Shown: piece after piece, positions 1-64,000 of the stretch
Position numbering within the stretch: position 1 is the stretch's first letter
Layout of the letters: every line of letters begins with the position of its first letter
Assembly: GCA_021848965.1 (NCBI GenBank)
Contig: JAJZTL010000001.1
Location: forward strand, 1,910 to 65,909
From: Pseudomonadota bacterium
Lineage (GTDB): Bacteria; Pseudomonadota; Gammaproteobacteria; Legionellales; Legionellaceae
Direction: 5' to 3'
Length of the DNA stretch: 64,000 bases
Notes under the pieces: generated by a model
What the model was told of the DNA's origin: nothing
What the model saw: only the letters and a program-made list of their open reading frames with translations
Databases searched by the model: none
Program-made: the position numbers and the translations under genes

Positions 1-334
1 GATTAACTAAAACTTGGAGTAATAAAGTTGACTTTCCGATGCCAGGATCGCCACCAATAAGCACAACAGAGCCCGCAACTAATCCACCACCCAACACGCG
101 GTTGAATTCTGCCATTCCTGTATCCATTCGCATGCCTTCAACGAGAGGAACATGCGAGAGACGAGTGACTGCGCTGGCAGCTTCTCCCGCATATCCTTGC
201 CGACGAGGAGGTTTTGCAGCAAGCTGTACTTCTTCTACTAGGCTATTCCAGACACCGCATTGATTACATTGACCAGCCCACTGAGCAAAAACAGCACCAC
301 AATCAGAGCAGCTATATTGTGTTTTTTGTTTCAT
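1..334 (-). CDS. radA: DNA repair protein RadA/Sms, N-terminal part (gene runs off window start)
   Basis: Absent from the ORF track because it is truncated by the window. Minus-strand translation from ATG (334-332) reads MKQKTQYSCSDCGAVFAQWAGQCNQCGVWNSL...VLIGGDPGIGKSTLLLQ. This shows a CxxC-x10-CxxC zinc finger and a Walker A GDPGIGKST, typical of RadA. Confidence 0.85.
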   Translation of the reverse strand, partial: MKQKTQYSCSDCGAVFAQWAGQCNQCGVWNSLVEEVQLAAKPPRRQGYAGEAASAVTRLSHVPLVEGMRMDTGMAEFNRVLGGGLVAGSVVLIGGDPGIGKSTLLLQVLVN

Positions 335-485
335 TTTGAATGTACTCTTCGCTCTTCAATTTTCAGTTTCGTTGCAAGCTGCATCGACTTCAGTCATGTA
401 CTACTCGTACACTCCTTCGCCTGCTTCGCTTGCGCCTCACCGAAAAATAAATTGCTGTGAGTATATATTATTCGTTTCTACGGTA

Positions 486-944
486 TTAGTTTACAATCTG
501 CCATGTACCATTAGACTGCTTACAAGCAGTTCCCGTTACTGTCTCGGCTTTACCATCAATCGTTGCTGTGGTTGTATACTGACGGCAAACTTCATTATTT
601 TTAACATAAGTCTTTTGCGGAGTAACTGTATATGTATTCCCATTTTTACTGGTCCATGTTGTAGACTGGGAAGCAGCCAATGCTTGCTGTTGTTTCAATT
701 TATCCGTTTCATCCATCGATTGGCCAATTTTATTTCCAATATACGCGCCGATTACCGCACCTGCAGCTGCCGCAGCAACTTGGCCAGAACCTGAACCAAA
801 TTGGCTTCCAATTAAACCACCTATCACTCCCCCTGCCACAGTGCCAACGTCTTGGTTCTGCGTTGGAGAAGAACAACTTGCTACTGTCAAAGCACCACAT
901 ACTACTGCTGTTACGGCCAGTAATTTTCCTTTTTCTATCATCAT
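486..944 (-). CDS. Glycine-zipper outer-membrane lipoprotein (17-kDa surface-antigen-like)
   Basis: Signal peptide with lipobox LTVASC. Gly-zipper GGVIGGLIGSQFGSGSG...AGAVIGAYIG. C-terminal small beta-rich domain. Confidence 0.7.
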   Translation of the reverse strand: MMIEKGKLLAVTAVVCGALTVASCSSPTQNQDVGTVAGGVIGGLIGSQFGSGSGQVAAAAAGAVIGAYIGNKIGQSMDETDKLKQQQALAASQSTTWTSKNGNTYTVTPQKTYVKNNEVCRQYTTTATIDGKAETVTGTACKQSNGTWQIVN

Positions 945-955
945 AATATAATTCT

Positions 956-1192
956 CTAATTCTCCATAGATTTACCAATTTCACTTCCAAGTAAAGCACC
1001 GCCAACAGCACCTATACCTGTAGCCACAACTTTTCCAGAGCCACCGCCAAACAAGCTTCCAATTGCAGCCCCGGCGACACCACCTGTAACCAATCCAACT
1101 TGTTGTTTAGTTGGTGGCGTTGAACAACTCGTCATAAATAAAGCCACAACACCCGCTGCAATAAAAATGCGACTCTTTTTTAACATCTTCAT
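956..1192 (-). CDS. Small glycine-zipper lipoprotein
   Basis: Preferred start is MKMLKK (ATG 1192-1190), preceded by a GGAGG Shine-Dalgarno. Lipobox FMTSCS. Gly-zipper GGVAGAAIGSLFGGGSG. The track ORF extends to 1240. Confidence 0.65.
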   Translation of the reverse strand: MKMLKKSRIFIAAGVVALFMTSCSTPPTKQQVGLVTGGVAGAAIGSLFGGGSGKVVATGIGAVGGALLGSEIGKSMEN

Positions 1193-1251
1193 AGGAATGC
1201 CTCCAGTTGTTAACCATATGGTTAAGGCAATATAGCACAAGAGTATTTTTT

Positions 1252-2334
1252 TTAAAACCCGCGCCCGCGCACTTGTGTCAAAACCTCATATGGGCTAGTA
1301 CCAGCGAAACGTGCAACTTGCTCCACAGGCAAATGAGTTCCCCATAACTCAACACAATCTCCTGCTTGTATTTGAGCGTCTTCCGAAACATCAATTCCTA
1401 GCATATCCATAGAAACACGTCCAACGACAGGAAAATAACGATTATTTATCCAAACCACCGCCTCAGATGAAATATGCCGCGGATATCCATCTCCATATCC
1501 AACAGACACTGTAGCAATGCGAGAAATTTTTGAGGCACGCCAAGTAGCGCCATATCCCACAGACTCTCCAGCTTGACATATTTTGATCGTCATAATATGT
1601 GATTGTAAACACATCACCGGTTTTAATCCTAAATCTTTTCCAATCTTATTGTCAAAAGGCGATATTCCATAAAGCATAATACCGGGACGAATGTATCCGT
1701 GACGCGTTTCTGGCCAAGCAATAATGCCTGCAGAATTAGCCAAACTCCATTTTTGAGAAGGCAAAGAAGCAACACTCAACTTAAACTGTTGTAATTGTTT
1801 TTCTGTCATAAAATTGCTTTCATCATCTGCGCAAGCAAAATGGGTCATTAATCCTATAGGTTGATTGATGTGCGGGCAAATACTTAATTTTTCGTAAGCT
1901 TTTAATACATCCTCAGGAACAAAACCTAATCGATGCATGCCTGTATCTATTTTCAACCAAACACAAATTTTTCGTGGTACTTGATTAAAACTCGGCTTAA
2001 AACTCAAAAGTGACTCAATCTGCCAAAAAGAATGTATCACCACTTCAAAATTACCCTCAAAAACATCTTTCCATTCTTCAGGAGAAAAAACGCCACCCGC
2101 TAATAAAATTGGCTTTGCGGGCATAAGGGCACGAAGAGCTTGCGCCTCTTCTAAACAAGCCACTCCAAACATATCCACTTCAGGAGCAAGCACCTGAGTA
2201 ACTCTATTCATACCATGACCATAAGCATTAGCTTTCACCATAGCGATAATAGGTGATTCAGGAGTATAATTTTTAACGCATTGAATATTGTGCAACAGTG
2301 CGCTTTCATCAATGACAATATTTGTTCTAGTCAT
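1252..2334 (-). CDS. alr: Alanine racemase
   Basis: PLP-lysine motif VKANAYGHG and full-length similarity pattern (GVACLEEA, ANSAG, SMD). The start is uncertain: 2334, 2349 or 2364 (track maximum). Confidence 0.9.
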   Translation of the reverse strand: MTRTNIVIDESALLHNIQCVKNYTPESPIIAMVKANAYGHGMNRVTQVLAPEVDMFGVACLEEAQALRALMPAKPILLAGGVFSPEEWKDVFEGNFEVVIHSFWQIESLLSFKPSFNQVPRKICVWLKIDTGMHRLGFVPEDVLKAYEKLSICPHINQPIGLMTHFACADDESNFMTEKQLQQFKLSVASLPSQKWSLANSAGIIAWPETRHGYIRPGIMLYGISPFDNKIGKDLGLKPVMCLQSHIMTIKICQAGESVGYGATWRASKISRIATVSVGYGDGYPRHISSEAVVWINNRYFPVVGRVSMDMLGIDVSEDAQIQAGDCVELWGTHLPVEQVARFAGTSPYEVLTQVRGRGF

Positions 2335-2341
2335 GGGTGTT

Positions 2342-3751
2342 CTACTCATAGCCCTGTGGTCCACTGAAGGCTAAATTCTCGAAGCGCGTATGTTGCGCCA
2401 AAAAGGCTAATTTGACTTTACCAATCGGGCCATTTCTGTGTTTGGCAATCAAAATTTCAGCGGTTCCTTTATCAAGACTTTCGGGATTATATACTTCATC
2501 CCGATAAATAAAAGCTATTAAATCCGCATCTTGCTCAATAGCTCCAGACTCACGTAAATCCGACATAATAGGACGCCTATCAGAACGTTGCTCTAAACTT
2601 CGGTTTAACTGTGATAATGCAACCACAGGAACATTTAATTCTCGCGCCAACTCTTTTAAGCTACGTGAAATTTCAGAAATTTCCGCCGTTCGATTATCGA
2701 CTTTAAATCCTGGCACACGCATCAATTGTAAATAATCGATAATAATTAAACCAATACCGCCTTGTTCTTTTGCCAAGCGACGTGCGCGTGCGCGTAACTC
2801 AAGCGGACTTAGCCCAGGTGTATCATCAATAAATAAAGGAGCCTCTGAAAGAATGTGTACTACAGACATAATTCTAGAAAAATCATCGTCATCTAGCTTG
2901 CCGGACCGAATATTGCCCAAATTCACTCGTCCAAGAGAGGCAATCATTCTCATTACCAAACCATCTGCAGGCATTTCCATAGAAAAAACTAATACCGGTT
3001 TTTTGCTTTGAATAGCCGAATATTCGGCTATGTTCATCACAAAAGTTGTTTTCCCCATAGAAGGACGACCTGCGACAATAATCAGATCAGAGCGTTGTAA
3101 CCCTGAAGTCATTTCATCAAAGTCTGAAAAGCCTGTTGCCACCCCCGTAATCATTCCAGCAGAACGATGTAAATGATCAATTTTATCTACCGCTGCTGCC
3201 AAAATATCCTTCAACATAACAGCCGTACCTTGTGATCCCGTTTGTTCAGCAATTGCAAAAACTTTTGATTCCGCCGTATTCAGCAGTTCTTTTAACTCTC
3301 GTCCCTGGGGATTAAATGCGGAATCCGCGATTTCATTGGAAATATTAATTAATTGGCGCAACACTGATTTTTCGCGCACAATATCAGCATACGAAGTCAT
3401 ATTAGCAACAGTCCGTACTTCATGTACCATTTCCCATAAATAGCTTTCACCACCCGCTGCATCTAATTTTCCAGCAGACTTTAAAGCATCAATAACGGTA
3501 ATCACATCAAACGGCTGGGAACGTCTCGCCAAATCACTCAACACACCAAATAAAATACGATGTTCTGGCCGATAGAAATCTTCTTCAAAAACACGGCCAG
3601 CGACTTTTTCCCAAGACTCATGATTCAGCATAACTCCACCTAAAATGGATTGTTCTGCTTCAACAAAATGAGGTGGCACTTTCAGCATGTCAATAGACGA
3701 TTGAGCATTAGTTTTTGATAATTTTGGTTTGGTGAATATTTTTTTTTCCAT
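2342..3751 (-). CDS. dnaB: Replicative DNA helicase DnaB
   Basis: PPHFVEAEQSILGG N-terminal motif, Walker A GRPSMGKTTF, IIDYLQLM and RELNVPVVALSQLNR motifs. Confidence 0.95.
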   Translation of the reverse strand: MEKKIFTKPKLSKTNAQSSIDMLKVPPHFVEAEQSILGGVMLNHESWEKVAGRVFEEDFYRPEHRILFGVLSDLARRSQPFDVITVIDALKSAGKLDAAGGESYLWEMVHEVRTVANMTSYADIVREKSVLRQLINISNEIADSAFNPQGRELKELLNTAESKVFAIAEQTGSQGTAVMLKDILAAAVDKIDHLHRSAGMITGVATGFSDFDEMTSGLQRSDLIIVAGRPSMGKTTFVMNIAEYSAIQSKKPVLVFSMEMPADGLVMRMIASLGRVNLGNIRSGKLDDDDFSRIMSVVHILSEAPLFIDDTPGLSPLELRARARRLAKEQGGIGLIIIDYLQLMRVPGFKVDNRTAEISEISRSLKELARELNVPVVALSQLNRSLEQRSDRRPIMSDLRESGAIEQDADLIAFIYRDEVYNPESLDKGTAEILIAKHRNGPIGKVKLAFLAQHTRFENLAFSGPQGYE

Positions 3752-3921
3752 TATCTTTCCATTTTTTACCCGTTTTACTTTGAAGATAATTTTATACTGA
3801 AAACACCTTGAACGCCAAGAAAATTAAAGATATAAATTTTTTTATCTTAGTCTATTTGCTTCTAAATAAAACTATGATAATAATTGTTCTTCCAATTAAA
3901 TTAACTGAAGGTATCATTATT

Positions 3922-4260
3922 ATGGCGGAAAAGAAAAAAGCTGCGATTAAAGAAACTCAAACGCAAACACAAATTATTGGGCATATTGCAGAACAAGTTT
4001 CTCTCACAAGAAAGCAAGTAGGAACTATTTTTCAGGCTGTCGCAGAACTAGCAAGCCGACATATTTCCAAAAATGGTTCTGGCGAATTTAAGATTCCTCA
4101 TTTGGGCATTAAAATTATGAGAAAAACAAAGCCTGCAACCAAAAAGCGTAAAGGCATCAATCCAGCCACAGGAGCCGCCATCGAAATTGCAGCAAAACCT
4201 AAGCGTGATGTGGTTAAACTGGTTGCATTAAAAGCATTAAAAGACGTTTTAGAAAAGTAG
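3922..4260 (+). CDS. HU-family histone-like DNA-binding protein with Lys-rich arm
   Basis: The internal ATG at 3922 gives a 112-aa protein. HU fold signature: ...LTRKQVGTIFQAV...GEFKIPHLGIKIMRKTKP..GINPATGAAIEIAAKP. The track ORF 3808.. has an implausible hydrophobic leader. Confidence 0.85.
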   Translation: MAEKKKAAIKETQTQTQIIGHIAEQVSLTRKQVGTIFQAVAELASRHISKNGSGEFKIPHLGIKIMRKTKPATKKRKGINPATGAAIEIAAKPKRDVVKLVALKALKDVLEK

Positions 4261-4280
4261 TTTTATTTTTATCAAAAAAA

Positions 4281-4321
4281 TCTCCCCTGCCCCCCCTTTG
4301 TTAAAGGGGGGCAGGGGGGAT
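4281..4321 (+). terminator. G/C-rich palindromic element acting as probable intrinsic terminator of the HU gene
   Basis: TCTCCCCTGCCCCCCCTTT-GTT-AAAGGGGGGCAGGGGGGA followed by TTTT, 20 nt after the stop codon. Same family as 10108-10150. Confidence 0.6.
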
Positions 4322-4337
4322 TTTACATCTCATCATC

Positions 4338-5462
4338 ATGAACATCATTAATCTCACGAAACAGCTCATTCAATTTCCGTCTATCACGCCAGATGATGCA
4401 GGCTGCCAAGAGTTTATCGCTCAAATTTTAACCAAAATTGGATTTTCTATACAGCATTGGCCATGCAATAAAGTAAAAAATTTATGGGCAAGATACGGTT
4501 CTGAAGAACCACTATTTGTATTTGCAGGACATACCGACGTTGTTCCCACAGGTGATTTATCCTCGTGGGCATCACCGCCTTTTGAACCGGCAATCCGAGA
4601 TAATTTTCTTTTTGGACGTGGTGCTTGTGATATGAAGGGCGGATTAGCAGCCATGCTGGTTGCAACCAAAGCTTTTTTACAAAAAAAACCTAACCTCAAA
4701 GGCAGCATTGGTTTTCTCATTACCAGTGCAGAAGAAGGCGATGACTTTGCTGATGGCACGCCCTATGTCATGCAAAAGCTAAAAGATTTAAATCAACTAC
4801 CGCGTTACTGCATCGTCGGAGAACCTTCTTCGGAGAAAAATTTAGGTGATACGATAAAAATTGGACGACGAGGTTCTTTAACAGGCCATCTAAAAATTTT
4901 AGGCAAACAAGGACATGTAGCCTATCCGCAATATGCTGACAATCCGATTCATCGCTCCACTGCTTTTCTTCATGAATTAGCTCATACCGAATGGGATAAA
5001 GGCAATGAGTTTTTCCCGCCCACCAGCTTACAAATCACTCAAATTTTAGCGAACTCTGGCGGCAACAACGTCATTCCAGGAGAATTAAAAATCGTTTTCA
5101 ATTTTCGCTATTCACCTGTATTAACTCACGAACAATTAGAAAAATCTGTTGAAAGTCTTTTAAAAAAACATGCTCTTACTTATGAGCTAACATGGAATCT
5201 CAGTGGTCAACCTTTTTTAACCCACCAAGGGCCTTTGCTCGAAGCAGCTAAACATGTTATTCAGCAAGTCTGCCAATTAAATCCTATTTTATCCACCAGT
5301 GGCGGAACCTCTGACGGTCGCTTTATTGCCCCTTATGGTGTCGATGTCATCGAGCTTGGTTTAATCAATAAAACCATTCATCAAATCAATGAATCTACTT
5401 CCATTGAATCATTACAGCAATTATGCATTGTGTATGAAAAATTGCTAGAAGCATTGATTTAA
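4338..5462 (+). CDS. dapE: Succinyl-diaminopimelate desuccinylase
   Basis: M20 peptidase motifs GHTDVVP, RGACDMKG, SAEEG, and typical DapE length of 374 aa. Confidence 0.9.
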   Translation: MNIINLTKQLIQFPSITPDDAGCQEFIAQILTKIGFSIQHWPCNKVKNLWARYGSEEPLFVFAGHTDVVPTGDLSSWASPPFEPAIRDNFLFGRGACDMKGGLAAMLVATKAFLQKKPNLKGSIGFLITSAEEGDDFADGTPYVMQKLKDLNQLPRYCIVGEPSSEKNLGDTIKIGRRGSLTGHLKILGKQGHVAYPQYADNPIHRSTAFLHELAHTEWDKGNEFFPPTSLQITQILANSGGNNVIPGELKIVFNFRYSPVLTHEQLEKSVESLLKKHALTYELTWNLSGQPFLTHQGPLLEAAKHVIQQVCQLNPILSTSGGTSDGRFIAPYGVDVIELGLINKTIHQINESTSIESLQQLCIVYEKLLEALI

Positions 5463-5539
5463 TTAGCCTGAGATTGCTATAGCAAAGTTATTTTGATAGC
5501 ATCATTAAAATATAATTAATTTTGTACCCAAGGTCTACT

Positions 5540-8500
5540 ATGAGCTCTTTTTCATCTAACCTACCTTTATCCTCAGCACAAAAACGAATTTGGTTTGAAA
5601 GTCTAAACACAAAATCATTACAGAATCATGTGATGTTAGCCTACGAACTAAAAGGCCATTTATCTATTCCAGCTTTACAGCAATCATTGATGCAATTGGT
5701 TACAGAAAACGACATTTTTCGAACAACTATATTTAGTGCTGGAAAAAATTTAGAACGCATCGTACACGAACATATGAGCGTTGATTTAAAATGCCTGCCT
5801 GTTGACCCGGATAATGAGCTCTATCCAACGATACAACATTTAATGGAAAAACCATTTAATGTATCAACAGGACCTTTATTCCGTTTTGCTCTATTACAAA
5901 GATCAGAAGACAGCTTTATTTTTTTGTTAATATTTCACCCATTGATTATCAATACATGTGAAATGAAAAAAGTCATACGAGAAATTTCTCATCATTATGA
6001 AAAATTTTTACAGGGACAAACTGTCATTATTGAAGAAAAGCTATCTTACAGTGAATTAGTGACGTATGAAAAACATTATCGAACACAAAGCCTTTATCGA
6101 GATACTATACGCCATTGGAGCAATCGCATAAAGGATAAACAATATCATCTTGATTTAACAAAACTACCCGAAACAGAAGAAATCGCCTCTCAAGTTCGAG
6201 CAAAACGTCTGACTTTAGGAACAACATTTCATACCAAACTGCAATTATTTTGTGAGCAATTTTCTTGCACACCTGAGCATGTTTTTTTATCCACATTGCA
6301 AGCATTGTTATACCGATATAGCGACACACAGGATATTGTGATTAACCGTGCGGAAGAAATTATTTACCAAGAAAATTGGAAAGATTTAATAGGACCAATG
6401 GAAAACATTCTGCCTTGGAATGTTCGTATTACCGAAACAATGACTTTTATCGAATTGTTAAAACAAAACCAGCAATATGATCTTTTTCAAAAATATTACC
6501 CACATGCGCATACGGCAGATGTTGTACGTGCAGTACGAACACGTTTTAACCATCATTTTGATGGCTTCTTTTCCAATGTGTCATTTGAAAAAGAGACCAT
6601 ACCTTATCACGAATTAGTCTTATCCAATGTGTCAGTTAAAGTATTGCCACAGTATATTTCACGTACTCGACAAGATGACTTACAAGTCTTTTATGATGAA
6701 CATAACGGTTGCTTTTATCTTTCTTTTGATTATGCACCCACGCTCTCTGCTCGCTCGGTACAAAATTTTGTTACACATTATGAACTTTTATTAGAAGAAT
6801 TATTAAAAGATCCTAATCAACTACTTTCGAGGGTAAAATTTTTGCCATTTAGCGAGGAAAAACCTGCAGCGAGTTTTATCCCCACCCGCACTATTATTGA
6901 AGATTTTGAACAGGCCGTTGAACAATATCCTCAACATATCGCTCTTATCGACGAAAATACTTCTCTCACTTATACCCAGCTCAACCAAGCGGCCAATCAA
7001 TTAGCCCACTATCTCCAAGCAAAAAAAGTAAAACCCAATGATTACATCGGATTATCCATCGGGCGCCATGTCAATATGGTAGTAGCCATATTCGGTATTC
7101 TCAAGGCAGGGGCTGCCTATGTACCTCTTGACCCCAGCTATCCCAAAGAACGTTTAGATTTTATGAAACAAGACACCCAAATGACACTTGTTATCACCGA
7201 AGAAACGTTTCAAGACATTCAACTTTCGTCTTTTTCCACCCAAAATCTAATCACCAAACCTCAATTAGACGACTTAGCTTATGTGATTTATACCTCCGGC
7301 TCCACCGGCAAACCCAAAGGCGTACTCGTCCCCCATCGCGGACTACCCAACTTAGCGCATTACCAAAATCAACTTTTCTCTATTCACCCCACAACGCGTT
7401 GTTTGCAAACAGGCTCTATTAATTTTGACATTTCCGCACTAGAAATCTATGGTCCATTAATTGCTGGCGCCACTTTATATATTGCCACACATGAACAACG
7501 TACCACACCGTTACAATTACAAGAATACATTATTCAACACCACATTCAAGTTCTTGCCATCACACCTTCCGTATTGTCTCATTTTACATGGAAAGACATG
7601 CCCGAACTATTAACGATCGCAGCTTGTGGCGAAGCTTGTGACCAAAAGCTCATGGACTTCTGGGCACATAACAGAACGTTTATCAATGGCTACGGACCTA
7701 CTGAAATTACTATTATTTCTCATTTTAAAAAATACGACACCCATACATTATTTAACAATTTAGGCCAAACAATTCCTCATGTATACGCTTTTATTTTAGA
7801 CACCCATAAAAATCTTCTTCCCGACGGTGTCCCCGGAGAAATGTTTATCGGTGGCATCGGCGTTACCAAAGGTTATCTCAATCTTTCGGAACAAACCCAA
7901 GAAAAATTTATCCCGAGCCCTTTTCATCCCGATGAGACACTTTATCGCACTAATGATCTTGCTTATCGTTTAGAAAATGGTGATTTTATTTATATAGGCC
8001 GCAATGACACTCAAATCAAAATTCGTGGATTACGTGTAGAACTCGGTGAAATTGAGGAAAAAATCAAAACGTATCCAGCTATTGAACGTGTATTAGTACG
8101 TGTTCTTTCACATGAAACCATTGGAAAAGTCTTAGTTGCCTATTTTATTCAGGATATGTTTAAAAAACCGATTGAAGAAAATACATTGCGTCATTATTTA
8201 AAAGCTCTTTTACCCGAACACATGCTACCGTCTTATTTCATCCGCGTACCCCATTTCCCAATGATGCGTAATGGTAAAATTGATTATCAAGCACTACCTA
8301 ATCCTTTTATCACCTCTGAATATTTTGACCATGAACAGTGTAGTAAGATTGAACAGGTGCTGATTCAAATTTTTGCAGAATTATTTCATCTGGACGAAAA
8401 AGCACTTTCACTGGATCACGATTTTTTTGCGTTGGGCGGTCACTCTCTATTGGCGACGCAACTGATTTCACGAACTAAACAACAATTAAAATTATTATTG

Positions 8501-11500
8501 CCCGTCGCAAAAGTATTTGAATTGCGGACAATTAAGAAGCTAGCCGAATATTTATCAACTTTGAATAATCAAGCAACGGAAGATTTTCCTTTACTGCATA
8601 AGCCTAGCAATGAAAAAGTTCCCCTATCTTTGGCACAGCAAGAGATGTGGTTTCTTTATCAGTGGGATAAATCATCTCCCGTATCTAATAATCCTTTTTT
8701 AATCGGTCTTAAACAAGTTAATGCTGATATTTTAATACGCGCACTGCATTATCTTATTCAGCAAAATTCTATTTTTCGTACGGTTTTTAAAGATTCTGAT
8801 CAAGAACTCCGTCAAATTGTTTTAGAGAAAGTGAAGGCAGATATTCCCTTTTATGAGTCTTTTGATGATTTTTCATCTAAATTAACACAGTGGGATCACA
8901 CACCCTTTGATTTAAGGCTATTTCCTTTATTTCGCTTTGCAGTTTCTTTACAAAATGACATAACCTATCTGTATTGTAATATTCATCATATTATTTTTGA
9001 CGGATGGTCCTTAAAAATATTGATGCAGCAATTAGGAAAAGTGTACGAAGCACTGGAACAAACATTGCCCCTTCCTATTCTCACCACATCTTATAACTTC
9101 GGCGATTTTGCGTATTCGGAGTCGCAATGGATAAAAGACAATAAGTTAGTCAAACAAAAAGAATTTTGGCAATCATTTTTACAAGGCGCTGAACCAACAC
9201 TCAATTTACCCACAGACTTTCCCTATCCTAAAACGCAAAACTATGCAGGAGATACAGTCGAAATAATCATTCCTAAGGCACTCACGGATAGCTTAAGAGC
9301 ACTTGCTTTAGAAAATAAAACAACATTATTTGCGGTTTTATTAACGGCTTATTTTATTCTGCTTTATCGTTATACTAAACAAACAGATATTATCGTAGGA
9401 ACCCCCATTGCTGGGCGCCGTTTACCTGAGCTTGAACCACTGATAGGTTTTTTTGCTCATATATCACTTTACCGCCAGCAGCTCTCCCCCAAAAAAATAT
9501 TTACAGAATTGCTTGGCACTGTGCACCAAAATGCGTGTGATGTGGCAGAAAATCAAGCGATTGCACCCAACCAAATCCTAGAAGCACTGGATATTTATGT
9601 TGATCCGAGCCAAAATTCTTTATTTCAAGTAATGTTTAGTTTACAAACAGGACATCAGCTGGAAGGCCATTTATCTGGTAAATCACATCATTATCATATT
9701 ACCGAACGCCACCAAAAAACGACAAAATTTGATGTTTACTTATTTTTGAATGAAATGTTTAATGGTGAACTAAAAGGTGTTGTAAAATATCGTACGGATT
9801 TATTTACCCAACTTAGCATGCAACATTTATGTACCCATTACCTCAATGTGCTGCAAGCCATTGTTGAAAATGCGAATGCTTCTATTGCAGATTTAACCTT
9901 TCTTTCTTATGAGGAATATCAATTATTGGTAAACACTTGGCCTTATGGGGAGAAACGTCCCTTACCTGAAAAAACAGTATTGGAAATGATAAAAGACGTT
10001 GTCCAGCAAGATCCTGAACTTCCCGCACTGGTCTTTCAAAAACAATCGTTAACCTATGCAGCGTTTTGGGAAAGGGTAGAAAATTTAGCCCGTGCTATTC
10101 AGAGAAATATCCCCCCTGCCCCCTCCTTTACAAAGGGGGAGCAGGGGGGAGGTTGTATTCAGACACCCATTATTGGCATTCTTATGCCTCGTGGTTTTGA
10201 TATGATTATTGCCATGTGCGCCATATGGAAAGCAGGCGGAGCTTATTTACCTTTAGATGCGGATTATCCTGAAGAACGTTCACGCTATATGCTGGATAAT
10301 TCAGGAGCAAAAATTATTATCAGTGTGTCGTTATTAGCAGAGAAACAAAAAGTGTATCTCGATAATGATATTACTTTTATACAAGCTGATCTTCCCCTCT
10401 CCCCAATGAAAGGGAAAGAAGAGATAACAGGCACGCTCTCTCCAAAAAGAGAGAATAAAATGAGTGATCTTGCCTACATTATCTACACCTCTGGCTCAAC
10501 AGGAAATCCCAAAGGCGTCATGTTGCAACATGGTGGGTTGAGTAATCTGGTGAAAGGATTACATGAAGCTTATTGTATGAAAAAAGGAATGAATGTGTTA
10601 CAACTGGTATCCATTAATTTTGATATTTCAGTCAGCGATATTTTTCCAGCATTATCCATTGGTGCCTGTCTTCATCTTGCAACGAATGAATTGAGAGTAT
10701 CTGCTGTAGATATACAAAATTATATTGTTACGCATGGTATACAACTCGTTGAGATTGTACCGGCCCTACTAGAAAGTTTTGAAAAGAAACCTTTGCCTTG
10801 TCTAGAAACTATTGCAACCGGAGGAGATTTTTGTGAGCCCAATGTAATGCGCTATTGGGGTAACCAATGCCGCTTAGTGAATATCTATGGTCCAACGGAA
10901 GTGACAGTAATTTCCTCCTCAAAATGCTATGTTGAAGGCGAATCTTTTCATAATATTGGACGTCCCTTACCGAATACTGAAACCTATATTCTTGATGAAG
11001 ATTTTTATCCTGTTCCTACAGGTGTAATTGGCGAAATGTTTATTGGTGGGCAAGGAGTGGCTCGAGGCTATTTGAATCGTGAAGCATTAACACTCGAACG
11101 TTTTGTTGTGCACCCATTTTCTGATGATCCTAACGCACGTTTGTACCGTACAGGAGATTATGCGCGATGGTTACCAAATGGTGATATTGAAATTGTAGGA
11201 CGCATTGATAATCAGGTTAAAATTCGAGGTTATCGTATTGAAATAGGCGAAATAGAAACCTTATTAAATGCCTATCCAGGTATTAAACAAGTTGCCGTCA
11301 TTACACAAAAATCGCAACAATTGTTATTAGCTTATTTTTCTGTAACCGAAGAAGTTGATATCCAGGAGAATGCATTATATCGTTATTTATCCGCAAAGCT
11401 TCCTGAATATATGATTCCCTCCAGTTTTATTAAACTCGATACACTACCACTAAATTTAAGCGGGAAAGTTGATCGTAAAACCTTGCAAGCCAAAGAATTT

Positions 11501-12904
11501 CAATTGACCAATAAGATAAAAACATTAATAGCACCACGCAATGAAATTGAACGCCGATTATGGGAAATTTGGAAAGAAGTACTCAAAACAGATCAAATTA
11601 GTGTCGAAGATTCTTTTTTTGAATTGGGCGGACACTCATTAGCCGCGTTACGATTTTCATCTCGTTTTCAAGCATCTTATTCCATGAGCTGCCCGATTTC
11701 TATGATTTTTAAATACAAAACAATTGCCGCATTAGCTGAAGCAATACTCAAAGAATCTCCTGAACTGCATAATGATATAAATATACAGTTAATGCATAAG
11801 GATATTCAACGTGCGAAAGCAATAGTAGAACCTATTAAGGGTGACATAAAAGCTCTACCAGAATGTATTTTGATTACAGGAGCACACGGCTTTTTGGGTG
11901 CACATCTATTACAGACTTTATTGTCAGAAACAACAGCTTCTATCATCTGCATCGTTCGCGCAGACTCTCCCGAAGCTCTACAGTTAAAAGTAAAAAAAGA
12001 TTTAGCGCGCTTTAATCTTGAAAAGCTTTCAGAGCATCCTCGTGTTGAATGGATGATAGGTGATTTAAGCCAACCCATGCTTGGATTACAAGAAAATGAA
12101 TACATCCATTTATGTCAGGTAGTTGATAGCATTTATCATTCTGGAGCGTGGGTAAATCATGTTTTGACTTATGAAAATTTACGCGCAACCAATGTGGAAA
12201 GCACATTAACATTCTTGCACATGGCTGCACTCTCTCGCCCTAAAGTGATTAATTATATTTCTACCGCGAATGTAAGCGATGTTATTGATAATCCAAACGC
12301 CTTAAATCAAGCACCAGGATATGTGCAAACTAAATGTGTCAGTGAAATGATTTTGCTTGAAGCAGAAAAAAAAGGATTTAATGTGCACATTTTTAGAATG
12401 GGTAATATTGCTGGACACTCACAAACAGGCGTTTGTGTCGCAGAAAATAATCATTCTTTGTCGGTAATCAAATCTTGCATTGAACTTGGAATTGCACCTG
12501 ACTGGACATTTCCAACAGAAATGATGCCGGTGGATCTTTTAAGCTTGGCCATTGTTCGTGCCTCATTGTGTACAAAATGCACCAGAATCCTGTGGAAATT
12601 GCATAATATTTATGCCCTTTCTTGGAAAGATTATATCCAGTATTTAAATACACTGGGATTTAACATAAAAATAGTGCCCTTAGAACAATGGAAAAACATA
12701 ATAAACCATATTGATGAAAGTAATGCCTTATTTCCTTTTAAAAGTTTTTATGTGAACGCAACATCAGAAAACGTATCGGACATGTTCACTGAGCAAAAAG
12801 GAATATTAGATGAAATTGATTTAGCATATCCACAAGATTATGCGGCAATGGTAAAACTATATTGGACATATTTAAAAGAAAGCGGATTTATACCCAAACA
12901 ATAA
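5540..12904 (+). CDS. Bimodular non-ribosomal peptide synthetase, C*-A-T-C-A-T-R (terminal thioester reductase)
   Basis: Motifs occur in order. C1: LSSAQKRIWF, with a degenerate His motif FHPLIIN at 5933-5953. A1: LAYVIYTSGSTGKPKG, NGYGPTE, YRTNDL, GRNDTQIKIRG, NGKID. T1: FFALGGHS, Ser 8444-8446. C2: HHIIFDG 8984-9004. A2: LAYIIYTSGSTGNPKG, NIYGPTE, YRTGDY, GRIDNQVKIRG, SGKVD. T2: FFELGGHS, Ser 11636-11638. R: TGAHGFLG 11876-11899, YVQTK. The track start 5522 is TTG, so ATG 5540 is preferred. Confidence 0.95.
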   Translation: MSSFSSNLPLSSAQKRIWFESLNTKSLQNHVMLAYELKGHLSIPALQQSLMQLVTENDIFRTTIFSAGKNLERIVHEHMSVDLKCLPVDPDNELYPTIQHLMEKPFNVSTGPLFRFALLQRSEDSFIFLLIFHPLIINTCEMKKVIREISHHYEKFLQGQTVIIEEKLSYSELVTYEKHYRTQSLYRDTIRHWSNRIKDKQYHLDLTKLPETEEIASQVRAKRLTLGTTFHTKLQLFCEQFSCTPEHVFLSTLQALLYRYSDTQDIVINRAEEIIYQENWKDLIGPMENILPWNVRITETMTFIELLKQNQQYDLFQKYYPHAHTADVVRAVRTRFNHHFDGFFSNVSFEKETIPYHELVLSNVSVKVLPQYISRTRQDDLQVFYDEHNGCFYLSFDYAPTLSARSVQNFVTHYELLLEELLKDPNQLLSRVKFLPFSEEKPAASFIPTRTIIEDFEQAVEQYPQHIALIDENTSLTYTQLNQAANQLAHYLQAKKVKPNDYIGLSIGRHVNMVVAIFGILKAGAAYVPLDPSYPKERLDFMKQDTQMTLVITEETFQDIQLSSFSTQNLITKPQLDDLAYVIYTSGSTGKPKGVLVPHRGLPNLAHYQNQLFSIHPTTRCLQTGSINFDISALEIYGPLIAGATLYIATHEQRTTPLQLQEYIIQHHIQVLAITPSVLSHFTWKDMPELLTIAACGEACDQKLMDFWAHNRTFINGYGPTEITIISHFKKYDTHTLFNNLGQTIPHVYAFILDTHKNLLPDGVPGEMFIGGIGVTKGYLNLSEQTQEKFIPSPFHPDETLYRTNDLAYRLENGDFIYIGRNDTQIKIRGLRVELGEIEEKIKTYPAIERVLVRVLSHETIGKVLVAYFIQDMFKKPIEENTLRHYLKALLPEHMLPSYFIRVPHFPMMRNGKIDYQALPNPFITSEYFDHEQCSKIEQVLIQIFAELFHLDEKALSLDHDFFALGGHSLLATQLISRTKQQLKLLLPVAKVFELRTIKKLAEYLSTLNNQATEDFPLLHKPSNEKVPLSLAQQEMWFLYQWDKSSPVSNNPFLIGLKQVNADILIRALHYLIQQNSIFRTVFKDSDQELRQIVLEKVKADIPFYESFDDFSSKLTQWDHTPFDLRLFPLFRFAVSLQNDITYLYCNIHHIIFDGWSLKILMQQLGKVYEALEQTLPLPILTTSYNFGDFAYSESQWIKDNKLVKQKEFWQSFLQGAEPTLNLPTDFPYPKTQNYAGDTVEIIIPKALTDSLRALALENKTTLFAVLLTAYFILLYRYTKQTDIIVGTPIAGRRLPELEPLIGFFAHISLYRQQLSPKKIFTELLGTVHQNACDVAENQAIAPNQILEALDIYVDPSQNSLFQVMFSLQTGHQLEGHLSGKSHHYHITERHQKTTKFDVYLFLNEMFNGELKGVVKYRTDLFTQLSMQHLCTHYLNVLQAIVENANASIADLTFLSYEEYQLLVNTWPYGEKRPLPEKTVLEMIKDVVQQDPELPALVFQKQSLTYAAFWERVENLARAIQRNIPPAPSFTKGEQGGGCIQTPIIGILMPRGFDMIIAMCAIWKAGGAYLPLDADYPEERSRYMLDNSGAKIIISVSLLAEKQKVYLDNDITFIQADLPLSPMKGKEEITGTLSPKRENKMSDLAYIIYTSGSTGNPKGVMLQHGGLSNLVKGLHEAYCMKKGMNVLQLVSINFDISVSDIFPALSIGACLHLATNELRVSAVDIQNYIVTHGIQLVEIVPALLESFEKKPLPCLETIATGGDFCEPNVMRYWGNQCRLVNIYGPTEVTVISSSKCYVEGESFHNIGRPLPNTETYILDEDFYPVPTGVIGEMFIGGQGVARGYLNREALTLERFVVHPFSDDPNARLYRTGDYARWLPNGDIEIVGRIDNQVKIRGYRIEIGEIETLLNAYPGIKQVAVITQKSQQLLLAYFSVTEEVDIQENALYRYLSAKLPEYMIPSSFIKLDTLPLNLSGKVDRKTLQAKEFQLTNKIKTLIAPRNEIERRLWEIWKEVLKTDQISVEDSFFELGGHSLAALRFSSRFQASYSMSCPISMIFKYKTIAALAEAILKESPELHNDINIQLMHKDIQRAKAIVEPIKGDIKALPECILITGAHGFLGAHLLQTLLSETTASIICIVRADSPEALQLKVKKDLARFNLEKLSEHPRVEWMIGDLSQPMLGLQENEYIHLCQVVDSIYHSGAWVNHVLTYENLRATNVESTLTFLHMAALSRPKVINYISTANVSDVIDNPNALNQAPGYVQTKCVSEMILLEAEKKGFNVHIFRMGNIAGHSQTGVCVAENNHSLSVIKSCIELGIAPDWTFPTEMMPVDLLSLAIVRASLCTKCTRILWKLHNIYALSWKDYIQYLNTLGFNIKIVPLEQWKNIINHIDESNALFPFKSFYVNATSENVSDMFTEQKGILDEIDLAYPQDYAAMVKLYWTYLKESGFIPKQ
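10108..10150. repeat. In-frame copy of the G/C-rich palindromic element inside NRPS A2 domain
   Basis: ATCCCCCCTGCCCCCTCCTTT-ACA-AAGGGGGAGCAGGGGGGAG, translated as IPPAPSFTKGEQGGG. Near-identical to 4281-4321. Confidence 0.75.
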
Positions 12905-12943
12905 CCAGCAAGAGTGAAGGTTATCTGACTATAGCTGTTGGCA

Positions 12944-14458
12944 TTAGGCTTCTTTCTTATTTTGACGATAACTAAAAGCCTCAGAAAGATTTTTGATGCT
13001 TATAGTATCTACACCATCTAAATCAGCTAATGTTCGAGCAACGCGTAAAATTCGATGATAGGATCTAGCTGAAAGTTTCAATCGTTGAATAGCCGTTTCA
13101 GCCAGTTCTAATTCTTTTTCACCTAATACACAATATTTTTCTAATGCTTTACCCGTTAAACGTGCATTATTTTTTCCTTGACGTTGTTCTTGGCATTTTT
13201 GTGCTGCGATAACACGTTGACGCACCTGTTCACTCGTTTCAGAGGGTAATACATCTTGAGTTGTTAGGGCTTCTTTTTTTAAAGCAGGAACATTAATAAA
13301 TAAATCAATTCTGTCCAGAAAAGGACCTGAAAGACGATTACGATAACTACGGATTTGTGCCGCAGAACAATGACAATCTTCCAATGGATTGCCCAAATGG
13401 CCGCAAGGACAAGGATTCATTGCACAAATTAGCTGAAATTGAGCGGGGTATTGTGCATGATGTGCAGCGCGAGCAATGGTAATATGTCCGGACTCCAGAG
13501 GTTCACGCAGTGTTTCTAAAGTTTTTCGGCTAAACTCTGGCAATTCGTCAAGAAATAATACTCCATGATGCGCTAATGAAATTTCACCTGGTTTCGGAGG
13601 ACTTCCACCACCCACTAAAGCAATAGATGAACTCGTGTGATGCGGCGTTCTAAAAGGACGTTGTTGCCATTGATTGGCATTAAATGCAATACCTCGAATA
13701 GATTGCAACGCTGCAAGTTCCAATGCTTCCTCAATTGATAATGGTGGTAGTAACGTCGGTAATCGCATAGCTAACATTGTTTTTCCTGTACCGGGTGGAC
13801 CTATCATTAAGAGACTATGTCCCCCTGCGGCAGAAATTTCCAGTGCTCTTTTCGCATGATATTGGCCACGCACCTCCGCTAAATCCACTGGATAATGGGA
13901 ATCTGATGAAAGCAGCATTGTCTCAAGTGCTTCCAACCTTTTTTTTCCCGAAAGATGCGCACATACGTCCAGCAAGTGATTCGCCCCATAATATTCACCC
14001 GTTTCCATCAATGCGGCTTCATGACTATTTTCCATTGGTAAAACACAAGCAGACTGACTTTTTTTGCATGCCAGTAACATAGGCAGCACCCCTTTAACAG
14101 AACGCAATGCTCCTGATAAAGTTAACTCGCCAATAAATTCATAATGATTAAATATTTCTTGAGAAACACAAAGCTGTTCCGATGCAATCAGAATAGCTAA
14201 CGCAATAGGTAGATCAAATCCACTACCAAATTTAGGCAAATCTGCAGGGCCTAAATTAATTGTAATGCGTCGAGGGGGAAACTCAAAATTACTATTAATA
14301 ATAGCACTTCGCACACGATCGGCACTTTCTTTGATTAAAGTTTCAGGTAAGCCGACAATAGAAAAACGAGGCAATCCATTAGAAACATGGGCTTCAACGG
14401 TAATGGGATGTGCTTGAATACCGACATTGGTTCGACTTTTTAAAATAGCGAGTGGCAT
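12944..14458 (-). CDS. comM: Mg-chelatase-like ATPase YifB/ComM
   Basis: N-terminal Lon-like domain (GLPRFSIVGLPE...FDLPIALAIL), Walker A GPPGTGKTM, FLDELPEF, Cys cluster CPCGHLG..CHC. Confidence 0.9.
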   Translation of the reverse strand: MPLAILKSRTNVGIQAHPITVEAHVSNGLPRFSIVGLPETLIKESADRVRSAIINSNFEFPPRRITINLGPADLPKFGSGFDLPIALAILIASEQLCVSQEIFNHYEFIGELTLSGALRSVKGVLPMLLACKKSQSACVLPMENSHEAALMETGEYYGANHLLDVCAHLSGKKRLEALETMLLSSDSHYPVDLAEVRGQYHAKRALEISAAGGHSLLMIGPPGTGKTMLAMRLPTLLPPLSIEEALELAALQSIRGIAFNANQWQQRPFRTPHHTSSSIALVGGGSPPKPGEISLAHHGVLFLDELPEFSRKTLETLREPLESGHITIARAAHHAQYPAQFQLICAMNPCPCGHLGNPLEDCHCSAAQIRSYRNRLSGPFLDRIDLFINVPALKKEALTTQDVLPSETSEQVRQRVIAAQKCQEQRQGKNNARLTGKALEKYCVLGEKELELAETAIQRLKLSARSYHRILRVARTLADLDGVDTISIKNLSEAFSYRQNKKEA

Positions 14459-14486
14459 GGTAACTCCGGGGTTGGATAAAATATAT

Positions 14487-14525
14487 TAGGGCGAATATTA
14501 GTTTTATGTAATAGCGCCCCTACAG
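14487..14525. repeat. Possible single REP unit (GTAGGGGCG... on minus strand)
   Basis: TAGGGCG-N24-CGCCCCTACAG. Its end matches the CCCCTACAG end of the REPIN doublets. Lies between the ubiK stop and the comM start. Confidence 0.3.
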
Positions 14526-14535
14526 AACGTAAATA

Positions 14536-14799
14536 TTATTCGTTCTCACAGCTCTTATTATCTCGGCTTTCTAAGACTTTTTCAAGCGCTTCGACACGCG
14601 CTCGTGTTGCTTGCAATACTTTGGTTTGAATATCAAACTCTTCTTTTGTTACCAAATCTAAGCGGCTGAAAGCTGCGGCAAGAACAGCTTTTAATTCATT
14701 ATGTAGGTCTTCTGGAACTTGTCGCATCGAATCGGGTAGTGCATCAAACAATTGCTGTGTCAGATTATCCAAAAAAGATTTATCTAAAAAATTGAGCAT
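14536..14799 (-). CDS. ubiK: Ubiquinone biosynthesis accessory factor UbiK (YqiC/BMFP family)
   Basis: Short coiled-coil protein: MLNFLDKSFLDNLTQQL...LVTKEEFDIQTKVLQATRARVEALE. ATG 14799 abuts the nadA stop at 14801-14803. Confidence 0.75.
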   Translation of the reverse strand: MLNFLDKSFLDNLTQQLFDALPDSMRQVPEDLHNELKAVLAAAFSRLDLVTKEEFDIQTKVLQATRARVEALEKVLESRDNKSCENE

Positions 14800-14800
14800 G

Positions 14801-16156
14801 TTAATTTTTCTCCGTAATTTCAATCATTTTTTCTAGTGCTTTTTTGGCATTTATTCTTATCCATTCTTGTTTATCCTGATTTAAACGCGTGCGCTTCCCA
14901 GAAAATTCATCAACAATATCGCCGGGTTGAACAAGATTGTAATCTAAATTTTTGCCCTGGCGTAGTAGATCGAGTAATCCTACAAGATGCGGAGGATCAT
15001 TGCGTGACATTGTGGCACATCCACATCCCATCGTTTTTTTACCGGAAGGAAGTGGTGCTTCGGCTAAATTAACGACTTGAATAGATTGATCAGAATTTAG
15101 TTCAGCTGCATAACGTTTTAAATTATCCACCATATGATTTTCTGTACCAACGGCATATTTTCCTGAAGGGCTTTGATTTTTTGCAATAAAATCCCAAATA
15201 AATGCCGTTGATCCTGACTGATCGGCAATACTAACCACGCTGTTCATACATTCAGGATGAACAATAGTAGTAAAGCCTTGCTTTTTCCAATATTCAACCA
15301 TATACGGTTCATAATACGTATGAACTGCACAAAAGCTGCTAAATAAAATTAACTTTGCACGATCAAACTGGTCTAGTGTTTTCTTATCTTGTGCCGCAAG
15401 TTGATAGTGAGCACCTGCGGTACCTCCTGGCCAATAAGCAATTTCCTCTGGAGGAATACCTAACCAATAAGCAACATTTTCTCCCATATAGCGATCGGGA
15501 ATAAAAAGCACTTTTTTATTCTGAGCAAAAGCCCACTGACAGATTTTCTTTACATTAGAACTAGTACAAACCGCCCCCCCTTGAGCTCCTGTCATCGCTT
15601 TAATACGCCCCGAAGTATTCATATAACAAACAGGCAAAATATTTTCTTTTCCATAGCGCTCGTTCAAATCGGTTAAAGCAGGCTCAACCATAAAATCCTT
15701 GGCCATCATCTCCATCGTACAACCTGATTTTGGATTGGTAATATACACATGTTGATTTTCATGTGCGAGTAAACTAATAGACTCCGCCATAAAATGCACT
15801 GCTGATTCAACAATCACAGACTTTTCAGGTTGTCGTGCCGCCATCAGCGCTAATTGATAAGAGTCTCCGATTTGACCACCAAAATGTTCAATAATCTGTA
15901 CAATTTCTCCACCCATATAATAATGAGCGAGTAACAGTAGTTGCTCTCCAAAATGATCTTGTGCCTTTTTAAGATAAGGTGTCATCCATTTTAAGATAGT
16001 TCCAATTTTTCTATCCGGCAAAGCCAAATACTCTTCTGCATAAGGCGCAAACTCTGTTTGATAATGATCCAATGGGTAATCTGCTTGACACAATGGCATA
16101 TCCATGGGCATCGTTAAATCGGAAATACGCGGCTCATAAAATACTTCTTTTTTCAT
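14801..16156 (-). CDS. nadA: Quinolinate synthase NadA (long form)
   Basis: AHYY motif, GDSYQLA, VHFMAES, three Fe-S Cys contexts (SGCTME, FCAVH, GCGCATM), HPEC. Confidence 0.85.
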   Translation of the reverse strand: MKKEVFYEPRISDLTMPMDMPLCQADYPLDHYQTEFAPYAEEYLALPDRKIGTILKWMTPYLKKAQDHFGEQLLLLAHYYMGGEIVQIIEHFGGQIGDSYQLALMAARQPEKSVIVESAVHFMAESISLLAHENQHVYITNPKSGCTMEMMAKDFMVEPALTDLNERYGKENILPVCYMNTSGRIKAMTGAQGGAVCTSSNVKKICQWAFAQNKKVLFIPDRYMGENVAYWLGIPPEEIAYWPGGTAGAHYQLAAQDKKTLDQFDRAKLILFSSFCAVHTYYEPYMVEYWKKQGFTTIVHPECMNSVVSIADQSGSTAFIWDFIAKNQSPSGKYAVGTENHMVDNLKRYAAELNSDQSIQVVNLAEAPLPSGKKTMGCGCATMSRNDPPHLVGLLDLLRQGKNLDYNLVQPGDIVDEFSGKRTRLNQDKQEWIRINAKKALEKMIEITEKN

Positions 16157-16260
16157 ATAATAATCTCAATAACATTAGTAATATAGAGTATCTGAATTCG
16201 CATTCTTCTGTCTATATGTTAAGCTATAGGTAACTTGAGAAAATAGTAATTAGGTTTTTT

Positions 16261-16929
16261 ATGGTAAAGTTACCTGAGAGTGAAATAAATAAAGAAATCG
16301 GGCAAAAAACACAAACCTCACTAGAAGGATACATTCATAAGGTTACTCAAGCACACACCAACAGTACAGATACTTTCGCTGTTGTAACAAATCCAAATCA
16401 GCCCCTTTTTGAGCTTAATGGCACTATCATTATACCATTGCCCGCAAAAAAATGTCCTGAAAATTTTGCTGAAAGCTTTCAGCAAAATCTCATACGCCTA
16501 GACTCAAAAACAAAAATAGATTTTGCAGGAAGCGTTACAGTTGGATTTATTTCTACAAAAAATTGTGTTCGCATTATCTTAAGTCAGAATGAAATTAATA
16601 TTCAACTAGGTGCTCATAATAAGCATGCAGCAGTAGATATAGCTGATATAGCTAAAATTGGCATTGCCGCAACTCAAGCAATTACACAGAATTCGGTACA
16701 AAAAAGCGTATTATTGGGCGTTTTTTCTGATGATAAACTTTTACAACTTACTCAAAGTTTACTAAAAGAACATGGTTTCTTGATAGAAAGTAATGCTGAA
16801 AAAAAAGAAGAGCCTGAGCCATCAAAAACTGATGCGGATATTTCTGAGGAAACAGCCCCACCAAAGAGCAAATCTTTGCACTTTTTTTCTTCGACAAAAA
16901 AACGAAAAACAAAAAAAGATAAAGATTAA
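16261..16929 (+). CDS. Hypothetical protein with polybasic C-terminus
   Basis: 222-aa ORF with no recognisable family. The tail is ...SSTKKRKTKKDKD. Confidence 0.55.
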   Translation: MVKLPESEINKEIGQKTQTSLEGYIHKVTQAHTNSTDTFAVVTNPNQPLFELNGTIIIPLPAKKCPENFAESFQQNLIRLDSKTKIDFAGSVTVGFISTKNCVRIILSQNEINIQLGAHNKHAAVDIADIAKIGIAATQAITQNSVQKSVLLGVFSDDKLLQLTQSLLKEHGFLIESNAEKKEEPEPSKTDADISEETAPPKSKSLHFFSSTKKRKTKKDKD

Positions 16930-16949
16930 GATATTATTTGATTTAACTC

Positions 16950-18527
16950 TTAGGTCCCAAATGCAGATCGGACACCCGAACTCATTTCTGTTTTTTCAAC
17001 AACATGCACGCAAATTTTTCCAGGTGACGAAACTTCAAATTGGCAAGCCGCTTGTTCCAATTGATTGCATGCCAAGTATATATTTTTCAAAGAAAGATTT
17101 TGACCATCTTGCGTAACAGCAACTCGCGATAAAGCGTGAATAACCTCTTTTTGCTTCTCTGTGTCAGCATGTTTTTCAAAAAAATGTTGCAACTGCCCTA
17201 ATATATTCACATGTTTCATCCAAGGACTATCAGAGGGATCCAATATGGTATGCTGCCTATCTTCTTTTAAGAGTGAAATTACATAGGTATTTCTCATTCT
17301 TTCCGAAAATTTTATTTCTCCATCCAATTTTCCACAAATAACTGTAATGATTGAATCTGGTAATACAGGAGGCTCATGCACTTGATTTGCTTGAATTTTG
17401 CGTAGATATCTAGCCCAGTAATAATCTGCATGTTTTTCTTTTTTACTTTCCAGTAAAATCATTTCACTCATAATTCGAAAACTTTGAGCTATTCTTTTCT
17501 TGTCACAGTTGCTGAGTGAAATCAGAGACAATGCATTATTTCCAATAATATTCCAGTCTTCACTTTGATAAAAAGTGCTATCATAAAACTCATTGTTTGC
17601 ATGTAACATAGGAATAGTGGTTCTTTGAATATCCAATCTAGACATAGTCTGCGTTATATCACTCAAAGCGCAATGAATTCTGACAGAATCACTCGAATAG
17701 TCCAATGGCAAAATAGTATGTATTTTCTGTGGAACTATTTCCGACATTAATAAGGCAGCTATTTCAAAAACAGTGTTTTGCATAGGTTTTCTATTCGGAG
17801 GCAAATGATTTAAAAATAGAGGCAGAGTACCACCAATAATGAAAACATCAATTAATTGCTCAATAATATTACGTTCATCTATAGTAAGCCTTCTTAACAT
17901 AGAGTTTAAAAATATCTTCAATGCTTCAGCACTTTTAATTTCATCATCTATACGATGATTTGTGAAAATCACATCGTGATAAAGAGTACATAGCGGCATT
18001 AATAGATAAACATGAAGAACATTTAATGCAGAAACTTTTCGTACATTCAGCAATTGATGCGCATCAAAAAACATTTCAACCGCATGTCGTAACTGATGAT
18101 AAATCAGAGAAAGATCTGACTGATTTTTATGCATTTTCATCCCAACATCTAAAAAAGCAGCCAGTATATTATGATTTAACGCGGCAAATCTTCCTACGGG
18201 CGAATGAGGTTCAACAAGAATATCTCTTATTTGCTGCAGAACAGCGGCATCTTGTCCTTCAATAACAACATCTACCATGGAAGATACATTGAAAGACACA
18301 TTAAAAAATTGTTCATTAAACTTTATTAAAGCATCATTTATTTCACTAATAGGTAAACTTTTTAACGCTGTTATCTTCTGTTTGATATCAAAAATCACTT
18401 CTGCATGCGCTTGTGAATTTTCTGCGACCAATCCCCATTTACCCAACTTAACGGCTATTTTACTTATTTGCAATTCTCTACTGCTGCTAGAAAAAATACT
18501 GGAACAACAAGACCAAGACCATTGCAT
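16950..18527 (-). CDS. Hypothetical protein (orphan, effector candidate)
   Basis: 525-aa uninterrupted ORF, 37 nt downstream of pdxH on the same strand. No recognisable motifs. Confidence 0.6.
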   Translation of the reverse strand: MQWSWSCCSSIFSSSSRELQISKIAVKLGKWGLVAENSQAHAEVIFDIKQKITALKSLPISEINDALIKFNEQFFNVSFNVSSMVDVVIEGQDAAVLQQIRDILVEPHSPVGRFAALNHNILAAFLDVGMKMHKNQSDLSLIYHQLRHAVEMFFDAHQLLNVRKVSALNVLHVYLLMPLCTLYHDVIFTNHRIDDEIKSAEALKIFLNSMLRRLTIDERNIIEQLIDVFIIGGTLPLFLNHLPPNRKPMQNTVFEIAALLMSEIVPQKIHTILPLDYSSDSVRIHCALSDITQTMSRLDIQRTTIPMLHANNEFYDSTFYQSEDWNIIGNNALSLISLSNCDKKRIAQSFRIMSEMILLESKKEKHADYYWARYLRKIQANQVHEPPVLPDSIITVICGKLDGEIKFSERMRNTYVISLLKEDRQHTILDPSDSPWMKHVNILGQLQHFFEKHADTEKQKEVIHALSRVAVTQDGQNLSLKNIYLACNQLEQAACQFEVSSPGKICVHVVEKTEMSSGVRSAFGT

Positions 18528-18564
18528 ATATTAAGAACCTTAAGAATGTAACTGCTAGTATACA

Positions 18565-19209
18565 TTATGGCGAGAGCCTTTCAAGAACCCAATGCATTTT
18601 TTCTTTTCTATAGCGAATTCTATCGTGAAGACGATTGTCACGCCCTTGCCAAAATTCTACTTCAACGGGGCTAACAGCGTACCCACCCCATTGTTTGGGG
18701 CGTAATATAGGCTCATTATTGCCATAACGTTTCGTTAGCTTGATAATTTGATTTTCTAATATTGCTCTATTCTCCAACACTTGGCTTTGATGAGAAGCAA
18801 CTGCACTTAACTGACTATTTCGAGGACGAGAAGCAAAATAAGTATCCGATGCTTCCGCTGACACTTTCTGAATTATGCCACGAATTTTGACTTGCCTTAC
18901 ACTATTAATCCAGAAAAAATTCAACGCTACTTTAGGATTTTTTGCTAACTCTCGTCCTTTAGAACTATCATAATGCGTATAAAAAATAAATTTTTCCTCT
19001 TCAATGCCTTTCAATAAAACTACACGCGCATCGGGCATACCAGATTCATCAACCGTTGCTACGGTCATTGCCGTTGGCTCAGATTCATCTGAAACAATTT
19101 CATCAAACCACTTTTTAAACTGAGTTATTGGCTCAGAAGCCATGTTTTCTTCTAATAAAGTACGCGTACCATATTCTCTGCGTATGGATGAAAGTAAAAT
19201 TTTTGTCAT
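18565..19209 (-). CDS. pdxH: Pyridoxamine 5'-phosphate oxidase
   Basis: MTVATVDESGMPDARVVLLKG, SRPRNSQLSA and the C-terminal WGGY...EFWQGRDNRLHDRIRY signature. Confidence 0.9.
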   Translation of the reverse strand: MTKILLSSIRREYGTRTLLEENMASEPITQFKKWFDEIVSDESEPTAMTVATVDESGMPDARVVLLKGIEEEKFIFYTHYDSSKGRELAKNPKVALNFFWINSVRQVKIRGIIQKVSAEASDTYFASRPRNSQLSAVASHQSQVLENRAILENQIIKLTKRYGNNEPILRPKQWGGYAVSPVEVEFWQGRDNRLHDRIRYRKEKMHWVLERLSP

Positions 19210-19306
19210 GCTTCGCTTCCCAGATTTTTCTTAACCATATTATAACCTATACTAGTGTATACTTGAAAAATTCAATGAATATTTTGATTTTATAACGAGG
19301 TGATTT

Positions 19307-28995: not shown

Positions 28996-29146
28996 TCATT
29001 TTACGATTTGGGCATAAAAAATTGAAAATAGCACGAATCAATTCATCATTTAATGAACTAATGCTTTTCAGATCTCCACGATCAACCGCGCGACTAATTT
29101 CTTCTTCTTCATCCAAAAACACATCAAAAACACTAGTCTTTTTCAT
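28982..29146 (-). CDS. Small ORF (54 aa), possibly a truncated antitoxin-like remnant
   Basis: Below the track cutoff. AAGAGGA Shine-Dalgarno 7 nt before the ATG. Sequence MKKTSVFDVFLDEEEEISRAVDRGDLKSISSLNDELIR.... The last 5 codons and the stop lie inside REPIN A. Confidence 0.35.
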   Translation of the reverse strand: MKKTSVFDVFLDEEEEISRAVDRGDLKSISSLNDELIRAIFNFLCPNRKMTFRL

Positions 29147-29227
29147 TTTCTTTTCCTCTTATATAATGAATAACAAATGTATTTAGATGCTATTGCTTTT
29201 TGATTTCTCTCTCTTCATAATCAAGAA

Positions 29228-30427
29228 ATGTCATCGAATATTTTTCCTAAACGCATTGTATTAGGTGTTACCGGGGGTATTGGCGCCTACAAAAGTGCTG
29301 AATTGATTCGTCTTTTAGGAGAACAAGGCTCTGAAGTTCGTGTCATTATGACAGAATCGGCCAAAGCCTTTATTACTCCTCTTACCCTGCAAGCACTCTC
29401 AGGATTTCCCGTCTATGATTCTTTATGGGATGGCTCTTCATCTGGCATGCCGCATATTGATTTAGCTAAATGGGCGGACTGCATTTTAATTGCCCCCACA
29501 ACTGCTGATTGCATGGCAAGACTGGCTCATGGTTTTGCAGATGACTTATTAACCACCACTTCTTTAGCATCCTTAGCACCGCTCGTGATTACCCCAGCCA
29601 TGAATCAAGCCATGTGGCAACACGCCGCAACACAACACAACAAAAAGACTCTTGAACAGCGTGGAGTTATTTTTTTAGGCCCTGACTCAGGCTCTCAAGC
29701 GTGTGGCGATAATGGCCCGGGAAGAATGCTAGAACCAGAAGATATTATTAAACTATTAGACTCTCATTTTTCTAAAAAAGCATTGCTGAAAAATATTCCC
29801 CTATTAATTACCGCAGGCCCAACACAAGAAGCGCTAGATCCCGTTCGTTTTATTAGCAATCATAGTTCTGGAAAAATGGGTTACGCTTTGGCGCGCGTGG
29901 CAAGCCAATGGGGCGCAAAGGTCACATTGATTAGCGGCCCCGTTGCATTAGAATGCCCTCCACATGTTACCTGCATTCAAGTGCGGTCAGCAGAAAACAT
30001 GCATCATGCGGTGATGCAGAGTATTTCTGAAGCCGCGATTTTCATTAGTACTGCGGCCGTAGCAGATTATCGACCGGTGTCGATTGCCACACAGAAAATC
30101 AAAAAAACCGAAGATGAGCTTCTTTCCCTGCACTTAATTAAAAATCCTGACATTTTGCTGGATGTTTCGCGTCTAAAAAATAGACCATTTCTTGTGGGGT
30201 TTGCTGCTGAAACCGAAAATCTCTTAGACAATGCTCAGCAAAAATTACAAAAGAAAAATGTAGATATGATCATTGCCAACTCAGCAGATGCTTTTTATCA
30301 AGAAGATAATAAAGGTTGGATTTTAACCAAAGATAAAACCACTGAATTGCCACGACTTTCAAAAATAACCATGGCTGAAAAAATTCTTGAAGCCGTGACC
30401 GAGTTTTATTTATCTATACCCAATTAA
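29228..30427 (+). CDS. coaBC: Bifunctional phosphopantothenoylcysteine decarboxylase / phosphopantothenate-cysteine ligase
   Basis: Flavoprotein N-domain (ILGVTGGIGAYK, PAMN) and CoaB C-domain (ITAGPT.E.LDPVRFISNHSSGKMG, AAVADYR). Confidence 0.95.
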   Translation: MSSNIFPKRIVLGVTGGIGAYKSAELIRLLGEQGSEVRVIMTESAKAFITPLTLQALSGFPVYDSLWDGSSSGMPHIDLAKWADCILIAPTTADCMARLAHGFADDLLTTTSLASLAPLVITPAMNQAMWQHAATQHNKKTLEQRGVIFLGPDSGSQACGDNGPGRMLEPEDIIKLLDSHFSKKALLKNIPLLITAGPTQEALDPVRFISNHSSGKMGYALARVASQWGAKVTLISGPVALECPPHVTCIQVRSAENMHHAVMQSISEAAIFISTAAVADYRPVSIATQKIKKTEDELLSLHLIKNPDILLDVSRLKNRPFLVGFAAETENLLDNAQQKLQKKNVDMIIANSADAFYQEDNKGWILTKDKTTELPRLSKITMAEKILEAVTEFYLSIPN

Positions 30428-30441
30428 CTTCGTCTAATAAA

Positions 30442-30517
30442 CTTTCGGTTGTAGGTGCAGGTCATGTGCCTGCCCGCTGATGCGCGACCACAAGAGTCAC
30501 CCCTACAAAAAACGAAA
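30442..30517. repeat. REPIN-like doublet B (inverted relative to A)
   Basis: Its reverse complement, TTTCGTTTTTTGTAGGGGTGACTCTTGTGGTCGCG..GGGCAGGCACATGACCTGCACCTACAACCGAAAG, aligns end to end with doublet A. Confidence 0.75.
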
Positions 30518-30523
30518 TCGTTG

Positions 30524-30565
30524 TTGACAACCAAGATTAAAACTTGTATTATTTAATACAAGTTT
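30524..30565 (+). promoter_or_regulatory. Sigma70-like promoter overlapped by a 26-bp perfect palindrome (operator candidate)
   Basis: TTGACA (30524-30529), 17-nt spacer, TATTAT (30547-30552). Palindrome AAACTTGTATTA-TT-TAATACAAGTTT at 30540-30565. Confidence 0.45.
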
Positions 30566-30574
30566 AAAGAGCAA

Positions 30575-30616
30575 CTCACAGAAACGATGAAATTCGAAGC
30601 TCTACGTTTCTGTGAG
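30575..30616 (+). promoter_or_regulatory. 5'-leader hairpin (12-13-bp stem, 18-nt loop)
   Basis: CTCACAGAAACG-N18-CGTTTCTGTGAG lies in the ~190-nt leader of the FAD-protein/MFS operon. It embeds an 11-codon mini-ORF, MKFEALRFCES (30587-30622). Confidence 0.35.
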
Positions 30617-30750
30617 TCATAGAGACAACTAATAAATAGTCCGCTCTCGGGAACCAATAGTAGCATAAGCATTATTTTTATCCAAGAGTCGAACTATTAG
30701 TTGTGTAATTTTATGCAACTTTTCGATTTGTTTAACAGGGTAAAACTATC

Positions 30751-32265
30751 ATGCAAAAACTTAATATTGCCATTATTGGAGGAGGACTCTCTTCTATTAC
30801 CTTTTTGGAATCTTTCATTCAAGAATTCTTACAGACACAATCATCTAATAAACTCTATATCACCTTATTTGAAAAAAAAGAAGAAGTTGGTGTAGGCCTC
30901 GCTTATCAGCATGATTTAGATAATCTTTTACTTAATACACCAATAGAAAAAATGTTTATTCATGCAAAAGATTTAGAAGATTTTAAAATTTGGTTTGAAA
31001 AATATTCTGCATTCCAAGAAGAAAAAGTTCAAACAACAGAATATATTTCAAGAAAAGTTTTTGGATATTATATAAAAGAGCGTTTAAGTAAAAATATTGC
31101 AGTCGCTCAATCATTAGGTATTCACGTAAATATTATTCAAAAATCTGTGGTAAATATCAGAGATTTAATTTTATTAAGAGAAATTGAAACCCGTGATGGT
31201 GAAAAATATAATGCTGACTTTATTATTTTATGCACTGGAAATAATCAATCAAAAGATATTTATCAACTTTCCAGTACACCACACTATATTCATTCCCCTT
31301 ACCCTATTTATAAAAACTTTTCGGACATCCAAAAAACAGATTCAATAGGCGTTATTGGTAGCGGGTTAACCGGTATCGATGTGGCAATATCATTAAAAAA
31401 ATTAGGTGTTTCTGGCAATATTGATTTATTGTCTAGACGTCATGTTTATCCTTATGTAAGAAGCCAATTCAATCACCATGAAATGAAATTCTTTACTCTT
31501 CAAGAAATTCAAGGCATAAAAAATAAAAAAGGTAAATTGACTTTAAAAGACTCTCTAAAATTGTTCAAAAAAGAATTACAATCTATTGATAATCTTTCAT
31601 GGAAGTTTTTTTTCAAAGAACAAGACAGGCATGCAAATTTTGCTGATATATTATTTCAAGAAATAGAGGCTGCAGAAAAAATACGCCCCTGGCAAGGATT
31701 GCTCATGTCGACAAACTCTGTCGTAGAACAGTGGTGGAATCTACTGGACGATCATTCAAAAAAAATATTTATGAAGCACTTTCACCGCATCTGGCTAAAC
31801 AAGCGCGTGCCAATACCTGCCAATAATGCTAAAATTCTGCTTGAAATGGCTAAAAAAAATCAACTTGAAATGTTATCTGGTTTACGATCAATTCACTATG
31901 ACACAGAAAAAAAACAGTATGTTGTTTCTACACAATCGGGTGGAAAAAAATATTATGATTGGATTATTAATGCAACCGGTCCTTCACGAGATGTTGAGCC
32001 TAATGATAAATTTTTACAACAATTAATTGAAAACAAATTAGCCCGAAAAAATCCTTATGGTGGATTAGATGTAGATTTTGAAACTTCCGCGCTAATTAAT
32101 GAAAATGGTTGCGCCAACCCATTTATACGAGTGCTGGGCCATAATACAGCAGGAACTTATTACTTCGTAAGCTCGGTTGAAATGATCGCACAAAAAGCCG
32201 TTAAAATTGCCAAACACTTAGCCCACTCAATGCAATCAACGCCTGTAATGGAGCTTGCTGCATGA
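30751..32265 (+). CDS. FAD/NAD(P)-binding oxidoreductase (NAD_binding_9-like)
   Basis: N-terminal dinucleotide motif IAIIGGGLSS and a second Rossmann motif IGVIGSGLTGIDV. 504 aa. Confidence 0.7.
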   Translation: MQKLNIAIIGGGLSSITFLESFIQEFLQTQSSNKLYITLFEKKEEVGVGLAYQHDLDNLLLNTPIEKMFIHAKDLEDFKIWFEKYSAFQEEKVQTTEYISRKVFGYYIKERLSKNIAVAQSLGIHVNIIQKSVVNIRDLILLREIETRDGEKYNADFIILCTGNNQSKDIYQLSSTPHYIHSPYPIYKNFSDIQKTDSIGVIGSGLTGIDVAISLKKLGVSGNIDLLSRRHVYPYVRSQFNHHEMKFFTLQEIQGIKNKKGKLTLKDSLKLFKKELQSIDNLSWKFFFKEQDRHANFADILFQEIEAAEKIRPWQGLLMSTNSVVEQWWNLLDDHSKKIFMKHFHRIWLNKRVPIPANNAKILLEMAKKNQLEMLSGLRSIHYDTEKKQYVVSTQSGGKKYYDWIINATGPSRDVEPNDKFLQQLIENKLARKNPYGGLDVDFETSALINENGCANPFIRVLGHNTAGTYYFVSSVEMIAQKAVKIAKHLAHSMQSTPVMELAA

Positions 32266-33443
32266 TCAAAACGCGCTGGCTCACTATTCCTTTTTTAATT
32301 GCCTTGGTCATTTTACCGAGGATTTCAACTGATCTTTATTTGCCATCGGTACCCAATATGGGAAAATTTTTCCACACAAATGCATCCCTGTTGCAAATGA
32401 CCTTGACGACTTTTATGTTTGGATACGCATTGTCCGTTTTAATTACAGGTCCACTGTCTGATGTGTTTGGAAGAAAAAAAATTGCATTATATGGCCTATT
32501 CATTTACGCAATTGCCACGCTTTATTGTGCTTTATCTAGCTCGATTGAAGCATTAATTATTGCTCGCTTTTTTCAAGCCTTAGGCGGAGGGTGCGGAACT
32601 GTTATTGCGCGTGTTATTGTGAAAGATTCTTACGCAAAAAACCAGCAAATTCATATGCTCGCTTATCTTTCCGCCGCTATGGGTATCTGTCCATTATGTA
32701 TTCCGATTCTTGGAGGTACTCTTGATTTTTATCTAGGATGGCAAGCTGTGTTTTATGCTTTGGAAATCTTTGCGATTGCTCTGCTTATCATGGTTTTATA
32801 TCAGGTTCAGCAAAACTCAATAAAATTACCCCGAATCAAGTTAAAAGATTTAATGGGGCACTATAACTATATACTCACGCATCGTATTTTTTTAGGTTAT
32901 AGTTTAACCATTGGATTAGCTTGGTCAGGTTACATGGTTTTTACCGTAGAATCTCCTTTTTTATTACAACAAAATATGCATTTAAATGCCGTGCTTTTTG
33001 GGTGTCTGTTTGCGTTGGCGGTTGTGGGATATCTCATTGGTACTCAATTGACAAAACGCTTTGCTAATCAAATAGGATGGGATAAATTGATATTCATTGC
33101 GGCCCTATCTTGTTTAAGTGGCGCGTTGATTATGTTTGTATTAGCTGAGTTATTTGAACCACGTTGGTTTATGTTAATTTTTCCGATGTTACTCATTATG
33201 ATGGGGGTAGGCATTATTATTCCATGTACTCAAGCGGCGGTATTGCAACCCTTTCCAGAAATAACCGGTACCGCTTCGGGACTTTTTTTCTTTATTCAAA
33301 TGTTATTTGGAGGTATTTGTAGTTTAATCGTGCAATTATTTTCCGATCATTCTATGCAAACAGTCAGCCTCTTTTTGCTCAGTATTAGTTCATTATTGAT
33401 AATAAGTTTTTATCAAATCATTGGCTTGAAAAAAAATGATTAA
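32262..33443 (+). CDS. MFS efflux transporter, Bcr/CflA subfamily
   Basis: 12-TM profile, motif A GPLSDVFGRKK, RFFQALGGG. 4-nt overlap with the upstream gene. Confidence 0.85.
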   Translation: MIKTRWLTIPFLIALVILPRISTDLYLPSVPNMGKFFHTNASLLQMTLTTFMFGYALSVLITGPLSDVFGRKKIALYGLFIYAIATLYCALSSSIEALIIARFFQALGGGCGTVIARVIVKDSYAKNQQIHMLAYLSAAMGICPLCIPILGGTLDFYLGWQAVFYALEIFAIALLIMVLYQVQQNSIKLPRIKLKDLMGHYNYILTHRIFLGYSLTIGLAWSGYMVFTVESPFLLQQNMHLNAVLFGCLFALAVVGYLIGTQLTKRFANQIGWDKLIFIAALSCLSGALIMFVLAELFEPRWFMLIFPMLLIMMGVGIIIPCTQAAVLQPFPEITGTASGLFFFIQMLFGGICSLIVQLFSDHSMQTVSLFLLSISSLLIISFYQIIGLKKND

Positions 33444-33963
33444 AATTATTCAATTACACGATATTATAATTGAAGTAACGAGAAAAAAAATTAAAAATCT
33501 TCACTTAAAAGTTCTCCATCCGGATGGCAAAGTGACCATTTCAGCACCTCTTCGTATGAGTTTTAAATGTATTTATGATTTCGCTTTATCTAAACTTGAA
33601 TGGATTCAAACCAATCAACAAAAAATACTAGAAAAAAAGCCTCTCGAAAAATTAAAATATTTAGAAGGAGAACTGCTTGAAATACTGGGCGATTTAATCA
33701 CCAAATGGGAACCTATTATGAATGTAAAAGTTCAACAGTTTTCTATACGAAAAATGAAAACTCGTTGGGGAAGCTGTAGCCATCACACTGGAAAAATACG
33801 CTTTAATTTAGAGTTAGCAAAATATTCATTAGAATGCATAGAATATGTCGTTATTCATGAAATGGTTCATTTACTTGAACCCTCTCACAACCATCGTTTT
33901 AAAACATTTATGACTCAATTTATGCCTGAATGGCGGTTAATTCGTGCTCAACTAAAAAGATAA
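33436..33963 (+). CDS. YgjP-like metal-dependent hydrolase (DUF45/M48-like)
   Basis: MKTRWGSCS...IRFNLEL...YVVIHEMVHLLEPSHNHRF (HExxH). Confidence 0.8.
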   Translation: MIKIIQLHDIIIEVTRKKIKNLHLKVLHPDGKVTISAPLRMSFKCIYDFALSKLEWIQTNQQKILEKKPLEKLKYLEGELLEILGDLITKWEPIMNVKVQQFSIRKMKTRWGSCSHHTGKIRFNLELAKYSLECIEYVVIHEMVHLLEPSHNHRFKTFMTQFMPEWRLIRAQLKR

Positions 33964-34083
33964 AAAACCTATTAAGCGAATATAGACATCCATATATTAC
34001 AAGTGACCGCATTTTCAACCTTGTGTTTTTTATATTTTGCATATAAAATACAATATTGTTTTTAATAATTGTTGGTAAGATAC

Positions 34084-35457
34084 ATGAATCGTAAAGCAAT
34101 ATTATTTTTGACTAGCTGGCTTCAGGACATTGGTAGAAAACCATTGGTGATACGTGGTGCACGGCAAGTAGGTAAAACTTGGATAGTACGTGAGTTGGCT
34201 CGCCTGATGAATAAGCAGCTGATTGAACTGAATTTTGAAAGAAATCTTCGTTGGCGAGATCTTTTTTCAAGTAATAATTCTAAAGAAATTTTGCTCAATA
34301 TTGAATCTGAGCTAAATATCACCATAAAATCAGAAAATAGTTTATTATTTCTTGATGAAATTCAAGCGTTTCCTGAGCTCTTGGCTAAGTTACGCTGGTT
34401 TTATGAGGATATGCCAGAATTACCGATTATTGCAGCAGGTTCGCTTCTTGAGTTTGTGCTGGCACAACACGAATTTAGCATGCCGGTTGGTCGCATTCAG
34501 TATTTGCACATAGAACCTTTATCCTTGGAAGAGTTTTTGTCAGCCCATGGGGAAGAAAAATTGTTAGAATTTTTGGCGTCTTGGCAATGGGATAAAACTA
34601 TCCCCATGAGCATTCATGAAAAACTATTGAATTATACAAAAGAATATATGCTGGTAGGCGGAATGCCAGAAGCTGTATTCAGTTGGCAAACACTTCGCTC
34701 TCTCGAAAAAGTTGAGCAAATACATCATAATATTCTTGCCACCTATCGAGATGATTTTTCAAAATATTCGAAACGAGTTTCTACCAATCGATTAGATGAA
34801 ATTTTGCTGACCATTCCAAAATCACTCGGAGAAAAATTTGTTTTTAGCCGGGTAAATAAGCAGGTGCCTACAGAAATAATAAAGTCAGGACTGCAACTGT
34901 TATGCATGGCAAGGGTATGTCATAAAGTCTTAGCCAGTTATGGTAATGGTATTCCTTTGGGTGCAGAAATCAAAGAAGGTTACATGAAAATAATTTTTTT
35001 AGATACCGGTTTGATTTCCTCTCTTTTGGACGTCAAATTGCATCAACTTAAGCGATTAGATGCGGTGACATTTGTTAATCAAGGTGGTTTATCCGAACAG
35101 CTAGTTGGACAATTATTGCGTGTATTAGAACCAGAATATAAAGAACCCAAATTATATTATTGGTTACGTGATGCAAAAAGTTCAAATGCTGAGATTGATT
35201 ATTTAATACAATATGATCGCAAAGTAATACCGGTTGAAGTGAAAGCAGGGAGCACTGGATCTTTAAAATCATTACATCAATTCATGCAAACAAAAAATCT
35301 ATCTCATGGTCTTCGTATAAACGCTGATCTTCCTTCTGTAACTGACGTTAATGTTAAAACATCAACAGGAGACTCGGTAAATTATCAATTATTATCATTG
35401 CCTTTTTATTTGATCGAACAATTGAATCGTTTATGTGATAATAAAATATGTTCTTAA
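34084..35457 (+). CDS. AAA-family ATPase with DUF4143-like C-terminal domain
   Basis: Walker A GARQVGKT, Walker B LLFLDEIQ, C-terminal ..AEIDYLIQYDRKVIPVEVKAG (restriction-endonuclease-like fold signature of this family). Confidence 0.8.
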   Translation: MNRKAILFLTSWLQDIGRKPLVIRGARQVGKTWIVRELARLMNKQLIELNFERNLRWRDLFSSNNSKEILLNIESELNITIKSENSLLFLDEIQAFPELLAKLRWFYEDMPELPIIAAGSLLEFVLAQHEFSMPVGRIQYLHIEPLSLEEFLSAHGEEKLLEFLASWQWDKTIPMSIHEKLLNYTKEYMLVGGMPEAVFSWQTLRSLEKVEQIHHNILATYRDDFSKYSKRVSTNRLDEILLTIPKSLGEKFVFSRVNKQVPTEIIKSGLQLLCMARVCHKVLASYGNGIPLGAEIKEGYMKIIFLDTGLISSLLDVKLHQLKRLDAVTFVNQGGLSEQLVGQLLRVLEPEYKEPKLYYWLRDAKSSNAEIDYLIQYDRKVIPVEVKAGSTGSLKSLHQFMQTKNLSHGLRINADLPSVTDVNVKTSTGDSVNYQLLSLPFYLIEQLNRLCDNKICS

Positions 35458-35472
35458 GAACTTGTTCAAAGA

Positions 35473-38400
35473 TTAATCCAACGCATGCGTATGATCTTTC
35501 GCGAAGAAAGTATACATCGTTGGCACGACAAACAGTGTAAAACATGTACCAATAAGCATACCTGATGCAATCACTAAACCAATATTAAAGCGGCTTACCG
35601 ATCCTGCGCCTGAGGCAAAAATCAGCGGAACCACACCAAAAATCATCGCCGCTGTGGTCATTAAAATCGGGCGTAACCGAATGCCGGCTGCTTCAACAAT
35701 CGCTTCGGTAAGAGGCAAATTTTTACTTTTTTGCAAATGATTCGCAAAGTCTGTCATCAAAATACCGTGTTTGGTAATCAGCCCAATAAGCGTAATCAAA
35801 CCGATCTGCGTATAAATATTAATCGTTGCGACGCCTAAATTTAATGGAATAAGGGCGCCACAAATAGACAAAGGCACGCTTACCAAAATAATGAGCGGAT
35901 CACGGAAACTCTCAAATTGTGCTGATAATACTAAGAAAATCACAATAACAGAGAAAAAGAAAATCAACACTAAAGCATTACCTTCATGTACGAATTGACG
36001 TGCTTCACCGCTGTAATCATAAGAGAATCCCTTAGGCAACAACTCATCCGCGGTTGTTTGTAAAAAGTTCACCCCTTCACCTACAGTATGTCCCGGCATC
36101 ATGGCTAATTGAATTGTCGTCGATTTCATTTGTTGGAAGTGGGTTAATTTATTCGGTTCTGTATTTAATTCAAGCTCTGCTATCGTTGAAAGAGGAACCA
36201 TAGTTCCATCGGATGTCTTAAGATGAATTTGCTCCAATTGCTCTGGGTTTAATCGAAACTTTCGATCCAACTGCGGTATCACTTCATAGCTGCGTCCCAT
36301 CAAGTTAAAATAATTGACATAGCCCCCCGATAATGCAGCCGATAAAGCATCACCAATGGCTTGCATGTCTAATCCTAAATCAGCGGCCTTGCTTCGATTA
36401 ATGCGGAATGTCGCTTGAGGGTTATCAAATTTTAAGCCGTTATCGGCATAAATAAATAAACCACTGCTGAGAATTTTTCCCAGAAATTTTTGTGATAATT
36501 CATAGAGTGATTGATAATCACCGGTTGTTTGAATCACAAATTGCATGCCATCTTCTCCGCCAGGTAAAGGAGGTGGCTGCATGGCATAAGTCTGTAATCC
36601 CGCTATTTGGCTTAATTGCATTTGTAAGGGGCCTGTTAATTCACCCGCTGTTTTTTCACGCTGATCCCATGGCTTTAATATCATGCCACCAAAAGCAGAA
36701 TTTACACCATTAAAGCCATTCACAACGAAATAATCACGCCTCTCAGGGACAGCCGAAAAAATCGTATTAAATACCTGAGAATATTTCTCTGTATAATTTA
36801 AAGTAGCGGATTGAGGACCTGAAGAAAATGCCATAAAAAATCCCGTATCCTCTTGCGGGGCTGTTTCCTGGGCAGTATGTGTGTATAAAAAAACCAATGT
36901 CAATAATACCGTTACCACAAAAACAACCACCATGGATCGTGCTTTTAAAACACCCGCCAGCATTTTTTTATAACGCAGTTTCAGTTTTCCAAAAAAAACA
37001 TCCAAGAAGTGCACAAAGCGATGACTCTCAATATCTTGCGTTAAAATTTTAGATCCCATCATAGGCGATAAGGTCAGTGCTACCACTCCCGAAACAATCA
37101 CCGCACAGGCTAGCATAAAGGCAAATTCTTTGAATAATGCTCCAGTAACGCCACCCAGAAAACCAATAGGTGCGTAAACCGCCGCTAATGTAATCGTCAT
37201 GGAAATAACCGGCATGGCAATTTCTCTCGCGCCCAAGAGAGCCGCATCAAAAGGCTTATACCCTTCTTCAATGTGTCGAAAAATATTTTCGACTACGACA
37301 ATGGCATCATCCACAACTAACCCAATAGCTAACACCATCGCTAATAAAGTCAGTAAATTTATCGAATAGCCTAGCATTAACAGCAGAGAAAAGACCCCTA
37401 TTAATGATAAGGGTATGGTCACCACAGGAATAAGTACGGAACGAACTGAACCAAGAAAAAGAAAAATAACAACAATAACAATTAATGCTGCTTCCCCAAG
37501 CGTATGCACTACCTCATGAATAGAGGCACGAATATAATCTGTTGCATCATACACAATTTTAGATTTTAACCCGGGCGGAAAATTTTTCTGAATTTGGGGA
37601 TACAAGGCACGAACTGCAGCAATAACATCCAGTGGATTCGCCGTAGGCATGGGCGTAATGGCCAAGAAAATAGCTTTTTTGCCATTAAACGTAACACTGG
37701 AATTATAATTCTCAGACCCTAATTCAACGGTGGATATATCTTCCAAACGAACAATAGACGTACTATGTTCGCCGGTTTGAGATTTCACAATTAACTTTTT
37801 GAACTCAGCAATATCATGTAAATCGGTATCTGCTTTCATACCAATAGAAACATAAGGCCCTTTGGTACTTCCTGCGGTTGTTAGATAGTTATTAGCCGCT
37901 AATGCATTGGATACATCACTAGGCGTAACACCTAATGCTGCCATTCTTACCGTATTCAAAAATATCCGCATGGCATACGTTTGCCCACCAAAAATATCAA
38001 CCTTAGCCACACCATTGATAGTTTCCAATTGTGGTTTCACCACACGGGTTGCATAATCTGTCATTTGCTGCGGAGTCAAATCCATACTGTCTAAATTGAT
38101 ATACATCAATGCAGTGGAATCACTGGATTCTTTAACAATTACAGGTTGCTGCGCGGCTGCAGGCAATTGATTTGTTACTGACGAAACTTTACTCATAATG
38201 TCCGTAAAGGATTTTTGCGGATCAAAATTCAGTTTAATATGGCAAGTAATCGTGCTCGTATCCATCGTACTGGTGGAGGTCATGAACTCAATACCTTCAG
38301 CACTTGCAATTGCTGTTTCAAGTGGAGTGGTTACAAACCCTTCCACCAAACCGGCATCTGCCCCAGGATAAGAAGTCGTCACAATAATTTGAGCACTTTC

Positions 38401-38520
38401 CATTTTAGGATATTGACGAATAGGCATTTCCGTCATAGAGCGCAATCCAAATAGAAAGATGAGTGCGCTAATGACAATGGCAAGCACTGGACGACGTATA
38501 AAAATATCAGTAAAGGTCAT
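35473..38520 (-). CDS. RND efflux transporter permease (AcrB/AcrD/AcrF family)
   Basis: MTFTDIFIRRPVLA start, 12-TM/2-loop architecture, conserved VVDDAIVVVENI and GLITKHGILM motifs. No adaptor gene lies next to it. Confidence 0.9.
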   Translation of the reverse strand: MTFTDIFIRRPVLAIVISALIFLFGLRSMTEMPIRQYPKMESAQIIVTTSYPGADAGLVEGFVTTPLETAIASAEGIEFMTSTSTMDTSTITCHIKLNFDPQKSFTDIMSKVSSVTNQLPAAAQQPVIVKESSDSTALMYINLDSMDLTPQQMTDYATRVVKPQLETINGVAKVDIFGGQTYAMRIFLNTVRMAALGVTPSDVSNALAANNYLTTAGSTKGPYVSIGMKADTDLHDIAEFKKLIVKSQTGEHSTSIVRLEDISTVELGSENYNSSVTFNGKKAIFLAITPMPTANPLDVIAAVRALYPQIQKNFPPGLKSKIVYDATDYIRASIHEVVHTLGEAALIVIVVIFLFLGSVRSVLIPVVTIPLSLIGVFSLLLMLGYSINLLTLLAMVLAIGLVVDDAIVVVENIFRHIEEGYKPFDAALLGAREIAMPVISMTITLAAVYAPIGFLGGVTGALFKEFAFMLACAVIVSGVVALTLSPMMGSKILTQDIESHRFVHFLDVFFGKLKLRYKKMLAGVLKARSMVVVFVVTVLLTLVFLYTHTAQETAPQEDTGFFMAFSSGPQSATLNYTEKYSQVFNTIFSAVPERRDYFVVNGFNGVNSAFGGMILKPWDQREKTAGELTGPLQMQLSQIAGLQTYAMQPPPLPGGEDGMQFVIQTTGDYQSLYELSQKFLGKILSSGLFIYADNGLKFDNPQATFRINRSKAADLGLDMQAIGDALSAALSGGYVNYFNLMGRSYEVIPQLDRKFRLNPEQLEQIHLKTSDGTMVPLSTIAELELNTEPNKLTHFQQMKSTTIQLAMMPGHTVGEGVNFLQTTADELLPKGFSYDYSGEARQFVHEGNALVLIFFFSVIVIFLVLSAQFESFRDPLIILVSVPLSICGALIPLNLGVATINIYTQIGLITLIGLITKHGILMTDFANHLQKSKNLPLTEAIVEAAGIRLRPILMTTAAMIFGVVPLIFASGAGSVSRFNIGLVIASGMLIGTCFTLFVVPTMYTFFAKDHTHALD

Positions 38521-38683
38521 CGTAATAGGTAAGTGATTATAAAAACGTGGCATTTTACTCGCAATTTAACTATTGGGCAATTTCATGTTTTTTTGACTAT
38601 CATAAAAAAATTGTTTTCTCAATCAAAATAAATGCCACATTCCATAGGCTTTTCATTTCTAAAACGCGGAAGTCAGGAAATTA

Positions 38684-39640
38684 CTAGACTTGACATGTCA
38701 TACGTAAAACAGCTGTTTTTTTATCTTTTTTGAAAAAAATTTCCGAGTCTGCATGATAAATAAGCGGAACATTTCGTTTTCCATGGCCAAATTGGTCGGT
38801 TTTATACACCGGAATACCTTGAAGACTCATGTCTTCAGCAAACCGATTTAATGCAAAATGTGTCTGCGATTCGCCTTCTGGTTCTAAAAAATCTCCTAAT
38901 ATAATCGCCTTAACCTCTTTAAATATGCCGGCTTGAAAAAGGTGATATAATGATCGATCAATGCGATAGGCCTTTTCACCTACTTCTTCCACAAACATAA
39001 TTTTACCTTGCGTTTGCACCTGCCAATGCGTACCAATACTATCTTCCAGCAAAGTCAAATTACCACCGGTCAATTGTCCTTGAATACCTTCATTGAATTC
39101 AGCAATGGAGTTAAGTGGCACTAAAGGTTCTATGGTTTGATAAGAAACTTTTTTTGTAATAATTTCCGCAATTCTCAAAAAATTTTCGGGCAATTGTTCA
39201 GTGTTTACAAGCTGCGTTAACACCGAGCCATGAATTGTTGGCCAATGCCAATGCTGCGATAAAAATAAATGTAATGCCGTAATATCACTAAATCCAATGA
39301 CTATTTTTTGATGTCGTGGAACGGGTAACTCTCTCAGGCGATCTAACAATCGTGCACAGCCATAGCCGCCGCGTAACATCCAAATAATTTTCTCTTCAGC
39401 GTTATCCAGTAAAGCACTTTTTAACTGCTGAAAACGGTATTCATCATTATGCGCATGATAAGGAATTTCATTAGATAACAGGTCATCAGGAATATGAAAA
39501 TTGAGCGTTTTTATAGCACGTAATGCAGTCATTTTTTCAAGAGCGGCTCCCGAGGCGGGAGCAACGACTTGAATAATTTTATGACGAAATGCTTCCTGGA
39601 ATTGTTTTGTTTGTATTATTTGATTTATCACTGGGTTCAT
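38684..39640 (-). CDS. ldcA: LD-carboxypeptidase (peptidase S66)
   Basis: VVAPASG N-terminus, nucleophile motif GFSDITALH, C-terminal GHG. Confidence 0.8.
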   Translation of the reverse strand: MNPVINQIIQTKQFQEAFRHKIIQVVAPASGAALEKMTALRAIKTLNFHIPDDLLSNEIPYHAHNDEYRFQQLKSALLDNAEEKIIWMLRGGYGCARLLDRLRELPVPRHQKIVIGFSDITALHLFLSQHWHWPTIHGSVLTQLVNTEQLPENFLRIAEIITKKVSYQTIEPLVPLNSIAEFNEGIQGQLTGGNLTLLEDSIGTHWQVQTQGKIMFVEEVGEKAYRIDRSLYHLFQAGIFKEVKAIILGDFLEPEGESQTHFALNRFAEDMSLQGIPVYKTDQFGHGKRNVPLIYHADSEIFFKKDKKTAVLRMTCQV

Positions 39641-40457
39641 TTTTATTTCTCAAAAAAGCAGAATTCGACGTTTTCTCATAAATCTTTACAAATGCATTCA
39701 GGCTAATTTTCGTATTACCCGAAAACGGAGAATCCAGAACAACCACTAAAAAGAGCATAGTTGTCACAATCGTCGTTAAAATTGCTGTTAAACAAGACTG
39801 CACAAATAAGTTTTCAATACCAAAAAAATAAACACATCCAATAAATGCGGTGCATATGAGAATAATCGTTAACCATAATATTTTTGGAACTTGAATCTGA
39901 TTGCTCGTAATTACAGCCTCGCTATTTTCCTTAATGATTTTTATTTGCGTGAGCATTTCTTTGTAGACCGCCGCATTTATTGTTTTTACGCTGCTAAGTC
40001 TAAGAAATTTTTGATACAGTTCATTGAGTATCTTAGGAGTTTCTTCATATTTTTCTAAATGAGATATCGCCTTCCATTGACCTTCAATTTCTGTTTTCGT
40101 GTACTCCCTTAGTTGATTCCAAAGCTGCGTTCTTTCAGGATCAGGAAGATCTTCTACCAGCAGAAATAAATTTTGTAATGCTCCTGCTTCTTGTTCAACA
40201 TATGCAGCCGCTACATTATATTGCGTCCACGTCACATAAATGACAAAAGCCATGAGTACCGCATACATAATTCCTACGGCATTAAAAACATACCCCGCCA
40301 CCTCATGATGCTCCGTTAAAACACGCCAATGGACTCTTTTTCTGATAAATCTAAGAATCAATAAAGAGCTTGTTACCGTGAGAAGTAATACAATAAAGTA
40401 GGCAATCCATATTGCGTGATTTAGCATCTCTATTTCTCCCCATTGGGTCCTCGACAT
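39579..40457 (-). CDS. Membrane protein (DUF4239-like)
   Basis: Two N-terminal and two C-terminal TM helices flank a helical domain. 62-nt overlap with the ldcA start, so one of the boundaries is uncertain. Confidence 0.5.
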   Translation of the reverse strand: MSRTQWGEIEMLNHAIWIAYFIVLLLTVTSSLLILRFIRKRVHWRVLTEHHEVAGYVFNAVGIMYAVLMAFVIYVTWTQYNVAAAYVEQEAGALQNLFLLVEDLPDPERTQLWNQLREYTKTEIEGQWKAISHLEKYEETPKILNELYQKFLRLSSVKTINAAVYKEMLTQIKIIKENSEAVITSNQIQVPKILWLTIILICTAFIGCVYFFGIENLFVQSCLTAILTTIVTTMLFLVVVLDSPFSGNTKISLNAFVKIYEKTSNSAFLRNKNEPSDKSNNTNKTIPGSISS

Positions 40458-40570
40458 TTTTCAGGAATTTCTGTATAATATTCCACCTTAATTTTTGATT
40501 TTATACTTATAGCAATGAAATGCAATAGAGTATGAATATGTTTTATTGAAACTTGGAGTACAATTCTAAA

Positions 40571-40993
40571 ATGTCTGTTGAAAAAACCCTATCTATTATT
40601 AAACCTGATGCTGTTGCCAAAAACGTTATTGGCGAAATTTATACTCGTTTTGAAAAAGCTGGTCTACGTATCGTTGCTGCTAAAAGAGCTCATTTGACAA
40701 AAGACCAAGCAGAAGCTTTTTATGCCGTGCATCAACATCGTCCTTTTTTCAAAGACTTAGTTACATTTATTACATCTGGCCCTGTGATGATTCAAGTATT
40801 ACAAGGTGAAAATGCTATTCTAAAACACCGTGATATTATGGGTGCTACGGATCCTAAACAAGCATTACCTGGAACTATTCGTGCTGACTTTGCTGACAGC
40901 ATTGATGCCAATGCGGTTCATGGTTCTGACAGTGCTGAAACCGCTGCGCAAGAAATTGCTTTCTTCTTTGCAAACGAAGATATTTATCTATAA
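40571..40993 (+). CDS. ndk: Nucleoside diphosphate kinase
   Basis: [15 protein letters not shown] start ([15 protein letters not shown]) and active-site NAVHGSDS. Confidence 0.95.
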
Positions 40994-40998
40994 TACAA

Positions 40999-42099
40999 AT
41001 GGAAAACCTGTTAGGTTATAATTTGCAAGATCTTGGCGAGTTCTTCCAACGAATGGGAGAACCCGCCTATCGTGCTTCACAATTACTAAAATGGATACAT
41101 CAACAAGGTGAAACCGATTTCGAAAAAATGACTAACTTTAGTCAAAAACTTCGAACAAAATTATCAGAGACCGCCACCATAGAATTACCTAAAGTAACTT
41201 TTCACCGTGTTTCTCAAGATGGCACACAAAAATGGCTGCTTGAATTACATTGTGGCAATGCGATTGAAATGGTTTTTATTCCGGAAGATGATCGCGGTAC
41301 TTTGTGTGTCTCGTCTCAAGTAGGATGCGGTCTCAATTGCAGTTTCTGTTCTACCGGTGCTCAAGGATTTAATCGCAATCTTTCAAGTGCTGAAATTATC
41401 AGTCAAATCTGGATTGCCGTTCGTACTTTGTCTAAAAAAGATGGAGCACATGACAGGCATGTCACGAACATTGTCTTTATGGGAATGGGTGAACCTTTGC
41501 TCAATTTTGATAATGTGCTCAAAGCATCTGAAATTATGATGCATGATTTTGGTTATGGACTCTCTAAACGGCGTGTTACACTCAGCTCCTCAGGATTAGT
41601 TCCTGAATTGGAAAAGCTTTCTCAAGTCAGTGAAATGTCTTTGGCGATTTCTTTACACGCGCCCAATGACGCATTGCGAAATATTCTCGTCCCCATTAAT
41701 AAAAAATATCCATTGAAACAACTGATGCATCTATGCAAACATTACTTTGAAAATGAACCTCGTCGTCGAGTCACTTTTGAATATGTAATGCTTGAACAGG
41801 TCAATGATCACATGGAGCATGCAAAAGAGCTAGTTAAATTATTAGAAAATGTTCCTTGTAAAGTTAATTTAATTCCTTTTAACCCTTTTCCTGGAACTGA
41901 ATATCGTCGTTCATCCCCCGAAAGAATTGCTGCTTTTCAAAATTATTTAATTCATAAAGGCATTAATACCATTGTACGAAAAACACGAGGTGATGATATT
42001 GATGCCGCTTGTGGTCAATTAGCCGGTGATTTCATGGATAAAACAAGCCGCTCGGAACGCTGGAAAAAATTACATATCCCCGTTGTTGTTGAAACATAA
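40999..42099 (+). CDS. rlmN: 23S rRNA/tRNA (adenine-C2)-methyltransferase RlmN
   Basis: Radical-SAM CxxxCxxC ([11 protein letters not shown]), MGMGEPL, and the C-terminal DIDAACGQL cysteine. Confidence 0.95.
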
Positions 42100-42111
42100 A
42101 TAAAATAAATT

Positions 42112-42696
42112 ATGAATACAAAAAGTCCAACCCTTATTCTCTTTACCGTTATCACTACTTTTTTTATCAATGGCTGCCAAGCTCCACCTCCTCAAACATC
42201 AACTTACAATCCTAAAGCCTCGGCCTACAACATTCAACTTGGGTTAGGTTATTTGAAACAAGGCAATCGACAAAGAGCCAAACAAAAGCTATTAACTGCT
42301 GTCGCAGAGGCTCCCAACTCACCTTATGCTAATGAAGCTTTAGCTTATTATTTTGAGAATACGCATGAAGTAAACCAAGCTGAAAATTATTATCAGAAAG
42401 CGATTACATTAGCACCAAAATCCGGAGCCATTTTAAACAACTATGCAACCTTTCTTTGTCGCCACAAACACTATAAAGAAGCGCTCTATTATTTTTCAAA
42501 AGCTGCTGCAGATTCTGAATATATCAATACTGCGCTGGCTTATAAAAATGCTGGCTTTTGTGCGAAAGCAGCACATGACACTGTTCTGGCAAAAAAATAT
42601 TTTAAACAAGCCTTAGAGCAAGATCCTTCATTAAAGCAAGCGAGAGAAGAGCTTAATCAACTAAATAATTACCATGACGCAAGAAACAGTCATTAG
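42112..42696 (+). CDS. pilW: Type IV pilus biogenesis/stability TPR lipoprotein PilW
   Basis: Lipobox INGCQ, TPR repeats, and the conserved ndk-rlmN-pilW synteny. Confidence 0.7.
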   Translation: MNTKSPTLILFTVITTFFINGCQAPPPQTSTYNPKASAYNIQLGLGYLKQGNRQRAKQKLLTAVAEAPNSPYANEALAYYFENTHEVNQAENYYQKAITLAPKSGAILNNYATFLCRHKHYKEALYYFSKAAADSEYINTALAYKNAGFCAKAAHDTVLAKKYFKQALEQDPSLKQAREELNQLNNYHDARNSH

Positions 42697-42841
42697 ACTT
42701 ATATGGAAGAAAAAGGATTTCATACGAGTGTTATGTTGGATTCTGAAAAAATTGCTGTGACAGGGTAGAGCTTTGGTCAAATGTTGACCTTACAAAACAT
42801 TGTCAAAAAACGGTCGTTTAATGATAATAACTCTTCTTAAA

Positions 42842-42918
42842 AGTTCTTAATTAATTTAAGAACTTATTGACTTGACTTAAAAAAATGTTGATAATAGTTC
42901 TTAAATTAATTAAGAACT
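42842..42918 (+). promoter_or_regulatory. Promoter bracketed by two copies of a 23-bp palindrome
   Basis: AGTTCTTAA-TTAAT-TTAAGAACT (42842-42864) and AGTTCTTAA-ATTAA-TTAAGAACT (42896-42918) flank TTGACT (42867-42872), a 17-nt spacer and GATAAT (42890-42895). Confidence 0.55.
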
Positions 42919-42927
42919 TTTAAGACT

Positions 42928-44043
42928 ATGAATAAAAAAACTGATTGGCATTTTGCTAGACCTGAACTAGCTGAGAGCTATTTAAATATATTTTCTTTAG
43001 GTTTGACTTCTGCTCGCGGTCTTTTTGCTAGAAGAAGAATGGGAAAAACAGAGTTTTTAAAAGAAGATTTAATACCTGCGGCAAAAAAACAAAATTATAA
43101 TATCGTTTATGTTAATTTATGGGAATTGGAGATAGATCCAGCTACTGCTTTAGTTTCGGAGTTTTATAGGGCAGTAGAGCCAACAGGATTTGATAAAATT
43201 TGGAATAAATTAAAACTACCCGTTAGTAAACTGCGAGCTTCAGGAAAAATTCCTTATTTAGGCGAAGCTTCTGTGGAGATTGACTCTAATGAACAAAAAA
43301 AAATAACAGGTACTTTACTAATGGAGGCAATGCATGTTTTTGATAAAACAGATTTTTCTTTGTTATTTATTATAGACGAAGCACAAGTACTCGCTTATGA
43401 GGAAAACTCACACTTTGCACATGCTTTACGGGCTGCTTTAGATATTAGAAAAGATCGTATTAAAGTTCTTTTTGCTGGAAGTTCTGAAAATACTTTGAGA
43501 AAAATGTTTGGCGTTCCTTCGGAACCATTTTATAACTGGGCACCACTAGAAGCATTTGACTTACTTGGAAGTGAATTCGTTAAATCAATGGTTGATCATG
43601 TCAATAATATATCAAAATTTCCATTATCTTTTGACGAAGCATTTTATGCTTTTGAACAATTAAAAAATACCCCAGAATTTTTCCGTCGATACATTGAATA
43701 CTACCTTATCCATCCAATGAAAGGTTCAGATGAAGCTTTAAAAATTACAAAAGAAAAAGTGTTTAATGATAAAAATTTCAAAAATCAGTGGGGCACATTA
43801 TTACCTGCAGATAAAATTATTCTTTTTATGATTGCTAATGGTGAAACTGATTTGCATGGGAAAAGTATTTTACAAAAATTAAGTATGGCGCTTGGAGTTG
43901 ATGAAGGTATTAATAAAAATACAACGCATAATGCATTACGGCGATTAGCGAATAAAAACATTATAACAAAAATAAAATATGGAATTTATCAATTTGAGGA
44001 TGAGGCTTTTTCTGATTGGGTAAAATATCAAGATCATGATTAA
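42928..44043 (+). CDS. ATPase (archaeal-ATPase/PF01637-like) with C-terminal winged-helix
   Basis: Walker A RRRMGKTEF, Walker B LFIIDEAQ, C-terminal ..HNALRRLANKNIITKIKYGIYQFEDEAFSDWV. Confidence 0.75.
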   Translation: MNKKTDWHFARPELAESYLNIFSLGLTSARGLFARRRMGKTEFLKEDLIPAAKKQNYNIVYVNLWELEIDPATALVSEFYRAVEPTGFDKIWNKLKLPVSKLRASGKIPYLGEASVEIDSNEQKKITGTLLMEAMHVFDKTDFSLLFIIDEAQVLAYEENSHFAHALRAALDIRKDRIKVLFAGSSENTLRKMFGVPSEPFYNWAPLEAFDLLGSEFVKSMVDHVNNISKFPLSFDEAFYAFEQLKNTPEFFRRYIEYYLIHPMKGSDEALKITKEKVFNDKNFKNQWGTLLPADKIILFMIANGETDLHGKSILQKLSMALGVDEGINKNTTHNALRRLANKNIITKIKYGIYQFEDEAFSDWVKYQDHD

Positions 44044-44246
44044 AAAAATTTTTAAATTTAGCACTCTTATCAAACGGTCGTTTGATGAGAACAGCAATAG
44101 ACTTCTTTTGACAACATATTACTTTAAGCGCATACCAGGCCAAAATCATCTCAAATTAAAGATAGTTTGCAACTATCCTACCTCTATCAGACACAATTCT
44201 TTTAATACTCCCAAGGGATTTGTTTTCTCTTAATTTTTCACGCATA

Positions 44247-45782
44247 ATGACTCGCATGATAGTACTGATTATTTTAGATGGTTGGGGATATGATGAGCAC
44301 GTGTCATACAATGCGATTGCTCAAGCTAAAACTCCTCAATGGCAGATGTGGTGGAATAATGCCCCTAAGGCATTATTAGAATGTAGCGGCGAAGCTGCTG
44401 GATTGCCTCATGGACAAATGGGGAATTCCGAAGTAGGCCATATGCATATTGGTGCTGGTCGTATTTTGGATCAGGATTTTACACGCATTAATCATGCTAT
44501 AGAAAATAATTTCTTTTTTCAGCATAAAGTTTTATTGTCAGTGATTGAAGCAGTTAATCGTGATAAAAAAGCTATTCATGTGTTGGGATTATTATCTCAT
44601 GGTGGAGTGCATAGCCATGAAGATCATATTTATGCCCTTTTAAAGTGCTTGTATCAGCAGAAGATTCATCAAAGTCACTCTCAAGTCTATTTGCATCTTT
44701 TCTTAGATGGTCGAGATACGCCGCCTCGTTCGGCGAAAGAATCGTTGGAAAAATTGGAAAAAATGTTAGAACAATATCCGGTGGCTGAGATTAAAAGTAT
44801 CACCGGGCGTTATTACGCCATGGATCGGGATTCTCGCTGGGATCGCGTCGAGAAAGTGTATGATTTGCTCACATTAGGACAGGCAAGTTTTCATGCGTCG
44901 AACGCATTCGAAGCGCTTGACGCAGCTTATGCGCGTAATGAAAGCGATGAGTTTGTGCAAGCGACTATTATTGGTGCCCCTGCACCTATTCAGGATGATG
45001 ATACCGTTATTTTTATGAATTATCGTGCAGACAGAGCGCGACAACTTTCACGGGCTTTAGTGTTGTCAGATTTTGCTGGTTTTGAGCGTAAAAAATTACT
45101 GAAGATAAAACAATTTGTCACGCTTACACATTACGCAAAAGACATTCCGTCCATTGAACTTTTTCCTCCTTTGCGTCCACAGCATACATTAGGCGAGTGT
45201 ATTGCAGACGCGGGTTTAAAACAATTACGTGTCGCAGAAACAGAAAAATATGCTCATGTGACTTTCTTTTTTAATGGAGGTGTTGAAAAGCCTTTTTTAA
45301 ATGAAGAACGTGTATTAATTCCATCACCGAAAGTCGCTACTTATGATTTGCAACCAGAAATGAGCGCCGTTGGGGTTAAAGATTGCATTGTCGATGCTTT
45401 AACTCATCAGCGTTATGATGTCATTATTGCCAACTTTGCGAATGCCGATATGGTAGGGCATACTGGCGATCTCGAGGCAACGAAGCAGGCTATTGAATGC
45501 CTAGATTCTTGTTTAAGTGAGATAGGTGCCGCAGCCAAAAAGGTAGCGGCACAAATTGTTATTACCGCTGATCATGGCAATGCAGAATGTATGTATGATT
45601 CTCTGACAGGACAACAACATACTTCCCATACCACTTATCCGGTGCCGTTTTTGTATATTGGTTCTCCTGAAATAAAAATGGTGACAGAAAGAGGATCTTT
45701 GATTGATATTGCTCCTACCCTATTATATCTATTAGGATTACCTATTCCAGTTGAGATGCAAGGAAAAAGTTTGCTGAAATGA
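44247..45782 (+). CDS. gpmI: 2,3-bisphosphoglycerate-independent phosphoglycerate mutase
   Basis: ILDGWGY, GNSEVGHMHIGAGR, DGRDTPP, ADHGNAE. Confidence 0.95.
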   Translation: MTRMIVLIILDGWGYDEHVSYNAIAQAKTPQWQMWWNNAPKALLECSGEAAGLPHGQMGNSEVGHMHIGAGRILDQDFTRINHAIENNFFFQHKVLLSVIEAVNRDKKAIHVLGLLSHGGVHSHEDHIYALLKCLYQQKIHQSHSQVYLHLFLDGRDTPPRSAKESLEKLEKMLEQYPVAEIKSITGRYYAMDRDSRWDRVEKVYDLLTLGQASFHASNAFEALDAAYARNESDEFVQATIIGAPAPIQDDDTVIFMNYRADRARQLSRALVLSDFAGFERKKLLKIKQFVTLTHYAKDIPSIELFPPLRPQHTLGECIADAGLKQLRVAETEKYAHVTFFFNGGVEKPFLNEERVLIPSPKVATYDLQPEMSAVGVKDCIVDALTHQRYDVIIANFANADMVGHTGDLEATKQAIECLDSCLSEIGAAAKKVAAQIVITADHGNAECMYDSLTGQQHTSHTTYPVPFLYIGSPEIKMVTERGSLIDIAPTLLYLLGLPIPVEMQGKSLLK

Positions 45783-46987
45783 AGAAATTTATTTTCATTA
45801 CCTTTTTTCTCAGTATTTTCCTTGTAAAAGAGGTAATGGCCACGTCGCAATCGCAACTCAATGCCGTCAATACTAAAATTGTAATGTTGAAGAAAAATTT
45901 GACGTTAAAAAAGAGTCAACGTGCAAAACTAGAAAAAGAATTAAGCGTGATTGATAAAAACATTGCTAATATGACACATCAAACGGAAGTATTGAGTCAA
46001 CAAATGGAAGTAAAACAAACGGCACTATTAACTTCAAGAAAAAAGCTTACCTCATTAGAAAAAGAAAGTGCGACGCAAAAAGAAATATTAGCCAAACAAT
46101 TGCGAGCGAGTTATCAGTTAGGACAATATGAGTACATACATTTATTGCTTAATCAACAAGATCCCTCAACAGTTTTGCGATTGATGGCTTATTATAATTA
46201 TTTAAATAAAGCACGTATAGAAACACTGGCTAAAATCCAAGAAACAGAAGAAAGAATTGATCAAGAGCAGAAAACGGTAGCAACTCAGTTAGACCAATTA
46301 AGTCATCTTTCAACGGAAAAACAAGCAAAGAAAATTTTATTAGAGAGGGAGCGAGAAAGGCAACAAAAAATTATGACACAACTGAATCAAGATATTCAGA
46401 CAAAATCTTCCCAATTAAAAGCGTATGAAGCAGATAAAAAATTCTTAGAAGCCTTAATTCAACGTTTAGATCGCCATTCTCGCGCTACAGCCGTTGCAAC
46501 AAAAACTGCGCCTGTAGGGGGGGCGCCCTTGCATAAAATTAATATTCACCCTATAGAATCCGCAGCCCCAACAATTTATAAAATTAAAACTGGATCTTTC
46601 AGCAAAGAAATGCATCATTTAATTTGGCCGACAAGAGGTAAATTGCTCAATCGTGCTAATGTGCCTGCTATGCGTCATCAATCAGGTATTGTAATTTTAG
46701 CTCCAGAAGGTCAGGCTATTGTGTCTGTTTTTCCAGGAAAAGTTGTTTTCTCTGGCCCTTTAAAAGGCTTTGGCTTGCTGATGATTATTGATCATGGGCA
46801 AGGATTTATGACACTCTATGCAAACAATCAAGCGTTGTATCGCAAGCGAGGGGAACAAGTAAATGCTGGTGATTTAATTGCATATGTAGGACATACTGGA
46901 ATTTTACGGCAGAGCGGGCTCTACTTTGAAATTCGTCATTTGGGCCGTCCTCTGAATCCATTACAGTGGCTAGCGAAAGGAAGTTAA
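45779..46987 (+). CDS. envC: Murein hydrolase activator EnvC (coiled coil + M23/LytM domain)
   Basis: Signal peptide, long coiled coil, C-terminal LytM domain (IIDHGQGFMTLYANN..GHTG..LYFEIRH). Confidence 0.85.
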   Translation: MKKFIFITFFLSIFLVKEVMATSQSQLNAVNTKIVMLKKNLTLKKSQRAKLEKELSVIDKNIANMTHQTEVLSQQMEVKQTALLTSRKKLTSLEKESATQKEILAKQLRASYQLGQYEYIHLLLNQQDPSTVLRLMAYYNYLNKARIETLAKIQETEERIDQEQKTVATQLDQLSHLSTEKQAKKILLERERERQQKIMTQLNQDIQTKSSQLKAYEADKKFLEALIQRLDRHSRATAVATKTAPVGGAPLHKINIHPIESAAPTIYKIKTGSFSKEMHHLIWPTRGKLLNRANVPAMRHQSGIVILAPEGQAIVSVFPGKVVFSGPLKGFGLLMIIDHGQGFMTLYANNQALYRKRGEQVNAGDLIAYVGHTGILRQSGLYFEIRHLGRPLNPLQWLAKGS

Positions 46988-46989
46988 TA

Positions 46990-48303
46990 ATGGCACTAAA
47001 TAAAATATTTATCTCTCTCATCTTGTTTTCATCACTTGCACTTGCCTCCCCAAAAAATCAAGCTTCCATTGCACCCGAAATAAAAAAATTTTCACAGGTG
47101 ATGAATGATATTCAGAAATATTATGTTTATCCTGAAAGCAAAAAGACTTTATTTGAAAGTGCGCTTCAAGGAATGCTCAGTGGATTGGATCCTCATAGCG
47201 CGTATCTAAGTCGCGAAGAGTGGCGTGGTTTGCAAGAAACCACTAAAGGGCAATTTGCTGGTATTGGGCTTGAAGTAACAATGAAGCAAGGCCTTGTCCG
47301 CGTTATCACACCATTACAGGGCTCCCCCGCAAAAAGAGCAGGAATTAAAACCAATGACACCATTATTCGACTGAATGGTAAAGCTTTGCTGGGTTTAACG
47401 TTAAGAATGGCCATTGATCAATTGCGTGGCCCTGTGGGCTCTACGATTTCTTTAGATATTATGCGAAATGGCATGAGTAACCCATTACATATTGTTTTAA
47501 AGCGCGAAATGATTAAAGTTCAAAGCGTGAAAAGTCACTTACTTACAGGTGGATATGGATATATCCAATTAGCCCTTTTTCAAACGTCAACACCGAGTGA
47601 AATGATCGCTGCAATTAATGGCTTAAAAAAAGAAGCAAAACACAAATATAAATTATCTTTACAAGGACTTCTTTTAGACTTGCGAGACAACCCAGGTGGG
47701 TTATTAGACTCTGCGATTGCTGTGGCTGATGCATTTATTGATGGAAAAAAAGGAAAGCATACATTAATTGTTTATACCAAAGGACGTGGGCCTTGGGCTC
47801 GGTATACAGCTTATGCAAAACAAGGCGATATTATTGACAATGTGCCGATTATTGCCTTGATTAATGAGGGCTCAGCTTCGGCGGCAGAAATTGTTGCAGG
47901 TGCTTTAAAAGATGATCATCGTGGTGTGTTGTTGGGCACAAGAACCTTTGGAAAAGGTTCTGTCCAGACAGTGATTCCATTAAGTGATGGTAGTGCTATT
48001 CGGCTGACCACCGCATTATATTACACTCCGAGCGGCATTTCGATTCAGGCCATGGGAATTACACCTGATATTACTGTTCAACAAATTACACTAGGCTCCG
48101 CAGATTTTGTGCAAAATGCATTGGAGGCAAATAATCTTTCTGAGGCAGATTTACAAGGACACCTTGCAACCACAACTCCTCAAGCTAAAACAGCCAATAA
48201 TAATGCAGATGATAGCGATGCGCTGATAGCACAAGATTATCAACTTTATCAGGCTCTTAATGTACTTAAAGGGATGAATTTGACAAGCTCAATGAGTAAT
48301 TAA
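46990..48303 (+). CDS. ctpA: Carboxy-terminal processing protease (S41)
   Basis: PDZ (GIGLEV..GSPAKRAGI), catalytic LINEGSASAAEI and FGKGSVQ motifs. Confidence 0.9.
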   Translation: MALNKIFISLILFSSLALASPKNQASIAPEIKKFSQVMNDIQKYYVYPESKKTLFESALQGMLSGLDPHSAYLSREEWRGLQETTKGQFAGIGLEVTMKQGLVRVITPLQGSPAKRAGIKTNDTIIRLNGKALLGLTLRMAIDQLRGPVGSTISLDIMRNGMSNPLHIVLKREMIKVQSVKSHLLTGGYGYIQLALFQTSTPSEMIAAINGLKKEAKHKYKLSLQGLLLDLRDNPGGLLDSAIAVADAFIDGKKGKHTLIVYTKGRGPWARYTAYAKQGDIIDNVPIIALINEGSASAAEIVAGALKDDHRGVLLGTRTFGKGSVQTVIPLSDGSAIRLTTALYYTPSGISIQAMGITPDITVQQITLGSADFVQNALEANNLSEADLQGHLATTTPQAKTANNNADDSDALIAQDYQLYQALNVLKGMNLTSSMSN

Positions 48304-48424
48304 TACAACTCAGTCAAATTGTGGATGATTTTTCTTTATTGCACAATTGTTAATGACATACTTTCTCTTCAATTGTATCATAAGAACAGTGATATTATAC
48401 TGGCATAATTTTTTAGAAACGAAT

Positions 48425-64000: not shown

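Follow-up and report, generated by a model that had tools for sequence, protein, structure and literature searches.

A bimodular, reductase-terminated NRPS with a predicted pseudo-condensation first domain in an uncultured Legionellaceae bacterium

Introduction

The aureusimine (tyrvalin, phevalin) synthetase AusA, or PznA, of Staphylococcus aureus is a bimodular NRPS with a terminal thioester reductase, and it releases its dipeptide as an unacylated aldehyde, the cyclisation of which gives a pyrazinone (PMC8210680). The order C-A-T-C-A-T-R, in which condensation (C), adenylation (A) and carrier (T) domains are followed by the reductase (R), is the canonical pyrazinone-synthetase architecture (PMC10979478). 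The same order is found in the dipeptide-aldehyde NRPSs of gut Clostridia and in Ruminococcus RupA (ruminopeptin). Some enzymes of this type carry out N-acylation through an active first C domain, and N-acylated products of C-A-T-C-A-T-R enzymes have reportedly been described both by Guo et al. in 2017, for the gut Clostridia dipeptide-aldehyde NRPSs, and by Schneider and Balskus in 2018. The gut enzymes make dipeptide aldehydes or pyrazinones, which act as inhibitors of cysteine proteases of the host (PMC10979478, PMC12327764), and an N-acyl tail is mentioned in PMC8210680.

The X domain of glycopeptide synthetases (Tcp12, 4TX2) has the C-domain fold without the second His of the HHxxxDG motif; it plays a non-catalytic role in the last module, where it recruits cluster-encoded P450s. 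Its motif is HRxxxDD. The MxaA terminal reductase (myxalamid, 4U7W) is part of a PKS-NRPS hybrid, where it reduces its substrate by four electrons to the alcohol. Within Legionella itself, the 'clusters C and D' encode monomodular, reductase-terminated enzymes of the formylating or acylating kind with aldehyde or alcohol release (Tobias et al., 2016; PMC5126622).

Here, an NRPS gene of the C-A-T-C-A-T-R type is described from a window of 64,000 nucleotides of a Legionellaceae genome assembly. An earlier sequence-only reading of this window had called the gene an orphan bimodular NRPS with reductive release and a degenerate first C domain. The analysis below concerns the build of the enzyme, the state and relatives of the first C domain (C1), and the product that it is likely to release.

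Results

The NRPS gene and its domains

The gene is a single unbroken 7.4 kb open reading frame (5522–12904, forward strand, as are all of the domains below). From the ATG at 5540 it encodes a protein of 2454 residues, and the translation of 5540–12904 is identical to the database protein P0002. Pfam and NCBIfam domain calls agree on two Condensation, two AMP-binding and two PP-binding domains and one thioester reductase (NAD_binding_4), which bears out the architecture that had previously been read from core motifs, and the quoted motifs HHIIFDG, TGAHGFLG and YVQTK are all present in the translation.

C1 spans residues 3–444 (5546–6871; Pfam Condensation, 159 bits). It is followed by the adenylation domain A1 (residues 456–920, 6905–8299; Pfam AMP-binding at 456–780) and the carrier domain T1 (Pfam PP-binding, residues 939–1005, 8354–8554), with a GGHSL motif at residue 966 (8435–8449). 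The second module opens with C2 (residues 1021–1465, 8600–9934; Pfam Condensation at 1025–1463, 373 bits by hmmsearch), a canonical condensation domain, as had been claimed, with HHIIFDG at residues 1149–1155 (8984–9004). A2 covers residues of about 1480–1985 (9977–11494; TIGR01733 at 1538–1920 and AMP-binding_C at 1904–1976), and the second PP-binding stretch, T2, lies at residues of about 2000–2075 (11537–11764) with GGHSL at residue 2030 (11627–11641).

The terminal reductase occupies residues 2110–2451 (11867–12892) and is recognised by PF07993 and by TIGR01746, the latter with 238.9 bits where 213 are required; together with TGAHGFLG (residues 2113–2120, 11876–11899) and YVQTK (residues 2261–2265, 12320–12334) this supports the predicted reductive release. 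Its closest solved structure is MxaA 4U7W (E 6e-48 over 283 residues that include the TGxxGxxG and YxxxK motifs), and it resembles the AusA reductase only distantly (E 2e-11).

Core motifs A3, A5, A7 and A8 and the A10 Lys are intact in both A domains by Pfam, TIGR01733 and motif location. In A7 of A1, YRTNDL stands where Y(R/K)TGD is expected, so that the Gly is replaced by Asn and the Asp is retained. Overall, the catalytic motifs of A1, A2, T1, T2, C2 and R are all present. One loop of A2 (10109–10153) is encoded by a G/C-rich palindrome, IPPAPSFTKGEQGGG, recognised from other copies of the element, and it falls in a stretch that is variable in the ortholog as well. A scan for promoters and terminators returned sites no more numerous than in shuffled sequence.

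Genomic context

The gene lies 77 bp downstream of dapE (4338–5462, forward strand; NCBIfam equivalog NF009557, 525 bits) and faces a convergent yifB/comM gene (12944–14458, reverse strand; Pfam Mg_chelatase, TIGR00368 at 630 bits), so both proposed neighbours were confirmed, as was the lack of adjacent MbtH, PPTase, tailoring or export genes. A second uncultured Legionella MAG (L011) has an ortholog at this alr-dnaB-HU-dapE locus, with synteny on the dapE side, and in both genomes the NRPS gene sits alone among housekeeping genes. The genome studied here holds 25 C domains spread over many short contigs. It also encodes a longer paralog, with this type of C1 and four or more modules, and a single Sfp-type PPTase of 230 residues, located elsewhere on contig C37; no MbtH was found in the genome. 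Given the syntenic ortholog in a MAG of the same genus, the paralog and these further NRPS components, the label 'orphan' does not hold. At five loci of the family that were examined, there was no adjoining acyl ligase, ACP or fatty-acid gene, and no P450 or other tailoring gene.

C1 lacks residues of the condensation active site

The sequence-only reading had placed FHPLIIN at the HHxxxDG position of C1. The loss of the Asp and Gly and the survival of a single His are upheld; the register was one residue off, since both phmmer alignments against PDB chains and hmmalign set H-P-L-I-I-N-T against H-H-x-x-x-D-G (C3 motif, residues 133–139, 5936–5956). Because the register is HPLIINT, the surviving His is the first, non-catalytic one, whereas the second His is replaced by Pro, the Asp by Asn and the Gly by Thr. 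C1 has also lost an Arg (alignment column 282) that ordinary C domains invariably carry. Among 1481 C-type domains, the second His, the Asp and this Arg are jointly missing only in the C1 clade, and all three are retained in 1022 of 1028 internal C domains. The second His on its own is missing in 37 of 242 N-terminal C domains (15%) and in three of the 1028 internal ones. The proposal that C1 is probably not a normal acylating starter domain is thereby supported.

The clade has seven members, none of which has lost the first His or the motif-C5 Asn. Their C3 motif follows the pattern HP/HRxxxN(T/F/R), with HRxxx in three of the seven (HRLIINT or HRMIVNF). C1 thus departs from glycopeptide-type X domains in its motif, in which the Asp kept by X domains is lost, in its N-terminal position and in having no P450 at the five loci. 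Like a starter (Cs) domain it is the first domain of the first module, and it carries HPLIINT where a Cs domain has HHxxxDG. Against the one bona fide lipo-starter domain compared, the N-terminal C domain of the lichenysin-like P0114, which retains the second His, Asp and Arg, C1 scored 38 bits, with a median of 79 bits for internal C domains.

The AlphaFold model of C1 (pLDDT 83.8, pTM 0.83) has a complete C-domain fold and fits each of the C-domain subtypes to the same degree, with TM scores of about 0.8 to Txo2, SrfA-C, the RzmA starter domain and an X domain. NHHFDG (residues 337–342) was weighed as a displaced catalytic motif and rejected, as its counterpart in the alignment is motif C7, the loop that holds it has a pLDDT below 50, and its first His and Asp are not conserved (HHFNG in the paralog, NNHFDG in P0003, DTHFDG in P0098).

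C1 is conserved and forms a clade of its own

C1 aligns to that of the ortholog without gaps at 60.7% identity, compared with 54–69% for the other domains (T domains higher). The dN/dS ratio for this pair is about 0.18 for C1 and 0.11–0.17 for the other domains, and a second pair from the family gives 0.105 for C1 and 0.066–0.106 elsewhere; these values are only rough because dS is near saturation (pS 0.64–0.74). Purifying selection therefore acts on C1 as it does on the other domains. This fits any retained function, not solely a structural one. Together with the full fold of the model, it runs against the notion that the 'degenerate' C1 is decaying.

In a FastTree phylogeny with subtype labels (LCL, DCL, starter) taken from domain architecture, the members of the C1 clade group together as monophyletic with a support of 1.0, on a long stem of 0.86. 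The tree that the earlier reading had proposed gives a well-defined clade and no placement of it among LCL, DCL and starter domains, as the next node has a support of 0.0 and long-branch attraction is likely. Outside the seven members sequence identity drops to about 30%. Paralogs of at least three modules bear the same C1 type at their own N-terminus. P0230 was the sole addition to the family from a whole-library HMMER search with C1, which was ranked by summed hits and so weighted towards proteins rich in C domains, and word-index searches limited to the C1 region returned neither new clade members nor Staphylococcus AusA.

Comparison with AusA and the adenylation codes

Comparison with AusA, also proposed earlier, showed the same build and a largely collinear alignment. 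The NCBIfam profile of AusA, NF047350, has 2373 positions, about 400 of them before A1, and an equivalog cut-off of 2500 bits. Scores were 1189.6 bits for the window protein, 1158 for its ortholog, 1398 for P0098 and 1247 for P0230. The window protein is thus not an AusA ortholog, because its score lies below that cut-off. Its residues 276–2392 align to profile positions 245–2318, while the N-lobe (residues 1–275) is unaligned to the AusA N-terminus and closer to the internal C domain of the profile. In P0098, residues 11–2425 are collinear with positions 4–2304. At the level of the profile, the N-terminal region of AusA is collinear with the C-like domain of the family, as P0098 shows from position 4.

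Counting at fixed distances from the A4 Asp gave the specificity codes already proposed for the two A domains, DILAACGIIK (A1) and DISEAGIVIK (A2). The distances are the GrsA offsets, which return the published Phe code, and from motif A4 to motif A5 both domains align to GrsA without a gap. Neither code had been matched to a substrate, and this still stands. The nearest are those for Gly (DILQLGLIWK) for A1 and Orn (DVGEIGSIDK, with Glu278 in common) for A2. Because these agree at only about four of nine positions, no substrate is assigned. The small pocket residues of A1 suggest a large hydrophobic substrate, contrary to Gly. The A codes differ from those of AusA, and that of A2 is strongly different even in the ortholog (DAKSDGTIIK). 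The distant members P0098 and P0283 combine a Val-like code with the Tyr code DASTVAAVCK.

Discussion

The C-A-T-C-A-T-R layout is not unusual, because it is the published canon of the pyrazinone synthetases, and the gene is an ordinary further member of a known enzyme class. The favoured reading, to which we give a probability of about 0.58, is a bimodular NRPS of the AusA type that is functional and works on its own, with a structural pseudo-condensation domain as C1. A1 and A2 would charge T1 and T2 with two L-amino acids, once these carriers had been phosphopantetheinylated in trans by the single Sfp-type PPTase of the genome, and C2 would join the two T-bound amino acids. The SDR-type reductase, with NAD(P)H, would free the dipeptidyl thioester as an aldehyde, or as an alcohol after a second reduction. 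With its N-terminal amine free, the aldehyde would form a ring spontaneously, first as a dihydropyrazinone and from there as a pyrazinone. C1 would form no bond and would be kept as the structural partner of A1 in a C-A platform, as in the AusA layout. Most likely, then, C1 is an inactive domain retained for structure. If so, the molecule released would be an unacylated dipeptide aldehyde (and pyrazinone) or an alcohol. The product may be the alcohol and not the pyrazinone, because the R domain resembles MxaA, which forms an alcohol, much more closely than it does the AusA reductase; it may stop at either of the two stages.

The other readings turn mainly on what C1 does. It could be an active, non-canonical starter that draws on acyl-CoA or acyl-ACP to N-acylate the first amino acid. 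An N-acylated dipeptide aldehyde cannot cyclise, so the product would then be a stable protease inhibitor of the kind made by gut Clostridia. The N-terminal place of C1, its full fold, the purifying selection, the first His and C5 Asn kept in seven of seven members, the N-acylated products and N-acyl tail noted above for enzymes of this architecture, and the fact that some C domains stay active when their second His is mutated (review PMC10510592) all speak for such a starter. Its second His, Asp and invariant Arg are nevertheless all gone, whereas the P0114 starter, to which C1 is only remotely similar, retains them, and none of the five loci offers a gene for acyl supply; we regard an active starter as unlikely. 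That the domain persists under selection without catalytic residues, with HRxxx in three members recalling the X-domain motif and a TM score of 0.82 to the teicoplanin X domain (4TX2), would also suit a dead platform that docks a trans-acting tailoring enzyme or other protein onto the T1-bound amino acid. This is decidedly unlikely, given that the superposition is equal for every C-domain subtype, that no family locus examined holds a tailoring gene, and that known X domains occupy the last module and not the first.

N-terminal C domains often act as acceptors, and partner NRPS proteins could exist because the genome has so many C domains on short contigs, so C1 might instead be the acceptor end of a split line that takes a peptide or acyl chain from another NRPS and yields a product longer than a dipeptide. 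The same residue losses argue against it, as do the isolation of the gene in both genomes and the presence of the same C1 at the N-terminus of paralogs that already have at least three modules, and we rate a split line lower still. That the whole gene is an inactive relic with no product is very improbable: the stripped C1, the palindrome-encoded A2 loop and the YRTNDL motif of A1 could be taken as signs of decay, but the frame is unbroken over 7.4 kb, dN/dS is 0.1–0.18 in every domain, the remaining catalytic motifs are present, and the A2 loop lies where the ortholog varies too.

The enzyme shares with the Legionella 'clusters C and D' its bacterial family, the predicted reductive release and the reliance on one distant Sfp-type PPTase, and differs from them in having two modules and a predicted dead first domain. 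From the gut Clostridia and RupA enzymes it differs in the missing second His, Asp and invariant Arg of C1, and from AusA in its host, an intracellular-type Legionellaceae gammaproteobacterium and not a firmicute, and in having no ausB-like PPTase beside the NRPS gene. From sequence, the predicted product class is a dipeptide aldehyde, pyrazinone or alcohol.

Nothing in this finding overturns current understanding. The conserved but catalytically stripped C1 is a clean natural test case for why dead C domains are so often kept in NRPS initiation modules, a question relevant to NRPS engineering. A bolder idea, which we consider doubtful, is that the C-fold domain of this clade has taken on a new job in acyl- or group-transfer or docking, and that the enzymes provide intracellular bacteria of the Legionella type with peptide aldehydes aimed at the host, such as inhibitors of vacuolar cysteine proteases. 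Dipeptide aldehydes and pyrazinones serve elsewhere in bacteria as host cathepsin inhibitors or signals, and a parallel lies in ausAB, which is reportedly needed for phagosomal escape of S. aureus. If the favoured reading is true, small-genome uncultured relatives of Legionella would make AusA-like dipeptide aldehydes or pyrazinones, and a small-molecule arm would be added to a lineage known mainly for its protein effectors.

Architecture of the NRPS gene

A single long open reading frame (window 5522-12904, +) carries an ATG at 5540, with AAGG 7 nt 5' of it, and its 2454-residue translation is identical to the database protein called on the same contig. Pfam identified Condensation, AMP-binding and PP-binding twice each and NAD_binding_4 once, at the C-terminus, and the NCBIfam thioester-reductase model TIGR01746 matched at 238.9 bits (cut-off 213). 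These assignments bear out the order C-A-T-C-A-T-R proposed in the sequence-only reading, and the motifs named there were all located: HHIIFDG in the second condensation domain (C2, residues 1149-1155) and TGAHGFLG and YVQTK in the terminal reductase (R). GGHSL is present in both carrier domains, and both adenylation domains contain motifs A3, A5, A7 and A8 together with the Lys of A10. In A1, motif A7 (window 7943-7960) reads YRTNDL, where Y(R/K)TGD is expected; this Gly-to-Asn change is common to the closest homolog, P0004, and to the relative P0003, and is absent in P0098. The G+C content across the gene (0.36-0.39) is like that of the remainder of the window. The architecture is canonical, and degenerate C domains at an N-terminus are common; the protein joins the known class of reductase-terminated bimodular NRPSs as a new member.

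Loss of catalytic residues in C1

In the N-terminal condensation-type domain (C1, residues 3-444), FHPLIIN had been read as the counterpart of HHxxxDG. The residue losses stand, with the true register one residue later, H-P-L-I-I-N-T, as given by two independent HMMER alignments, one by phmmer to C domains of solved structure (8XJZ, Txo2, Txo1) and the other by hmmalign to a profile constructed from 120 C domains. C1 retains the first His, which is non-catalytic; the second is Pro (Arg in three to four relatives), the Asp is Asn and the Gly is Thr. An Asp-to-Asn mutation is reported to have abolished the activity of a tyrocidine C domain. Among 1481 C-superfamily domains surveyed, drawn from the retrieved homologs and the host genome, 1022 of 1028 internal C domains kept the second His, the Asp and the Arg at profile column 282, a residue that in VibH forms a salt bridge with the motif Asp. 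All three were absent in just seven of the 1481, and all seven belong to the C1 clade. Judged at the sequence level, C1 is a conserved pseudo-condensation domain, stripped of catalytic residues beyond any other in this sample.

A candidate for an intact catalytic motif elsewhere in C1, NHHFDG (residues 337-342), was rejected: it corresponds to motif C7 in the alignment, its loop is modelled with low confidence, and relatives do not conserve it, so it is no displaced catalytic centre. Across the survey, the second His was absent from 37 of 242 N-terminal C domains (15%) versus 3 of 1028 internal ones (0.3%), in recurrent motif groups such as HQIVGDF, which many Nostoc NRPSs carry, and PALCAD, carried by others.

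An AlphaFold model of C1 from a 22-sequence alignment (pLDDT 83.8, pTM 0.83) superposed at a TM score of ~0.8 on solved C domains of all kinds. C1 is 60.7% identical to that of P0004, with zero gaps over 445 residues; the corresponding values are 53.9% for C2, 56.5% for A2, 64.0% for R and 68.8% for A1. Nei-Gojobori dN/dS for this pair was ~0.18 in C1 and 0.11-0.17 in the other domains, and for a second family pair 0.105 versus 0.066-0.106; with dS near saturation these ratios are rough, with dN still clearly far below dS. Fold, identity and dN/dS together show that C1 is not decaying.

The C1 family

P0004, the ortholog (59% identity overall, 2507 aa), comes from 'uncultured Legionella sp. 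nbed11b18', where its contig has the same alr-dnaB-HU-dapE locus, with icmS nearby; among 40 relatives searched, this genome was the sole congener and sole strong match. A paralog in the host genome (contig C132:4704-15626, +) has a C1-type first domain (63% identical, motif HRLIINT) and at least four modules, the gene being truncated where the contig stops; next to it lie genes for an M3 oligopeptidase and an AAA ATPase, neither of them biosynthetic. The other members are P0003 (three C-A-T modules and R, from a Logan assembly), P0098 and P0283 (both C-A-T-C-A-T-R, motif HPLILNR) and P0230 (motif HPIIVDR), which adjoins an ankyrin-repeat gene. The phylogeny proposed earlier for C1 places the seven members in one clade (support 1.0) on a long stem; its deeper placement among C domains is without support.

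Genomic setting

The gene is set among housekeeping genes: alr, dnaB, an HU-like gene and dapE (NCBIfam equivalog, 525 bits) upstream and, downstream, a convergent yifB/comM followed by ubiK-like, nadA, two orphans and pdxH. The dapE and comM neighbours had been named correctly. The lone Sfp-type PPTase of the host genome (230 aa) is encoded on contig C37 next to coaD, and the genome yielded no MbtH, in agreement with Tobias et al. on Legionella (PMC5126622). Given the relatives and the genomic PPTase, the earlier term 'orphan' describes no more than a single-gene locus. The host is an intracellular-type Legionellaceae bacterium, and its 25 C domains, spread over at least 11 contigs of a 2.26-Mb, 164-contig assembly, are an NRPS load unusually high for so small a genome.

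The HU-like protein (window 3808-4260, +; 150 aa) has Bac_DNA_binding at residues 52-148 behind a 50-residue N-terminal extension; no NCBIfam match was found at E 1e-10, and its syntenic counterpart in the congener is an HU gene of 112 aa. Directly after it (window 4281-4321) lies a sister copy of a G/C-rich palindrome, CCCCCCTGCCCCC...GGGGGAGCAGGGGGG, found in frame at 10108-10150, where it encodes IPPAPSFTKGEQGGG in a variable surface loop of A2. Weaker copies occur at C132:9388-9414 and C151:958-988 and on C148, C44, C53 and C11, the paralogous NRPS being among the carriers. P0004 carries a different in-frame insert, ...LVPARRRASTRLAPT..., twice (residues ~824-842 in A1 and ~1661-1680 in A2), and the window NRPS has neither. 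In-frame repeat insertion into NRPS genes therefore seems recurrent in this genus.

Adenylation codes and comparison with AusA

Codes were extracted at constant distances from the A4 Asp (0, 1, 4, 43, 64, 66, 87, 95, 96), which for GrsA return the published Phe code DAWTIAAIC; neither A domain has gaps between A4 and A5. The codes DILAACGIIK (A1) and DISEAGIVIK (A2) reproduce exactly those read by hand and, as before, no substrate was assigned to either. Small residues at A1 positions 278, 299, 301 and 322 presumably favour a large hydrophobic side chain, and Glu278 of A2 is a feature of Orn-type codes; both are weak readings.

The pyrazinone core 'typically' derives from C-A-T-C-A-T-R NRPSs, a statement made with citation of AusA papers and Fischbach gut-microbiome work (PMC10979478) and borne out by the layout of the NCBIfam profile for AusA, the Staphylococcus aureus aureusimine synthetase (NF047350). 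In this profile A1 starts near position 410, and the preceding ~400 positions are collinear with the family C1. P0098 residues 11-2425 match positions 4-2304, P0230 matches from position 21, and the window protein matches only from residue 276. Their scores of 1150-1400 bits fall short of the 2500 cut-off, so none of them is an AusA ortholog. P0098 and P0283, from two Logan assemblies (contig G+C 0.34-0.36), have the codes DALWMGGTFK (A1, hand-read) and DASTVAAVCK, a Val-like code and the Tyr code; Val and Tyr are the AusA substrates. Both proteins run collinear with the AusA profile from position 4 and may be tyrvalin-type synthetases outside Staphylococcus.

A model for the function of C1

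The most likely reading (probability about 0.58) is that A1 and A2 would charge the two amino acids, C2 would form the bond and an unacylated dipeptide would be set free reductively, with C1 acting as a structural partner of A1. C1 could instead be an acylating domain of a non-canonical type, which we consider unlikely. At none of the five family loci examined is the NRPS adjoined by an acyl ligase, ACP, P450 or further tailoring gene; one of these loci has an MFS transporter ~2 kb downstream. That the domain serves as a recruitment platform is more doubtful, and a split assembly line slightly more so. Least probable is that the gene is dead: it is real, intact and under selection.

For the preferred reading, release of an unacylated dipeptide, AusA chemistry is, by analogy, the best available guide to how a dead first C domain would affect the product: the dipeptide aldehyde that AusA releases is unacylated and cyclises into a pyrazinone (PMC8210680). 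For the R domain, the reductase of MxaA (E 6e-48) is a much closer relative than that of AusA (E 2e-11). Since the MxaA reductase forms an alcohol, aldehyde and alcohol both remain candidate release forms. The codes of P0004 are DIFVTCGMGK and DAKSDGTIIK; with codes varying in this way within the family, its products probably differ between species.

Follow-up and report, generated by a model that had tools for sequence, protein, structure and literature searches.

How does a G/C-rich palindrome come to lie in frame within an NRPS gene? The question is raised by a 64-kb stretch of DNA (64,000 nucleotides, referred to here as the window) from a metagenome-assembled genome, in which an uninterrupted forward-strand ORF at 5522–12904 encodes a 2460-aa NRPS of C-A-T-C-A-T-R architecture (P0001 is 100% identical, 2454 aa as called). 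Domain annotation finds the ORF intact and every domain retained. A sequence-only reading of the DNA had placed a palindromic string at 10108–10150, in the second module, and had likened its in-frame residence to that of Rickettsia palindromic elements (RPEs). The string is present, at coordinates one base higher: its 43 nt span 10109–10151, and its first codon is ATC at 10109, codon 1530 of the ORF. The translation given for it, NIPPAPSFTKGEQGGGC, is correct, and the element as delimited here is read in frame as IPPAPSFTKGEQGG(G). Its arms, a C-rich left arm at 10110–10128 and a G-rich right arm at 10132–10150 on the forward strand, are 19 nt each, separated by 3 nt and 84% complementary, and the sequence carries two 1-nt insertions that are not mirrored in the opposite arm. 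With a G+C content of 65%, against 37% for the gene, it is indeed the GC island that had been described. The reading favored here, with a probability of roughly three in four, is that this insert, copy A, is an old and partly decayed resident of a family of ~45-nt self-complementary, GC-rich dispersed repeats.

The first line of evidence comes from a second copy in the window. The string named as its sister lies exactly at 4281–4321, 20 nt 3' of the stop of an HU-like ORF and followed by TTTT; the complete palindrome, copy B, extends over 4276–4325 and is near consensus, with 22-nt arms (4277–4298 and 4303–4324) that are 91% complementary. The likeness claimed for the two copies holds, with ~42 of 46–47 positions matching in either orientation and a slightly better pairwise alignment when one copy is inverted. 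Their common loop reads TTTGT(T)AAA. In the 64 kb, the half-site CCCCTGCCCCC, allowing up to one mismatch, is present at four sites against 0.14 expected, all of them inside the two palindromes. A covariance model trained solely on copies from other genomes finds exactly two sites in the window, copy B at 65.8 bits (E=9e-18) and copy A at 45.6 bits (E=1e-11; match 10105–10155), with no third site in the window and the next match at E>1; a profile made from other genomes' copies recovers the same two. The claim of a specific two-copy repeat is thus borne out by half-site count and model alike. Folding, which had been suggested as a check, predicts a stable RNA hairpin for each: copy B reaches -39.3 kcal/mol (z=-5.9) and copy A -34.2 kcal/mol (z=-3.9).

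These same results bear on an origin in situ, in which the NRPS loop would have turned palindromic by quasi-palindrome template switching within the gene, its likeness to copy B being a convergence of GC-rich hairpins. Template switching can perfect imperfect palindromes, and the site is a hypervariable loop, both of which speak for such an origin. Against it stand the half-site excess and the match of copy A to a model built from other genomes, which takes in even the specific linkers (CTGC/GCAG) and the flanking ATC. Convergence is accordingly considered highly improbable.

Copy B occupies the gap between two forward-strand genes, the HU-like (Bac_DNA_binding) ORF at 3808–4260 and an M20 peptidase (dapE-like) ORF at 4338–5462, the latter starting 13 nt past the end of the palindrome. 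A second contig record with an identical locus has IcmS and IcmT genes just upstream, which points to an organism of the Legionellales type. The anatomy of copy B, an A-tract, a GC stem and a T-tract, is that of a bidirectional terminator, and a consensus terminator scan scores it as terminator-like on both strands; the same scan does not call copy A, which has no T-tail. The features of an intrinsic terminator, a GC-rich stem-loop with a T-run downstream of a gene, are thus predicted for copy B and not for copy A. From its sequence and position, copy B is probably the intrinsic terminator of the HU-like gene.

The site of copy A within the NRPS lies in the second module, where it separates core motifs A1 and A2 of the adenylation domain. 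Module 2 had been described as longer than module 1 at this point, and it does carry 14 extra residues: the insert falls opposite a 14-residue gap in module 1 and in solved A domains such as LgrA (6mfy). An alignment of A domains shows a variable loop at the insert point. In an alignment-based AlphaFold model of the N-terminal part of A2 (9911–11200, forward strand; pTM 0.86), the modelling that had been proposed for this domain, residues 67–81 of the segment are predicted as coil (pLDDT about 40) between a helix at 49–66 and a strand at 87–91. As modelled, the insert site is a permissive loop, and copy A probably gives rise to a flexible Pro/Gly-rich stretch of ~15 residues that is probably without effect on catalysis.

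Orthologous genes refine this picture. In the protein database, the NRPS has two close relatives only, P0003 (59% identity) and P0002 (56%), of which P0003 is encoded in a syntenic HU-dapE-NRPS locus, L002 (GCA_902168255.1). Sequence and model searches find no element in L002, either at the two orthologous sites or anywhere in its 27.5 kb, and none of the 12 further A-domain segments in the alignment of the insert point contains the element either. The contrast with insert-free orthologues that had been anticipated therefore holds for the palindrome, which L002 lacks, but not for the loop, which is not empty there. The closest orthologous A2 domains have a loop of their own of 8–17 residues, AT-coded and unrelated in sequence, and the A2 loop of the present enzyme gains only 3 codons net over P0003; a clean net insertion of 15 residues, as the comparison with module 1 had suggested, is not seen against this 59%-identical orthologue. 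By this comparison, the element is additional DNA in this lineage's NRPS. It may have been added to the older loop or have taken the place of part of it; entry into an ancestral, shorter loop is what we infer from a nearest orthologue of just 59% identity. A palindrome in a megasynthase had been expected to be notable; it does reside in an NRPS, but it is not unique in doing so, as the orthologous NRPS has in-frame GTAG-REPs. A genuine GTAG-REP family also occurs in the window and is clearly distinct from the ~45-nt palindrome.

The distribution of the palindrome in other bacteria carries most of the argument for a dispersed family. A pattern fitted to both window copies was run against 185,579 species-representative genomes, the source genome not being among them, and found the same sequence, AAATCCCCCCTGCCCCCCTTT-nnn-AAAGGGGGGCAGGGGGGATTT, at 85 loci in about a dozen phyla. 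These include Nitrospirota, Desulfobacterota/Syntrophia, Bacteroidota, Armatimonadota, Chloroflexota and Planctomycetota, as well as Nitrospinota, Spirochaetota, Firestonebacteria, Chlorobaculum, Lysobacter, Methylococcales and others. Nitrospirota, Desulfobacterota, Bacteroidota, Chlorobiota, several Gammaproteobacteria and others carry the palindrome in almost letter-identical form. No Rickettsiales genome is found among the 85 matches. The G+C content of the loci ranges from 0.34 to 0.69. Conservation extends beyond the search pattern to a consensus, nnAAATCCCCCCTGCCCCCCTTTnnnAAAGGGGGGCAGGGGGGATTTnn, that ends in AAATCCCCCC and GGGGGGATTT and has no GTAG or CGTC head. The palindrome is about 45–48 nt long and forms one hairpin with a loop of 2–5 nt, in a layout of two C-runs, a TTT-loop-AAA center and two G-runs, with AAAT and ATTT at the flanks. 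Several genomes yield multiple matches, with diverged or three-quarter copies close by. Most copies are intergenic; seven of the 85 loci are clearly gene-internal, the remainder being intergenic or ambiguous.

Searches for an associated machinery or a known class gave null results. Clustering of the neighbors in 85 8-kb blocks shows neither a transposase nor any other gene family recurring beside the element, and no RAYT-like gene recurs among them. The pattern scan of viral contigs returned no match, and blastn found none on plasmids, although low-complexity filtering may have hidden the query in that search. Rfam has no match in the window and only sub-threshold microRNA-hairpin noise on seven element-bearing loci. 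A profile of the encoded peptide in triplicate collected 69 candidates and 21 tiny hypothetical ORFs, and was uninformative. In the literature searched, a limited collection queried with DNA strings, peptide strings and generic descriptions, no account of this element was found. The family, spread over many bacterial phyla, is best read as dispersed and non-autonomous.

Two further explanations can be judged against this distribution. The source genome and most of the family matches being MAGs, an artefact of assembly or binning might be suspected; it can be given almost no weight, as an identical sequence stands in a second contig record, of different length and from another repository (L001), the reading frame is intact through the 2460-aa ORF, and copies occur in the isolates Chlorobaculum sp. 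24CR and Lysobacter sp. Root916. Alternatively, gene conversion or template switching could have placed an ectopic copy of the HU terminator patch, 5.8 kb upstream, in the NRPS as a single local event, in a genome with no active mobile family. The window holds only two copies, near each other and sharing the loop already mentioned, as such an event would leave them. The same sequence, however, lies in frame in other genes of many phyla, with more than one site in each of several gene families, and the greater decay of copy A relative to copy B suits an older copy of separate origin; a one-off transfer is therefore improbable. That only two copies are visible in 64 kb of the source genome nevertheless counts against the favored reading as far as mobility in this genome, or an expansion of the family in this lineage, is concerned.

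Copy A is not the only in-frame resident. Among the 85 copies, seven or more sit in frame inside Pfam-confirmed genes, encoding PdxA (L040), a DAG kinase/YegS protein (L071), YfiH-type Cu-oxidase_4 proteins (L083 and L073, at different sites), a family-4 UDG (L019), an MMPL protein (L078) and FliK (L081). Depending on the frame, the translations read ..PPLPPF.KGGQGG.. or ..PPCPPL.KGGRGD... Between four and six of the six frames are open per element, just slightly more than in composition-matched shuffles, and open reading frames are thus mainly an effect of composition; freedom from stops in all six frames, considered as a design feature, was toned down on the same grounds, the shuffles being nearly as open.

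Two of the host families offer filled and empty alleles for comparison. Most of 120 listed PdxA orthologues of Nitrospirota have the 316-aa length and no insert, and peptides of the kind described above are inserted at three different alignment sites in different lineages; at the DNA level, L040 and L089 have the palindrome and L088 and L090 lack it. A metagenome scan with a Methylobacter YfiH-type gene as query produced 80 loci with two insertion sites, each represented by empty, simple and decayed alleles and by alleles in which a second hairpin is nested. Filled YfiH-type alleles are 30 nt longer than empty ones, a 45-nt element standing in place of ~15 nt. In neither PdxA nor YfiH-type alleles does the comparison of filled with empty forms reveal a clean target-site duplication or junction, the flanks being 75–95% identical and not isogenic. 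In loci selected by gene rather than by element, the element is found inside the YfiH-type gene only, with no match in about 80 kb of flanks. Because in-frame copies occur in genes of many phyla, at several sites per family, entry into ORFs is a general property of the family. The RPE-like behavior proposed by the sequence-only reading is to that extent upheld, in that unrelated genes host in-frame members of the family and filled as well as empty alleles exist; by defining features, the element is neither an RPE nor a tagged REP.

Variation within the palindrome provides insight into how its symmetry persists. The outer stem varies between lineages and remains self-complementary (ATC/GAT, TAC/GTA, GTC/GAC, GGCCTCTC/GAGAGGCC). 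Outside the search pattern, complementarity at positions 3–6 and 8 exceeds that in all 1000 shuffles and falls to background level from position 9. An alignment of 71 sequences contains 66 cells with changes on both sides, where shuffles give 29.9 (0/500). Two close pairs of YfiH-type alleles, with flanks 94–95% identical, differ in their arms exactly at mirror positions, the paired substitutions being 11/33 (C:G to A:T) and 12/32 (C:G to T:A). Moreover, the elements of L092 and L103, also YfiH-type, are identical at 44 of 45 positions, whereas the flanking gene is 75% identical. Given the mirror-paired changes and this excess of element over flank identity, the palindrome is under selection, undergoes correction (with itself or other copies as the template) or is re-inserted repeatedly at the same site.

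Selection would be expected if the hairpin were a functional cis-element, acting at the RNA level as a terminator, pause or mRNA-stabilizing stem or at the DNA level as a protein-binding cruciform, with in-gene copies kept for regulation. Arms that change only in mirror pairs, an outer stem that covaries, one element 98% identical in a host gene that is 75% identical, the terminator anatomy of copy B and the very high predicted stability of the hairpin are all consistent with such a role. This account fares less well with the same DNA being read in different frames of unrelated proteins, in non-homologous contexts, and with the many decayed copies, including copy A with its imperfectly complementary arms and the L073 copy at site A. 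Copy A furthermore lacks a T-tail, and no Rfam family matches the element. Mirror-paired changes can also arise without selection, via template-switch correction of quasi-palindromes. A cis-element under selection is on balance unlikely, if less so than the rivals weighed above. A broader proposal, that these palindromes form an undescribed pan-bacterial class of 45-nt self-complementary elements that colonize genes in frame and whose sequence and symmetry are actively maintained, is put forward tentatively, with the odds still clearly against it. Active maintenance, if true, would point to a trans-acting machinery or a function that is itself conserved, beyond a passive REP-like remnant.

The best overall reading remains a REP/RPE-like, non-autonomous, hairpin-forming repeat, of which copy A is a decayed member. 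New copies would arise by a hairpin-dependent copy-and-paste process. One candidate route is single-strand transposition of the HUH/Y1 type, as proposed for REP/RAYT and IS200/IS605; others are template switching and gene conversion, with existing copies as donors. HUH/Y1 elements, including IS200/IS605, are not known to leave a target duplication, and the lack of a detectable duplication together with the apparent dependence on a hairpin would fit either HUH/Y1-type transposition or template switching. Copies landing in genes would survive only if the frame is kept, stops are avoided and a permissive loop is hit, a filter that the G/C arms, being presumably unable to encode stops, may help to pass. 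Intergenic copies resemble bidirectional terminators. Given the absence of matches in the flanks of loci selected by gene, many copies may be of old standing and passed on by vertical descent, with little recent movement.

Several known systems share parts of this behavior. Small dispersed repeats of heterocystous cyanobacteria, reportedly described by Elhai and co-workers in 2008, are said to be palindromic, mobile and 21–27 nt long, to nest in each other and in hairpins, and to occupy coding and non-coding DNA in cyanobacteria only. They would be alike in their nesting and in their coding and non-coding residence; length, sequence and host range would differ. Yeast mitochondrial GC clusters are GC-rich mobile palindromes in an AT-rich genome, some of which lie in frame within protein genes. 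They differ in being organellar and eukaryotic and in having an unrelated sequence. PMC8811140 touches on such clusters.

Closer parallels are found among bacterial repeats. RPEs, about 100–150 bp long and described from the genus Rickettsia, fall into ten families that encode a distinct peptide each, and are found between genes and in frame in unrelated housekeeping genes, at permissive sites where the protein is not destroyed (PMC10969869). The ~45-nt palindrome similarly has intergenic copies as well as in-frame copies in unrelated genes (NRPS, PdxA, DAGK/YegS, YfiH-type, UDG, MMPL and FliK); it is unlike RPEs in its length, its richness in G/C homopolymers and its range over many phyla, a separation drawn from their published description. 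REPs also include copies that lie wholly within ORFs and are translated (PMC3733652). With REPs and REPINs the element shares the form of a short, imperfect, repeated palindrome, a mostly extragenic distribution often downstream of genes, some in-ORF copies, and nested and doublet arrangements; no target duplication was detectable between its non-isogenic filled and empty alleles. Unlike them, it has no GTAG/CGTC head and, within the 8-kb blocks around the 85 loci, no recurrent RAYT-like gene. A REP family is, moreover, usually confined to a species or genus; the ~45-nt palindrome is nearly identical across phyla.

Within Legionellales, QMITE1 and QMITE2 of Coxiella burnetii measure about 400 bp and 150–190 bp, respectively, with TIRs and direct repeats; some form in-frame ORF fusions, and QMITE2 contains a GTAG REP (PMC5896051). 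The present element resembles these QMITEs as a small, non-autonomous repeat in a related order. Identity with them was rejected on size, architecture and the GTAG tag, the sequences being unrelated, and the wider category of MITE was also set aside, the element being one ~45-nt hairpin and not a pair of TIRs flanking an internal region (typically 70–400 bp). Copy B, with an A-tract, a GC-rich stem and a T-tract shortly after the HU-like stop, is additionally similar to Rho-independent terminators and to SPRITE of S. pneumoniae. Copy A, in an ORF and with no T-tail, is unlike a Rho-independent terminator, and ordinary terminators share no 45-nt sequence across phyla. The element thus works like RPEs and in-ORF REPs but belongs to neither by its length and its lack of a GTAG/CGTC head. 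Its standout features are a near-identical sequence across phyla and a conservation well above that of the host gene.

For the NRPS considered here, the odd Pro/Gly-rich loop of the adenylation domain is best explained as repeat-derived and not functional, and a likely terminator is flagged downstream of the HU-like gene. Such inserts call for caution among annotators and in the use of NRPS-specificity predictors. The covariance model makes a census of the family directly feasible. If the behavior of the family proves general, it would bear on the spread of very small DNA elements across phyla without a visible transposase, on the upkeep of hairpins within genes and on the gain of new protein surface loops.

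The sequence-only reading had placed the copy of the 45-nt element inside the NRPS gene at 10108-10150; the string it reported is present, but its true span is 10109-10151, and the element therefore starts on a codon boundary. The NRPS encoded at the syntenic HU-dapE-NRPS locus of GCA_902168255.1 (59% identity to the window NRPS) carries in-frame palindromes of another kind, GTAG-headed REPs belonging to the same family as those found in the window. One doublet (15011-15066 of that locus) lies in frame in module 2, between adenylation core motifs A2 and A3, and is translated as FVGAGLVPARRRASTRLAPTG; the 120-nt segment around it has a dG of -48.9 kcal/mol. A single GTAG-REP lies upstream of the doublet in the same ORF (12498-12522). 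Two different families of palindromes, the 45-nt element in the window NRPS and the GTAG-REPs in its ortholog, have thus made their way into this NRPS lineage with the reading frame preserved.

Within the window, the GTAG-REPs (about GTAGGGGCGGGTCTTGTGCCCGCCC) form a second GC-rich palindrome family separate from the 45-nt element. Two of the three sites are REPIN-like inverted doublets (28930-28954/28961-28985 and 51949-51973/52003-52027, each +/-), and the third is a single copy at 30451-30475 (+). The first doublet starts 55 nt past the end of a 2281-aa ORF (22030-28875, +), whose only above-threshold Pfam matches are SecA_DEAD and Helicase_C. The window also contains a perfect AT-rich inverted repeat of 30 nt, TCTTAAAAGTTCTTAATTAATTTAAGAACT, with a 31-nt spacer (42835-42864/42896-42925), in the gap separating ORFs 42112-42696 and 42928-44043.

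An A-domain loop of two Microcystis NRPS proteins (P0010 and P0022) contains NPFVSLDPPLTPLDKGGEQPSKLYKTGD, which by its peptide pattern looks like a further, putative insert derived from a C-run/G-run palindrome, in this case in a cyanobacterial NRPS. In the metagenomic YfiH-type genes, copies of the 45-nt element are identical at 44/45 positions between loci L092 and L103 at site A, whereas the flanking coding sequence (372 nt) is 75% identical, a difference that could reflect selection, gene conversion, or re-insertion. Element copies in these genes also have further small palindromes, e.g. CCTGTCCTGAGCCTGTCGAATGG, nested within them, at or near the linker separating the two C/G runs. These occur in L100, about 170-260 nt into the gene, and in the site B composites of L091-L094, L100, and L103. 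Such nesting suggests that hairpins are preferred landing sites.
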